This document shows positions 1 through 42,719 of a DNA stretch of 42,719 nucleotides, piece after piece (position 1 is the stretch's first letter; every line of letters begins with the position of its first letter). Source of the stretch: an uncultured Gammaproteobacteria bacterium (GTDB taxonomy: Bacteria; Patescibacteriota; Patescibacteriia; 2-01-FULL-39-33). The notes beneath the pieces were generated by a model. That model saw only the letters and a program-made list of their open reading frames with translations, was not told where the DNA came from and did no database searches. The translations under genes and the position numbers were made by a program. The stretch spans positions 1 through 42,719 of the forward strand of contig CAYLUK010000002.1 of the NCBI GenBank assembly GCA_964386875.1, written 5' to 3'.

Positions 1-881
1 TCAGACATTAAACCGACAAAAACAGAATCAGCGCTATAATACACAGACAAAGCCGTGCTAATGTTTGTTGGATAAGCCAACACCGGCTTAATCTTACGCT
101 CCAACAAGTTGGCTAAATTGTCGCAATATTCAATATTGGTCGGATCAATCATCGCCACCACTAATTCTCCTGACTTCTTTTCCCTGATTGGTATCACTCG
201 ATATAAAATGGCAATCTGGGGCTTAATTAATTTAATAATTTTGTCCGAGACTGACATTAACACGTCAGTGGAAACAATCTCAAGACCAAGCTGGACAGCC
301 AAGGTTTCGGTGATGTGAAATTCTAAAATATATCCCCATTTCAACATTATCTCTCCTAAACGATGATGAGGAAAAAATATTTCTTTCTGATATTCAAGTG
401 CACAGTCACGCTGTTTAACGCTTATAATATCTTTAACAACCAATATTTCGCCAAATAGCATACTGGCCGGCTGGTCAGGGATTAAATTGAGTTTTTCCGC
501 TTCTTGAATTTCCATAGCTATTTTGATGTCATTTTCTGAAGCTAAACGCATCTTTATCAAAACAACGCCAATCATTTCATTTGTCAACCGTTGCCTTCGG
601 ATAGCTTCATCAAGCTCTAATGAAGTAATTTTGCCTTGAGCCACAAGAATTTGACCAAGTAATAAATTTGTTTCATTATCTGACAAAAGCTTTGATATAT
701 TTGGAAAAAGCTTTTTGTCAGCGTTGTCAAAAGCAAGCCAAAGAACATCATGCATTTTGTGACACCGATCATCTTCATGGATGTTAAAATTCTCTTTCCA
801 TGATCTGACCGCCTCAAATAATTGTTTATAAACTTTCAATTCAAAAAATATTTGTTGTAGTTGAACTTTTGTCATACCCAT
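1..881 (-). CDS. PilB/GspE-family secretion or pilus ATPase, N-terminal region only. The 3' end of the gene lies left of the window.
   Basis: This edge-truncated frame is absent from the ORF track. Hand translation from the ATG at 881-879 (GGAG 7 nt upstream) reads MGMTKVQLQQIFFELK... with no stop down to position 1. It contains repeated T2SSE_N/MshEN-like modules: LLGQILVAQGKITSLELDEAIRRQR, RLGEIMLKWGYI and IAILYRVIPIREKKSGELVVAMIDPTNIEYCDNL. Confidence 0.6.
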   Translation of the reverse strand, partial: MGMTKVQLQQIFFELKVYKQLFEAVRSWKENFNIHEDDRCHKMHDVLWLAFDNADKKLFPNISKLLSDNETNLLLGQILVAQGKITSLELDEAIRRQRLTNEMIGVVLIKMRLASENDIKIAMEIQEAEKLNLIPDQPASMLFGEILVVKDIISVKQRDCALEYQKEIFFPHHRLGEIMLKWGYILEFHITETLAVQLGLEIVSTDVLMSVSDKIIKLIKPQIAILYRVIPIREKKSGELVVAMIDPTNIEYCDNLANLLERKIKPVLAYPTNISTALSVYYSADSVFVGLMS

Positions 882-971
882 CTTTTGTCTCCTTTGTTGT
901 CTATTTTTTTGATTGTCAAAGTCCAACTTATTCTGTTTAAATCCTATCAAAAAATGGAATTTTGTCAATAA

Positions 972-1002
972 TAAAAAAACGCGTTTATTAAAATAAACGC
1001 GT
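972..1002 (-). terminator. Intrinsic terminator downstream of purF
   Basis: A 10-bp stem, ACGCGTTTAT (979-988) with ATAAACGCGT (993-1002), has a 4-nt loop. It is followed on the minus strand by a T-run (A-run 973-978 on plus). Confidence 0.7.
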
Positions 1003-1017
1003 AATCGCAGCTTTGTT

Positions 1018-2397
1018 TTAATGTGAGCTAATCGAATAATTGTTAGTCATACAGGCATAACAAAAATCATTTGAATTGGGGACCAAGCTCATCAGTCCGG
1101 ACAAAGACAAAAATTCCAAACTATCTAGACCAGCGTCGGTCATCATTTTGTCTTTAGATAATCTAGCAGCTGACAACTCACTATGACTGGGCGTATCAAT
1201 GCCATATAAACAAGGATACATAATCATTGGTGTCACTATTCGTCCGTGGACTTGACGCGCTCCAACCCAACGAAGCAATTTCACTACTCCGGGCATTGTC
1301 GTCAACCGAACAATTGAATCATCAATCAAAACCACAATCTTGTCCTCAACCAAATATCTAATCGGCGCAAACTTCTTACTGACCATCAAATCTCTCAACC
1401 ATTGATTGGGCTGGATAAATGTCCGGCCGATAAAGTGGCTCCGCAACAGGCCCCTGGCCAAGCTTAGATTGTGACTCACTTTTTGTCCGGCTTGGGCATA
1501 GCCTTGAGCATGAAACATCGCTGAATCTGGCACTCCCACCACAATATCAGCTTCTGGTACTGGATGCTCCTGCCACAATATGGTGCCGGCATCAAGCTGA
1601 AATTTCGCCACGCTTTGGCCAAATACCACACTACCCGGGTTACTATAATAGAGTAATTCAAACTTGCAGAATGCCCGCTGATGATTAATAGACTCATTAG
1701 ATAAGCTATTCTCATCAAAGTAATGTGACTGGAGCCCGGCTTTGGTAATGACCACAATTTCCCCCGGATCAATTTCACGGACTGTTTCAATAAATAAATT
1801 TTCAAAAGCGATATTTTCCGACGACAAATACCAACTCTGGTCCTTTCTGCCGAGTGACAACGGCCGGTTGCCCCACGGATCGCGAACCGCAATCATCACG
1901 TCATTATACATAATGATCAGAGAATATGTCCCGCGGATATGACGCAAGACGCCATAAATCCTTTTGACTGTATCCTCTTCTTTTGACTCGCAGATAAGAC
2001 GCAGGACAATTTCTGTATCAATATTCGTCTTAAGTCGATCTGGATGTTTGAGCATCCCTCGCAGGTGGGAACAATTGATGATATTGCCATTATGAGCAAT
2101 GGCAATTTCATTATCGCCAAACGGCCCGACGAGTGGCTGAGCATTATCGCATTTTGGATTATCTTCCACTGTTGAATAACGAATATGGCCGACCGCAGAC
2201 AACCCACGCAATTGGTCTAGATCTGCTTGAGAAAAAACATCTTGAACAATACCCGGACCGACAAGCCGAAACAGATTATGACCGTCACTACTGACAATGC
2301 CCGCATATTCAGTCGCTCGCGATTGAATGGCATGAAGCCCCATGTAAGTGATTTCAGTCGCCTTGCGACTATTAAAAACGCCAAACACTCCGCACAT
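1018..2397 (-). CDS. purF: Amidophosphoribosyltransferase (glutamine PRPP amidotransferase)
   Basis: The N-terminus MCGVFGV carries the Ntn Cys nucleophile. Other motifs are AVGHIRYST, IAIAHNGNI and a PRTase loop, VVLIDDSIVRLTT. Length is 459 aa. Confidence 0.9.
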   Translation of the reverse strand: MCGVFGVFNSRKATEITYMGLHAIQSRATEYAGIVSSDGHNLFRLVGPGIVQDVFSQADLDQLRGLSAVGHIRYSTVEDNPKCDNAQPLVGPFGDNEIAIAHNGNIINCSHLRGMLKHPDRLKTNIDTEIVLRLICESKEEDTVKRIYGVLRHIRGTYSLIIMYNDVMIAVRDPWGNRPLSLGRKDQSWYLSSENIAFENLFIETVREIDPGEIVVITKAGLQSHYFDENSLSNESINHQRAFCKFELLYYSNPGSVVFGQSVAKFQLDAGTILWQEHPVPEADIVVGVPDSAMFHAQGYAQAGQKVSHNLSLARGLLRSHFIGRTFIQPNQWLRDLMVSKKFAPIRYLVEDKIVVLIDDSIVRLTTMPGVVKLLRWVGARQVHGRIVTPMIMYPCLYGIDTPSHSELSAARLSKDKMMTDAGLDSLEFLSLSGLMSLVPNSNDFCYACMTNNYSISSH

Positions 2398-2437
2398 CCG
2401 ATTTCCTCCTTTTTTTTCAAGGTGCTAATTCCAATTA

Positions 2438-2468
2438 ATAAAAAATTCGTTCAAATTTGAACGAATTT
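2438..2468 (-). terminator. Intrinsic terminator downstream of rplU
   Basis: The palindrome AAATTCGTTC...GAACGAATTT is centred near 2455/2456. It is followed on the minus strand by a T-run. Confidence 0.65.
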
Positions 2469-2475
2469 ATGTAGC

Positions 2476-2796
2476 TTAAATTTTAGTTATTTCAACTTCA
2501 GTAAAATATTGCTTATGACCATAGCTAGTGGCTCGCCGCGTCTTGGGTTTGTATTTCACACCAGTTACTTTTTTAGTCCGACCCTCTCGGATGACTGTGG
2601 CTTCTACTTTTGAGTTGACTAGTGGCGCGCCAATATCCAGCTTATCTCCATCGGCAACCAACAATGTATCAAATTCTAATTTATCCCCTGCCACGACAGG
2701 CAAACCTGCTTTAGATATTACTCTTTCAATTTTTAGTTTGTCCTTTTCTTTAACAACTTGTTGTTTACCACCAGTTTTAATGACTGCGATTTTCAT
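2476..2796 (-). CDS. rplU: 50S ribosomal protein L21
   Basis: The start MKIAVIKTGGKQQVVKEKDKL and the 106-aa length are typical of L21. The C-terminus is basic (KYKPKTRRATSYGHKQYFTEV). Confidence 0.9.
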   Translation of the reverse strand: MKIAVIKTGGKQQVVKEKDKLKIERVISKAGLPVVAGDKLEFDTLLVADGDKLDIGAPLVNSKVEATVIREGRTKKVTGVKYKPKTRRATSYGHKQYFTEVEITKI

Positions 2797-2833
2797 AAAT
2801 TTAATATATTTTTTATAAGTTATTAACTAATAC

Positions 2834-2862
2834 ATATTATACTGCCGAGTGATATTTGTCAA
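2834..2862 (-). promoter_or_regulatory. Candidate sigma70-type promoter for rplU
   Basis: On the minus strand it reads TTGACA (2862-2857), a 17-nt spacer, then TAATAT (2839-2834). It overlaps the last codons of the upstream gene. Confidence 0.4.
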
Positions 2863-3932
2863 GTTTTATTTTTTACCACTTTTTTGGAACTAAATGTTAT
2901 GATAAATATCAAAACTATCATTATTATTGTCATTGCCAGCAGACCAATCAATTTACCGATCCCATTAGCAATAATAGCAATCGCGCCAAAGATCAATGAT
3001 ATAAAACATAAAAACAGCACTGCCCCCTGATGAGAAAATCCTAAAGTTAATAATTGATAATGAAGATGTTTATTGTCAGCATGGGCAAACGGCGACTGCC
3101 CTTTAATCAGCCGTTGAATAATCACCCAAAACACATCTAATGCTGGAATACCAACCACCAGTAGTGTAGCGGCAATTTTGGAACCGGAAATTATTGACAG
3201 TACCCCCAAAATGTAGCCAATTAATAAACTGCCACCCTCACCCAAAAAAATCTTGGCCGGATACCAATTTAAAATTAAAAATCCCAGAGTTGCGCCGGCA
3301 AATACCAGCGCCCACACACCAGTCGCTGACATTTCCACATCCCAGCTTAGACTCAAAAGAAATATAACAATACCGGCAATCGCGCCAATGCCAGAAGCCA
3401 AGCCATCTAAGCCGTCCAAAAATTTAGTGGTGTACATCATCACCATCAGCCAGACAAAAGAAATTATTATGCCGACAGTTGAAGTCAAATAAATAATTGC
3501 ATTACTTGAATCGCCAATTGGATTGGTGACATAGCCGATTCTAATACCAGAAATTAAAACCGCCAGAACCGCCAAGATTGGCCAGATAATTTGTCGGCTA
3601 GGTTTCAAATTATATTTATCATCCAAAAATCCACCCAAAATAATCAGCGACGCGCCGACAAATACGCCCCAAATAAACTTGTCAGGCACCAAGGAAAAAT
3701 TAGCCAAACCAAAATAACGCACAATAAAAATCATTAAAAACATCGCCAGAAAAATCGCCATTCCGCCCAAAAGCGGAGTCGGTTTTTTGTGCACTTTGCG
3801 TTCAGCTGACTGTGGCCGATCAACAATATAATAATTAGTAGCAACCTGTCTAATCAAAATCGTAAATAATAAGGACAACAAAAAACTTACTCCAAATATG
3901 ACCAAATAGATTAGATTAAGCAATATAATCAT
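2859..3932 (-). CDS. Polyprenyl-phosphate N-acetylhexosamine-1-phosphate transferase (GT4 MraY/WecA/TagO superfamily, WecA-like)
   Basis: This is a polytopic membrane protein. Motifs are IVDRPQSAERKVHKKPTPLLGG, LDDKYNLKP and TKFLDGLDGLA. The C-terminal HADNKHLHYQLL resembles WecA/TagO rather than the MraY HHHFE motif. Confidence 0.75.
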   Translation of the reverse strand: MIILLNLIYLVIFGVSFLLSLLFTILIRQVATNYYIVDRPQSAERKVHKKPTPLLGGMAIFLAMFLMIFIVRYFGLANFSLVPDKFIWGVFVGASLIILGGFLDDKYNLKPSRQIIWPILAVLAVLISGIRIGYVTNPIGDSSNAIIYLTSTVGIIISFVWLMVMMYTTKFLDGLDGLASGIGAIAGIVIFLLSLSWDVEMSATGVWALVFAGATLGFLILNWYPAKIFLGEGGSLLIGYILGVLSIISGSKIAATLLVVGIPALDVFWVIIQRLIKGQSPFAHADNKHLHYQLLTLGFSHQGAVLFLCFISLIFGAIAIIANGIGKLIGLLAMTIIMIVLIFIITFSSKKVVKNKT

Positions 3933-3968
3933 AATAAAATTATATCATTTTTTACTAAATTACCAAAG

Positions 3969-4058
3969 AAAAAATCCCCCCACTTTGGCGGAAGGATGTG
4001 TGCTCAGCTCAGGGACCATGCTCCCCTTTGCCCCTAGACAACACTGTGTCGTGGGTTC
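3969..4058 (-). ncRNA. Unidentified ~90-nt structured RNA, either a stand-alone sRNA or a terminator-containing leader of the WecA-like gene
   Basis: It lies between a perfect consensus promoter (4065-4093) and an intrinsic terminator. The terminator pairs AUCCUUCCGC with GUGGGGGGAU (10 bp including G-U pairs), has a CAAA loop, and ends in U6 (A-run 3969-3974 on plus). The segment is locally G+C-rich and ends 37 nt upstream of the ATG at 3932. Confidence 0.45.
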
Positions 4059-4064
4059 ACTTGT

Positions 4065-4093
4065 ATTATATAGCAGAAATATATAATTGTCAA
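4065..4093 (-). promoter_or_regulatory. Consensus sigma70 promoter (TTGACA-17-TATAAT) for the 3969-4058 RNA
   Basis: On the minus strand it reads TTGACA (4093-4088), exactly 17 nt, then TATAAT (4070-4065). Confidence 0.7.
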
Positions 4094-4133
4094 TACTTAT
4101 GTTTTAGATGTTTTAGAATACTTATGTTTTAGA
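4093..4133. repeat. Direct repeats immediately upstream of the -35 element
   Basis: ATACTTATGTTTTAGA occurs at 4093-4108 and 4118-4133, with an extra TGTTTTAGA at 4109-4117. Confidence 0.6.
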
Positions 4134-4137
4134 AAAT

Positions 4138-4175
4138 AAAAAAGCAGAGAAGGAGTTTTGAGGCAATCCTTCTCT
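4138..4175 (-). terminator. Intrinsic terminator downstream of tgt
   Basis: The stem pairs AGAGAAGGA (4145-4153) with TCCTTCTCT (4167-4175). It is followed on the minus strand by GCTTTTTT. Confidence 0.6.
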
Positions 4176-4176
4176 T

Positions 4177-5325
4177 TTATAATTTTCCAACTTTAATTTG
4201 TTGTCTAATTCTAGACATTAATGTTAAATAAAACTCCAAATTATTTAAAGTCGCCAGTCGCATGGCTAAGGGTTCTTTGGTTTTAAACAGATGATGTAAA
4301 TATGCCTTGGAATATTGTTTTAGATTAGTATTATTGATTGGTGATTGATCATTTTTAAACTTGGCATTAGTAATGTTCATTGTTTTATATGTCATCCCGA
4401 GAGAGCGGAGCGACCGTGGGGATCCAGTTGTATTACCACGGGATTGCTTCATCACCTTAATACTCCCTCGCAATGACGTTATTACATACAACCTCCCATG
4501 TCTCGCTTCCCGAGTCGGAATGACACAATCAAACATATCCCCCCCCCGTTTAACCGCCTCAAATATATTATCCGGCGTACCCACGCCCATTAAATATCGA
4601 GGTTTATTCTCCGGCATTATTGGCGTCAAATAATCCAAAACTCGATACATATCTTGATTGCTCTCTCCTACAGCTAAACCGCCGATCGCATAACCGTCAA
4701 AATTCAAATCAACTAACTCACCCAAACTTTTCAACCGCAAATCTTTGTATATCCCACCCTGAATAATCGCAAACAATAACTGTTTTGTGTTGTGCGTTTT
4801 TCGTTTTGCGTCGTACGCCTGCCTCGCCCACTTAGTAGTAATCTCCACGGCTTCAGCCACTTTCTGCTTGCTGTCTTTTGAACCGGGACAAACATCCAAA
4901 ACCAGTGCAATATCCGAACCGATAATTTGCTGAATCTCCAACACTTTTTTGGGCGTCAATAAATGCCGACTACCGTCAAGATGGGATTTAAATTCAACGC
5001 CACTAGGCAATATCTTTCTAATTTTAGATAATGAAAAGACTTGAAAGCCGCCACTGTCAGTCAAGATTGGCCCATCCCAATCCATCAACTTATGCAGACC
5101 ACCGGCCTTTTTCATCACCTTCATCCCTGGCTGAAGATATAGATGATATGTGTTTGACAAAATGATTTGCGCTCCCAAAGCCCGCATTTCATCAGTAGTC
5201 AAATTTTTCACTGCCGCTTTGGTCGCAATCGGCATAAAAAACGGCGTCTGAATCTGACCGTGAACCGTCTTTAATGTTCCCAGTCGAGCCTGGGATATTT
5301 TTGATTTTCTTAATAATTTATACAT
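4177..5325 (-). CDS. tgt: Queuine tRNA-ribosyltransferase carrying an in-frame repeat insertion and lacking the zinc-binding Cys cluster
   Basis: Motifs are TPFFMPIATKAAVK, ILTDSGGFQVFSL, YAIGGLAVGE, YLMGVGTPDNI, DCVIPTR and YSKAYLHHL. Length is 382 aa. Confidence 0.85.
   Translation of the reverse strand: MYKLLRKSKISQARLGTLKTVHGQIQTPFFMPIATKAAVKNLTTDEMRALGAQIILSNTYHLYLQPGMKVMKKAGGLHKLMDWDGPILTDSGGFQVFSLSKIRKILPSGVEFKSHLDGSRHLLTPKKVLEIQQIIGSDIALVLDVCPGSKDSKQKVAEAVEITTKWARQAYDAKRKTHNTKQLLFAIIQGGIYKDLRLKSLGELVDLNFDGYAIGGLAVGESNQDMYRVLDYLTPIMPENKPRYLMGVGTPDNIFEAVKRGGDMFDCVIPTREARHGRLYVITSLRGSIKVMKQSRGNTTGSPRSLRSLGMTYKTMNITNAKFKNDQSPINNTNLKQYSKAYLHHLFKTKEPLAMRLATLNNLEFYLTLMSRIRQQIKVGKL
4391..4477. 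repeat. Palindromic GTCAT...ATGAC element, copy 1 (87 nt, in-frame inside tgt)
   Basis: Termini are GTCATCCCGAG and CTCGCAATGAC, and the core is GGGGATCC-N-CCACGGGATTGC. It is related to the copies at 34742-34838 and 42094-42168. It translates as SLRGSIKVMKQSRGNTTGSPRSLRSLGMT. Confidence 0.8.
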
Positions 5326-5334
5326 AGGGTTTAT

Positions 5335-8088
5335 TTAAAACTCATCCAAAGGTAGTCCTGTCTCAAAGGTCATATTAGGATTAACACCGGTGATGACAGA
5401 TATGTTTTTAAATTGATTTTTACTAAAGATTTCATTAGTGACTAATCTTTTCTGGCCGATATCAATATACCAAATATTCTCTGATCCACTATATTGAATT
5501 AAGGAACCATCAGGGTAATGACTAGACACGTCACAAGTGGTATTTCTAGTGTAATCACTTTCAAATCCTGGTTGGATTACTAGAGCTGAATTAATCCAGT
5601 CATTATTATAAAGCGAATATTGCCGACACAGCTGATCACCGTCGCCAATCGCATAGATAACATTACTATTTTTAAACCTAATTAATTTTGACCCCGGCCG
5701 AACAGTGACATTCTGACCAATGCCATATGCATCAAACTCATCTCTGGTGATAACTTCTAGATCAATATCTGACCAACTGCCAGTATACCAAGTCCAGAAA
5801 GTAGCGGCATTGGAAAATAATCGCCTTTTGCCGTCTGAAGCAATATGATAAATGGCTGTGCTATCTGATAATTTGACTAAACGACCGCGATGAAAAGATT
5901 TTCTGATATTGCTGGTAGTCTGGCTATTTGTGGACGAGTCATTATTATTATTGGTGGAATTATCAGTGTCTCCGCCACTATTATTATTAATATATGTACA
6001 TGTCCTGTTTTCATCCGGCTGACCACTAGATATGCCACAAGCATTAACATCAGTACATGTCCTGACTTCAGAACCTCCTAAATTGCAAGCCGACCAAACA
6101 CCACAAGACCAATTCGGCGTACAACTAGTTGTACAACCTTGACTTTCAGTTGGTCTATTAATGGTCGTCCCGCAGTTATTTAAATCATTGCAATTTCTAG
6201 TTTGAATATTATTATTGCAAACACTCCAAGCGCCGCAAGACCAATTTTCTCCACAACTCATAACCGTAATAGTGTATGTCTCTTGTTTAGTTGATTCTTG
6301 ATTACCAGCGCTGTCACGAGAATAAAAACGCAACACACTTGACTCGCTGATAGATATAGCTGAAGCATACAATGTCGTCGGATTGCAATCTGAACCAAAA
6401 CAATAATAAGTCAAACCAGATTCGTTTATAGATAGGGTGACGGGTTGCGACGATTGATAACTACCTCCACTGGGAGACACCACGGTTATTGGCGGTGTCG
6501 TGTCAACCGGTGTTTCTGATGAATTTAATCGAGTCTGATAAGCGAGAAATTTTTGGGTGTTCATCTGATCTTGATATTCAAACATACCCCAATATTTCTC
6601 ATTATTGGTGTAGGGAGAAGAATAAGTAAAACCAATAAATAATTTTCCTGGATTTAATTCATCCCACTTGGCAAACATATCATTATAAAAAATCTGCATC
6701 CGAGGATCGTTTTGGGCATTGTAAAAAACACTGGCGATAGCAGAGCTACGACCGCTGGCATCCAACCCTTGTCCGCCTTCATAAGCGACCAGATCAATGC
6801 CATATTGATTGGTAAAAACTAAATTATTTATAACTTCCTGGCGAAAGCATTTGCTACTATCAGTGCAATTCAACCAATGATTTAATCGATTAAAAACAGC
6901 ATCAACCGTCGCCGGCTGTGATCCACTGGCCATTTCATTATCAATTTCTCCGCCGACATAAGGCGCGATGGCAAAAACCTCCGGCAGTGTTGCTGAAGGA
7001 TTGTAAGTTGAAACTAGAGAATATTCCAAGAGCCGTTCAGCCCAACTTGAATTGGCCGCCTGACCGGACAAAACATTAACAACTCTGTCGTCTCCCAATT
7101 CCTGTTCAAAAATCTGCCAAATTTCAGAGCTTCTAAATACCTGATATTTCTGAGTCGCCGCTGTGTTGTTGGTGTCAAATCCTTTTTGCAACCCCTGATC
7201 TCGACAATAGCCAAAGGCTGAAAAACCTGAATTCCAAATTTCATTGGAATATTCAACATAAACTTTTAGTCCAACATTAAGATTTTGTTTTATGAGCTGG
7301 GCATAGCCTCTGACATAAGAATCCGGTGCATTTTCCGGGATGGATATATAACAATCGGAATTTATCCGATTGCATAATTCAATGACATATTCCGGAGCAA
7401 TACCCCAATCACCGGTTTGATTATATGTTTGAGTGGTAGTTCTCTCACTCCAATTCAAATTACTGGCTGATTCGTTAATTTTCTGCCAATTACCAAATCT
7501 AATCACATCAAATCCCGCCCAGCCACGGAGATATTCTGGATGAAAAATTTGGGTTTGGTAGCTGTTGACAAATCCAGGCATAATTAGCCGAATATTTCTC
7601 ACATGATCAGCACTATCTGATCTGGTAATTTTAAGTACGCCGTCTGATTGACTGCTACTTATTGGCACAATACAAGAATTATCCAAGCCATTGTTAGAAT
7701 CGCAAGTGACACCCAAAAATGTGACTGTGCCATCACCGTCAAATATTAATGTGTAATCCCCAACCGGCCAATGTTCCCAACTATGATCAAAATCAGAAGC
7801 AACACTGTTAACTCCGGCTTGAGGTACCTGCGTTGGATAGCCATTGCTATCGGCGGTAAAAGTAGCTGAAGAGCTGTTGTTGGCAGTCCGAAACTTGCCA
7901 CTAAGTTTCATTACATCCACAAAAATCCACTGATTCCAATAATGGTTAATTTTTCCAACATTCATTCCAGTTGAATTTCCAGCTGATGCTGTCACCCCAC
8001 TTGATGACAAAAATAAACCTGCCACAAGAATTGTTGCAACAATTAATAATAAAAAAATAACTCCCCAAAAATTAAAAAAATTTTTCAT
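5335..8088 (-). CDS. Secreted or anchored multidomain protein: clan GH-A-like glycoside-hydrolase-like domain, two six-Cys modules, a low-complexity N/S/T linker and C-terminal beta-rich repeats
   Basis: There is an N-terminal signal/anchor, FWGVIFLLLIVATILVAGLFL. YVEYSNEIWN and VAYEGGQGL resemble the acid/base and nucleophile strands of (beta/alpha)8 hydrolases. The duplicated Cys modules are CGENWSCGAWSVCNNNIQTRNCNDLNNCG and CTPNWSCGVWSACNLGGSEVRTCTDVNACG (about nt 5998-6255). The function is not established. Confidence 0.6.
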   Translation of the reverse strand: MKNFFNFWGVIFLLLIVATILVAGLFLSSSGVTASAGNSTGMNVGKINHYWNQWIFVDVMKLSGKFRTANNSSSATFTADSNGYPTQVPQAGVNSVASDFDHSWEHWPVGDYTLIFDGDGTVTFLGVTCDSNNGLDNSCIVPISSSQSDGVLKITRSDSADHVRNIRLIMPGFVNSYQTQIFHPEYLRGWAGFDVIRFGNWQKINESASNLNWSERTTTQTYNQTGDWGIAPEYVIELCNRINSDCYISIPENAPDSYVRGYAQLIKQNLNVGLKVYVEYSNEIWNSGFSAFGYCRDQGLQKGFDTNNTAATQKYQVFRSSEIWQIFEQELGDDRVVNVLSGQAANSSWAERLLEYSLVSTYNPSATLPEVFAIAPYVGGEIDNEMASGSQPATVDAVFNRLNHWLNCTDSSKCFRQEVINNLVFTNQYGIDLVAYEGGQGLDASGRSSAIASVFYNAQNDPRMQIFYNDMFAKWDELNPGKLFIGFTYSSPYTNNEKYWGMFEYQDQMNTQKFLAYQTRLNSSETPVDTTPPITVVSPSGGSYQSSQPVTLSINESGLTYYCFGSDCNPTTLYASAISISESSVLRFYSRDSAGNQESTKQETYTITVMSCGENWSCGAWSVCNNNIQTRNCNDLNNCGTTINRPTESQGCTTSCTPNWSCGVWSACNLGGSEVRTCTDVNACGISSGQPDENRTCTYINNNSGGDTDNSTNNNNDSSTNSQTTSNIRKSFHRGRLVKLSDSTAIYHIASDGKRRLFSNAATFWTWYTGSWSDIDLEVITRDEFDAYGIGQNVTVRPGSKLIRFKNSNVIYAIGDGDQLCRQYSLYNNDWINSALVIQPGFESDYTRNTTCDVSSHYPDGSLIQYSGSENIWYIDIGQKRLVTNEIFSKNQFKNISVITGVNPNMTFETGLPLDEF

Positions 8089-8111
8089 GAAGTTAAGATA
8101 ACAAGGTATAA

Positions 8112-8288
8112 TGAGATGGTTACAAAACTGTTTTCACCATAATTTGCTATTTTCAGGTAATACTTCGTCAAACTGCAAAAAATGATTATCATCGTAATAC
8201 TATTACGCCTCAAATCATTTTTTTGGTTTTCCTCGTCTTGCCTGAAAATACCTAAATTCTATTATAAAACAGTTTTGTAACCATCTCA
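8112..8288. repeat. ~177-bp imperfect palindrome filling the intergenic region
   Basis: The outer arms are 22-bp perfect repeats: GAGATGGTTACAAAACTGTTTT (8113-8134) and its reverse complement (8266-8287). Nested arms are TATTTTCAGG (8148-8157) with CCTGAAAATA (8241-8250), and AAAAAATGATT (8177-8187) with AATCATTTTTT (8213-8223). The apex is CGTAAT-ACT-ATTACG (8193-8207). Confidence 0.8.
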
Positions 8289-8293
8289 ATTTA

Positions 8294-10330
8294 TTATTCC
8301 ACTATCCCCCGCACTTGACCTAAAATCGGATCATCAAACGCAGTAGTAATCGCCTTAATATTCTTGCTGATGTCAGCACCAGTGTCAGCGTCCTTTGCGG
8401 TCAGCACAATTTCTGAAACCAGAATCAATATTCGACCAAGATCATTGTCCGAAGGAGTAATGCTGACATTAAAAGAAGCGTTTGTTCCACTTGTCGACTT
8501 GGGCAGACGAGAAATCATCCAAGTCACCTTATTTGACCCAGCGTTATACACCACATCGCCGGTGTTGTGAGATTCTTTATTACTCCAAGAAATGCTTTGA
8601 GGTAGGGTGATCACCGCCCTAATATCTTTAACATCATGAAGATTATTAGTCAATTCAATATTGATATTATAAGTGGAAGTTTCGCCGACCTTGGGATTAA
8701 TCGGTCCTAAGCCAAGTGGGATATTATCCTCATTATAATATCTGGCACCGGCTGATATGCCCAAATCGGAATTAATGGAATTTACTATCGTCTTGGTGTT
8801 AATCGTCGTCTCACCGCTGGTATCACCTGACTGTTCTAATTTTGCTTCAATGTAGCTCTCAACACTAAACTTGGCAATATCGTCTTGATTGGACACACTG
8901 GCATCCTTAACTCGCACCCGCCAAGATATCTCACCTTCCTCATTGGGCCCAAGCTTAAGCAACTTGGCAATGTCTTTGCCACTCCAACTGATTGTATTGG
9001 TACCAACAATACCACCACTTTCATCGCGCAGGGTTGACCAATCAATAATTTTGGAGTCCAAGTGAGCAATTATTTCAATATTTTCCAAATCTTCTTCGCC
9101 GGTATTTTTGTAATTCAATGAATAGACAAGCAGATCGCCAAAGCCAATCGGCTGGTCTTCAGCCGAACCATTGATAATCAGTTGCATTGTCAGCTGATCT
9201 TTGATAATAGTGGTCACTAGTGTTTCTTCAGCTTGTGGATAATAATCATTTTCCTGCTTAATCTGAACCCTAGCTTTAAACTCCTGATTACCACCAGCTT
9301 CAACAGCAGAATAATCACCACTGACAGTCACCTCACCTTCGGCTCCAGCCAGCATTTTATCTATTGTCCAAATTTCATTTGTCCCGTCATCAGCAGCCGG
9401 ATCGGCCTTATTAAATACAAACCCATCAGGATAATCAATCACTAGTTGTAAATCTACTATATTTTCATCACTGGAATTTTTATATTTTAATTTATATTCA
9501 ACTGTTTGATTGACCAAAGCTTTCTCTGGTCCTGAAATATCCAGTCCAATATTTGAAGATGACACCAAGACATCAACAATCGCATCCTGCTTATAGGTGG
9601 CGTTTAAATTTGCCGGCTTGAAAGTCAAAATTCCCTTAAAAGTCTGGGAGGAGTTAAGCGCTGCCAGCACCTTGCCTTTGATTTCAATCTTCTGGGTTTC
9701 ACCGACCCGCAAGACACTAAAATTCCAAATATTTTGTTTTTCAGATTCGGCTTCAGGCACACCTTCTAAATACTGAAAATTATCAGGATAAAACATTTCC
9801 AACTTAGCATTATATAAATTAATATTCTCCTTATTAGTAATTAATATGGTATAAATCGCTTCTTGACCGGACATAATTGTAATTGGCGGATCAATTTTAA
9901 ATATTACCTTCTCATTAGTGAAGCCATCACCGCCGATAATTCCGGTAAACACCAAAAAGCCGGCAATTGCCACGACCAAAAGCACGGCAAATATGAAGAT
10001 TAAAACATACAAAGCCGACTTCCATTGTGGCCGCTGGGTGCGTTCCAATTTGGTCAAATCAGGAATTTCACCATTACTATCAGTATAAACTTCAGCCAAA
10101 TCTTTCTGAATGTTTTTACCCCGACTCAACCTCAACTTATCTTTAATTTTTTTCATCTTAAATCTACGTCCTTCTTTGCTTGTCGGTTGGGTGTCAACTT
10201 TATCTTGGATTGCGTTTTTTATCTCACTAGTCTTTGGTGGCTGACTTTGTTTGACAATAGTTTTTTTGCTCTTGGTCACGACACTTTCAGACTCGATTGG
10301 CTTTGACTGAAAATTAATTTTATCCTCCAT
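8294..10330 (-). CDS. Membrane-anchored surface protein with DUF11-like (conserved repeat domain) beta-sandwich repeats
   Basis: It has a Lys-rich N-terminus and one TM helix (ALYVLIFIFAVLLVVAIAGFLVF). Repeated modules of about 110 aa follow, of the type ...Y.I.I.N....L.N..L...YPD.F.... Confidence 0.55.
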   Translation of the reverse strand: MEDKINFQSKPIESESVVTKSKKTIVKQSQPPKTSEIKNAIQDKVDTQPTSKEGRRFKMKKIKDKLRLSRGKNIQKDLAEVYTDSNGEIPDLTKLERTQRPQWKSALYVLIFIFAVLLVVAIAGFLVFTGIIGGDGFTNEKVIFKIDPPITIMSGQEAIYTILITNKENINLYNAKLEMFYPDNFQYLEGVPEAESEKQNIWNFSVLRVGETQKIEIKGKVLAALNSSQTFKGILTFKPANLNATYKQDAIVDVLVSSSNIGLDISGPEKALVNQTVEYKLKYKNSSDENIVDLQLVIDYPDGFVFNKADPAADDGTNEIWTIDKMLAGAEGEVTVSGDYSAVEAGGNQEFKARVQIKQENDYYPQAEETLVTTIIKDQLTMQLIINGSAEDQPIGFGDLLVYSLNYKNTGEEDLENIEIIAHLDSKIIDWSTLRDESGGIVGTNTISWSGKDIAKLLKLGPNEEGEISWRVRVKDASVSNQDDIAKFSVESYIEAKLEQSGDTSGETTINTKTIVNSINSDLGISAGARYYNEDNIPLGLGPINPKVGETSTYNINIELTNNLHDVKDIRAVITLPQSISWSNKESHNTGDVVYNAGSNKVTWMISRLPKSTSGTNASFNVSITPSDNDLGRILILVSEIVLTAKDADTGADISKNIKAITTAFDDPILGQVRGIVE

Positions 10331-10372
10331 AATTTTTTTATGACTTATATTAATGAAATAATAATAAAATCT

Positions 10373-13120
10373 CTAATATCTAAAACCAGCCAAATAAAAT
10401 AAATCAGTATCTAAGGTATTTTGATAAATAATTTCCCCGTTATTACCAGTCAAATCTTTAGGATATAAAATCTGGGTTTGGAAATTTTCCGGATAAATTA
10501 ATTTGCTAGAAAAGTCGCCATTATTTGAGCCTGATTGTTTCTGGACTAATAGACTATAAGAATCATAATTTTGTTGTGGCAGTAGCGCCGATGATATCTT
10601 GCCTAGCCAGCTTTTATCTTTTGGTGGTTGATTTGATCCGATTTTAAATGGCAATTTATAAACCAACACCACATCTCTAGATCGACCGGGAGACAAAGTG
10701 AGCCAATTGGCAAAAACAGTCTTCCCTGCTTCATCATATACATTGGTATCAGAATCAAGATCAGTATATGCTAAATTCTCCAATTTCAAATCATCATCCT
10801 CCTCTAAATAATCCGCCGGGTCTTGAAATTCAGATTCAAGCGGTAATTTAAATCCCGAAGCGCTAATCAGCTCACTGCCCAGTGGTACATACACCCGCAA
10901 ATAGCTCCGATTGGCATGGTTGGTAAAATCAGTATCGGTCGGACCAAAGTGATAACGATTAATTAAGACAGTGCCAATGATCGAACCATCAGACATAATC
11001 TGAGCTTGATGATAAATGTTTTGATTTACAACATTGTCAGTCTTGCCACCGCCGATATTGGTCGCGACAACATTAAGATAGTCCTTTTGAGTGTCCTTAA
11101 TACTGCCATCCCAGTTATTTTCAATAACAAATTGATTGGACTTGGCATTAGTCAAGTTTATTAATATATCTTTTTCTTTGAGACCTTTATTTAAAATCGA
11201 GATTAAATCCAAAAACTTATCTGACTGGGCATTAAAAATCTTATCCAAGAGTGATGGCGCCAGATCAACCAGCACCTGTTTGGGCCGGATTTTATCTTCG
11301 GCTTCCAGCTCAATCGCCGTCTGGAGCTCCAACTCAAAATTAGCTGAATTAATAATCTGGCCAGTGGTCGGCAGTTTCACCTCACCCAAAGTGTCCAATA
11401 AATCACCAAACCAATCAGAATTAATCGCAATCACACCATCAATAGTCGGTCCCCCGCTCTTATTATAAAACCAAGAAACCTTTCCGGCTGATGTCGGCCA
11501 ATCAGGCCACCAATTTGAATCTTGAAATTCCCAGCGAGGATTGACCAGTTGCATTGGATTTGGCGACTGAAGCAGATAATTAAACCCCGCCCTGACATCA
11601 TAGGTGCCACCGGCCGGCATATCAATATTTGCCACTTCGCCCGACTTAATATCGACCAAAGCAAAACTTCCCATAAACCCACCTGTCGCCCGAAGCTCAT
11701 TATCATTTTGAAAAATTACTAGATACCGACGAAAATCATTATCACCCAAAAAATCAAGCGCAAAATCAGACATCTCATCAAATTTTTCTAAGCTACTGAT
11801 AAAAATTGGTAGCTTTGCTTTGAGACTAGTAAACTGATCTTGATAATTTTCCGGCAAATGATTTTCTTTCACTTTTAATAAATTTTCATTGGCAAGTATC
11901 AGCTCTGCAACGACTTGCTGATTAATCAGCTTAAACTTTTTAATCTTGTCAGTTAAGGTTAAATTTGAATCAGCTTGTAAAATCTGAAGTCCGCCAAGCG
12001 TATATTCACCGGCAATAGACAAATGCTCTCCCAAATCAAGCAAATTTTTACCACTTCTGAAAGTATTGCCAGTCGGAATAACTTCAGCTAAGACCGTCAA
12101 AAATGATTTAACATCGTCAAGCTGTTTCTCAGCCGAGACAAAGTCTTGAGTTGCGAGTGAAAAATAATCACCGGCTGACTTGAAATTCATGTCCTTGACA
12201 TTGTCTTGAGCCAAATTCAAATTTTTAAGTGCCCGTTCAGTCTGGCCGAGGACCTTACCCTTGGTCTCTTGAATTTGTTGCCAATAATTTACTGAAATTA
12301 ATGGCAGAACTATCACCAATGAGATGATGACAAAAGATGCCAGCGATCGCCAAGAAATATCTTCAATTTTAAAAATACTTTTAATATTGGGCACAAAAAA
12401 CTCAGTCCAAAACTTCTTTGGCTGAGTCTTCTTCTTAAATAGTTTTGTTTTGGGAGCGTGTATCTTTTGTGCTTGAACCGGCAAATCAGATTCAATATCT
12501 TCTACTCGACTAGTTTGAGTTGAAAAATATATTACCTCATCTCTTTGACGCATCACTTGCGATTGCCAAAAGTATCTCACTAGCAAGTCAATCACCTGAA
12601 GTATCCTGCTAATTCCGGCAGCAAAAAAATATATCAGATTTATCAAGGACACATCCTGCCAAATTAGAAATTCCTTATTCAGCCTGCCCTTTTTCAAAAG
12701 TAGTGGTGGTTTGGGCGACAAATCCACCGGATAGAATAATTTTCTTATTAATTTAAATAAATATATCCCCAGTCTTTTAAAAAACAAATATATTTCACTT
12801 TTTTCATATGATAAAAAATCAAAAACATACAGCTTAGCCAATAGGTCTCCACCCGGTAAGCTTTGGTAGTCAACAATCCGCTCCCTACTAGTCGGCCTGA
12901 CCTTTTCAATCTGCTTAATAGTGGATAAGTCCAACATATGAGGCGACCAGTAAACGCCTAATGGTTCATTAATAATATTAATCCCCACCTCTTTATTGCC
13001 CCATTGGGAAGTCAAAGCTTTTTTATTGTCAATATTTTTGACCGACCTTGACCCACTTCCTTTGGTTTTGGAGCTGGTTTTGGTTATATTTTTGATAGTT
13101 TTCTTTGTCACCTTTACCAA
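10373..13120 (-). CDS. DUF4012 domain-containing membrane protein
   Basis: The hallmark DUF4012 core is present: FLGDNDFRRYLVIFQNDNELRATGGFMGSFALVDIKSGEV...PAGGTYDV. TM segments lie N-terminal to it. Length is 915 aa. Confidence 0.7.
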   Translation of the reverse strand: MVKVTKKTIKNITKTSSKTKGSGSRSVKNIDNKKALTSQWGNKEVGINIINEPLGVYWSPHMLDLSTIKQIEKVRPTSRERIVDYQSLPGGDLLAKLYVFDFLSYEKSEIYLFFKRLGIYLFKLIRKLFYPVDLSPKPPLLLKKGRLNKEFLIWQDVSLINLIYFFAAGISRILQVIDLLVRYFWQSQVMRQRDEVIYFSTQTSRVEDIESDLPVQAQKIHAPKTKLFKKKTQPKKFWTEFFVPNIKSIFKIEDISWRSLASFVIISLVIVLPLISVNYWQQIQETKGKVLGQTERALKNLNLAQDNVKDMNFKSAGDYFSLATQDFVSAEKQLDDVKSFLTVLAEVIPTGNTFRSGKNLLDLGEHLSIAGEYTLGGLQILQADSNLTLTDKIKKFKLINQQVVAELILANENLLKVKENHLPENYQDQFTSLKAKLPIFISSLEKFDEMSDFALDFLGDNDFRRYLVIFQNDNELRATGGFMGSFALVDIKSGEVANIDMPAGGTYDVRAGFNYLLQSPNPMQLVNPRWEFQDSNWWPDWPTSAGKVSWFYNKSGGPTIDGVIAINSDWFGDLLDTLGEVKLPTTGQIINSANFELELQTAIELEAEDKIRPKQVLVDLAPSLLDKIFNAQSDKFLDLISILNKGLKEKDILINLTNAKSNQFVIENNWDGSIKDTQKDYLNVVATNIGGGKTDNVVNQNIYHQAQIMSDGSIIGTVLINRYHFGPTDTDFTNHANRSYLRVYVPLGSELISASGFKLPLESEFQDPADYLEEDDDLKLENLAYTDLDSDTNVYDEAGKTVFANWLTLSPGRSRDVVLVYKLPFKIGSNQPPKDKSWLGKISSALLPQQNYDSYSLLVQKQSGSNNGDFSSKLIYPENFQTQILYPKDLTGNNGEIIYQNTLDTDLFYLAGFRY

Positions 13121-13274
13121 TTAAAAGAATTTATAAGCTAATCATAATATGACTCAAAATTTTATTTAAATTTAAGCACATATAGATTCATAAATTGCTT
13201 TTATTATAACATAAATTAGACCATTGAAACAAATTTATTTTAAGTGTGGATAAATAACAATAATTCTGTCTTGC

Positions 13275-13302
13275 TTGACAATATTTATAATTGTGCTATT
13301 AT
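13275..13302 (+). promoter_or_regulatory. Candidate promoter for the 13309-13526 RNA
   Basis: It reads TTGACA (13275-13280), a 16-nt spacer, then TATTAT (13297-13302). Confidence 0.5.
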
Positions 13303-13308
13303 GTTTAA

Positions 13309-13526
13309 AGTACCTTACTTTTAACACTGATATTGCTCTGCCCACCCAATTACAGAGCAATCGCCGAGATCGCCGTTTCCCCCGACAGCACTCGGCCCGA
13401 GCAGACATCCAAAGCCCCTTGCAAGCAGCGAAAAGGATGTCTGCCCTCCAATCCCCCCCTCAAGCCAACTAGTGTTCACACCGAATACTTCACAAAGGTG
13501 TTGGCTTGGGGGGGCTTTTTATTTTT
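13309..13526 (+). ncRNA. Unidentified ~215-nt structured RNA with a very strong intrinsic terminator
   Basis: This G+C-rich island sits in an AT-rich 490-bp intergenic region on the strand opposite all neighbouring genes. Hairpins are ATTGCTCT (13332-13339) with AGAGCAAT (13354-13361), and GCAGACATCC (13401-13410) with GGATGTCTGC (13435-13444). The terminator pairs CCCCCCCTCAAGCCAAC (13453-13469) with GTTGGCTTGGGGGGG (13500-13514), followed by CTTTTTATTTTT. Confidence 0.5.
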
Positions 13527-13548
13527 CCGACATATTTATATTTTTCTG

Positions 13549-13585
13549 AAAGAATACCGCTAATGTAATATCAGCGGTATTCTTT
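13549..13585 (-). terminator. Hairpin downstream of the glycosyltransferase operon (possibly bidirectional)
   Basis: A 13-bp stem pairs AAAGAATACCGCT (13549-13561) with AGCGGTATTCTTT (13573-13585). T-rich sequence lies on the plus side. Confidence 0.45.
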
Positions 13586-13610
13586 ATTTCGTTTTGAATT
13601 ATATAAGTCA

Positions 13611-14774
13611 TTAATATAACCCCAAAGTTTCTTGAGCGCACTTTTCCCAAGAATATTTGTCAGCATTTTCATAGCCACGCTTGATTAAATCCTGCCGTAA
13701 ATTATCATCGGACAAAATAATTTTAATCTTATCAGCTATATCAACTGAATTGTTCGGATCAAAATATATCGCGCCACCACTCAGAATTTCTGGCAGACAG
13801 GTCGTGTTTGAACTGACGACCGCCAAACCAGCTTTCTGGGCTTCCAGCGGTGGCAAGCCAAATCCCTCAATTAAGCTAGGGAAAACGTAACAACTAGCCC
13901 CTTGATACAAACCAGACAAATCATGATCGCTTAAATAATCAGTAATAACAATTCTTTCAGATAAAGCTTGATATTTTTCTTTGATATGTTTTTCTAATCC
14001 AGTATAAAAAAAATCTTTCTTGCCGACGAGTACCAATTTTAAATCATCCCTACTTTTAATTATCTGATCAAAGGCAGAAATTAATCTCTCTAAATTTTTA
14101 TGTGGATATGCTGATCCAATATATAAAAGATAGTTGTTTTGAGTTAAATTAAATTTTGATAATATCGACTCATAATTTTCTTTAATGGCTATTTGAGCAT
14201 CAATACCCTCATAAGTAACAAAAATTTTATCAGCCGACGCGCCTAAAGTATGAATAATATCTTTTTTAGAATACTGCGACACAGTAATTATTTTATCCGC
14301 TCTTTTGGCAGTTGATTTTATAATTAATCCATAAAAAAATAATTTTATCTTATATAATATCGGACTTAAAGTTGTGGCGCGACTATCAGGATGGTGAGTG
14401 ATAATTAGATCATGAATAGTGACGATAAATCTTTTCTTAAATAACAATGGAACATTAAAATGAGTAAAATGAATCAGATCTAATTTATATTTTTTTATAA
14501 GTCGAGGAAATAATAACTGTTCCTGCCATGAATATGCTTTAAAATCTGCTACCACCTTCTTAAAATTTTGATGCTTGGGCTGATAGTCGTCAAAATTATC
14601 ACAACTCATAAAAACAACATAATCGTTTTGACGATCAATCTTTTCTAAACTTTCAATCAAATTTTGAGTGTATCGCCCAATGCCACGATGTTTTGTGCCA
14701 AATAGACGAGCATCAATACCAATTTTTCCGCCAGAGGCAGACTTAAATCCTTTGGCTGGTATGTCATTATTCAT
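13611..14774 (-). CDS. Glycosyltransferase family 4 (GT-B)
   Basis: The N-terminus is KIGIDARLFG..HRGIGRY. The C-terminal motif FPSLIEGFGLPPLEAQKAGLAVVSS carries the EX7E-type GT4 signature. The ATGA start overlaps the upstream gene. Confidence 0.8.
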   Translation of the reverse strand: MNNDIPAKGFKSASGGKIGIDARLFGTKHRGIGRYTQNLIESLEKIDRQNDYVVFMSCDNFDDYQPKHQNFKKVVADFKAYSWQEQLLFPRLIKKYKLDLIHFTHFNVPLLFKKRFIVTIHDLIITHHPDSRATTLSPILYKIKLFFYGLIIKSTAKRADKIITVSQYSKKDIIHTLGASADKIFVTYEGIDAQIAIKENYESILSKFNLTQNNYLLYIGSAYPHKNLERLISAFDQIIKSRDDLKLVLVGKKDFFYTGLEKHIKEKYQALSERIVITDYLSDHDLSGLYQGASCYVFPSLIEGFGLPPLEAQKAGLAVVSSNTTCLPEILSGGAIYFDPNNSVDIADKIKIILSDDNLRQDLIKRGYENADKYSWEKCAQETLGLY

Positions 14775-15880
14775 ATAGTTTTTAAAATTTCTAAAACTTG
14801 CTTAGCCGTCTTGTCCCAACTGAAATTTTGGCTTCGCTTTAATCCTCTACTAGCCAGCTCTCCGGCAAAATCTTTATTTTCAATAATTAGCTCCATCGCC
14901 TTCTTAATCTCATTAATATTATAAGGATTGATTATTAGTCCGGCATCGGCCACAATCTCACCTTGAGATGAATTATTGCCACAAATCACTGGACAACCGC
15001 AGGCCATCGCTTCCAATAGTGGCAAGCCAAATCCTTCATAATATGACGGATAAACCAGACACGATGCTAGACTATAGACAGCTGGCTTGTCCAATTCATC
15101 AATATACCCAATTAGTTTTATATTAGCATTTTCCTTGGCTAATTTATAGATCATATCTGTTTTCCAGCCCTGACCACCGCCAATTACCAGCTGATGATCA
15201 GTATCCATCTGATTATAAGCCTCAATAATACTTTCAATGTTCTTTCTCGGTTCTAGTGTCCCCAAATAAAAAATAAATTTATCTTTCAAGCCATATTTAT
15301 TTCTGACTTCAGCTAGCTTATTATCGTCAATAATCCGCTGATATTTATCATCAACTCCCAGATAAATTACTTTGATTTTATCGACGCTAATATTGAGTAA
15401 ATCAATCAAATCTCTTTTGGTGCTAATTGAATCCGCCACAATGACATCGGCCGACTTCAGAATATTTTTGGCTAGAATCAGCTTGTGCCACAACCACATT
15501 TTGATTGAAAAGAATTCTGGATTTTGTAAAAACGACAAGTCATGCACTACCACCACTTTATTACAAACACCAGTCAATGAAATAAAATGAAAATTGGGTA
15601 CTAAAAACACATCAACACCGCCAACCAGCTTATCAATTTTGGGCCAGCTTACAAAATTTACGACCAAATTAAATATTTTGTTTGGATAATTAAAGCCGAC
15701 ATATTTGACATTATCAAATTCAAATTTCGGCAATTCAACTTGATGCGCCGAATTGTAAAAAAGTAAATATTGATTTTGCTTATCCAATTCAAACAAAGAT
15801 TTTAGAATATTAAAAGTATACCAGCCGACCCCGGAATAATTCTTGTCCATTAGTGATCTGACATCAATGCCGATTTTCAT
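14771..15880 (-). CDS. Glycosyltransferase family 4 (GT-B)
   Basis: Motifs are MKIGIDVRSL and YPSYYEGFGLPLLEAMACGCPVICGNNSS. Confidence 0.8.
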   Translation of the reverse strand: MKIGIDVRSLMDKNYSGVGWYTFNILKSLFELDKQNQYLLFYNSAHQVELPKFEFDNVKYVGFNYPNKIFNLVVNFVSWPKIDKLVGGVDVFLVPNFHFISLTGVCNKVVVVHDLSFLQNPEFFSIKMWLWHKLILAKNILKSADVIVADSISTKRDLIDLLNISVDKIKVIYLGVDDKYQRIIDDNKLAEVRNKYGLKDKFIFYLGTLEPRKNIESIIEAYNQMDTDHQLVIGGGQGWKTDMIYKLAKENANIKLIGYIDELDKPAVYSLASCLVYPSYYEGFGLPLLEAMACGCPVICGNNSSQGEIVADAGLIINPYNINEIKKAMELIIENKDFAGELASRGLKRSQNFSWDKTAKQVLEILKTI

Positions 15881-15998
15881 CCCTGTAGAAAAATTTTGAA
15901 CATTAACTGTAATAAAGATAATAATTCAAAGATTCTTAATTATGATTTATTAATTAGTCCCTTATAGATAAAAAAATATTCAAAATTTCTCTACAGGG
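15881..15998. mobile_element. MITE-like element with 20-bp terminal inverted repeats (CCCTGTAGA family), copy A
   Basis: The TIRs are CCCTGTAGAAAAATTTTGAA (15881-15900) and TTCAAAATTTCTCTACAGGG (15979-15998), matching 19/20. A direct CAT flanks it on both sides (15878-15880 and 15999-16001). Removing the element plus one CAT leaves TAA-T-ATG between the two GT genes. Confidence 0.65.
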
Positions 15999-16002
15999 CA
16001 TA

Positions 16003-17094
16003 TTATTTATTGTTGTTTATTTGATCAATCAGATATTTTATTTTTGAGACAAAATTATCAACGCTGAATTTCTGCGCATAATTTTTTATAATTTCAGGAT
16101 TATACTGGTGGTGGTTAAATCTAATAATCTTGTCAGCTAATTCTTCCCAAATTTGCTCATCAAAAAATTCGCCGGTAACGCCGTCAATCACTGTCTCGGT
16201 GGCACCGCCAGCCCGATAAGCAATTACGGGTCGGCCTGAAGCCATCGCCTCAATCGTAGTAATGCCAAAATCTTCCTCTTGCGGGTTAAGATAAGCGATA
16301 CAATCAGCAAACAGCTCTTTTTTCTTTTCATTACTTACTTTACCAAGAAATTCAACATTTGGCTTGGCCATCTTTTTCAAAAAATTAATTTCCGGACCGA
16401 CGCCAAATACTTTTAGTGGAATACCCAGTCGAGAAAACGCCTGAACTGCCAAGTTAATCTTTTTGTATGGCACTAGTCGTCCGCCCGCCAGATAATATTT
16501 CTTTGGGTTGTCTGATATGGAAAATTTATCAATTTCTACTGGTGGAAATATCACCTCACTCTCTCGGCTATAATATTTTCTAATTCTATCTTTGACTGTG
16601 TCAGAGATAGCAATGAATTTATCCACCCGATCAGCCGCCAGCCTGTCCCACTGACGAAGCTTTCGTAAAGTCAGAGGCAAAAGACTTTTAACTATCGGAT
16701 TGACTTTAAGCTCTTGAATGTATGAGTAGGTATCGGTCCATAAATATCTAGTCGGCGTATAACAATAACAAATATGAATACTGGACGGTTTGGTAATAAT
16801 CCCCTTAGCAAAGCCGGACGCGCTGGAAATTATCACATCATAATCCATTAAATTGTAATTTTCCACTGCTAGTGGCATCAACGACAGATACCACTGATAA
16901 CGCGAGACACCCAGAGGAATTCTCTGAAGAAATGATGTTCTAATATCCTTATCAATAAAATACGGATTAGTATGCTTTTTGTCATATATCAACGTGAAAA
17001 TAGGCGCCTGGGGAAACATTTCCATCAGCACCTTGAGCACCAGCTCCGCCCCTCCGTCTTGAGCCAAATGATCATGGACTAGAGCAATCTTCAT
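16003..17094 (-). CDS. Glycosyltransferase family 4 (GT-B)
   Basis: Motifs are MKIALVHDHLAQDGGAE and NPQEEDFGITTIEAMASGRPVIAYRAGG. Confidence 0.8.
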   Translation of the reverse strand: MKIALVHDHLAQDGGAELVLKVLMEMFPQAPIFTLIYDKKHTNPYFIDKDIRTSFLQRIPLGVSRYQWYLSLMPLAVENYNLMDYDVIISSASGFAKGIITKPSSIHICYCYTPTRYLWTDTYSYIQELKVNPIVKSLLPLTLRKLRQWDRLAADRVDKFIAISDTVKDRIRKYYSRESEVIFPPVEIDKFSISDNPKKYYLAGGRLVPYKKINLAVQAFSRLGIPLKVFGVGPEINFLKKMAKPNVEFLGKVSNEKKKELFADCIAYLNPQEEDFGITTIEAMASGRPVIAYRAGGATETVIDGVTGEFFDEQIWEELADKIIRFNHHQYNPEIIKNYAQKFSVDNFVSKIKYLIDQINNNK

Positions 17095-17118
17095 ATTAGA
17101 AGTTTAGCCAAATTAGCC

Positions 17119-17189
17119 ATTTTTGGCAACCCTGTTGAATAAAAAATTCTTTCAGAATTTTTGGCAACAAAGTTTCCTATTCAACAGGG
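17119..17189. repeat. Inverted and direct repeat cluster upstream of the GT gene
   Basis: The inverted repeat is ACCCTGTTGAATA (17129-17141) with TATTCAACAGGGT (17178-17190). The direct repeat ATTTTTGGCAAC occurs at 17119-17130 and 17157-17168. Confidence 0.6.
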
Positions 17190-17192
17190 TAA

Positions 17193-17220
17193 ATAAAAAA
17201 AACTCAGCTCGTGCTGAGTT
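17193..17220 (-). terminator. Intrinsic terminator (usable on both strands)
   Basis: The stem pairs AACTCAGC (17201-17208) with GCTGAGTT (17213-17220) around a TCGT loop. An A-run lies upstream and a T-run downstream. Confidence 0.65.
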
Positions 17221-17231
17221 TAAAGATTGCG

Positions 17232-17396
17232 TCAATTGTTAAAAGATTCTCTTAGGCCAATATACCAGAAGACAGGCCAAATTAAAGATGCCAAGAAACT
17301 GAGACGAAACTTATTGCAAAACCTGCTATTTGATTCTATAAACGCCAAAGTGAATAAAAATCCGAATATATATCCAAGTACATATAAAAGAATCAT
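17232..17396 (-). CDS. Small hydrophobic protein (54 aa), hypothetical
   Basis: It falls below the ORF-track size cut-off. The ATG at 17396 is preceded by AGGAGG 8 nt upstream. Translation is MILLYVLGYIFGFLFTLAFIESNSRFCNKFRLSFLASLIWPVFWYIGLRESFNN, with predicted TM helices. Confidence 0.4.
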   Translation of the reverse strand: MILLYVLGYIFGFLFTLAFIESNSRFCNKFRLSFLASLIWPVFWYIGLRESFNN

Positions 17397-17429
17397 GTCT
17401 CGCGTCCTCCTGTTGGTTGTAATGTACTA

Positions 17430-18833
17430 TTACTCCGCGTTTCGGTGCCTCAACACAGCCAGTGGGGTCTTGAGCAAGATCATCAGATCAAGCTTAGGAC
17501 TCCAATTTTCCATATACCAAGTATCTAAACGTATTTCCTCCTCAAAGTCAAGGTCACTCCGGCCTGACACCTGTGCCATGCCAGTAATCCCTGGACGAAT
17601 AGTCAATACTTTTCGATGATGATTTTGATACTTCTCCACTTCTTCTATCTCGTGAGGCCGAGGGCCGACCAGACTCATCTTACCACCCAGAACATTAAAT
17701 AACTCTGGCAACTCATCAATACTGATTTTTCTGATAATTTTGCCAACTCGCGTAATGCGAGGATCATCTTTAAACTTCATCATCGGCGTATCAGCCCGCA
17801 AATTTTGATTAGACTTTAGAAATTTCTGATCAAACCGATACTTATGTGCGTCGCTAATCATGGATCGAAATTTAAAATAGGTAAATGGCTTGCCAAATAC
17901 ACCAATCCGTTTGTAAACAAAAAACAACGATCCGCGTGAATCAAACTTAACTAGTAACGCGGTAATAATAAAAACCGGCGATAAAATAATAATCAAAATA
18001 ATTGACCCAATAATATCAAAAAATCTTTTGTAAATTCGACCCCAGCCGTCAAGCCGAGTCTTTTTAACTTCAATAATCGGCAATCCACTGATAGTGTTGA
18101 ATTCAAAATTAACAATTGGAAAATCAAATATATCAGCTACAAATTTTAGCGTGATATGATTGATATAAGAAAAATCATTTAGCCGATCAAGCTGGTTGCC
18201 AGATAAACTCGAATTGACTACCAGCACATCGTCAAATTTATCACTCTTGACCATCTTGGTCATCTCCTGCTCCACATTTTGGCTAAACTCGTCAAACTTC
18301 TTAACGACCTTATAGCCGGCTTTAATGTTTTGTTTGAATGAATTTATCACTTCATCGCCCAGATTACTATTGCCAATAATCACCACCCGATGAACACCAA
18401 ACCCATACTTATATAAATAATGCTGAACAAACCTAACCACTCCCCGGCCAGTAATCACAAAAACAATACTAAACAGCCAAACTGCGATGATGATAAACCG
18501 AGAATCAAATAAATTCCGAGAAAAGAAAAAGATAAACATTAGTGCTGCCACCGCCGTTGAACAGCTTAAAATGATTTTTGTTATCTCGTCAATGTTACGC
18601 CGAGTACCGCGCATTGAATATAATCCTGCCACCGCAAAGCTTACAATCCAAATTAAAGCAATCAACCAAACCAGATCAAAATAAGTATTAAAATCCAAAT
18701 CAAAAATCACCGGCCGGACATCTTTGATCGGTTGCCAAAGTCTAATAAAATAAGCGACAATGCCAGCCAAAACAACCATTAAGTAATCAATAGGGACGAG
18801 GCTGGCTGAAATTGCTATCTCTGATCTTTTCAT
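17430..18833 (-). CDS. Polyprenyl-phosphate glycosyl-1-phosphate transferase (bacterial sugar transferase, WbaP/EpsL-like)
   Basis: N-terminal TM helices are followed by a C-terminal catalytic domain: [22 protein letters not shown]...FKFRSM...[23 protein letters not shown]...[10 protein letters not shown]. Confidence 0.85.
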
Positions 18834-18961
18834 AATACTCCTATATTTACAAATCTATTCACAAATATACAAATATTTATATCTAACTTTATTTTAACTA
18901 ATAATCATAACATAATCCACTATTTTAGTCAATTAATCTGCTTGACATTAACCAATCGTGC

Positions 18962-18990
18962 TTGACAATTGGCTTTTTTTGTGATAGTAT
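18962..18990 (+). promoter_or_regulatory. Promoter of RNase P RNA
   Basis: It reads TTGACA (18962-18967), a 17-nt spacer, then TAGTAT (18985-18990). The predicted start coincides with the 5' strand of helix P1. A second GCTTGACA lies at 18940-18947. Confidence 0.6.
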
Positions 18991-18996
18991 AGATAT

Positions 18997-19458
18997 TGTC
19001 CATGCAAATTGGATGATCGCCCAGCCCCAGTTTAAAAAACTGAAGCGGGGAGGAAAGTCCGAACACCTCTTGATGCAAATCAAGGTCGCGGTAATGGGTA
19101 ACACCCATCCTTTGGCTGGCGACAGTCAAAGAGGACCAGTTCCACAGAGACTATACTATCCAACTCCGGTTTTATTATTAAAGTATTCAATTAAAAACTT
19201 TAATAATAAAACCGGAGTTGGAGAAAGGTGAAAAGTGTTATAGTGTTTTAGAGTGAGCACGGGATATCCCCTCAAACTAAAGCTATATGACTCGGCCTCT
19301 GGCAACAGAGTGTTTGTGGTAAACTCTACCTGGTGCAATCCCAAAAACAGTGGGGAGCATGAGCTAGTCAGTAATGACTGGCCTAGATAGATGATCATCG
19401 TTTTATCTTGAGTCTTCAAGATAAAATACAGAATTCGGCTTATAGATTTGCTTGGACA
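18997..19458 (+). ncRNA. rnpB: RNase P RNA, bacterial type A
   Basis: The universally conserved GAGGAAAGTCCGAACAC lies at about 19049-19065. Other matches are ACAGAGA..., AGGTGAAAAGTG and GGCCTAGATAGATGATCATCG...ACAGAATTCGGCTTATAG, all paralleling E. coli M1 RNA. P1 pairs TGTCCATGCAAAT (18997-19009) with ATTTGCTTGGACA (19446-19458). Confidence 0.9.
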
Positions 19459-19466
19459 TATAAAAA

Positions 19467-19491
19467 ACATCTCTTGACGAGGTGTTTTTTG
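19467..19491 (+). terminator. Intrinsic terminator of rnpB
   Basis: The stem pairs ACATCTC (19467-19473) with GAGGTGT (19479-19485) around a TTGAC loop, followed by TTTTTT. Confidence 0.6.
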
Positions 19492-19502
19492 TTTGATATG
19501 AT
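19474..19502 (+). promoter_or_regulatory. Candidate promoter nested in the rnpB terminator
   Basis: It reads TTGACG (19474-19479), a 17-nt spacer, then TATGAT (19497-19502). Confidence 0.5.
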
Positions 19503-19508
19503 ATTTTC

Positions 19509-19685
19509 ACGAGAAGCTGGAAATGGTCCTGCCGGCTTCACGGAGCGTTAGGGACTAGCCACCAGTGAGTTGGGTTGAGCCGGCACAATTTGTTGCTGTC
19601 CTCGACTTGCACCCACCGCCAACTCCCGGAGTTAACCGGAGCTGAGTAGGGGCGACCGAAAGAGCTACTGGTGGCTCTTTTTTTT
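19509..19685 (+). ncRNA. Unidentified ~175-nt structured RNA immediately downstream of rnpB
   Basis: The segment is G+C-rich. A long-range helix pairs AGCCACCAGT (19557-19566) with ACTGGTGGCT (19667-19676). It is stacked on GAGTTGG (19567-19573) paired with CCAACTC (19619-19625). A competing pairing is TGCCGGC (19530-19536) with GCCGGCA (19579-19585). The RNA ends in a T8 run (19678-19685). No plus-strand gene follows. Confidence 0.45.
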
Positions 19686-20298
19686 ATTTGGTAAAAATTC
19701 TTTTTTTAATCACCAACAGTAAAATTGCGCCGATTAAAGTCAAAATTCCGACGACTGTAAATAAAATATTAAAACCAAACTGATCAGCCATAAAGCCACC
19801 TAAAGCGGCGGCGCCAGCCATGCCCAGTCCGGTAATGACATCATACATACTCCACTCAAAAGCTTTTTTATTTTTATCAAGGTGACGAGTAAAAATTGAA
19901 TACCAGCCGGGAAACGCCACGGCCGCGGCAATACCCAAAATAATTTGCAGAGAATACAACTGCCAAACCTGATCAACATAAATATAAGCAAAATAGACCA
20001 GGGCAGTTAAAATTGTCCCCACAATTGAAGTATATAAATCATCTCTCTCCCCTTTTTTTTGATCAATAAAAACTCCAACTGGAATCTCAAAAATTGATTT
20101 TGACAGTAAATATAACGCCGTGGCAATGCCCACGACTTCAATCGTGCCACCAACTATTTTATTAGTGATAAAAATAGCAAAAATCGGCAAAAATAATTGA
20201 AAGGACGACCAGATAATAAAATCAGAAATAATTAAAATTTTGATTACCAAGTTGATTTGGTAATCTCTAAATGATCTAACAATACTTTTTGAATACAT
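19684..20298 (-). CDS. Six-TM membrane protein resembling half of an MFS transporter
   Basis: It is 204 aa with about 6 hydrophobic helices. A charged loop, FIDQKKGERDD, follows helix 2, as in the MFS motif A position. Confidence 0.5.
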   Translation of the reverse strand: MYSKSIVRSFRDYQINLVIKILIISDFIIWSSFQLFLPIFAIFITNKIVGGTIEVVGIATALYLLSKSIFEIPVGVFIDQKKGERDDLYTSIVGTILTALVYFAYIYVDQVWQLYSLQIILGIAAAVAFPGWYSIFTRHLDKNKKAFEWSMYDVITGLGMAGAAALGGFMADQFGFNILFTVVGILTLIGAILLLVIKKRIFTK

Positions 20299-20305
20299 AT
20301 TTTTG

Positions 20306-20707
20306 TTATTTTAATTTTTGGTCAATCGCCTCATTAACCAATTTATCCGCTTCCTTGTTCGCTTCTCGAAAAATGTGTTTGAAAGTCACCTGATCAAAAC
20401 TCTGAATCAAATTCCAAGCTTTGACAAAAAATGACGCCAAATCCTGATTTTTGACTTTGTATTTGTGATTAAGCTGTTTGACTACCAATTCTGAGTCCAG
20501 ATAACAATCCACTTCTCTCACGCCTGCTTTCTTCGCATGTTCAAGCCCCATAATAATCGCCTGATACTCGGCTTGGTTGTTGGTGGCCTCACCAATATAT
20601 TTTTTATAATTATATTTCTGATCGCCGATTTCCAAAACCGCGCCAATCCCAGCTGGCCCGGGATTACCACGCGCTCCCCCGTCAGTATATAATTTCGCTT
20701 TTACCAT
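20306..20707 (-). CDS. rnhA: Ribonuclease HI
   Basis: Motifs are YTDGGARGNPGPAGIG, NNQAEYQAIIMGLEHA, DSELVVKQL and FREANKEADKLVNEA (DEDD catalytic pattern). Length is 133 aa. Confidence 0.85.
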   Translation of the reverse strand: MVKAKLYTDGGARGNPGPAGIGAVLEIGDQKYNYKKYIGEATNNQAEYQAIIMGLEHAKKAGVREVDCYLDSELVVKQLNHKYKVKNQDLASFFVKAWNLIQSFDQVTFKHIFREANKEADKLVNEAIDQKLK

Positions 20708-20750
20708 AAAATTAACTTTTTATTTTAAAAAGATATCTTCAAAATAATTA

Positions 20751-22499
20751 TTAATTACTCACTCTAAGATCTTTAATTTTAAGTTGAAGTTCCCGATTGC
20801 CATTCCACTCATTAACACCAATCTCAAACACTATATCTATTTTATCATTAATCTTCAATTTAGCACACCATTGGCCAAAGCCAAAACCGATGAATTTATG
20901 AACTTTGACATTTCCGTCAGGACTTACCATAATTCGCAAGTGCTTATTATCTTTGCCAACCAGCTGAATCTGCATCACCACCACGCCATAAGCGACAAAC
21001 AACGGTTTAGGATTGGCCTCACCATATGGCTCAAACTTCTCAAGCTCATCCCACAACTCCCAATTAATGTCATTTAAATCAATTTCTGCTTCAATATTAA
21101 GTTGAGGTCGCAAATCAACATATTTTAATTTCTCTTTGGCCAATTTTTTCAGCTTGCTGGCAAACTTAGTAAAATTTTCATCACCCAAAACAGTAAAGCC
21201 ACACGCTTGGGGATGACCGCCATATCGCGTCAAATACTCACCACACTCTGACAAGGCATGAGTGATGTCAAACTCTGGCACGCTCCGGCCCGAACCAGTG
21301 TATTTATTTACCCCGTCGAAGACCTTGGGAGTGCTTTCCTTAACAACAGCCAAAGTCGGACGATGATATTTGTCTGCCAGCCGACCCGCTACCAATCCCA
21401 CCACTCCCACTTGCCAATTATCACCTGTCACAATAAGCAAATAATCATTATCACCAACCTCGCCAATTTGGTTTTGGGCTTCTTTCATCATCTCTTCGGT
21501 TATTTGCTGACGATATCTATTGTTCTGTTCCAATACTGTAACTAATTTTTCTACCTCACCAATATCTCTGGTGGTCAATAAGTCAAAAGCGACCGATGCA
21601 TGCTCAATCCGACCAGCGGCATTTATTCTCGGTACCAAGCGCCAGCCCAAATATTGAGTATCAATATTACCGTGGTTATGATTGGTAGTGGCAATTAGTT
21701 TTAATAGTCCTATTCTTTTGCTCTTTTCTAGTACAGTCAAACCGTATTTGACAATTACCCGATTTTCACTTAAAAGTGGCACAATATCACCTACTGTCGC
21801 AATGGCGACCAAATCCAACAGCCACTTATCAAACCCAGCCGGCAGTTTAATTGGCAAGTCCTCGTTTTCTTGATTGATAATAATGGCTTGAATAAATTTA
21901 AACACCACGCCGGCACCGGCCAATTTAGTAAATGGATAGCCAGAGCTATTCATCGCCGGATCAATAATTGCATAAGCCGGCGGCAATTCAGGTGGCTCCT
22001 GATGATGATCTAGCACAATTACATCAACTCCCTGCTCCTGAAATAATTTTATTTCGGCCATATTAGCAATACCGCAATCAACCGTGATGACCAAATTAAA
22101 ACCTTGATCAATTATCTGGGAAGTTATTTTGGTATTTAAGCCATAACCTTCAGTTTCACGAAATGGAATATAAGTATCCACATTCAAGCCTAAACTTTTT
22201 AAGGTCTCAAATAATATTGCAGTTGAACACACACCATCAGCGTCATAATCACCATAAATCATCACCTTTTCATTATTTTTTGTTGCCCTCATCAACCGAT
22301 CAACCGCTTTTTTCATATCCTTGAACAAATACGGATCCAAAATTTGGGTATCATAATTGGGATTCAAAAAATCATCAATTGTGTCCTGCTCGGTCAAATC
22401 ACGAGTAGATAATAATTGCAATACAATATCATTAATCTCTGGAAATTTATCTTTAAGATCTTGATTTATTGTTGGTTGAATTTGCCATCTTTTAGTCAT
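20751..22499 (-). CDS. recJ: Single-stranded-DNA-specific exonuclease RecJ
   Basis: DHH family motifs are IYGDYDADGVCS, ITVDCGI and VLDHHQ. The DHHA1 motif is YGGHPQACGF. Length is 582 aa. Confidence 0.85.
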   Translation of the reverse strand: MTKRWQIQPTINQDLKDKFPEINDIVLQLLSTRDLTEQDTIDDFLNPNYDTQILDPYLFKDMKKAVDRLMRATKNNEKVMIYGDYDADGVCSTAILFETLKSLGLNVDTYIPFRETEGYGLNTKITSQIIDQGFNLVITVDCGIANMAEIKLFQEQGVDVIVLDHHQEPPELPPAYAIIDPAMNSSGYPFTKLAGAGVVFKFIQAIIINQENEDLPIKLPAGFDKWLLDLVAIATVGDIVPLLSENRVIVKYGLTVLEKSKRIGLLKLIATTNHNHGNIDTQYLGWRLVPRINAAGRIEHASVAFDLLTTRDIGEVEKLVTVLEQNNRYRQQITEEMMKEAQNQIGEVGDNDYLLIVTGDNWQVGVVGLVAGRLADKYHRPTLAVVKESTPKVFDGVNKYTGSGRSVPEFDITHALSECGEYLTRYGGHPQACGFTVLGDENFTKFASKLKKLAKEKLKYVDLRPQLNIEAEIDLNDINWELWDELEKFEPYGEANPKPLFVAYGVVVMQIQLVGKDNKHLRIMVSPDGNVKVHKFIGFGFGQWCAKLKINDKIDIVFEIGVNEWNGNRELQLKIKDLRVSN

Positions 22500-22502
22500 A
22501 AA

Positions 22503-22531
22503 TTGACCATTATACTTTTAATTGATAATAT
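22503..22531 (+). promoter_or_regulatory. Promoter of the 32-aa ORF (leaderless geometry)
   Basis: It reads TTGACC (22503-22508), a 17-nt spacer, then TAATAT (22526-22531). The ATG follows 6 nt later at 22538. Confidence 0.5.
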
Positions 22532-22537
22532 TAAGAT

Positions 22538-22636
22538 ATGAAGAAAAGAAAAATACAACGGATAATTTGGGTTATTTTTGCGTCACTAATGATAGTATCA
22601 ATGGTATTTCTTACTGTTCTACCACTGTTTTATTAA
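22538..22636 (+). CDS. Small membrane peptide (32 aa), hypothetical
   Basis: Translation is MKKRKIQRIIWVIFASLMIVSMVFLTVLPLFY, a basic N-terminus plus one TM helix. It has its own promoter and a downstream terminator. Confidence 0.4.
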   Translation: MKKRKIQRIIWVIFASLMIVSMVFLTVLPLFY

Positions 22637-22643
22637 AATGAAA

Positions 22644-22677
22644 GAACGACGGGATCCCTCGTTGCACTCGGGATGAC
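22644..22677. repeat. Solo half-copy of the GTCAT...ATGAC palindromic element
   Basis: The minus strand reads GTCATCCCGAGTGCAACGAGGGATCCCGTCGTTC. This shares the GTCATCCCGAG terminus and the GGATCCCGT core with copies 1 and 2. Confidence 0.55.
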
Positions 22678-22710
22678 CCAGCCCTTTGCGAGGGGCTGGG
22701 TCACTTTTTT
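22675..22710 (+). terminator. Intrinsic terminator after the small ORF, overlapping the lepA stop
   Basis: The stem pairs GACCCAGCCC (22675-22684) with GGGCTGGGTC (22693-22702), followed by ACTTTTTT. Confidence 0.65.
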
Positions 22711-24518
22711 AATACGGCTAAAAACGCATCTGTCGGAATATCAACTTTACCCAGACCCATCATTTTTTTCTTGCCCTTTTTCTGCTTTTCTAGTAGCTTG
22801 GCTCGCCTACTCCAGTCACCACCATAAAGCTTGGCAGTCACATCTTTACGCATGGCTGATATTCGCTCGGCCGCGATTACCTTGCCACCGACAGCGGCTT
22901 GAATTTTAATCACAAATTGATGACGCGGTAATTCGTCTTTTAAAATATGGACAATCCGCTTGCCGACATGAAAGACTGAATCCTTATAAGTAATGAGCGA
23001 CAGAGCTTCAACTTTTTCCTCCGCCACCAAAATATCCATCTTGACCACCTCCACTTTCTGATAATCATAAAAATCATAGCCCATACTGGCATAACCGGAT
23101 GAAATGGATTTTAATTTGTCATAAAAATCAACAATCAATTGCGTCAGTGGAATATGATAATGTAAAATCGCCAAGTTATTATCAAAATATTCAGTATTCA
23201 AATATGTTCCCCGCTTTTCAGTGGACAACTGCATTATTGATCCGATATACTGACTGGGCGTAAAAATATCTAATTTCATAATTGGCTCCTGGACATAATC
23301 AATCTTGGTCGGATCGGGTAAATCTGTCGGATTATAAATCATCTTAGTTCCGTCACTAGTCGTCACCTTAAAAGCGACGCTCGGGGTAGTCACCACCAAT
23401 TCAAGATCAAATTCTCTTTTTAACCTTTCTTGAAATATTTCCAAATGTAGCAGACCCAAAAATCCGCACCGAAAGCCGAATCCCAACGCTTGAGAATTTT
23501 CCGGTTCATAGCTTAGGGCGGCGTCATTGAGCTTCAACTTTTCAATTGCTTCGCGCAAGTGGTTAAAATCGCTGCCATCCTTACAAAAGATACCGGCATA
23601 CACCATTGGTTTGACTTCGCGAAAACCCGGCAACGGCTCGGACAACTTGCCAACTGACGAAACCGTATCGCCGACTCGGCATTGAGACACATCTCGTTGT
23701 CCTGTCACAATATAGCCGATCTCGCCCGCCGATAGCTTGTCAATTTTACAAAATTTTGGATTAAAATATCCGACCTCAATTACTTCAGTTTCTTTCTTGG
23801 TGGCCAAAAATCTAATTTTATCTCCGGCTCTGACTTCGCCATTGATAATTCTAATATCAGCAATCACTCCTTTGTATTCATTATAGATAGAATCAAATAT
23901 TAAAGCCTGAAGCTTTTTGTCAGCTGATACTTTCGGCGCCGGCACTTTATCAATCACCGCCTTAAGAACATCTTCCACTCCGACTCCGGTCTTGGCTGAT
24001 ACTCTGTAAATATCTGTCGGCTGGCAATTAAGCAAAGAAATAATCTCTTGCGCAATTTTATCCGGCTCGGCATTAGGCAAATCAATCTTATTAATCACCG
24101 GAATAATGGTCAAATCTTGTTCCAGAGCCAAATACAAATTTGCCAAGGTCTGGGCTTGAATGCCTTGGGTGGCGTCAACCAAAAGAATTGCACCTTCCAC
24201 TGCCATTAAACTACGCGAAACCTCATAAGTAAAATCAATGTGACCCGGGGTGTCGATCAGATTTAGAAGAAATTCTGAATCTATAATTTTGGATTTCGAA
24301 TTTTGGATTTCTGACCGATAAATCATCCGCACTGGCTGAAGTTTGATGGTAATCCCCCGCTCCCGTTCAATATCCATCTGATCTAACAACTGTTCTTTCA
24401 TCTCGCGACTACTGACTGTGCCAGTAAGCTCCAACATCCGATCAGCTAAAGTAGACTTACCATGGTCAATATGGGCAATAATACAAAAATTTCTAATGTT
24501 TTTATTTTGATTTGACAT
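22701..24518 (-). CDS. lepA: Elongation factor 4 (LepA)
   Basis: Motifs are NFCIIAHIDHGKSTLADRML, DTPGHIDF and NKIDLP, with a LepA C-terminal region, GGDWSRRAKLLEKQKKGKKKM. I prefer the start at MSNQNKNIRNF (ATG at 24518) over the track start at 24569. Confidence 0.9.
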   Translation of the reverse strand: MSNQNKNIRNFCIIAHIDHGKSTLADRMLELTGTVSSREMKEQLLDQMDIERERGITIKLQPVRMIYRSEIQNSKSKIIDSEFLLNLIDTPGHIDFTYEVSRSLMAVEGAILLVDATQGIQAQTLANLYLALEQDLTIIPVINKIDLPNAEPDKIAQEIISLLNCQPTDIYRVSAKTGVGVEDVLKAVIDKVPAPKVSADKKLQALIFDSIYNEYKGVIADIRIINGEVRAGDKIRFLATKKETEVIEVGYFNPKFCKIDKLSAGEIGYIVTGQRDVSQCRVGDTVSSVGKLSEPLPGFREVKPMVYAGIFCKDGSDFNHLREAIEKLKLNDAALSYEPENSQALGFGFRCGFLGLLHLEIFQERLKREFDLELVVTTPSVAFKVTTSDGTKMIYNPTDLPDPTKIDYVQEPIMKLDIFTPSQYIGSIMQLSTEKRGTYLNTEYFDNNLAILHYHIPLTQLIVDFYDKLKSISSGYASMGYDFYDYQKVEVVKMDILVAEEKVEALSLITYKDSVFHVGKRIVHILKDELPRHQFVIKIQAAVGGKVIAAERISAMRKDVTAKLYGGDWSRRAKLLEKQKKGKKKMMGLGKVDIPTDAFLAVLKK

Positions 24519-24648
24519 AAATAATAAATTATACTCACAAAGTTTACCACCAAAACGATAAAAAATCAACCAGCAATCCCCTTGCCAGTTCTTTTATTTA
24601 AATAACTTCTTCAAAAATAATTAGAAATTAGGTGAATTAGAAATTATT

Positions 24649-26349
24649 TTAAATCCCCTCCCCCTCCCCACTACTATCTTCAGTCACCATCAGACTAGCA
24701 GATTTAAGTAGTTTCCGTCGCAGTGACGAAATGAAAACTTCCATCTCACCCATTTTAAGCAACGCCGCCACAATCCAATAGCCAGCCAAACCAAAAACTC
24801 CCGCAGCCATGCCCTGGACAAATATGCCGACAAATGTCTGGGTGGCAATCATTAGGTCAATGATCTGCAAAAACGCATAAGTGAACAACCCGGCGCCCAA
24901 AGACGCAAAAAGTATTCTCGTCGTAGAATCTATAATCTTGCGTCCGTCCAGCCGGCCAATCTCTCGCCTTAGCCAAATCATCAATAATACCAAATTAAAT
25001 ATTGACGACAAAGAAATTGCGGCCGGCAAAGCCAAAATCCGTAAATCAGCGACTTGCCATAAATCGCCAATTCGTAGGACCGCCACAGTAAAAAATGAAA
25101 ACCAATTACTAAAACCAAACACCCAACGGAAAAACATTAGGCCGACGACATTGACCACCAGAGAAAACAGACCGATATAAAACGGGGTCTTGCTATTATG
25201 TAAAGCATAAAATCCTCTCACAATGAGTGGCAAAGTGCCTTGAGCAAACAGACTCAAAGTAAAAATCGCCAAACTGGCTGCAGTCAACCGCGTATCAATC
25301 CAATCAAATTGCCCGGCGCCTAAGATTACCCGCACCACTTGCGCTCGCAAGACATAAAGAATAATCGAAATCGGCAAGATGAAAAACAAGGTTTGCCGGA
25401 AAGTGCTGGAAATCGTGTCTACAAATTTATTCATGTTATTTTGGGCGACATAAGCCGACAAAACCGGCAGAGCCGCAATGGCAAACGACACGCCAAAAAT
25501 TCCCAAAGGAAATCCTTGCAAATTATTGGCCAGATTGAAAATTGCCAATGACCCAACCGCGAGAGTAGAGGCAATTATGGTGACGATTAAAATATTGACT
25601 TGATTAATAACCAGCGTCAAAGTTCGTGGAATCATCAGCCGTCCAACTAGTCGAACATTTTTATCATGCCAATTAAAGCCCCACTGATACTTAAAGCCCA
25701 AGGCAAATGCCGAAATCAACTGGACAATCATATGCAATACTGAACCCAAAACCACACCCCAAGCCAAACCATAAATCCCCCAAATATCAATAAAATAAAT
25801 AACTCCAATTATAATACCCAAATTATAAAAAATAGGCGCCAGCGAATAAACAAAAAATCTTTTATATGATTGCAAAATTGAGCCAAAGATTGCTGAAATG
25901 CCCAAAAAGATCGGACTTAAAAACATAATTCGCGTCAAACTGATGACCAATTGCATCTTGTCCAGTGAAAACCCTGGAGTAATCACCTTCATAATCCAAG
26001 GCGCGAAAATGATTATTATCACACTAATAACAATCAAACCGGAAATCAAAATATTTAAAATACCGGAAATTAACAGCCAAGCCTCATCTTTTTTACGCTT
26101 ACTAACAAGTGTTGTAAACACCGGAATTAGTCCGGCGGAAATCGCGCCCAACACCAGTAAATTAAAAACTAAATCTGGCAGGCGAAAAGCGGCATAATAA
26201 GTATCCAAAATATCACCGGCGCCAAACTCTGACGCCAAAATACGATCACGAAAAATCCCAAGTAATCGACTCACCAAAGATAGACCGCCAATTATCATGG
26301 CGGCCGAAGTGATTGATTTGACTGGTGAAGTAATTAATTTCTTAAACAT
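24649..26349 (-). CDS. murJ: Lipid II flippase MurJ (MviN family)
   Basis: The motif SRLLGIFRDRILASEFGAGDILDTYYAAFRLPDLVFNLLVLGAISAGLIPVF is present, with about 14 TM helices. Length is 566 aa. Confidence 0.85.
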   Translation of the reverse strand: MFKKLITSPVKSITSAAMIIGGLSLVSRLLGIFRDRILASEFGAGDILDTYYAAFRLPDLVFNLLVLGAISAGLIPVFTTLVSKRKKDEAWLLISGILNILISGLIVISVIIIIFAPWIMKVITPGFSLDKMQLVISLTRIMFLSPIFLGISAIFGSILQSYKRFFVYSLAPIFYNLGIIIGVIYFIDIWGIYGLAWGVVLGSVLHMIVQLISAFALGFKYQWGFNWHDKNVRLVGRLMIPRTLTLVINQVNILIVTIIASTLAVGSLAIFNLANNLQGFPLGIFGVSFAIAALPVLSAYVAQNNMNKFVDTISSTFRQTLFFILPISIILYVLRAQVVRVILGAGQFDWIDTRLTAASLAIFTLSLFAQGTLPLIVRGFYALHNSKTPFYIGLFSLVVNVVGLMFFRWVFGFSNWFSFFTVAVLRIGDLWQVADLRILALPAAISLSSIFNLVLLMIWLRREIGRLDGRKIIDSTTRILFASLGAGLFTYAFLQIIDLMIATQTFVGIFVQGMAAGVFGLAGYWIVAALLKMGEMEVFISSLRRKLLKSASLMVTEDSSGEGEGI

Positions 26350-26377
26350 ATAGAAATAATTATAAAACTATTTTCAT

Positions 26378-28447
26378 TTATTTCAAAAATCTAATATCAA
26401 CAATCTTACAGCCTTTGCCCTTAGGCATGACCATCACCGGATTAAAATCTATTTCTTTAATCTCCTTAAACTGCAAGGCAAAGTCACCCAGCTTGACCAG
26501 CACTTCAGCCACGGCATCTATATCAGCCGACTTTTGACCCCGAACACCTTTTAATATTTTATAAATCTTAAGCTCGCTGATCATTTCCATGGCTTCACTC
26601 CGACTAATCGGCGCTACTCGAAACGCCACATCATTAAATATCTCGGCATAAATTCCGCCCGCCCCAACCATTACCAGTGGCCCAAACTGCGGATCATGTT
26701 TCATACCGATAATTAATTCTGTCCCCTTGACCATTTCACCAACCAGATAGCCGGAAACCGCGCCGAATTTTTTTTTCATTTTAATAATTTCAGCGCTTAA
26801 CTTCTGATCATTTTTAATATTCAGTTTAACTCCGCCGACATCTGATTTATGGACAATCTTAGCTGACACCACTTTCAAAGCAACCGGATATTTAATTTCA
26901 TTGACACACTTAATCGCTTGTTCTTTATTTTTTACCAGACAAGCCGAGTGTAGTGGAAAGCCAAGCGGTTCCAAAATGTTCCGAGCATCAGTTTCAGTCA
27001 AAGCTGATTTTTTAATAACCTTCTTAACTTTTGTATTGTTGTAATACTTTTTATAATCTTTAGGTTTAGTCATTAGTAACGGCTTATTTTTCCACTGTGA
27101 ATATTCCAACATTTTTCCCAACACCTTCACTGATTGAAGTGGAAAAGCATACTGGGGCAAAGAATACTTTTTGAAAAATGGATAATTCTTCACAATCTTG
27201 TACTCGCCCATAAAACACAACACGATTGTCTTTTTATACTGACGACTCAACTTGCCAATCACTTTGACCGTACCTTTAATGTCAGTCATTTTCTGCGGTG
27301 TCAAAACTACTGCCAGAGAATCAACATGATTATCTTTCAATACCGCTTCAATCGCCAGTCCATAACGATCCGATCCGGCATCACCCAAAACATCAACCGG
27401 ATTGATTGTACTGGCTGCTACTGGCAAAACTTTTTTCAATTTATTAATGGTCGCTGACGAAAGCTCGGCTAATTCTAAGCCGTTTTGTGGTAATAAATCA
27501 GTCAAAATAATCCCCGGACCGCCGGCATTAGTGACGACTGCCACCCGATTGCCTCGAGGCAACGGCTGAAGAGAAAACCCTTCGGCAAAATCAAAAAAAT
27601 CAGCCACGCCCTGGGCTTCAATAATTCCTGACTGGCTAAACGCCGAACTATAAGCTTGGACTGATCCGGCCAAAGATCCGGTATGTGATGACACGGCTCG
27701 CTGACCACTTTCGGTCTTGCCACTTTTCAACACAATAATCGGCTTCTTTTTTGAAATTTTACTGGCAACAGATATAAACTTACTACCATCTCGGATGTCT
27801 TCCAAATAGGCCAAGATCACTTTGGTCTTACTGTCACTGCCAAAATACTCCAATAAATCAATCTCGCCAATATCAAGCTTATTACCCATACTGACAAAAT
27901 AGCCAAAGCCAAATTTCTGGGCTTGGACCATATCTAAAATTGCCGTGCCTAAGGCGCCGGACTGGGAAAAAAAGGCAATATTACCTTGGTTTGGCGTATC
28001 AGCCGAAAATGAAGCATTAATTGGCAGTAAAGTTGAAATATAGCCCAGACAATTGGGTCCGAGCAGTCTAATCCCGTATTTTTTGATCAAACTATTTATC
28101 TTCTGTTCCAATTTCATCCCACCTTCTCCAGTCTCACGAAAACCAGCCGAGATTATGACAATATTATGACACTTTTTCTGACCACACTGGACAACCACTT
28201 GAGGCACAAATTTGGCCGGGATGGCAATCACTGCCAAATCAACTTTGCCAACAACTTTCAATATTGATTTATATGCCTTGAGGCCGGCAATCTCCTTGTC
28301 GTCCAGATTGATTGGATAAATTTTGCCACTAAATGTTTTTTGCAAGTTGACCATAATATCATTGCCAACCTTGCCCGGCTTAGCCGAGGCGCCAATAACC
28401 GCCACTGACTGGGGATGAAAAAATTGATAAAGCTTTTCTTTCTTCAT
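26378..28447 (-). CDS. Acetate--CoA ligase (ADP-forming), fused alpha/beta (CoA-binding plus succinyl-CoA synthetase-like plus ATP-grasp)
   Basis: Motifs are FFHPQSVAVIGAS.KPGKVG, LGPNCLGY and SQSGALG. There is a C-terminal ATP-grasp region, YPVALKVVS..IVHKSDVGGVKL. Length is 689 aa. Confidence 0.8.
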   Translation of the reverse strand: MKKEKLYQFFHPQSVAVIGASAKPGKVGNDIMVNLQKTFSGKIYPINLDDKEIAGLKAYKSILKVVGKVDLAVIAIPAKFVPQVVVQCGQKKCHNIVIISAGFRETGEGGMKLEQKINSLIKKYGIRLLGPNCLGYISTLLPINASFSADTPNQGNIAFFSQSGALGTAILDMVQAQKFGFGYFVSMGNKLDIGEIDLLEYFGSDSKTKVILAYLEDIRDGSKFISVASKISKKKPIIVLKSGKTESGQRAVSSHTGSLAGSVQAYSSAFSQSGIIEAQGVADFFDFAEGFSLQPLPRGNRVAVVTNAGGPGIILTDLLPQNGLELAELSSATINKLKKVLPVAASTINPVDVLGDAGSDRYGLAIEAVLKDNHVDSLAVVLTPQKMTDIKGTVKVIGKLSRQYKKTIVLCFMGEYKIVKNYPFFKKYSLPQYAFPLQSVKVLGKMLEYSQWKNKPLLMTKPKDYKKYYNNTKVKKVIKKSALTETDARNILEPLGFPLHSACLVKNKEQAIKCVNEIKYPVALKVVSAKIVHKSDVGGVKLNIKNDQKLSAEIIKMKKKFGAVSGYLVGEMVKGTELIIGMKHDPQFGPLVMVGAGGIYAEIFNDVAFRVAPISRSEAMEMISELKIYKILKGVRGQKSADIDAVAEVLVKLGDFALQFKEIKEIDFNPVMVMPKGKGCKIVDIRFLK

Positions 28448-28581
28448 AAATAAATATAATAAATCGCTAATTAACTGATATAAATTTTATCATATTTTGA
28501 AAAAAAAGTAGAGGCATAGCCACCTTCGCCAAGTCTAGACGGGCGCACCATGTCTCTATAAACATATGTTAAAATTTTGAC

Positions 28582-28627
28582 AAAAAGAAAGTCCCGCAGA
28601 GCTCGTCCGATGACAAGATGCGGGACT
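28582..28627 (-). terminator. Intrinsic terminator of the LVIVD-repeat gene
   Basis: The stem pairs AGTCCCGCA (28590-28598) with TGCGGGACT (28619-28627). It is followed on the minus strand by TTTCTTTTT. Confidence 0.6.
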
Positions 28628-28645
28628 CTTTAAAACGCGGTGGAG

Positions 28646-29629
28646 TTACTCTTTGCGGCGCTGAATCTTCAAGACGCTCACGCCTTGGTTTCCAGCGAAT
28701 AAGAGAATATTTCCCTCAACAGCTACCCCCCTTCCTCCGTCAGCCGAAAACTGACAGACCGGATTCGGATTGCTCGGGTCTGAAAGGTCAAGACCCTTAA
28801 CGCCCGGGTCCTGGTCGCTATAATCAACGATAAACAGCAACCCATTAGAAAGGACAGTGGACCAGACACTGCCGTCTTCCCAGTTTCCGACCAAATACGG
28901 CATAGCCGGATCGGAAATATTCACGACATCAAGACCGGTGCCCAGATTGCCCAACAAGGCAAACTGGCCCTTGATCTCAACGCGGAAAGCATATCCCCAG
29001 TGGCCGCCGTCATAAACGCCCACAAGCTCCGGCGCGGCTGGGTTGGAAATATCAACCACCTCCATGCCATGATACCCGCAGGCCAAATACGCGTAATGAC
29101 CCCTGACTTTGACATCCAACACCCAATCAGACGACTCGGTGTATGGATCGTACTGGCCCACGAACCTTGGATCCGCCGGATCGGAGACGTCGACAATGAC
29201 CAGCCCACTGGCATAATCCGCGAGATAAAGATACTTCCCGCGAACCTCCAATTGGCTGGAATTGGAATTCTGGTCGTACCAGCCCAGCACCGACATTTGT
29301 TTGGGATGACTGATATCCACGATGGCGAATCCCGACACCCGAACCCCGTTGATATAACCCACAGTTTCCACATAGGCCAGAGGACCACGAATGACGATGT
29401 CGTCCGCGTTCCAGAGATCCAAGTGGCAGAGCTGTTTGGGGACACGCGGGTTCCGAATATCCCAAGAATCCATGCCGTAGGGACCTCCGGAAAATGCCAC
29501 TTTGCCTTTGATGGCCACACATCCTGTGTAGGCCGGGTCGGCCGAAAACCTCCCAATTTCCGTGAGCGCAATCTTGTCCTCCGCTTGCGCCATCATCATC
29601 ATCATCGCCGTCACAAGAAGCTTCTTCAT
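28646..29629 (-). CDS. LVIVD-repeat beta-propeller protein, secreted
   Basis: Repeated motifs are FAIVDISHP, GLVIVDVSDPADP, MEVVDISNPAAP, LDVVNISDPAMP and GLDLSDPSNP. The N-terminal signal-like sequence is MKKLLVTAMMMMMAQA. G+C content is markedly higher than in the surrounding DNA. Confidence 0.8.
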   Translation of the reverse strand: MKKLLVTAMMMMMAQAEDKIALTEIGRFSADPAYTGCVAIKGKVAFSGGPYGMDSWDIRNPRVPKQLCHLDLWNADDIVIRGPLAYVETVGYINGVRVSGFAIVDISHPKQMSVLGWYDQNSNSSQLEVRGKYLYLADYASGLVIVDVSDPADPRFVGQYDPYTESSDWVLDVKVRGHYAYLACGYHGMEVVDISNPAAPELVGVYDGGHWGYAFRVEIKGQFALLGNLGTGLDVVNISDPAMPYLVGNWEDGSVWSTVLSNGLLFIVDYSDQDPGVKGLDLSDPSNPNPVCQFSADGGRGVAVEGNILLFAGNQGVSVLKIQRRKE

Positions 29630-29742
29630 TGCATGTCTCCTATTCGAGGCCGCTCTATAGCCGCCCCCTGTTCTAACGTCGGCTGACCATCAACCGACGA
29701 TGTGTCGCTTTTATCCCAAAAACTCAAAAACCACGACATATA

Positions 29743-29771
29743 ATTATATCATAAATAATAAATTTTGTCAA
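29743..29771 (-). promoter_or_regulatory. Consensus promoter (TTGACA-17-TATAAT) upstream of the LVIVD gene
   Basis: On the minus strand it reads TTGACA (29771-29766), a 17-nt spacer, then TATAAT (29748-29743). AGGAG lies 7 nt before the ATG at 29629. Confidence 0.65.
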
Positions 29772-29869
29772 TACCAAATAATTAAGCTTTGGAATAGAAT
29801 TTAAGATGGTATTTTAGATGTAATAAATAAAAAATAATGCCTAAAATTAAATAAATTTACAATTTTCTT

Positions 29870-29915
29870 GTCATTGTAATTTCACTCCGCTATAGGCGAG
29901 TGGACGAAGCAATCT
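29870..29915. repeat. Possible degenerate remnant of the palindromic element family
   Basis: GTCATTG...GCGAGTGGACGAAGCAATCTC resembles the GTCATTGCGAGTGG...GGCAATCCCG start of copy 3. No second terminus is present. Confidence 0.3.
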
Positions 29916-29985
29916 CTGGTTATTGGTAATAAATCTTAATTTATAATGTTTGAAAAATTAACAACTGCCACCTCTCTCTTAAAGC

Positions 29986-30014
29986 CAAAAAGAGACGCGA
30001 TAAATCGCGTCTCT
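29986..30014 (-). terminator. Intrinsic terminator of ppdK
   Basis: The stem pairs AGAGACGCGA (29991-30000) with TCGCGTCTCT (30005-30014) around a TAAA loop. A T-run follows on the minus strand. Confidence 0.7.
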
Positions 30015-30043
30015 AAATGCTTATATTACGTGCTATATGTTTT

Positions 30044-32698
30044 TTATTTGTTACGTGTTTTTATCACCGCCTGCGCCGCCGCCAATCTCGCAATCGGCAC
30101 TCGAAACGGCGAACAAGATACATAATTAAATCCTTCACGGTGGCAAAATTCTACTGATTCCGGATCGCCACCATGTTCGCCACAAATACCAATCTTTAAA
30201 TCACTCTTGACTCCCCTACCTTTACTAATGGCAATTCTAATCAACTCGCCAATACCAGACTGGTCAAGCGATTGGAATGGGTCTCGGTCATATATGCCTT
30301 GACTCACATATTCCTTAAGAAACCGACCAGCATCGTCACGACTAAAGCCGGCGCCCATTTGAGTCAAATCATTAGTGCCAAAAGAGAAAAAATCAGCTTC
30401 CTTGGCAATTTCATCAGCGGTGACTGCAGCTCGCGGCACTTCAATCATGGTACCAACTTTATATGACAATTCAATTCCAGCTTCCTTTATTTTTTGATCG
30501 ACAATATCTATTACTCGCTGTTTAATAATTGACAATTCTTTAACATGACCAACCAGCGGAATCATGATTTCCGGCATCACTTTGCTGGCGCGACCACACT
30601 TGGGACATTCACGAGCCACTTCAATCGCTGCTTCAATAATCGCTGTCACCTGCATATCATAAATTTCCGGATAAGTAATGGCTAATCGACAGCCACGATG
30701 CCCAAGCATTGGATTGAATTCATGAAGATCAGAGATTTTGGCTTTAAGTGTGCCAACATCAATTTCCATTTCCCGTGCTAGATCAAAAATATCTTTTTCC
30801 TCTTGAGGCAAGAATTCATGAAGTGGCGGGTCAAGCAACCGAACGGTGACAGGAAATCCATCCATAGCATGAAAAATACCAATAAAATCTTCTTTTTGAT
30901 ATGGCAACAGCTTATCTAAGGCTTTTTTCCGGCCAGCTTCATCACTGGACAAAATCATCTCTCGGACCGCCTTAATTCGGTCACCCTCAAAGAACATGTG
31001 CTCGGTCCGACAAAGACCAATACCTTCAGCGCCAAATTTTCTTGCCACAGTGGCATCGTACGGCGTATCAGCATTGGTCCTGACACCAAGTGATCTTATC
31101 GCATCAGCCCAGTTCATCACCACATTAAAATTACCACTCATTTCCGGATCTCTGGTCGTCACTTTGCCTAAATAGACTTTACCGTCAGTGCCATCAAGAG
31201 TGATAAAATCACCTTCCTTAACCACAATGTCACTGCCCTTAATTGTAAATTGTTTTTCTTTTTCACTTATTTCCACATCACTACAGCCGGCCACACAACA
31301 AGTGCCCATACCTCGAGCCACTACCGCCGCATGCGAAGTCATTCCGCCTCTGGCCGTCAAAATGCCTTTGGCGCTATGCATACCATCAATATCCTCTGGC
31401 GAAGTCTCAACTCTGACTAAGATAACATCCATACCTTCTTGCGCTTGGTCAAATGCTTCTTGGGCGGTAAAAACCACCTTGCCGACTGCTGCTCCTGGTG
31501 AAGCCGGCAGGCCTTGAGCGACCACCTCGGACGCTTCCTTGGCCATTGGGTCAATCTGTTTGTGAAGTAATTGATCAAGCTGATTGGGATCAATTTTGAG
31601 CAATGCTTCCTCTTTCGACAATTTGCCTTCACTCACCAAATCAACTGCAATATTTACGGCTGCTGTAGTTGTCCGTTTGCCATTTCTAGTTTGTAAAATA
31701 TATAATTTTCCATTTTCAATCGTAAATTCCATATCCTGCATATCTCGATAATGATCTTCTACTTTTTGGCAGGTATCAACAAGTTCTTGATAGATTTCCG
31801 GCATCTGTTCTCCCAGCTCTGATATCGGCTTTGGCGTCCGAATTCCAGCTACGACATCTTCACCTTGGGCGTTCATTAAATATTCGCCATAAAACTTATT
31901 TTCACCATTGCTTGGGTTGCGAGTAAAACAAACCCCCGTACCACTATTTTCGCCCAAATTACCAAACACCATCGCCTGCACATTAACTGCGGTACCAATC
32001 AGTCCCTTAATGTTATTGATTTCCCGATACCGAATCGCCCGATTGTTTTGCCAAGAGTTAAATACAGCGTCAATTGCCAACTGTAATTGCTCTCTTGGGT
32101 CTTGTGGAAAATCAACCCCCTTGACTTCTTTGATCTTCTCTCGATATTGTCTGACTACTTCTTTGAGATTATCCGCTGATAAATCCATATCATATTGAAC
32201 GCCATTAGTATCTTTAATATTTTCCAAAATCTGCTCAAATTCGTGGTGCGCCACGCCTAAGACCACATCACCAAACATTTGGATCAACCGACGATATGAA
32301 TCCCAAGCAAATTTTTCATTGCCGGTCTTTTTGACTAAACCCTCAACTACTTGGTCATTGATGCCCAAATTAAGAATCGTGTCCATCATACCAGGCATAG
32401 ATGCGGCCGCGCCACTTCTGACCGATACCAACAGTGGATCTTCGCTATCACCCAATTTCTTGCCCATTTTTTCTTCCAGTTGGGATAGCTTTTCACTGAT
32501 TTGATCTTTGACTTCTTGAGGATGCTGTTTATTGTTCTGGTAATAAACATCACAAACTTCAGTTGAAATAGTAAAACCTGGTGGCACTTTAATGCCCAGA
32601 CTACTCATCTCGGCCAAATTCGCTCCTTTGCCACCCAAGATCTCTTTGAGATCCTTATTCCCCTCTTCAAATGCAAAAACGTATTTTTTTTCTGACAT
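30044..32698 (-). CDS. ppdK: Pyruvate, phosphate dikinase
   Basis: Motifs are LGGKGANLAEM and GGMTSHAAVVARGMG (phosphohistidine loop). The PEP-utilizer TIM domain shows GLCRTEHMF, FSFGTNDLTQ and ICGEHGGDP. Length is 884 aa. Confidence 0.9.
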   Translation of the reverse strand: MSEKKYVFAFEEGNKDLKEILGGKGANLAEMSSLGIKVPPGFTISTEVCDVYYQNNKQHPQEVKDQISEKLSQLEEKMGKKLGDSEDPLLVSVRSGAAASMPGMMDTILNLGINDQVVEGLVKKTGNEKFAWDSYRRLIQMFGDVVLGVAHHEFEQILENIKDTNGVQYDMDLSADNLKEVVRQYREKIKEVKGVDFPQDPREQLQLAIDAVFNSWQNNRAIRYREINNIKGLIGTAVNVQAMVFGNLGENSGTGVCFTRNPSNGENKFYGEYLMNAQGEDVVAGIRTPKPISELGEQMPEIYQELVDTCQKVEDHYRDMQDMEFTIENGKLYILQTRNGKRTTTAAVNIAVDLVSEGKLSKEEALLKIDPNQLDQLLHKQIDPMAKEASEVVAQGLPASPGAAVGKVVFTAQEAFDQAQEGMDVILVRVETSPEDIDGMHSAKGILTARGGMTSHAAVVARGMGTCCVAGCSDVEISEKEKQFTIKGSDIVVKEGDFITLDGTDGKVYLGKVTTRDPEMSGNFNVVMNWADAIRSLGVRTNADTPYDATVARKFGAEGIGLCRTEHMFFEGDRIKAVREMILSSDEAGRKKALDKLLPYQKEDFIGIFHAMDGFPVTVRLLDPPLHEFLPQEEKDIFDLAREMEIDVGTLKAKISDLHEFNPMLGHRGCRLAITYPEIYDMQVTAIIEAAIEVARECPKCGRASKVMPEIMIPLVGHVKELSIIKQRVIDIVDQKIKEAGIELSYKVGTMIEVPRAAVTADEIAKEADFFSFGTNDLTQMGAGFSRDDAGRFLKEYVSQGIYDRDPFQSLDQSGIGELIRIAISKGRGVKSDLKIGICGEHGGDPESVEFCHREGFNYVSCSPFRVPIARLAAAQAVIKTRNK

Positions 32699-32721
32699 CT
32701 CTTTTTAAAATATTTATTAAT

Positions 32722-32747
32722 AAAAAAATAGGTCAATTCTGGCCTAT
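32722..32747 (-). terminator. Weak intrinsic terminator after the PfkB kinase gene
   Basis: A 5-bp stem pairs ATAGG with CCTAT. It is followed on the minus strand by T7. Confidence 0.4.
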
Positions 32748-32775
32748 AAGAAACAAGCAACTAAAGCCGTGGTAA

Positions 32776-33786
32776 TTATTTAAGTTGTCGAAGACTTAAT
32801 AGGCCGTTTTGGGCTCCCACCTTACCAACCACCGAGGCTGAATTGGTTATCCCCCATTTCAGAGCTAACTTAATATTTTTATCATAAATAATTGCACTTG
32901 TAAAGGCAGAGGCAAAAGCGTCACCGACGCCAACAGTATCAACACTACTAGTTGTCAAAACTTTCATATAATAATACTTCTGACCGTCATAGACATAAGC
33001 TCCTTTTTCGCCATCAGTGATAACCACAATCTTTGGCCCCAAGGAATGAATGTATTTGATTAGTCCCTTAATATTTTTTAATTTTCTAAACTCTAGGGCC
33101 TCGTCCTTGTTTAATATCAATAAATTTATCTTAGGTAGATATATCTTAACTTTATTGATAGTTGCAAGTTGACTACCACCTGGATTCCAAGCAATCTTAG
33201 CTTTTTGTCTGATGACTGCTCTTATTATATTTTCCCAACCACGTTCAGGTAGTGACGGAATATAATACCAATCAGTCATAATCTTTGACAAAGATAAATC
33301 ATTATCAATCAGTAAGTTATTGGCGCCACGATAAGCAAATAATACATGCTCTTTGGCGATGCTATTGACGGTCAAAATCATTGAAAATCCAGTCTTCGCT
33401 TTTTTGTCAATTTTTATTAAACTAGTGTCAACTTTTCTAGCTCGAAAATTTTTAATTACTTCCTTACCATTGTCATCATTACCGAGTTTGCAGATTACCC
33501 CAGTTTTAAGACCTAGTCGGGAAAAAGACACGGCTGTATTGGCTGCACCGCCACCATATGAGAAATACAGCTTATCAGCCAATATTTTGGCGCCATATTC
33601 AAAAGCCAAAAGTTTTTGCTTGGTCAAATTACCGGTTGAAACCAGCTCACCTTCACCAGAATAAAACATAATATCACGAGTGGCTCCGCCGATTGTCACC
33701 ACATCAAATTTTTTTACCCTGTTTAATCTTGCCGTTGGCAAGACCGCTTTGCGGTATTTAACAAGGTTTATTCTTTTGCTCTTCAT
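32776..33786 (-). CDS. PfkB-family carbohydrate/nucleoside kinase (ribokinase-like)
   Basis: Motifs are FDVVTIGGATRDIMF, SYGGGAANTAV and the C-terminal DTVGVGDAFASAF. I prefer the start at MKSKRINLV (33786). The track start at 33861 overlaps a divergent promoter. Confidence 0.75.
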   Translation of the reverse strand: MKSKRINLVKYRKAVLPTARLNRVKKFDVVTIGGATRDIMFYSGEGELVSTGNLTKQKLLAFEYGAKILADKLYFSYGGGAANTAVSFSRLGLKTGVICKLGNDDNGKEVIKNFRARKVDTSLIKIDKKAKTGFSMILTVNSIAKEHVLFAYRGANNLLIDNDLSLSKIMTDWYYIPSLPERGWENIIRAVIRQKAKIAWNPGGSQLATINKVKIYLPKINLLILNKDEALEFRKLKNIKGLIKYIHSLGPKIVVITDGEKGAYVYDGQKYYYMKVLTTSSVDTVGVGDAFASAFTSAIIYDKNIKLALKWGITNSASVVGKVGAQNGLLSLRQLK

Positions 33787-33854
33787 ATTAATTATTATAG
33801 CATAAACTAAAAAAAATAAGAAATTAAAAAATTGAGAAACCATCATACAAACAT

Positions 33855-33883
33855 TTGACAAACGCCATAATTTAAGCTATTTT
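33855..33883 (+). promoter_or_regulatory. Candidate promoter for the two small plus-strand ORFs
   Basis: It reads TTGACA (33855-33860), a 17-nt spacer, then TATTTT (33878-33883). Confidence 0.4.
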
Positions 33884-33923
33884 AACATTATCATCGCACA
33901 TTCAACCATTAGGAGGCATCGCT

Positions 33924-34076
33924 ATGGTCTGGCTAATTCTGATAATTTTGGCGACCATAATTACTGTTTGGATTGGAATTTATTCAGTTGCTTTGATTAT
34001 TGGCAAAACCAATCAAGCCTGGGTGACCCTTAGTGAGTCGGAAATCAGCAAACAAGTCGAGAGCAAGCAATGTTGA
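33924..34076 (+). CDS. Small membrane protein (50 aa), hypothetical
   Basis: AGGAGG lies 7 nt upstream of the ATG. Translation is MVWLILIILATIITVWIGIYSVALIIGKTNQAWVTLSESEISKQVESKQC. Confidence 0.45.
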   Translation: MVWLILIILATIITVWIGIYSVALIIGKTNQAWVTLSESEISKQVESKQC

Positions 34077-34144
34077 CCGCGATTTATATCTTGATAGCTA
34101 TTGTGATTTGGCTATTTTGGCATACAAACTATCCCAAAAGGTAA
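34070..34144 (+). CDS. Small membrane peptide (24 aa), hypothetical, overlapping the previous ORF
   Basis: The ATG at 34070 overlaps the stop of the preceding ORF (ATGTTGA). Translation is MLTAIYILIAIVIWLFWHTNYPKR. Confidence 0.3.
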   Translation: MLTAIYILIAIVIWLFWHTNYPKR

Positions 34145-34165
34145 AATAATGACAAGTTATATTGC

Positions 34166-34202
34166 GTAAAAAACCACTTCAGCGCGAAGTGGTTTTCTTT
34201 TT
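34166..34202. terminator. Bidirectional intrinsic terminator
   Basis: The stem pairs AACCACTTC (34172-34180) with GAAGTGGTT (34186-34194). It has an A-run on the left and a T-run on the right. It serves the small plus-strand ORFs and the minus-strand truB-tsaC ORF. Confidence 0.7.
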
Positions 34203-35496
34203 ATTTTAATTTTATTGCTCCTTGCCTTAATACAGTAACACTGCCATTGTCCACTTTGATTAAAGTGGATGGTTCGGCCGTGATCTCGCCTGCGTCAACA
34301 TAGAAATCAACCAGGTCGCCAAAATATTCTTTCGCTTCACTGGCAGTCTTAGCCGACTCTTGTCCTTCGGGATTGGCGCTAGGCGCTACCAATGGGCCAG
34401 TTTGTGCTAATATGTCAATCAACTCTGACTTATCTGGCAGACGAAATGCCAACGAGTTTGTGCCACGATGCAAATACGCAAATTTTTCATTGTCGCACGG
34501 CAAAATTATGCTCACCGGTCCCGGCCAAAAATCTTTCAAATTATCTACCGGACTAATCCCAAATAATTTCAAATCATCAATTGAGCTGACTAAAATAATA
34601 AACGGCTTATCCGGCTGTCTGGTTTTGACTTGATAAATCCTCTCCACCACATTTTGGTTTAAGGCCAGGCCAACCAAGCCATAGACGGTGTCGGTTGGAA
34701 GGATACCAATGCCACCTGATTTTAAAATATTAACCACACTTGTCATCCCGAGGGAGTGTAGCGGAGCGGAACGACCGTGGGGATCCCGTTGTATTGCCAC
34801 GGGATTGCCACGTCGGCCTTCAGCCTCCTCGCAATGACACTTGCTCAATATATTTCTCTCTACACAATCTTCAATTCTGAACTCACCCACTCTTATCCGT
34901 TCCAAATCCGCCAAATACCCACCCACGCCCAAAACCACGCCAAGGTCGCGTGCCAAAGACCGAATATACACGCCCTTGCCAGTGATCACCCTTAATTTTA
35001 AGTCTGGATATTTATAATCTAAAATTTCAATTTCTTTTATTTCCACTTTTCTGGGCTTCAGCTCGACCACCTCGCCTTTTCTGGCTGATTTATATGCCCG
35101 CCGACCATTAACTTTTATGGCGCTGTATACCGGTGGCGCCTGCTCTATTTCCCCAACAAACTTTTTCAAAACCTCTTTAATATCTTCTTCTTTAATTTCT
35201 GATTTTTTTAATTTCTTAATTTCTTGTTTGCTCCCCTCCTCATCATCAGTGGTGCTAGTCAAACCCAGACGAATGTCGGCAATATATTCTTTTTCTTGGC
35301 CCACAATTTCTGACAACTGCTTGGTGGCCTCTCGGCCCACAGCAATTACCAACACCCCCGAAGCCAATGGGTCAAGCGTGCCGGCATGACCGACTTTTTT
35401 TACACCGGTAATTTTGCGCACTTGCGCTACTACATCAAAAGAGGTCGGCCCCTTGAGTTTATAAATGGCAAAGATGGTTTTATTATATAAATTCAT
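34201..35496 (-). CDS. truB: Fused ORF: tRNA pseudouridine-55 synthase TruB (N-terminal) joined through a repeat-element-encoded linker to an L-threonylcarbamoyladenylate synthase TsaC/YrdC domain (C-terminal)
   Basis: The TruB part has KGPTSFDVV, VGHAGTLDPLASGVLVIAVG, PPVYSAIKVNGRRAY and GVYIRSLARDLG. The linker is CHCEEAEGRRGNPVAIQRDPHGRSAPLHSLGMT. The TsaC part has GGIGILPTDTVYGLVG, KPFIILV, WPGPVSIIL and LVAPSANPEGQ. I prefer the start at MNLYNK (35496). Confidence 0.8.
   Translation of the reverse strand: MNLYNKTIFAIYKLKGPTSFDVVAQVRKITGVKKVGHAGTLDPLASGVLVIAVGREATKQLSEIVGQEKEYIADIRLGLTSTTDDEEGSKQEIKKLKKSEIKEEDIKEVLKKFVGEIEQAPPVYSAIKVNGRRAYKSARKGEVVELKPRKVEIKEIEILDYKYPDLKLRVITGKGVYIRSLARDLGVVLGVGGYLADLERIRVGEFRIEDCVERNILSKCHCEEAEGRRGNPVAIQRDPHGRSAPLHSLGMTSVVNILKSGGIGILPTDTVYGLVGLALNQNVVERIYQVKTRQPDKPFIILVSSIDDLKLFGISPVDNLKDFWPGPVSIILPCDNEKFAYLHRGTNSLAFRLPDKSELIDILAQTGPLVAPSANPEGQESAKTASEAKEYFGDLVDFYVDAGEITAEPSTLIKVDNGSVTVLRQGAIKLK
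34742..34838. mobile_element. Palindromic GTCAT...ATGAC element, copy 2 (97 nt), flanked by an ACTT direct duplication
   Basis: The sequence is GTCATCCCGAGGGAG...CGACCGTGGGGATCCCG-TTGTATTGCCA-CGGGATTGCCACGTCGG...CTCCTCGCAATGAC, a nearly continuous hairpin. ACTT occurs at 34738-34741 and 34839-34842. Confidence 0.8.
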
Positions 35497-35633
35497 TATT
35501 TTTAAATAAACGGCAAATAAAATAATATTTCTTAACAATTAATACCCCCAATATTAGTCGGGGGTATTAATTAGTATCGTCTGATAATTAAATCCAATTA
35601 ACACTCGGGTTATCGTCTTTTTTCCTCAAACCA

Positions 35634-36905
35634 TTATCTTTCAGTTACCCAACAAAATTCTGTGCCATTAGATTTATATTGGCCTGATGACAAAGCACCC
35701 AGGACATTTTGATTCACTAAAAATAAATCTACCGCATTAACGGAACCATCGCAATTTACATCGGCGTTTGCATCACCAATATCGATATTTAGTAATTTAT
35801 TAGTTACCAGTTGAACATCAATTGCATTAGCTACCCCATCATTATTGACATCGCCCGGAACACCATTTATTGTACAATATTCTGTACTATTAGATTTATA
35901 CTGGCCTGATGGTGATCCCAACATTATATGGTTCACTAATATCAAAAGATCAACACCATTAACTGAACCATCACAATTTATATCGGCGTTTATAGTACCA
36001 ATATCAATATTTAGTAATTTATTAGCCACTAGCTGAACATCAATTGCATCAACTGCCCCATCATGATTAATATCACCCGGAACACCATTTATGACACCTT
36101 TTGCACTTTCAGCCAAAGAATGATTATAAACTTTAACTTCTTCAATTTTTCCTTTAAAATACGCGTGTTGTGCTGTGCCATTTTTTTCACCTAAAACATC
36201 CCCTATGCTTATGGTATTAGCAATAGTGCCTGGATTAGCCACTTTGACCTCATCTGCTAATGGTATTAATCGATAAGCTTCATTATTATTTTGATCTAAA
36301 TAGCGTACGGAAAGCATGGGACCCGTAAGGGAGGTATAAGAAAATATCAAATGATGCCATTGACCAGTAGCTAAACGATTTTGATCCTCATTAACAGCGA
36401 TTTGAAATTTATTATTACCATATATAACAAGTGGCAGACCGTCACTTGCCAAATAAATTCCTCGTCTTTCTTTATTACTATTAGTAAACTCAACTATTCC
36501 TTCGCCCGTAGAATTGGCCTCCCTATAAAACCAAACCGCTATGGTAAAATCATCTATATTATAATCGGTTTTAGTATATTGAACAGAATCATTACTTCCA
36601 TTAAAAATTCCCGACTTATTATACCCCGACCTCGATGATTCTTTTGCGGCAAATGTTGGACAGTGATTCGGACACGAAGCTGTTTTTGAATCAATCGAAT
36701 TTTTAAAATTACCATTAAAATTATAATAAGCAACCAAGCCATTAGACGCAGCGGCCTGACTATTGGATAAATTTCTACTTAAGGGCAAAACTGAATAAAG
36801 ACCATAACCACCAATAATTAATCCGGCGATAATAGCAGTTATGGCTATCACACCAATTGCCAGTTTGGGGCTAGTTTTTGTTCTGCTTTGTCTTTTCTTA
36901 ACCAT
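35634..36905 (-). CDS. Secreted LamG/concanavalin-like lectin domain protein with two dockerin-type (EF-hand-like) modules
   Basis: An N-terminal TM/signal sequence is present. The LamG-like region has GLVAYYNFNG...FDGS.D.V...FTIAVWF...WHHL...VKVYNHSL. The dockerin-type modules are GDINHDGAVDAIDVQLVANKLL...ADINCDGSVNGVDLLILVNHI and GDVNNDGVANAIDVQLVTNKLL...ADVNCDGSVNAVDLFLV. Confidence 0.7.
   Translation of the reverse strand: MVKKRQSRTKTSPKLAIGVIAITAIIAGLIIGGYGLYSVLPLSRNLSNSQAAASNGLVAYYNFNGNFKNSIDSKTASCPNHCPTFAAKESSRSGYNKSGIFNGSNDSVQYTKTDYNIDDFTIAVWFYREANSTGEGIVEFTNSNKERRGIYLASDGLPLVIYGNNKFQIAVNEDQNRLATGQWHHLIFSYTSLTGPMLSVRYLDQNNNEAYRLIPLADEVKVANPGTIANTISIGDVLGEKNGTAQHAYFKGKIEEVKVYNHSLAESAKGVINGVPGDINHDGAVDAIDVQLVANKLLNIDIGTINADINCDGSVNGVDLLILVNHIMLGSPSGQYKSNSTEYCTINGVPGDVNNDGVANAIDVQLVTNKLLNIDIGDANADVNCDGSVNAVDLFLVNQNVLGALSSGQYKSNGTEFCWVTER
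35652..36093. repeat. Tandem duplication of about 222 bp (two units) encoding the dockerin modules
   Basis: Unit 1 runs from about 35652 to 35873 and unit 2 from about 35874 to 36093. Nucleotide identity is visibly high, for example ATTCTGTGCCATTAGATTTATATTGGCCTGATG against ATTCTGTACTATTAGATTTATACTGGCCTGATG. Confidence 0.75.
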
Positions 36906-37013
36906 ACATTTTTTAGTTAATGAAATTAAAAATAAGTCTTTTTTTTATTATACTCCATACCACAAAAAAATGTTTAAAAGTTATCCACAGACAAAAAAAC
37001 GCGATGAAGATAT

Positions 37014-38168
37014 TTATATTTTCCGCCTCTTCTGCCGGCCGGCGAGATTACAAAACCGATGCGCTTCATCACGCACTGCCAGCAAAATATTTTTGATACT
37101 GGCGGTCATAGCTTTGATTACCGACTTGGATTGGGGCGGAAACACCAGCTTGTCGCCGGCCAACTTGGAAATCCCCACCATTGGAATACTAATGTTATTT
37201 TTTTTAAAAAATTTATCAACAAAATCTATTTGCGGCCTACCGCCGTCAATTAAGACCAAATTCGGTCTTGACCACTCCAAGTGATTAAATCTTCTGGCCA
37301 ACATCTCTTCTAACGCCCGCAGATCATCACCACCTAGGGCGGTTTTTATTTTAAACAATCGATATTCCTTCTTGTCCGGCTTACCACCGGAAAACACTGA
37401 CATTGCCCCATACACTTCTTTACCGGTCAAATGAGAAATATCATAGCCCTCAATCCGATTTATACTCTGGATTGATGTCAGCTCATCATTGGCTAGGAGA
37501 ATAACATCTTGCAAGTGGGTAAGAGCTCTGGCTGTGTCTGGGTTGTCCTTTTTCAACTTTTTCAATAATCTTTTTTTCTGACCAGACAATAGCAGAGAAA
37601 TATTTTTGATATTCTGTTGATAATCTTTTTTACTTATCTCACCCACACAAGCACCAGGGCAAAGTCCAATTTGATGATCAAAACATGGTTTACCCTGTCC
37701 CAATTTACATTTTCCATAGGGAAATATATGTCTAATAATTTTTAAAGCGTTTTTTACTAGAGTCGCATTCTGATATGGCCCAAAAATCTTATTTTTGACT
37801 TTGGGAAATTTTTTCAAATCATGATGACGCACCAACATCGGATAAGAATAATCACTGTCAGGAATTACAACATAAATAAATGACTTATCATCTTTGGCTT
37901 GGACATTATACTTTGGCCAATGTTTTTTGATTAAATTCGCTTCCAAAATCACACTGTCCAAAATAGTGTCAGTGATCTGATATTTAATATCTTTGGCCTT
38001 GTGTACCATTTCACCAATCCGCGGATCAATATCTTTTCTAAAATACTGACTGACTCGTTTTTTCAAACTGGTAGCTCGGCCGATATAAAGAATCTCACCT
38101 TTAGAGTCAGACCAAAAATACACCCCCGGTGTGTCAGGAAACTTTTTTATTTTTTCTCTTATGTCCAT
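37014..38168 (-). CDS. uvrC: Excinuclease ABC subunit C, compact form lacking the C-terminal (HhH)2 domain
   Basis: The GIY-YIG region is PGVYFWSDSKGEILYIGRATSLKKRVSQYF. The UvrC central/RNase H-like region is IEGYDISHLTGKEVYGAMSVF...YRLFKIK...DDLRALEEMLARRF...LIDGGRPQ...VRDEAHRF. It is only 384 aa. Confidence 0.75.
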   Translation of the reverse strand: MDIREKIKKFPDTPGVYFWSDSKGEILYIGRATSLKKRVSQYFRKDIDPRIGEMVHKAKDIKYQITDTILDSVILEANLIKKHWPKYNVQAKDDKSFIYVVIPDSDYSYPMLVRHHDLKKFPKVKNKIFGPYQNATLVKNALKIIRHIFPYGKCKLGQGKPCFDHQIGLCPGACVGEISKKDYQQNIKNISLLLSGQKKRLLKKLKKDNPDTARALTHLQDVILLANDELTSIQSINRIEGYDISHLTGKEVYGAMSVFSGGKPDKKEYRLFKIKTALGGDDLRALEEMLARRFNHLEWSRPNLVLIDGGRPQIDFVDKFFKKNNISIPMVGISKLAGDKLVFPPQSKSVIKAMTASIKNILLAVRDEAHRFCNLAGRQKRRKI

Positions 38169-38171
38169 AAA

Positions 38172-40790
38172 TTATTTCAAATAGTCTTTCAAATATTTGG
38201 CGGTTTCTGACTGGCTTTTTTTCTTGTGCCACTCACTCACAATTTCCTCCGGCGTGCCTTTAGCGACGACTTTACCACCAGCATCTCCACCACCCGGTCC
38301 CAAATCAATAATATAATCACATGACTTTATCACGTGCATATTGTGCTCAATGATCGCAATGCTATTGCCACGATCAATTAATTTATTCAACACTTCAAGT
38401 AATAACTCCACATCATGATAATGAAGTCCGACTGTGGGCTCATCCAACAAATACAATGTCTTCTTGCCAAGGGTATGGGTGAGCTCACGGGCCAGCTTAA
38501 TCCGCTGGGCCTCGCCGCCGGAAAGCGTAGTTGCGCTTTGACCCAGCTGAAGATACCCTAGACCCACCTCTTGAAGCACTTTTAATTTATCAGTAATCTG
38601 ATAAATGCCGTCAAAGAAAGGAATGGCCTCGTCAATAGTCAACGCCAAAACTTCGGCAATATTCTTGCCGGCCTTGCTGTCAGTATTTTTTGAAGATGAA
38701 TTTTTATACTTTACTTGAAGCGTCTCTCGGCTAAACCGCTTGCCATGACACACTTCACACTCCACATACACCGCCGGCAGAAAATGCATTTCAATCAAAT
38801 TAAATCCTGCACCATCGCAAGATTCGCACCGGCCACCCGGCCGATTGAATGAAAACCGCGACAAAGTATAACCCCTTTCTCTGGCATCCGGCAACTGGGC
38901 AAAAAATTCTCGAATTGGCGTGAAGATTCCGGTGTAAGTGGCTGGATTGGACCGCGGACTTCGGCCAATTGGCGACTGATCCATAATTACGACTCGGTTG
39001 ATGTATTCGGTCCCAATAATCTTGCTGACATTTTCCAGCTCTTTCCTCTCACCGTGTTTAATTTTGACTAGATTTTTATACAACGCGTCATACAAAAACG
39101 ACGACTTGCCACTACCTGATACACCGGTCACGCACACCATCTTCCGCAGTGGAATATCCACTTGGATATTTGCCAAATTATTGGCGTTAGCACCGATCAC
39201 CTTGATCACCTCGGTAGTCTTTTTTCGCCGTTTGGGAATTACAATCTCCCTTTCGCCTCGCAAATAGTCCAAGGTGAGAGATTTTTGTCGGCTATCTTTC
39301 TTGAGCAGCTCCTTGGTGACGCCAATAGCAACCACTTCCCCACCCTGACTGCCAGCCATGGGTCCCAAATCAACTAGATAGTCAGACTCCCTGATTACTC
39401 GCTCATCATGCTCAACAATAAGCACGCTATTGTTTTGATCACGCAGTGATTTTAAGGTATCAATCAAGCGGTCATTGTCCCTTTCATGCAGACCAATAGT
39501 CGGTTCATCAAGGATATATAAAGTGCGAGACAAATACGAGCCAATCTGCGATGACAGCCGAATCCGTTGGGCCTCGCCACCAGACAAGGTCTCGGCCTCA
39601 CGATCAAGCGACAGATAATTAAGCCCAACCTGGATCAAAAAAAACAACCGGTCACTTATCTCACTTACTACCGTGTCAGCTATCTCGTGTTGCCGATTGG
39701 TCATTTTCTGCTTATACTTTTCAAAAAAATCATACAATTTATCTAGTGGCAGTTGACTGACTTGAGCAATGCTTTTTCCTTCTATCTTGACTGACAATGC
39801 TTCGGGCTTAAGACGCAAGCCATTACAATCTAGACATGGCTTAATCACCCGTTGCCATTTTCTGATATATTCTTTTTTAGGCTGACCCACATTTCCTTCA
39901 ACCTGTTTCTTTTCCCAAGACTCAAGCCGGCCAATGCCATGACAGTTTTCACAAGCGCCGTGAGGACTATTGAATGAAAATAATCTCGGCTCCACCTCCG
40001 GAAATGAAAAATTATCATTGGGACAGCTCCAATTTGAAGATAATAATAATTCCTTTTGATCTTTCTGGTTCTCATGATATAAAGCGATTATCAAACCATC
40101 ACTATAGCCAAGCGCGCTTTCAATCGCTTCAGACAACCGACCATCATCATTTATTATTACTTTATCAATTACAATATCAATACTATGCTTTTTATATCGT
40201 GCCAGCTCCACCTTATTGTGCAGTGAGTGAAATTTACCATCAATTCTAGCCTCGCCATAACCAAGACCTAGATAATCATACAATAGCTGATAATATTCAC
40301 CCTTACGATCTATTACTACCGGGGACAATATTGTCACATAATCAGTCTTAAGTTCTTTGGCGCGACTTGTGACAATATCCACCATTTCATCTAAGGCCAG
40401 CTTTTCAATCTTATAATCACACTGGGGGCAAAATACCTCACCCAGCCGAGCATACAATACCCGCAGATAGTCATAAATCTCGGTCAAAGTGCCGACAGTT
40501 GACCGCGGGTTATGCGATAGTGCCTTCTGATCAATAGAAATAGATGGCGCCAAACCGATTATCTCATCTACATCCGCCGGCTTCATCTGACCCAAAAACT
40601 GACGCGCATAAGGCGACAGCGACTCAATATACCGCCGTTGGCCTTCAGCAAAAATGGTGTCAAAGGCCAATGATGACTTGCCACTGCCCGACACACCAGT
40701 AAACACCACCAGCTTATTGTGGGGTATTTCAAGGGTTATATTTTTGAGATTATGGACGCGAGCGCCCTTTATCTGGATGGTTTCTTTCAT
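38172..40790 (-). CDS. uvrA: Excinuclease ABC subunit A
   Basis: Motifs are [12 protein letters not shown] and two Walker A sites, [14 protein letters not shown] and [10 protein letters not shown]. The ABC signatures are [11 protein letters not shown] and [11 protein letters not shown]. Zn modules are [24 protein letters not shown] and CESCDGAG...CEVCHGKR. Confidence 0.9.
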
Positions 40791-40867
40791 ATCTGAATTA
40801 ATTTTAAATGCTTTAATTTTTAATTTTAAATTACCAGTTACTAATTGCTAATTACCTTTTTGCTTGA

Positions 40868-40997
40868 CCCTGTAGAAGAATTTTGACTTTTAGTTTATAT
40901 AAAAAGTTATTTCTTGCTATAAATATACTACTTTATAATACATTACACTCAATTTATATTTGCCACCCTTGGTGGCTAGTCAATTTTCTCTACGAGG
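40868..40997. mobile_element. MITE-like element of the CCCTGTAGA TIR family, copy D (130 bp)
   Basis: The left TIR, CCCTGTAGAAGAATTTTGAC (40868-40887), matches the copy A TIR at 18/20. The right TIR, GTCAATTTTCTCTACGAGG (40979-40997), is a diverged inverted copy. TTGA flanks it on both sides (40864-40867 and 40998-41001). Confidence 0.6.
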
Positions 40998-41026
40998 TTG
41001 ACAAAAAATTATAAATGCAATAATAT
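40998..41026 (+). promoter_or_regulatory. Promoter of the plus-strand membrane-protein gene
   Basis: It reads TTGACA (40998-41003), a 17-nt spacer, then TAATAT (41021-41026). Confidence 0.55.
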
Positions 41027-41083
41027 TTGAAACTAAGTGGGTCTTTAACAACTGGGTCAACAACCGGAACAAGGAGAAATAAA

Positions 41084-41527
41084 ATGGGTATTTTTTTATT
41101 TGTGTTATTTGTTTTGGGATTGATATTTACATCTATGGGATTATTTTTTTGCTTCTTCAATAATGAATATTACGATCAGACCCAAAAAACAGAAAAAAAA
41201 CGGTTTGGCTTATTTTTTATTATCATTGGATTGTTGTCTTTTTCTACCGCCATAGTTGTCATCATTGCCAACCAGCCGATTACCATTAATGTTGTCAACA
41301 ATATTCCGCCCGACCAAACTAGACTTATTGAACGCTATCTCAACTGTGAGCCGATTAACGGGGTTGATGCCATCTGGCTGGATATGCCGGATAAAGAATT
41401 AGAACGTTTTTGCGCGCCAATCGCTGAAAAATTATATCTTACCAATTCTGAACTAATTGACAAATTGCGTAATCGCCAATGTTTGACCATCCAATATACG
41501 CCTGTCAGAAATTTGGCTCGACGCTAG
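41084..41527 (+). CDS. Hypothetical membrane protein (2 TM helices plus a Cys-containing C-terminal domain)
   Basis: The ATG at 41084 is preceded by AAGGAG 7 nt upstream, so I prefer it to the track start at 41027. The sequence begins MGIFLFVLFVLGLIFTSMGLFFCFF. I recognise no family. Confidence 0.6.
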   Translation: MGIFLFVLFVLGLIFTSMGLFFCFFNNEYYDQTQKTEKKRFGLFFIIIGLLSFSTAIVVIIANQPITINVVNNIPPDQTRLIERYLNCEPINGVDAIWLDMPDKELERFCAPIAEKLYLTNSELIDKLRNRQCLTIQYTPVRNLARR

Positions 41528-41543
41528 ACAAACTAATTACCTC

Positions 41544-41576
41544 AACCGCAAGAATCAGCTTGCGGTTTTATTTTTG
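41544..41576 (+). terminator. Intrinsic terminator
   Basis: The stem pairs AACCGCAAG (41544-41552) with CTTGCGGTT (41559-41567), followed by TTATTTTT. Confidence 0.7.
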
Positions 41577-41598
41577 CCTTAACTTGCAACATTCGCGT

Positions 41599-42719
41599 TT
41601 AATTGGTGTCATTCGCATCGGTTAAATCAAGAAAATCCTCAATCTCTTTACTGATCGTCTCTGGTGTAATGCCATGTTGCTGATTGTACTTTTTCTGAAT
41701 GAGACGCCGACTTTCCACTTCTTTAAGCGCTCGTTTCATTGACCCGGTCACAGTATCGGCGTACAAAATGACCTTACCGGTCACATTCCTAGCAGCTCGT
41801 CCCATAGTCTGCATCAGTGATGTTTCACTGCGCAAAAATCCTTCTCGATCAGCATCCAAGATGGCGACCAGTGTCACTTCCGGCAAATCCAAACCCTCAC
41901 GAAGCAAATTCACTCCAATTAGAATATCAAACTTACCCTTTCTAAAATTCTTTAAGATATCAGTCCGCTCAATCGTCTTAATATCGCTATGGATATAATT
42001 TACTTTAAGTCCTTGCTTTTTCAAATATTCATCAAGATCTTCAGCCATTTTCTTGGTCAAAGTATTGACAATGATACGACCAGTTTTCTTACTGTCATTG
42101 CGAGTGGCCGGAAGGAGGGTGGCAATCCCGTTTAATTCCACGGGATCTATCGCTCTGCTCGAAATGACACTTTTAATTTCCTTAATTAAATCATCAATTT
42201 GGCTCTGGTCAGTCTTCTTATTATATACCGGCCTAATCTCGACTGGTGGATCAATCAGCCCGGTGGGTCGAATAACCTGACGAATGGGTCGGCCAGACTT
42301 TTCAATTTCCCACTTGCCGGGTGTGGCTGTCGTAAATAGAGTTTGGCCGATTCGCTGTTCAAATTCCTTGAAATTCAACGGCCGATTATCTAGCGCTGAC
42401 GGCAGACGCCAGCCATATTGGATTAAGGTTTCTTTTCTCGCTTTGTCACCGGCATACATTCCTCTGATTTGAGGCACGGCAATATGCGACTCATCAATAA
42501 TGGTCAAAAAATCTGGACTGCCATCTGCGTAACGCGGAAAATATGCCAACAGCGTATCGGGCGACTCACCCGGCAATTTGCCGGTCAAATGACGAGAATA
42601 ATTTTCAATGCCATGGCAATAGCCAAGGGAAAGCAACATCTCCATATCGTATCGTGTCCGACGCTCAAGTCGCTCGGCCTCAAGAAAAAGACCCTTATCC
42701 TTATAATATTTCAGCCTAT
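41599..42719 (-). CDS. uvrB: Excinuclease ABC subunit B, C-terminal about 370 aa. The 5' end lies right of the window. It carries an in-frame repeat insertion.
   Basis: Motifs are [41 protein letters not shown] and the helicase C region [46 protein letters not shown]. The frame stays open upstream of the track start ([28 protein letters not shown]). Confidence 0.9.
42094..42168. mobile_element. Palindromic GTCAT...ATGAC element, copy 3 (75 nt, opposite orientation), flanked by an ACT direct duplication
   Basis: The sequence is GTCATTGCGAGTGG...GGCAATCCCG-TTTAATTCCA-CGGGATC...GCTCGAAATGAC. ACT occurs at 42091-42093 and 42169-42171. It encodes [25 protein letters not shown] between two Ser (AGT) codons. 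Confidence 0.8.

Follow-up and report, generated by a model that had tools for sequence, protein, structure and literature searches.

In-frame palindromic repeats in tRNA-modification and DNA-repair genes of a Candidate Phyla Radiation genome, and their place beside CGTC-tagged REPs and Rickettsia palindromic elements

Known Palindromic Repeats

The CGTC-tagged REP superfamily comprises families CGTC-1 to CGTC-4 (Di Nocera, De Gregorio and Rocco 2013, PMC3733652), and the same study equates two Rickettsia palindromic elements (RPEs) with them, RPE-4 with CGTC-4 and RPE-6 with CGTC-1. CGTC REPs carry an unpaired CGTC tag (superfamily variants TGTC and CCTC) adjoining a stem of 8-9 bp that begins A-T, A-T, have loops of 4-5 nt, and end in a tail of 3 unpaired nt, mostly CCA. 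Most occur as inverted pairs of units capable of folding into a single long hairpin; singletons are found immediately 3' of genes, and no transposase is linked to the repeats. They were described from five phyla, Patescibacteria not among them. Some lie inside repair genes (excinuclease ABC complex) and truB, which is an element host gene in R. conorii too, and a bias toward these same host genes is reported for REPs of other phyla (PMC3733652).

Other systems resemble this layout in part. RPEs are palindromes lying in frame within unrelated housekeeping genes, where they are read as extra peptide at fold-compatible sites; RPE-1-type elements are about 150 bp long (PMC10969869). REPINs (GTAG REPs) consist of hairpin units in inverted doublets, carry a conserved tetranucleotide tag that stays unpaired, and show no target-site duplication. 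Their units fold singly or, as a doublet, into one hairpin, and they are mobilised by RAYT transposases. MITEs, such as Coxiella QMITE1, enterobacterial RU/ERIC and Correia elements, are small and non-autonomous and can form in-frame fusions with host ORFs (PMC10969869, PMC5896051, PMC2759123); typical members have IS-derived terminal inverted repeats and target-site duplications.

Architecture of the Element

The window, meaning the whole 42,719-nucleotide stretch analysed, contains three dimeric copies of a palindromic element, each inside a conserved gene, and one singleton (Table 1). The first-pass annotation had reported the three full copies with common termini and a common core, and coordinates, profile HMM and covariance model agree with it. 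A profile HMM built from the three copies re-detects them with E-values of 7e-30, 4e-28 and 4e-20. A covariance model built on 24 family members scores them at 76.5, 65.0 and 51.6 bits and finds no further significant full copy in the window. The ends of the element are also over-represented: the terminal 11-mer at up to one mismatch occurs 11 times in the window against 2.7 expected, and none of 100 shuffles reaches 11. Two weak covariance-model matches (28357-28420 and 20610-20692) turned out to be native sequence encoding the N-termini of an acetyl-CoA synthetase-like protein and an RNase H, not element copies.

Table 1. Host genes and element copies in the window
Feature	Position	Strand	Details
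tgt, queuine tRNA-ribosyltransferase, host gene	4177..5325	-	382 aa; Pfam TGT
Full element copy inside tgt, 87 nt	4391..4477	+	antisense to tgt; peptide S284-T312 = SLRGSIKVMKQSRGNTTGSPRSLRSLGMT
Single unit GTCATCCCGAGTGCAACGAGGGATCCCGT, half-copy, intergenic	22646..22677	-	24 nt past lepA stop
truB-tsaC (Sua5/YrdC) fusion, host gene	34201..35496	-	Pfam TruB_N+Sua5
Full element copy inside truB-tsaC, 97 nt	34742..34838	+	antisense to truB-tsaC; peptide CHCEEAEGRRGNPVAIQRDPHGRSAPLHSLGMT
uvrB, host gene, 5' part beyond window	41599..42719	-	full protein P0241, 641 aa; Pfam UvrB/Helicase_C
Full element copy inside uvrB, 75 nt	42094..42168	-	sense to uvrB; 25 residues; short variant, most degraded

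The element pairs two stem-loop units in inverted orientation, each with an unpaired TGTC (or CGTC) tag at its outer end. The left unit reads TGTC-[ATCCC...GGGAT]-CC, and the right unit is the reverse complement of TGTC-[ATTGC...GCAAT]-CC. The T and A beside the element are near-invariant across copies, so it is better written TGTCAT...ATGACA. TGTC precedes ATCCC in every listed copy with a left flank; at the other end, on the opposite strand, the tag is TGTC in 20 of 22 copies and CGTC in the remaining two, the tgt copy among them. Both unit stems (ATCCC/GGGAT and ATTGC/GCAAT) are 5 bp long and start with A-T, A-T pairs, and their loops of about 11-26 nt sometimes hold a nested hairpin. The tail after GGGAT is CCA in the tgt copy and CCC in other copies, and the tail after GCAAT on the other arm is CCC. 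Covariation is seen in the unit stem, where ATCCC goes with GGGAT and ATTCC with GGAAT (13/1/2/67 in 122 distinct superfamily copies, Fisher p 3e-12). The long-hairpin shape attributed to the full copies is matched by their predicted folds, at -23 to -46 kcal/mol with z of -2.4 to -3.8. The singleton is preceded by a GC-rich hairpin and followed by a T-rich tract.

Relation to Described Systems

The element constitutes a new family beside the CGTC-tagged REP superfamily, to which RPE-4 and RPE-6 belong. It is placed there as an inverted dimer of TGTC-tagged stem-loops. Like CGTC REPs, it combines a CGTC/TGTC tag with an adjoining stem that begins A-T, A-T, has a short CC(A/C) tail, occurs mostly as inverted dimers foldable as one long hairpin without a linked transposase, leaves singletons just 3' of genes, and has copies inside repair genes and truB. 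Its 5-bp stems and 11-26-nt loops fall outside the published dimensions, and it is therefore filed as a related new variant outside families CGTC-1 to CGTC-4.

The parallel with RPEs drawn by the first-pass annotation is borne out and looks like kinship beyond analogy. Retrieved Rickettsia repeats read TGTCATCCCGTGG..CCACGGGATCCAG...CTGGATCC..GGGATGACA and have in common with the element both the TGTCATCCC...GGGATCC(A) unit and its arrangement as an inverted dimer, and CGTC/TGTC-tagged units are equated with RPE-4 and RPE-6 (PMC3733652). By its termini the element thus looks like kin of the Rickettsia repeats; the terminal unit alone is common to both, whereas interior sequences differ. The element peptides match no RPE protein model (NCBIfam/Pfam, E up to 10), the element is 75-97 nt long, shorter than RPE-1-type elements, and its host belongs to a free-living or epibiotic lineage of the Candidate Phyla Radiation (CPR), whereas RPE hosts are obligate intracellular alphaproteobacteria. 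The NCBIfam and Pfam libraries should contain RPE domain models. In-frame palindrome insertion, seen in Rickettsia, is thereby extended to the CPR. The termini GTCATYCCGAG / CTCGCAATGAC recur across MAGs labelled as many other phyla and are present in several hundred genomes. The comparison suggests that Rickettsia elements, alphaproteobacterial CGTC REPs and the CPR element belong together in a single, very widespread group with near-invariant termini.

The other systems share less. With REPINs the element has in common inverted doublets of hairpin units that fold singly or together, a conserved unpaired tag and no observed target-site duplication, but its tag is TGTC/CGTC and not GTAG. It resembles MITEs as a small non-autonomous repeat able to fuse in frame with host ORFs; it has TGTCAT/ATGACA inverted termini, but unlike typical MITEs it shows no consistent duplication, and no parent IS was identified.

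The annotation further held that such repeats are not a recognised feature of this kind of genome. This stands insofar as no report of palindromic elements of this kind in CPR was found in the literature; it does not stand for the superfamily, which was published in 2013 from non-CPR bacteria with its repair-gene and truB copies. Full-text searches by sequence (terminal 11-mers and typical encoded peptides) returned unrelated papers only. What appears to be new is the CPR occurrence, the 5-bp stems with long loops, the repeated hits on Tgt and UvrB loops, the length filter and the confinement to tRNA-modification and repair genes.

Insertions in Host Proteins

Pfam confirms the identity of all three host genes. 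They had been called essential; they are conserved housekeeping genes, but mostly not essential. In E. coli, tgt, truB and uvrB are dispensable, and the TsaC half alone is essential. All three copies keep the host frame open in three different combinations of frame and orientation, and the encoded peptides differ accordingly (SLRG...LGMT in tgt, CHCEE...LGMT in truB-tsaC, VISS...TRND in uvrB). None of these peptides has a Pfam or NCBIfam match at E up to 10. Each insert lengthens a loop or linker by 25-33 residues. The segments are missing from orthologues at 56-79% identity, which identifies them as lineage-specific insertions and not native sequence. The insert-bearing Tgt, TruB-TsaC and UvrB presumably stay active, and the insert is probably neutral for the host protein.

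The expected gain of about 29 residues in Tgt corresponds to S284-T312. These sit at a β-hairpin turn, in place of the 5-residue turn T295-P299 of the Z. mobilis enzyme, and excising them leaves a 6-residue turn, in line with the spacing predicted by the annotation. Alignment to PDB Tgt breaks precisely at the insert, and mapping it onto an AlphaFold2 model places it in low-confidence coil (pLDDT below 50 for residues 286-299). The loop measures only 7-11 residues in many relatives. A pseudo-terminus in tgt (TGTCATTCCGAC, the DCVIPTR codons) was considered as an insertion attractor and is treated as a chance match, since it is not conserved in a second insert-bearing tgt (locus L118) and has no counterpart by the uvrB site.

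In TruB-TsaC the insert occupies the linker between the two domains. As a fusion the gene is native to its clade, where orthologues of 393-409 aa do without the insert. The 33-aa truB peptide, too short a query for a census, gave one match among 1.84 billion proteins, a spurious ORF over a tandem array. The UvrB insert falls at a helix-strand junction where the C-terminal helicase domain begins. On PDB chain 9gy7_E it maps between residues 440 and 443, and again the PDB alignment breaks precisely there; most UvrB orthologues are about 611-614 aa and lack the segment. At this one junction the window copy is in sense and the copy of locus L134 in antisense orientation, so the two do not derive from a single event.

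Distribution and Length Filter

The subfamily comprises 18 loci, chiefly from two related MAGs; identity between copies reaches 97-99%, and the element forms tandem arrays in a related metagenome. The window-specific core had no match in the genome contig collection, and the metagenome set returned a related organism only. In the wider superfamily the majority of copies are intergenic.

A length filter separates the genic copies of the subfamily from the rest. Intergenic copies are mostly 88 nt long; the nine genic ones measure 87 (four copies), 81, 75, 97, 97 and 98 nt and are mostly multiples of 3, with the last three needing an additional compensating change. All nine are open in the host frame. 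An average of 2.24 of six frames are open, equal to shuffles, which rules out that the element is pre-adapted for coding. The nine hosts are Tgt (twice), QueA, Dus, MnmA, TruB-TsaC, UvrB (twice) and PolA, all of them encoded by tRNA-modification or DNA-repair genes, a class that makes up about 25% of window coding length. This confinement is not predicted by simple random landing followed by tolerance.

The same Tgt and UvrB loops have been hit repeatedly and independently. A different repeat family fills them in other CPR, and segments of repeat origin are also present in several other retrieved CPR Tgt and UvrB sequences. Where CPR proteins differ in length or carry additional segments, the cause may therefore be a repeat and not a functional domain. 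With CPR genomes small and rich in coding sequence, such elements can lengthen conserved proteins. The recurrent loop hits and the confinement to tRNA-modification and repair genes sharpen the questions of what moves the elements and why these genes are their hosts.

Mobility

Pfam scans found no transposase among the window genes, nor was one found in the 10 kb past the window end, where the covariance model gave no additional copy either, and no RAYT or IS200/IS605-type gene lies in the window or near any examined copy. With no mobilising enzyme found, mobility is read only from the distribution of the copies. Short matches flank the uvrB copy (AGT) and the truB copy (ACTT); none of the other 19 copies repeats them, and no consistent target-site duplication is seen. 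The one gene found between inverted arrays, a 391-aa ORF at positions 565-1740 of locus L136, was considered as a partner and has no Pfam, NCBIfam or PHROGs match. At permissive E-values Rfam gave two sub-threshold matches in the same locus, both outside the repeat arrays; the truB region had no match at such values, and at the gathering threshold RNase P alone was found in the window.

Spread and Retention

The copies are probably those of a non-autonomous palindromic repeat that spreads and survives in genes where reading frame and protein fold tolerate it, and is translated with the host protein. Copies would disperse through the genome without target-site duplication, presumably with a trans-supplied factor able to recognise tag and hairpin on single-stranded DNA; both the enzyme and the single-stranded intermediate are postulated. 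A genic copy would persist only if its added length preserves the reading frame, if the frame through the element is stop-free, and if the insertion falls in a surface turn or linker able to accommodate 25-33 added residues, which are probably disordered. Surviving copies would be translated within Tgt, TruB-TsaC and UvrB and afterwards decay as ordinary coding sequence.

Alternatively, the hairpins may be kept for a function in these genes, as a regulatory or recognised RNA or DNA structure or as a peptide that alters nucleic-acid binding, which would make them a domesticated module and not a tolerated parasite. The presence of all nine genic copies in one functional class, the same bias in REPs of other phyla (PMC3733652) and the repeated use of the same loops are consistent with such a role. 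It is nevertheless unlikely, given that differing orientations and frames and even unrelated repeat families in the same loops leave no single RNA or peptide conserved, that the copies in the window, only 70-79% alike, are decaying, that close orthologues do without the inserts, and that disorder is predicted for the Tgt insert. A related proposal, rather improbable at present, is that hairpin dimers are directed to genes encoding enzymes of tRNA modification and DNA repair, which act on structured nucleic acids, or are selectively retained there, with the mRNA or DNA hairpin or the peptide as a regulatory or substrate-mimic module. If true, targeting or selective retention would account for the shared host-gene bias in unrelated phyla and for the recurrent loop hits.

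Repeated, tolerated insertion must also be weighed against a single ancient insertion in the Tgt loop, followed by many precise losses and sequence turnover. Such a history would explain why the window and L118 tgt copies have an identical left junction, 8 nt past the Tyr280 codon, and equal orientation and frame. It is unlikely, as a loop-free Tgt tree disperses insert-bearing Tgts among insert-free sisters, and the inserts vary in length and frame type (SLRG..xMT, SLRG..RND, VIA..RND); at the UvrB site, moreover, opposite orientations cannot come from one event.

Loops do vary in length among many relatives, as would be expected if the segments were native lineage-specific protein whose DNA similarity is coincidental or convergent. 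That reading is very improbable. It is refuted by copies of the element in intergenic DNA, both here and elsewhere, and by a family defined at the nucleotide level: identity is about 80% across 75 nt between copies in unrelated genes, profile E-values range from 1e-20 to 1e-30, and several frames and orientations are used. Repeat-induced chimeras in a metagenome-assembled genome are hardly credible as the source of the genic copies, since host frames run precisely through all three, insert-bearing uvrB and tgt occur in two separate records (GCA_035290245.1 and ENA ERZ27254852, which may not be independent assemblies), the truB-tsaC product has a match at 99% identity in a further ENA cluster, and equivalent insertions are present in other MAGs.

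A repeat family within coding sequence

Three full copies of a palindromic element lie in tgt, a truB-tsaC fusion, and uvrB (table). They align end to end with one another, sharing the termini GTCATYYCGAG and CTCGCAATGAC and a common core, GGATCCNGT...ACGGGATTGC. A profile HMM built from the three recovers the same three at E-values of 7e-30, 4e-28, and 4e-20, and a later covariance model of 24 family members gives them scores of 76.5, 65.0, and 51.6 bits and detects no further significant full copy in the window. The terminal 11-mer, with at most one mismatch, occurs 11 times versus 2.7 expected, a count reached in none of 100 shuffles. The repeat family proposed in the first-pass annotation, with these termini and core, therefore withstands proper statistics, as does its long-hairpin shape when each copy is folded (-23 to -46 kcal/mol, z -2.4 to -3.8). 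Because mutual identity of the window copies is only 70-79%, they look old.

The minus strand holds every window gene but one small ORF. The tgt and truB-tsaC copies are antisense to their hosts and read in two different frames, and the uvrB copy is sense; they encode SLRGSIKVMKQSRGNTTGSPRSLRSLGMT, CHCEEAEGRRGNPVAIQRDPHGRSAPLHSLGMT, and a 25-residue segment, respectively. Pfam assignment of the hosts and translation of these peptides confirm the proposal that the copies lie in coding sequence, keep the host frame open, and use three frame and orientation combinations. The insert-bearing uvrB and tgt are also present in the Patescibacteria MAG GCA_035290245.1 and an ENA record, possibly one assembly.

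Coordinates of the element copies, their host genes, and other features of the window
Feature	Position	Strand	Description
tgt	4177-5325	minus	Pfam TGT, E 2e-139
Full copy	4391-4477		in tgt
Terminus-like string	4513-4524	minus	DCVIPTR codons of Tgt, reading TGTCATTCCGAC
RNase P RNA gene	19001-19458	plus	~90 nt longer than Rfam model
Hairpin	19159-19222		AT-rich, near-perfect, 64 nt, in RNase P RNA gene
Fourth copy	22646-22677	minus	single unit GTCATCCCGAGTGCAACGAGGGATCCCGT, 24 nt past lepA stop codon
truB-tsaC fusion	34201-35496	minus	Pfam TruB_N + TruB_C_2 + Sua5_yciO_yrdC
Full copy	34742-34838		in truB-tsaC
Dockerin/LamG-domain gene	35634-36905		internal direct repeat
Direct repeat	35722-35870, 35944-36092		149 nt, 84% identical, 222 nt apart
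uvrC-like gene	37014-38168	minus	384 aa; GIY-YIG + UvrC RNase H-like domain
uvrA	38172-40790	minus	
ORF	41027-41527	opposite to uvrB and uvrA	166 aa, between uvrB and uvrA
uvrB	41599 to window end	minus	Pfam Helicase_C + UvrB
Full copy	42094-42168		in uvrB

Insertion at permissive protein sites

Orthologues argue against the segments being native sequence. TruB-TsaC orthologues (56-63% identity, alignment A3) are 393-409 aa long; all are already fused and all lack the segment, which in the window protein adds ~29 residues precisely between the C-terminal domain of TruB (end 233) and the Sua5 domain (start 271). Similarly, UvrB orthologues (69-79% identity) are mostly 608-616 aa, versus 641 aa in the window, and most lack the ~26 extra residues between the helix ending in IKEIKS and the next strand. 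Alignment of UvrB to PDB chain 9gy7_E breaks between residues 440 and 443. For Tgt, the match to the Zymomonas mobilis protein is interrupted between residues 294 and 300, and the insert thus replaces the five-residue turn TWDGP. With the insert removed, window Tgt has a six-residue turn versus five in Z. mobilis, in keeping with the earlier claim of spacing comparable to characterised Tgt, and an AlphaFold2 model (mean pLDDT 82) renders the insert as coil, with pLDDT <50 at residues 286-299. Throughout the alignment, the aspartates corresponding to the catalytic residues of Z. mobilis do not vary. On these sequence and structural comparisons, the segments are insertions, and their sites are judged permissive.

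The TruB-TsaC (Sua5/YrdC) fusion is native to the source clade of the Candidate Phyla Radiation (CPR), and one relative (P0146) has the reverse domain order. Separately, the four zinc ligands of Z. mobilis Tgt are missing from window Tgt (residues ~326-365) and from 31/31 CPR homologues in the alignment, with NNTN--LK in place of CxCxxC and Asn in place of the His of TEHNIAFY (TLNNLEFY); the loss has the look of a trait of the clade rather than of decay.

Recurrent insertion at the same loops

At L134, a related locus, the UvrB junction hit in the window is occupied by a fresh copy in opposite orientation, so the two represent separate events. In another UvrB (P0252), the same site is taken by a different repeat family with PPLIKG-type peptides. 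In Tgt, the loop spans 20-75 residues in 28 of 75 parsable CPR homologues, versus a basal length of 7-11, and at least 16 of these 28 carry superfamily end peptides (starting SLRG or VIA(R/S), ending L(G/A)MT or (A/P)RND) in several frame combinations. A neighbour-joining Tgt tree with the loop left out scatters insert-bearing sequences among insert-free sisters. Window Tgt is sister to two proteins with 11-residue loops (P0005 and P0012), and Tgt of the related locus L118 falls elsewhere in this tree; the window and L118 genes have identical left junction, orientation, and frame. The recurrent Tgt hits may reflect target preference or an unusually permissive loop, as the evidence fits either.

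An unrelated second family of repeats, with PPL.KG / SFVRRG / GLGGG-type peptides, fills these loops in other members of CPR (Tgt P0004, P0028, P0036, P0003, and P0009; UvrB P0252 and P0244), and in P0244 another UvrB site as well. The DCVIPTR codons of window Tgt, 39 nt upstream of the insertion, are 11/12 identical to an element terminus; this is probably chance, because the string is not conserved in L118 tgt.

Related copies and a filter on length

The window-type core, CCGTGGGGATCC...CGGGATTGCC, defines a subfamily found at 18 loci, almost all in the Patescibacteria SO_2017_GW1_122 and Buchananbacteria MJ120702A_bin-902 MAGs, with identity of up to 97-99%, between the two MAGs too. A related metagenome has fresh 79-nt variant copies in tandem arrays with a period of 112-121 nt, all intergenic. 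Coding context was determined for 22 copies (4 in the window and 18 at related loci), of which nine lie within long reading frames: Tgt (window and L118), UvrB (window and L134), TruB-TsaC (window), Pol I (in the linker between the 5'-nuclease and 3'-5' exonuclease domains), and one each in QueA, Dus, and MnmA.

Genic copies are 87, 87, 87, 87, 81, and 75 nt, plus 97, 97, and 98 nt, whereas intergenic copies are mostly 88 nt. The element has a mean of 2.24 open frames of six, equal to shuffled sequence, and the host frame is open in 9/9 genic copies. The difference in length and the open host frames argue that genic copies are translated and that surviving insertions have been filtered by selection; an element removed or spliced would face no length or frame constraint.

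Architecture and relation to known repeats

When one genome per species was scanned for the two termini at a spacing of 40-70 nt, at least 119 loci were found, versus roughly 4 expected by chance (our own estimate). Record labels among the matches listed include CPR groups, Oscillospiraceae, Bradyrhizobium and other Alphaproteobacteria, Nitrospirota, Bacteroidota, Acidobacteriota, Omnitrophota, Rickettsiales, and many others. The common layout is GTCATYCCGAG - variable - GGRATC - loop - GATTGC - variable - CTCGCAATGAC. The nucleotide following GTCAT and the inner motif covary, pairing ATCCC with GGGAT and ATTCC with GGAAT (13/1/2/67, Fisher p 3e-12, a guide only, as copies are phylogenetically non-independent). 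Since this fits a local stem in each half and not the long hairpin, the element consists of two stem-loop units arranged as an inverted dimer. Across copies the flanking T and A hardly vary, so that each unit has an unpaired TGTC tag (CGTC in two cases).

In-frame palindrome insertion was described for Rickettsia in 2000-2002. Rickettsia species and other Proteobacteria have abundant matches to the motif GGATCCCGTGG-N3-8-CCACGGGATGAC, and Rickettsia elements have the form TGTCATCCCGTGGCTTGACCACGGGATCCAG - spacer - CTGGATCCCGTGGTCAAGCCACGGGATGACA. Tag, first stem bases, tail, and inverted layout are alike in these and the window element, which bears out the parallel with Rickettsia palindromic elements (RPEs) drawn in the first-pass annotation. 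CGTC-tagged REPs, defined by Di Nocera, De Gregorio and Rocco 2013 (PMC3733652), have a CGTC (often TGTC) tag, a stem of 8-9 bp starting A-T, A-T, a 4-5 nt loop, and a 3-nt tail, usually CCA; they are mostly inverted dimers, occur in five phyla, and lack a dedicated transposase. The Rickettsia conorii CGTC-1 and CGTC-4 families equal RPE-6 and RPE-4, and many intragenic REPs lie in repair genes (excinuclease ABC complex, Pol I, recBCD) and in truB (PMC3733652). The window element resembles CGTC REPs in tag, A-T start, tail, dimeric form, and lack of a transposase but differs in its 5-bp stems and 11-26 nt loops. Given this difference, and because Pfam and NCBIfam models do not match the element peptides and no Rfam family matches the element, it is placed beside the CGTC superfamily, as an adjoining variant outside CGTC-1 to CGTC-4 and the named RPE families.

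The original finding is real and its reading essentially right. The suggestion that this is not a recognised feature stands in part: a literature search found no published description of such elements in CPR, and a 2024 MITE review treats RPE-like protein modification in other prokaryotes as speculation only, but the phenomenon is of a kind already described in 2013 (PMC3733652). Several points are new: occurrence in a CPR host, a variant build of the units, termini that are spread over far more phyla, a filter on copy length, repeated insertion at two particular loops, and a replicated bias toward repair and tRNA-modification genes.

Host-gene bias

All nine genic copies lie in tRNA-modification or DNA-repair genes. 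Because about a quarter of the window's coding length belongs to genes of these kinds (our own sum), this is unlikely by chance (0.25^9, ~4e-6; 0.25^7, ~6e-5, with same-site pairs as single events). One simple reading is that the host genes, being dispensable in model bacteria, would let mildly harmful inserts drift to fixation; however, the many other presumably dispensable window genes (glycosyltransferases, surface proteins) include none with a copy. A functional reading, with insertion or retention non-random with respect to gene function, seems quite improbable. A like tendency toward repair genes is seen in other phyla (PMC3733652).

Possible mobilization and spread

No transposase lies near the window copies, and no consistent target-site duplication appears in the flanks of the copies examined. 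If it behaves like GTAG REPs, which have tyrosine transposases, the element would be mobilised in trans via single-stranded DNA; no mobilising enzyme of this type was found here. At L136 183-2290 (metagenome contig Ga0208373_1009215), a 2.1-kb segment is enclosed by element arrays in inverted orientation and ~50 nt of flank, also inverted; it has a 391-aa ORF (565-1740), G+C-rich by eye and without a match in Pfam, NCBIfam, or PHROGs, and a 92-aa ORF. The segment could be mobile cargo or a partner gene, as a lead only. Twelve stretches of IMG/VR viral contigs (L257-L268) have copies bearing superfamily termini, and viruses could be a route of the element between hosts.

Other features of the window

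Nearly all protein genes are on the other strand from the RNase P RNA gene, whose hairpin has 32-nt arms that are 94% complementary. The direct repeat in the dockerin/LamG-domain gene probably encodes an internal protein duplication. uvrB, uvrA, and the short uvrC-like gene are clustered on one strand (37014-42719).

What the first reader, a model, noticed from the sequence alone, without database searches (positions are those of the whole stretch)
34738..34842. A palindromic element insertion appears to have welded truB and tsaC into one reading frame
**Element:** The 97-nt hairpin element at 34742-34838 is flanked by a direct ACTT at 34738-34741 and 34839-34842.

**Reconstruction:** Deleting the element plus one ACTT in silico gives the gene-sense sequence ...TTG AGC AAG TGT GGT TAA. 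TruB would then end ...ILSKCG-stop. A GTG GTT AAT ATT... start (MVNILKSGGIGILPTDTVYGL) for the TsaC/YrdC domain would sit in the +1 frame, overlapping that stop. Such overlaps are the typical tight junction style of this genome.

**Frame arithmetic:** The insertion adds 101 nt (2 mod 3). That is exactly what converts the +1 offset into one continuous frame. The element has no stop codon in that frame and supplies the 33-residue linker CHCEEAEGRRGNPVAIQRDPHGRSAPLHSLGMT. Its terminal ...GGGATGAC also provides an in-frame ATG just before the TsaC domain.

This looks like a gene fusion created by a non-autonomous repeat.
Basis: partly seen in the sequence, partly recalled or inferred. Interest (0 to 1): 0.72.

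Follow-up and report, generated by a model that had tools for sequence, protein, structure and literature searches.

The report
Hairpin repeat forms TruB–TsaC linker
A small selfish hairpin repeat sits exactly between the TruB and TsaC halves of one tRNA-modification gene in a Patescibacteria genome and is translated as a floppy 33-residue linker; relatives carry the same two-enzyme fusion without the repeat, so the repeat did not invent the fusion, though it may have re-joined the halves in this lineage.

Summary
A 97-nt imperfect palindrome (34742-34838) with ACTT on both sides lies inside one 431/445-aa ORF that carries TruB and TsaC domains. It is identical in several other assemblies, so it is not an artefact.

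It belongs to a large family found in several phyla: termini GTCATTGCGAG...CTCGCAATGAC, more than 120 metagenome contigs, and copies in Planctomycetota and Methylosinus. The window holds two more full copies, both in frame inside tgt and uvrB. This resembles the Rickettsia palindromic elements.

The 'welding' claim is only partly supported.
- At least 24 related Patescibacteria proteins (53-63% identical) are TruB-TsaC fusions without the element, so the architecture does not depend on it.
- The ACTT 'target duplication' is not a family feature: 76 of 92 copies have no flanking repeat.
- Core length is not diagnostic of frame, because 3n+1 cores occur inside single-domain genes.

Three results keep welding alive.
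- The closest lineage (97% bootstrap) has separate truB and tsaC overlapping by ATGA.
- Excising the core leaves an immediate stop plus a GTG start, a 3-7% coincidence by chance.
- The element-free linker is 27 residues, against 31-32 in fused relatives.

My estimate: welding about 0.5, insertion into an existing fusion about 0.4. No empty-site allele was found.

The parts
34742..34838 (.). Copy B of the palindromic element, 97-nt core. In gene sense it reads GTCATTGCGAGGAGGC...CTCCCTCGGGATGAC. It is a decayed hairpin.
   Evidence: nhmmer E = 1e-12. Identical in L040.
34741..34839 (-). The 99 nt (33 codons) translated as the linker CHCEEAEGRRGNPVAIQRDPHGRSAPLHSLGMT. This is the core plus the flanking T and A that usually extend the palindrome in this family.
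   Evidence: 29-residue gap against fused relatives; pLDDT below 50 for residues 222-248 of the 431-aa protein, coil.
34738..34741 (.). Left ACTT of the flanking direct repeat. Probably a chance match, not a target-site duplication.
34839..34842 (.). Right ACTT of the flanking direct repeat.
34840..35496 (-). TruB module: tRNA pseudouridine-55 synthase, residues 1-219 from the ATG (MNLYNK...).
   Evidence: (TIGR00431, 220.7 bits).
34201..34740 (-). TsaC/YrdC module (L-threonylcarbamoyladenylate synthase), SVVNILKSGG... through the stop codon.
   Evidence: (TIGR00057, 147.1 bits).
34735..34737 (-). GTG that would be the TsaC start if the genes were once separate. It is now read as Val.
34744..34746 (-). 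ATG carried by the element, in frame with TsaC. It has no Shine-Dalgarno-like sequence upstream.
   Evidence: reading of the sequence.
4391..4477 (.). Copy A, 87-nt core, in frame inside tgt (ORF 4177..5325, minus strand). It adds about 30 residues between Z. mobilis Tgt residues 294 and 300.
42094..42168 (.). Copy C, 75-nt core, in the opposite orientation, in frame inside uvrB (41599 to the window end, minus strand). It adds 24 residues relative to a 68%-identical UvrB.
22643..22677 (.). Partial copy D (one terminus, ...GGGATCCCTCGTTGCACTCGGGATGAC). It is intergenic and is followed by a terminator-like hairpin.
   Evidence: E = 0.22, weak.
29870..29917 (.). Half copy E (GTCATTGTAA...GACGAAGCAATCTC), intergenic.
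   Evidence: (E = 0.12, weak).

Best explanation
Shown: copy B is an old, decayed member of a widespread, non-coding, hairpin-forming repeat family found in several phyla. It is inserted at the exact point where the truB stop and tsaC start lie in the closest relatives. The ribosome reads through it, and it becomes a 33-residue disordered linker between a complete TruB and a complete TsaC.

Shown: the TruB-TsaC bifunctional architecture is typical of this Patescibacteria clade and exists without the element.

Inferred history for this lineage: just before the insertion the two modules were separately translated and out of frame. truB ended ...NILSK(CG)-TAA and tsaC started at the adjacent GTG, as in the sister lineage, whose genes overlap by ATGA. 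The 97-101-nt insertion had no stop in the relevant frame and shifted the frame by the needed amount, so it (re)joined them into one ORF. On this reading the element re-welded a gene pair that other members of the clade fused by ordinary deletion.

Inferred: the fusion works because the junction is a solvent-exposed inter-domain linker, just as copies A and C sit in loops of Tgt and UvrB.
For: Element and family.
- Sequence, hairpin and other copies.
- Read-through ORF with both domains.
- Disordered linker.
- Fixed in at least 5 assemblies.

Sister lineage.
- Its genes are separate and overlap by ATGA. In L045, truB is 342-1118 and tsaC is 1115-1693. L044 is the same.
- The window groups with it at 83.5% (TruB domain), 48% (TsaC domain) and 97% (concatenated) NJ bootstrap.

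Excision.
- Removing the core (97 nt) or the core plus ACTT (101 nt) leaves a TAA within 0-2 codons and a GTG at the TsaC frame start.
- In this window's genes a random out-of-frame junction does that only 3-7% of the time.

Lengths.
- The element-free distance from RVGEF to PTDT is 27 residues. It is 31-32 in 24 of 25 fused relatives, so the window is not simply 'canonical fusion plus insert'.
- A 13-15-residue TruB tail is normal for free-standing TruBs, which range from 8 to 39.
- Copies A and C show no comparable loss of target sequence.
Against: - At least 24 fused relatives without the element are about as similar to the window (TruB part 58-67%) as the split pair is (65%).
- The window/split-pair trio nests among fused lineages. 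Fused proteins form a group that excludes the trio in only 4% of replicates. The trio's ancestor was therefore probably fused.
- The trio itself could be long-branch attraction, since NJ was the only method available.
- Removing 99 nt (the family's usual T-core-A unit) gives a perfect in-frame fusion.
- 3n+1 cores lie inside continuous Pth, WecG and epimerase genes, so core length says nothing about an earlier frame offset.
- A GTG-started TsaC would have the shortest N-terminal head seen: 13 residues before PTDT, against 15 or more in free-standing TsaCs.
- No Shine-Dalgarno sequence precedes the GTG.
- An HMM of the fused relatives scores all reconstructions equally, at 621.0-621.7 bits.
- No empty-site allele was found.
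Confidence: 0.5

Rival explanations
1. The element inserted into a pre-existing fusion. The window's ancestor already had one continuous truB-tsaC ORF, like at least 24 relatives. The element, as a 99-nt T-core-A unit or as a net 3n replacement of about 15 nt of linker, landed in the tolerant inter-domain linker. It survived because it was in frame and free of stops, exactly like copies A and C in tgt and uvrB. The stop and start seen after excising the core are then coincidence.
For: - Fused relatives without the element.
- The trio nests among fused groups.
- Synteny uvrB-uvrA-uvrC-...-truB/tsaC is shared with the fused P0003 locus.
- The flanking T and A are the family norm and covary: the two flanking positions are complementary in 58 of 91 copies.
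- In-gene copies with 3n+1 cores occur in single-domain genes.
- The tail RIEDC... matches KIEDC... of fused P0014.
- This needs only one event in this lineage.
Against: - It needs an extra loss of 4-5 codons at exactly the insertion site, from a linker whose length is otherwise nearly invariant.
- It needs a 3-7% coincidence for the stop and start.
- The closest lineage is split.
Confidence: 0.4
2. The ORF is not really one protein. The hairpin or the element-borne ATG/GTG makes the cell produce separate TruB (with an element-encoded tail) and TsaC. On this view the 'fusion' exists only on paper.
For: - An in-frame ATG (34744-34746) and a GTG (34735-34737) lie just before the TsaC module.
- The sister lineage translates the two genes separately.
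Against: - There is no stop anywhere in the frame.
- No Shine-Dalgarno-like sequence precedes either candidate start.
- The hairpin is weak (z = -2.5).
- Relatives make a single fused protein.
- The two 'unfused' database proteins (P0125, P0126) proved to be chimeric assemblies.
Confidence: 0.05
3. The element was put at this site by an assembly or sequencing error.
For: Repeats and hairpins do break assemblies. In sample ERZ5996431 both contigs that reach this junction are chimeras.
Against: - The element and its flanks are identical in an independent assembly of a 99.6%-identical strain.
- They also appear in JGI, Logan and NCBI assemblies.
Confidence: 0.01

Closest known systems
Rickettsia palindromic elements (RPE; Ogata et al. 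2000, Science 290:347, as summarised in PMC10969869)
   Same: - Short palindromic selfish repeats present in many copies.
- Inserted in frame into unrelated housekeeping genes and translated as extra peptide segments at positions the fold tolerates.
- No stop in the frames used.
- Found in small, reduced genomes.
   Different: - No sequence relationship. No RPE model hit in NCBIfam and different termini.
- Shorter: 68-132 nt, against about 100-150 nt.
- Not confined to one genus. It occurs in Patescibacteria, Planctomycetota, Alphaproteobacteria and viral contigs.
- Here one copy sits at a domain boundary, not within a domain.
Bacterial MITEs that give in-frame fusions (Correia/NEMIS, ERIC, BOX, Nezha; review PMC10969869)
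   Same: - Non-autonomous and about 100 nt long.
- Terminal inverted repeats and a hairpin-forming transcript.
- Occasionally lie within genes with open frames.
   Different: - No target-site duplication in 76 of 92 copies.
- No parent IS with the same ends was found. The window has no transposase.
REP/REPIN elements mobilised by RAYT (Y1/HUH) transposases, and IS200/IS605-derived palindromic elements
   Same: - Hairpins without target duplication.
- Two inverted half-sites forming one long stem.
- Arms that covary between copies.
- Half copies exist.
   Different: - Termini are GTCAT, not GTAG.
- Many copies are intragenic.
- No RAYT or Y1_Tnp gene is linked to any copy examined.
- No conserved 4-5-nt target next to the element.
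TruB-TsaC bifunctional proteins of Patescibacteria (for example P0016 'Candidatus Falkowbacteria', P0021/P0023 'Candidatus Buchananbacteria')
   Same: - Same domain order and the same domain boundaries.
- 53-63% identity overall.
- Shared synteny with the uvrABC genes in at least one relative.
   Different: - They have a 31-32-residue RVGxF-to-PTDT linker and no element.
- The window has 27 residues plus the 33-residue element peptide.

Membership tests
Rickettsia palindromic elements (RPE) | Sequence homology to the RPE-1..10 consensus or the RPE peptide models | tested here: not met
   NCBIfam scan of the three host proteins gave no RPE model. The termini are unrelated. Rfam gave no hit.
Rickettsia palindromic elements (RPE) | Palindromic repeat inserted in frame in protein-coding genes and translated | tested here: met
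   Copies A, B and C lie in frame in tgt, truB-tsaC and uvrB. Family copies lie in Lgt, Pth, WecG, an epimerase, LeuRS and a portal protein. Translation itself is inferred, not shown.
MITE (miniature inverted-repeat transposable element) | Terminal inverted repeats, small size, no ORF, many copies | tested here: met
   The 11-nt termini pair in 91 of 92 copies. Sizes are 68-132 nt. More than 120 contigs carry the element.
MITE (miniature inverted-repeat transposable element) | Target-site duplication of fixed length | tested here: not met
   76 of 92 copies have none. Repeats of 3 nt or more occur in 5 rows, which is 4 independent copies because L040 is the same locus as window copy B. The shifted control gives 1.
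MITE (miniature inverted-repeat transposable element) | A related autonomous IS with the same ends | not tested
   There is none in the window and none in L051. No systematic search was possible.
REP/REPIN-RAYT | Conserved 5' GTAG, extragenic location, linked RAYT gene flanked by REPs | tested here: not met
   The termini are GTCAT. 3 of 3 full copies in the window are intragenic. No Y1_Tnp gene is in the window. The Y1_Tnp gene in L177 has no element nearby.
IS200/IS605-type palindromic element | Insertion 3' of a conserved tetra- or pentanucleotide, without duplication | tested here: inconclusive
   No duplication: met. Only position -1 (T or C, 85/91) and +1 (A or G, 82/91) are biased, and they covary as a base pair.
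TruB-TsaC fusion proteins of Patescibacteria | One ORF with TruB_N/TruB_C_2 followed by Sua5_yciO_yrdC | tested here: met
TruB-TsaC fusion proteins of Patescibacteria | Descent from the same fusion event (canonical 31-32-residue junction) | tested here: inconclusive
   The window has 27 residues without the element. Its nearest lineage is split. Deeper nodes are unresolved.

The most novel reading that the evidence does not exclude
A selfish hairpin repeat, by landing in the stop/start overlap of two adjacent genes, converted them in one step into a single bifunctional tRNA-modification enzyme and donated the linker. This would be a caught-in-the-act case of a repeat-mediated gene fusion. The repeat belongs to a seemingly undescribed family, found in several phyla, that colonises essential genes of ultra-small Patescibacteria much as RPEs do in Rickettsia.
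Probability: 0.45. Interest if true: 0.6.

Novelty: new member of a known kind. Interest (0 to 1): 0.45.

Why it matters
In-frame colonisation of housekeeping genes by palindromic repeats is textbook only for Rickettsia. Here the same behaviour appears in a Patescibacteria (CPR) genome. All three full copies in 42.7 kb lie inside tgt, uvrB and truB-tsaC.

The repeat family spans several phyla. I found no match in Rfam and none in the searchable literature.

If the insertion did re-join truB and tsaC, it would be a concrete mechanism by which selfish DNA makes multi-domain proteins. If it did not, it still shows that inter-domain linkers and surface loops of essential enzymes are safe landing sites.

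There are two practical consequences. These elements inflate and distort protein annotation, through odd insertions and spurious small ORFs. They also cause chimeric metagenome assemblies, and two such chimeras were found here.

Tried and rejected
1. 'Unfused alleles'. The 90% cluster of the protein holds a 267-aa TruB+element (P0126) and a 186-aa TsaC with a different N-terminus (P0125), both from sample ERZ5996431. They looked like evidence for a recent rearrangement at the element. Both are inter-genome assembly chimeras.
   - L172 switches, inside the 22-nt shared element terminus, to a 51%-GC mraZ locus of another organism.
   - L171 switches, inside a shared 18-mer of tsaC, to the vanZ-tsaE-tsaC locus of the GCA_001776545.1 lineage.

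2. Alternative frame upstream of the element. The frame that reads ...EKYIEQVS resembled TsaC N-termini and fused linkers, which suggested a compensated frameshift. It was rejected as uninformative.
   - The HMM of fused relatives scores all reconstructions within 0.7 bit of each other.
   - A gapless DNA comparison with the sister junction shows no preferred excision length.

3. 'Trimmed tail' argument for a pre-existing fusion. Dropped, because free-standing TruB tails range from 8 to 39 residues.

4. The '3n rule' using GTCAT...ATGAC boundaries. It fails, because bona fide single genes carry 3n+1 cores.

5. Rfam at gathering and at E-value thresholds: nothing.

6. Literature searches for the DNA termini, for the typical peptides, for MITEs in Patescibacteria and for TruB-TsaC fusion: nothing relevant.

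7. Search for a mobilising gene.
   - The window has no transposase.
   - L051, with five copies, carries a DGR-type RT and bAvd, probably by coincidence.

8. The phage collection: no match.

9. The window's own genome is not among the GTDB species representatives.
Full report
1. THE OBSERVATION

The window carries GTCATCCCGAG...CTCGCAATGAC at 34742-34838 (97 nt), with ACTT on each side at 34738-41 and 34839-42. In gene sense (minus strand) the flanking repeat is really CAAGTGT, because it overlaps the element's own ends.

The element lies inside the minus-strand ORF 34201..35538. That ORF is 445 aa from the furthest TTG and 431 aa from the ATG that other annotations use. Pfam finds TruB_N, TruB_C_2 and Sua5_yciO_yrdC. 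NCBIfam finds TruB (residues 7-215) and L-threonylcarbamoyladenylate synthase (251-429) in the 431-aa protein.

The hairpin is imperfect. As DNA it folds at -24.8 kcal/mol with z = -2.5.

Deleting 101 nt gives ...NILSKCG-TAA overlapping GTG GTT AAT....

The element is not an assembly error.
- A second assembly of a 99.6%-identical strain has the identical 97 nt and flanks.
- The same fused protein occurs in JGI, Logan and NCBI assemblies.

2. THE ELEMENT BELONGS TO A FAMILY

The terminal motifs recur in the window far above chance: 4 matches each, against 0.39 and 0.19 expected. The copies in the window are these.
- Copy A (4391-4477, 87 nt) lies in frame inside tgt.
- Copy C (42094-42168, 75 nt, opposite orientation) lies in frame inside uvrB.
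- Partial copies lie at 22643-22677 and 29870-29917.

Copy A adds about 30 residues between Z. mobilis Tgt residues 294 and 300. I take this to be a beta-turn from my knowledge of the Tgt structure; I did not check it. Copy C adds 24 residues relative to a 68%-identical UvrB.

Five viral contigs also match.

The copies are 68-132 nt. They share the outer stem GTCATTGCGAG/CTCGCAATGAC and the inner stem CGAAGCAATC/GATTGCTTCG, with variable but mutually complementary arms between them. Their median folding z-score is -6.6. The window's three copies score only -2.0 to -2.7, so they are old and decayed.

Near-identical arms occur in Planctomycetota genomes (L036, L038). They also occur on plasmids of Methylosinus trichosporium OB3b and Methylocystis rosea, where the copy is intergenic between convergent genes.

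The family is therefore spread across phyla. Neither Rfam nor full-text searches for its termini or typical peptides returned anything relevant.

Family copies sit in frame inside genuine single-domain genes elsewhere: Lgt, Pth, WecG, an NAD-epimerase, LeuRS and an SPP1-type portal protein. The behaviour matches that described for Rickettsia palindromic elements (PMC10969869, citing Ogata et al. 2000). The sequence is unrelated, and no RPE model hits.

3. IS ACTT A TARGET DUPLICATION, AND DOES LENGTH PREDICT FRAME?

In 92 copies, 76 have no flanking direct repeat. Repeats of 3 nt or more occur in 5 rows. That is 4 independent copies, because L040 is the same locus as window copy B. A shifted control gives 1.

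What is conserved is a single extra base pair. The base before GTCAT is T in 66 and C in 19 of 91 copies. The base after ATGAC is A in 55 and G in 27. The two are complementary in 58 of 91 copies. The independent frequencies predict about 46 (my calculation from the counts). Beyond that position there is no target motif.

With T required on one side and A on the other, an A..T tetramer match such as ACTT is expected about once in a set of this size (my estimate).

The inserted block can therefore be read in three ways.
- 97 nt (core only): removal leaves ...NILSK-TAA, then GT, then GTG.
- 99 nt (T + core + A, 33 codons): removal leaves a perfect in-frame ...NILSK|SVVNILKSGG.

Core length modulo 3 does not settle the choice. 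Among copies inside verified continuous genes, five cores are 3n (window A and C, L055, L085, L143) and three are 3n+1 (L062, L064, L081). Window copy B is also 3n+1. None is 3n+2. The frame arithmetic therefore cannot be used as evidence on its own.

4. DO RELATIVES ALREADY CARRY THE FUSION?

Yes. The best non-self hits, P0002-P0024 and P0027, are TruB-TsaC fusions of 385-409 aa at 53-63% identity. Where named, the sources call them Falkowbacteria, Buchananbacteria or Patescibacteria. In the alignment only the window and its 99%-identical twin have the insertion, as a 29-column gap in all the others.

The P0003 locus also shares the uvrB-uvrA-uvrC...truB/tsaC neighbourhood with the window.

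The element did not create this architecture.

5. THE CLOSEST LINEAGE IS SPLIT

NJ trees place the window with P0030/P0031. Support is 83.5% bootstrap for the TruB domain, 48% for the TsaC domain and 97% for the two concatenated.

On their contigs truB and tsaC are adjacent but separate, overlapping by ATGA. TruB ends ...LVDLWQKNKNI*. TsaC starts MKNIFSQNIVDILQSGG, and in L045 MKNIFFQQVVNILKSGG.

The trio appears among the fused groups.
- It joins group B in 44% of replicates.
- It joins group A in 15%.
- The fused proteins form a group that excludes the trio in only 4%.

Unfused TruBs further out are not next to tsaC at all. Adjacency is therefore a trait of this clade. The split state of P0030/P0031 is either a secondary fission or a relic. 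Deeper nodes are unresolved. Only distance methods were available, so long-branch attraction between the window and P0030/P0031 cannot be excluded.

6. WEIGHING THE TWO HISTORIES

For a split state just before the insertion (welding):
- The sister lineage is split.
- Excising the core leaves a stop within 0-2 codons and a GTG at the start of the TsaC frame. Random out-of-frame junctions in this window's genes do that only 3-7% of the time.
- The distance from RVGxF to PTDT is 31-32 residues in 24 of 25 fused relatives but 27 in the window without the element. The window is therefore not 'canonical fusion plus insert'.
- Copies A and C show no comparable target loss.
- A 13-15-residue TruB tail is normal for free-standing TruBs.

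For insertion into an existing fusion:
- Fused relatives are abundant and about as similar as the split pair. The best TruB match, at 67%, is the fused P0002.
- The trio nests among fused lineages.
- The 99-nt unit is the family-typical unit and is exactly 33 codons.
- 3n+1 cores occur in single-domain genes.
- A GTG-started TsaC would have the shortest head seen, and no Shine-Dalgarno sequence precedes the GTG.

Tests that could not discriminate:
- An HMM of the fused relatives scores every reconstruction at 621.0-621.7 bits.
- A gapless DNA comparison with the sister junction prefers no excision length.

No empty-site allele exists in the protein collection. It would have ranked near the top.

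I put welding at about 0.5 and insertion into an existing fusion at about 0.4.

7. A FALSE LEAD

The protein's 90% cluster contains a 267-aa 'TruB+element' protein and a 186-aa 'TsaC', both from sample ERZ5996431. These suggested an unfused strain. Both contigs are chimeras.
- L172 is 100% identical to the window up to the last base of the element. It then continues into a 51%-GC mraZ locus. In two other assemblies that locus has its own promoter region and a partial element copy in the same place.
- L171 is 97.3% identical to the vanZ-tsaE-tsaC locus of GCA_001776545.1 up to an 18-nt stretch it shares with the window's tsaC. After that it is 99.985% identical to the window.

They say nothing about alleles. 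They do show that the element breaks assemblies.

8. HOW IT WORKS NOW

AlphaFold2, run with the 25-sequence alignment, folds both modules confidently (most 10-residue blocks score 76-97). Residues 222-248 fall below pLDDT 50 and are coil. That stretch lies within the element peptide, residues 220-252. The pTM of 0.54 fits two domains on a flexible tether.

The insert is therefore most simply a passive, tolerated linker. How the family moves is unknown. The hairpin termini, the lack of a target duplication and the existence of half copies point to a single-strand, HUH-type or REPIN-like mechanism. No linked transposase was found.

9. VERDICT

The element supplies the linker and may have re-joined two frames in this lineage. 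However, the fusion architecture predates the element and is independent of it, and the target-duplication and frame-arithmetic arguments do not hold by themselves.

Novelty: a new member of a known kind. It is an RPE-like, coding-compatible palindromic repeat from a family that appears undescribed and spans several phyla. Interest is moderate, at 0.45.

Noticed in passing
window 4391-4477 (tgt) and 42094-42168 (uvrB): Two more full copies of the same palindromic element lie in frame inside essential genes, in different frames and orientations. All three full copies in the 42.7-kb window are intragenic.
   Followed up: yes
window 22643-22677 and 29870-29917: Partial (half) copies of the element lie in intergenic DNA. 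The first is directly followed by a G+C-rich hairpin and a T-run, like a terminator downstream of lepA.
   Followed up: partly
L171 and L172 (ENA ERZ5996431, NODE_3087 and NODE_1225): Both contigs that reach the truB-tsaC junction in this low-coverage assembly are inter-genome chimeras, joined at 18-22-nt shared stretches. One of those stretches is the element terminus. The resulting proteins (P0125, P0126) sit in public clusters as if they were real.
   Followed up: yes
L174 392-412 and L175 70-90: Another Patescibacteria organism has a partial element copy (..CTACACCCCCTCGGGATGAC) 25 nt upstream of the mraZ start, just after the run of GTGG repeats that looks like the MraZ operator.
   Followed up: partly
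L125 7961-8066: A 106-nt family copy links a complete ketopantoate reductase (ApbA + ApbA_C) to a C-terminal cysteine-rich region of about 190 residues, in one open frame. This is a second possible case of an element at a domain boundary.
   Followed up: no
L143 3905-4006; viral contigs L046-L050: Family copies also occur in phage-like DNA, including one in frame inside an SPP1-type portal protein. This suggests a possible route for spread between phyla.
   Followed up: partly
L051 (5 element matches; RT 4259-5494, bAvd 5758-6132): Five copies cluster around a diversity-generating-retroelement-like pair, a reverse transcriptase and a bAvd accessory protein. The association is probably coincidental and was not tested.
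   Followed up: no
one search hit list (P0026, P0041, P0053, P0061, P0063, P0075, P0085, P0096): In Patescibacteria, TruB and TsaC are each fused to many other partners. The list includes a TsaC-TruB fusion in reverse order, TruB-NUDIX, TruB-tRNA_bind, TruB-glycosyltransferase, and TsaC joined to UDG, DedA, HhH-GPD or a purine DNA glycosylase. Domain fusion of small RNA and DNA-repair enzymes looks rampant in this group.
   Followed up: no
P0064 (Candidatus Falkowbacteria TsaC, 271 aa): This TsaC carries a G+C-rich-looking insertion of about 80 residues (..LPLPSRSRAELNARTCSHSS...GQERAERELMN..) in the middle of the domain. It could be another translated repeat of a different family.
   Followed up: no
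window 19001-19458 (+): Bacterial RNase P RNA class A (Rfam RF00010, 163 bits). It is one of the few plus-strand features in a window whose genes are almost all on the minus strand.
   Followed up: no
L181 3001-3080 (Methylosinus trichosporium OB3b plasmid pOB3b1): A 72-nt family copy sits unannotated between two convergent genes in a cultured alphaproteobacterium. That organism could be used to test the element's mobility or function experimentally.
   Followed up: partly
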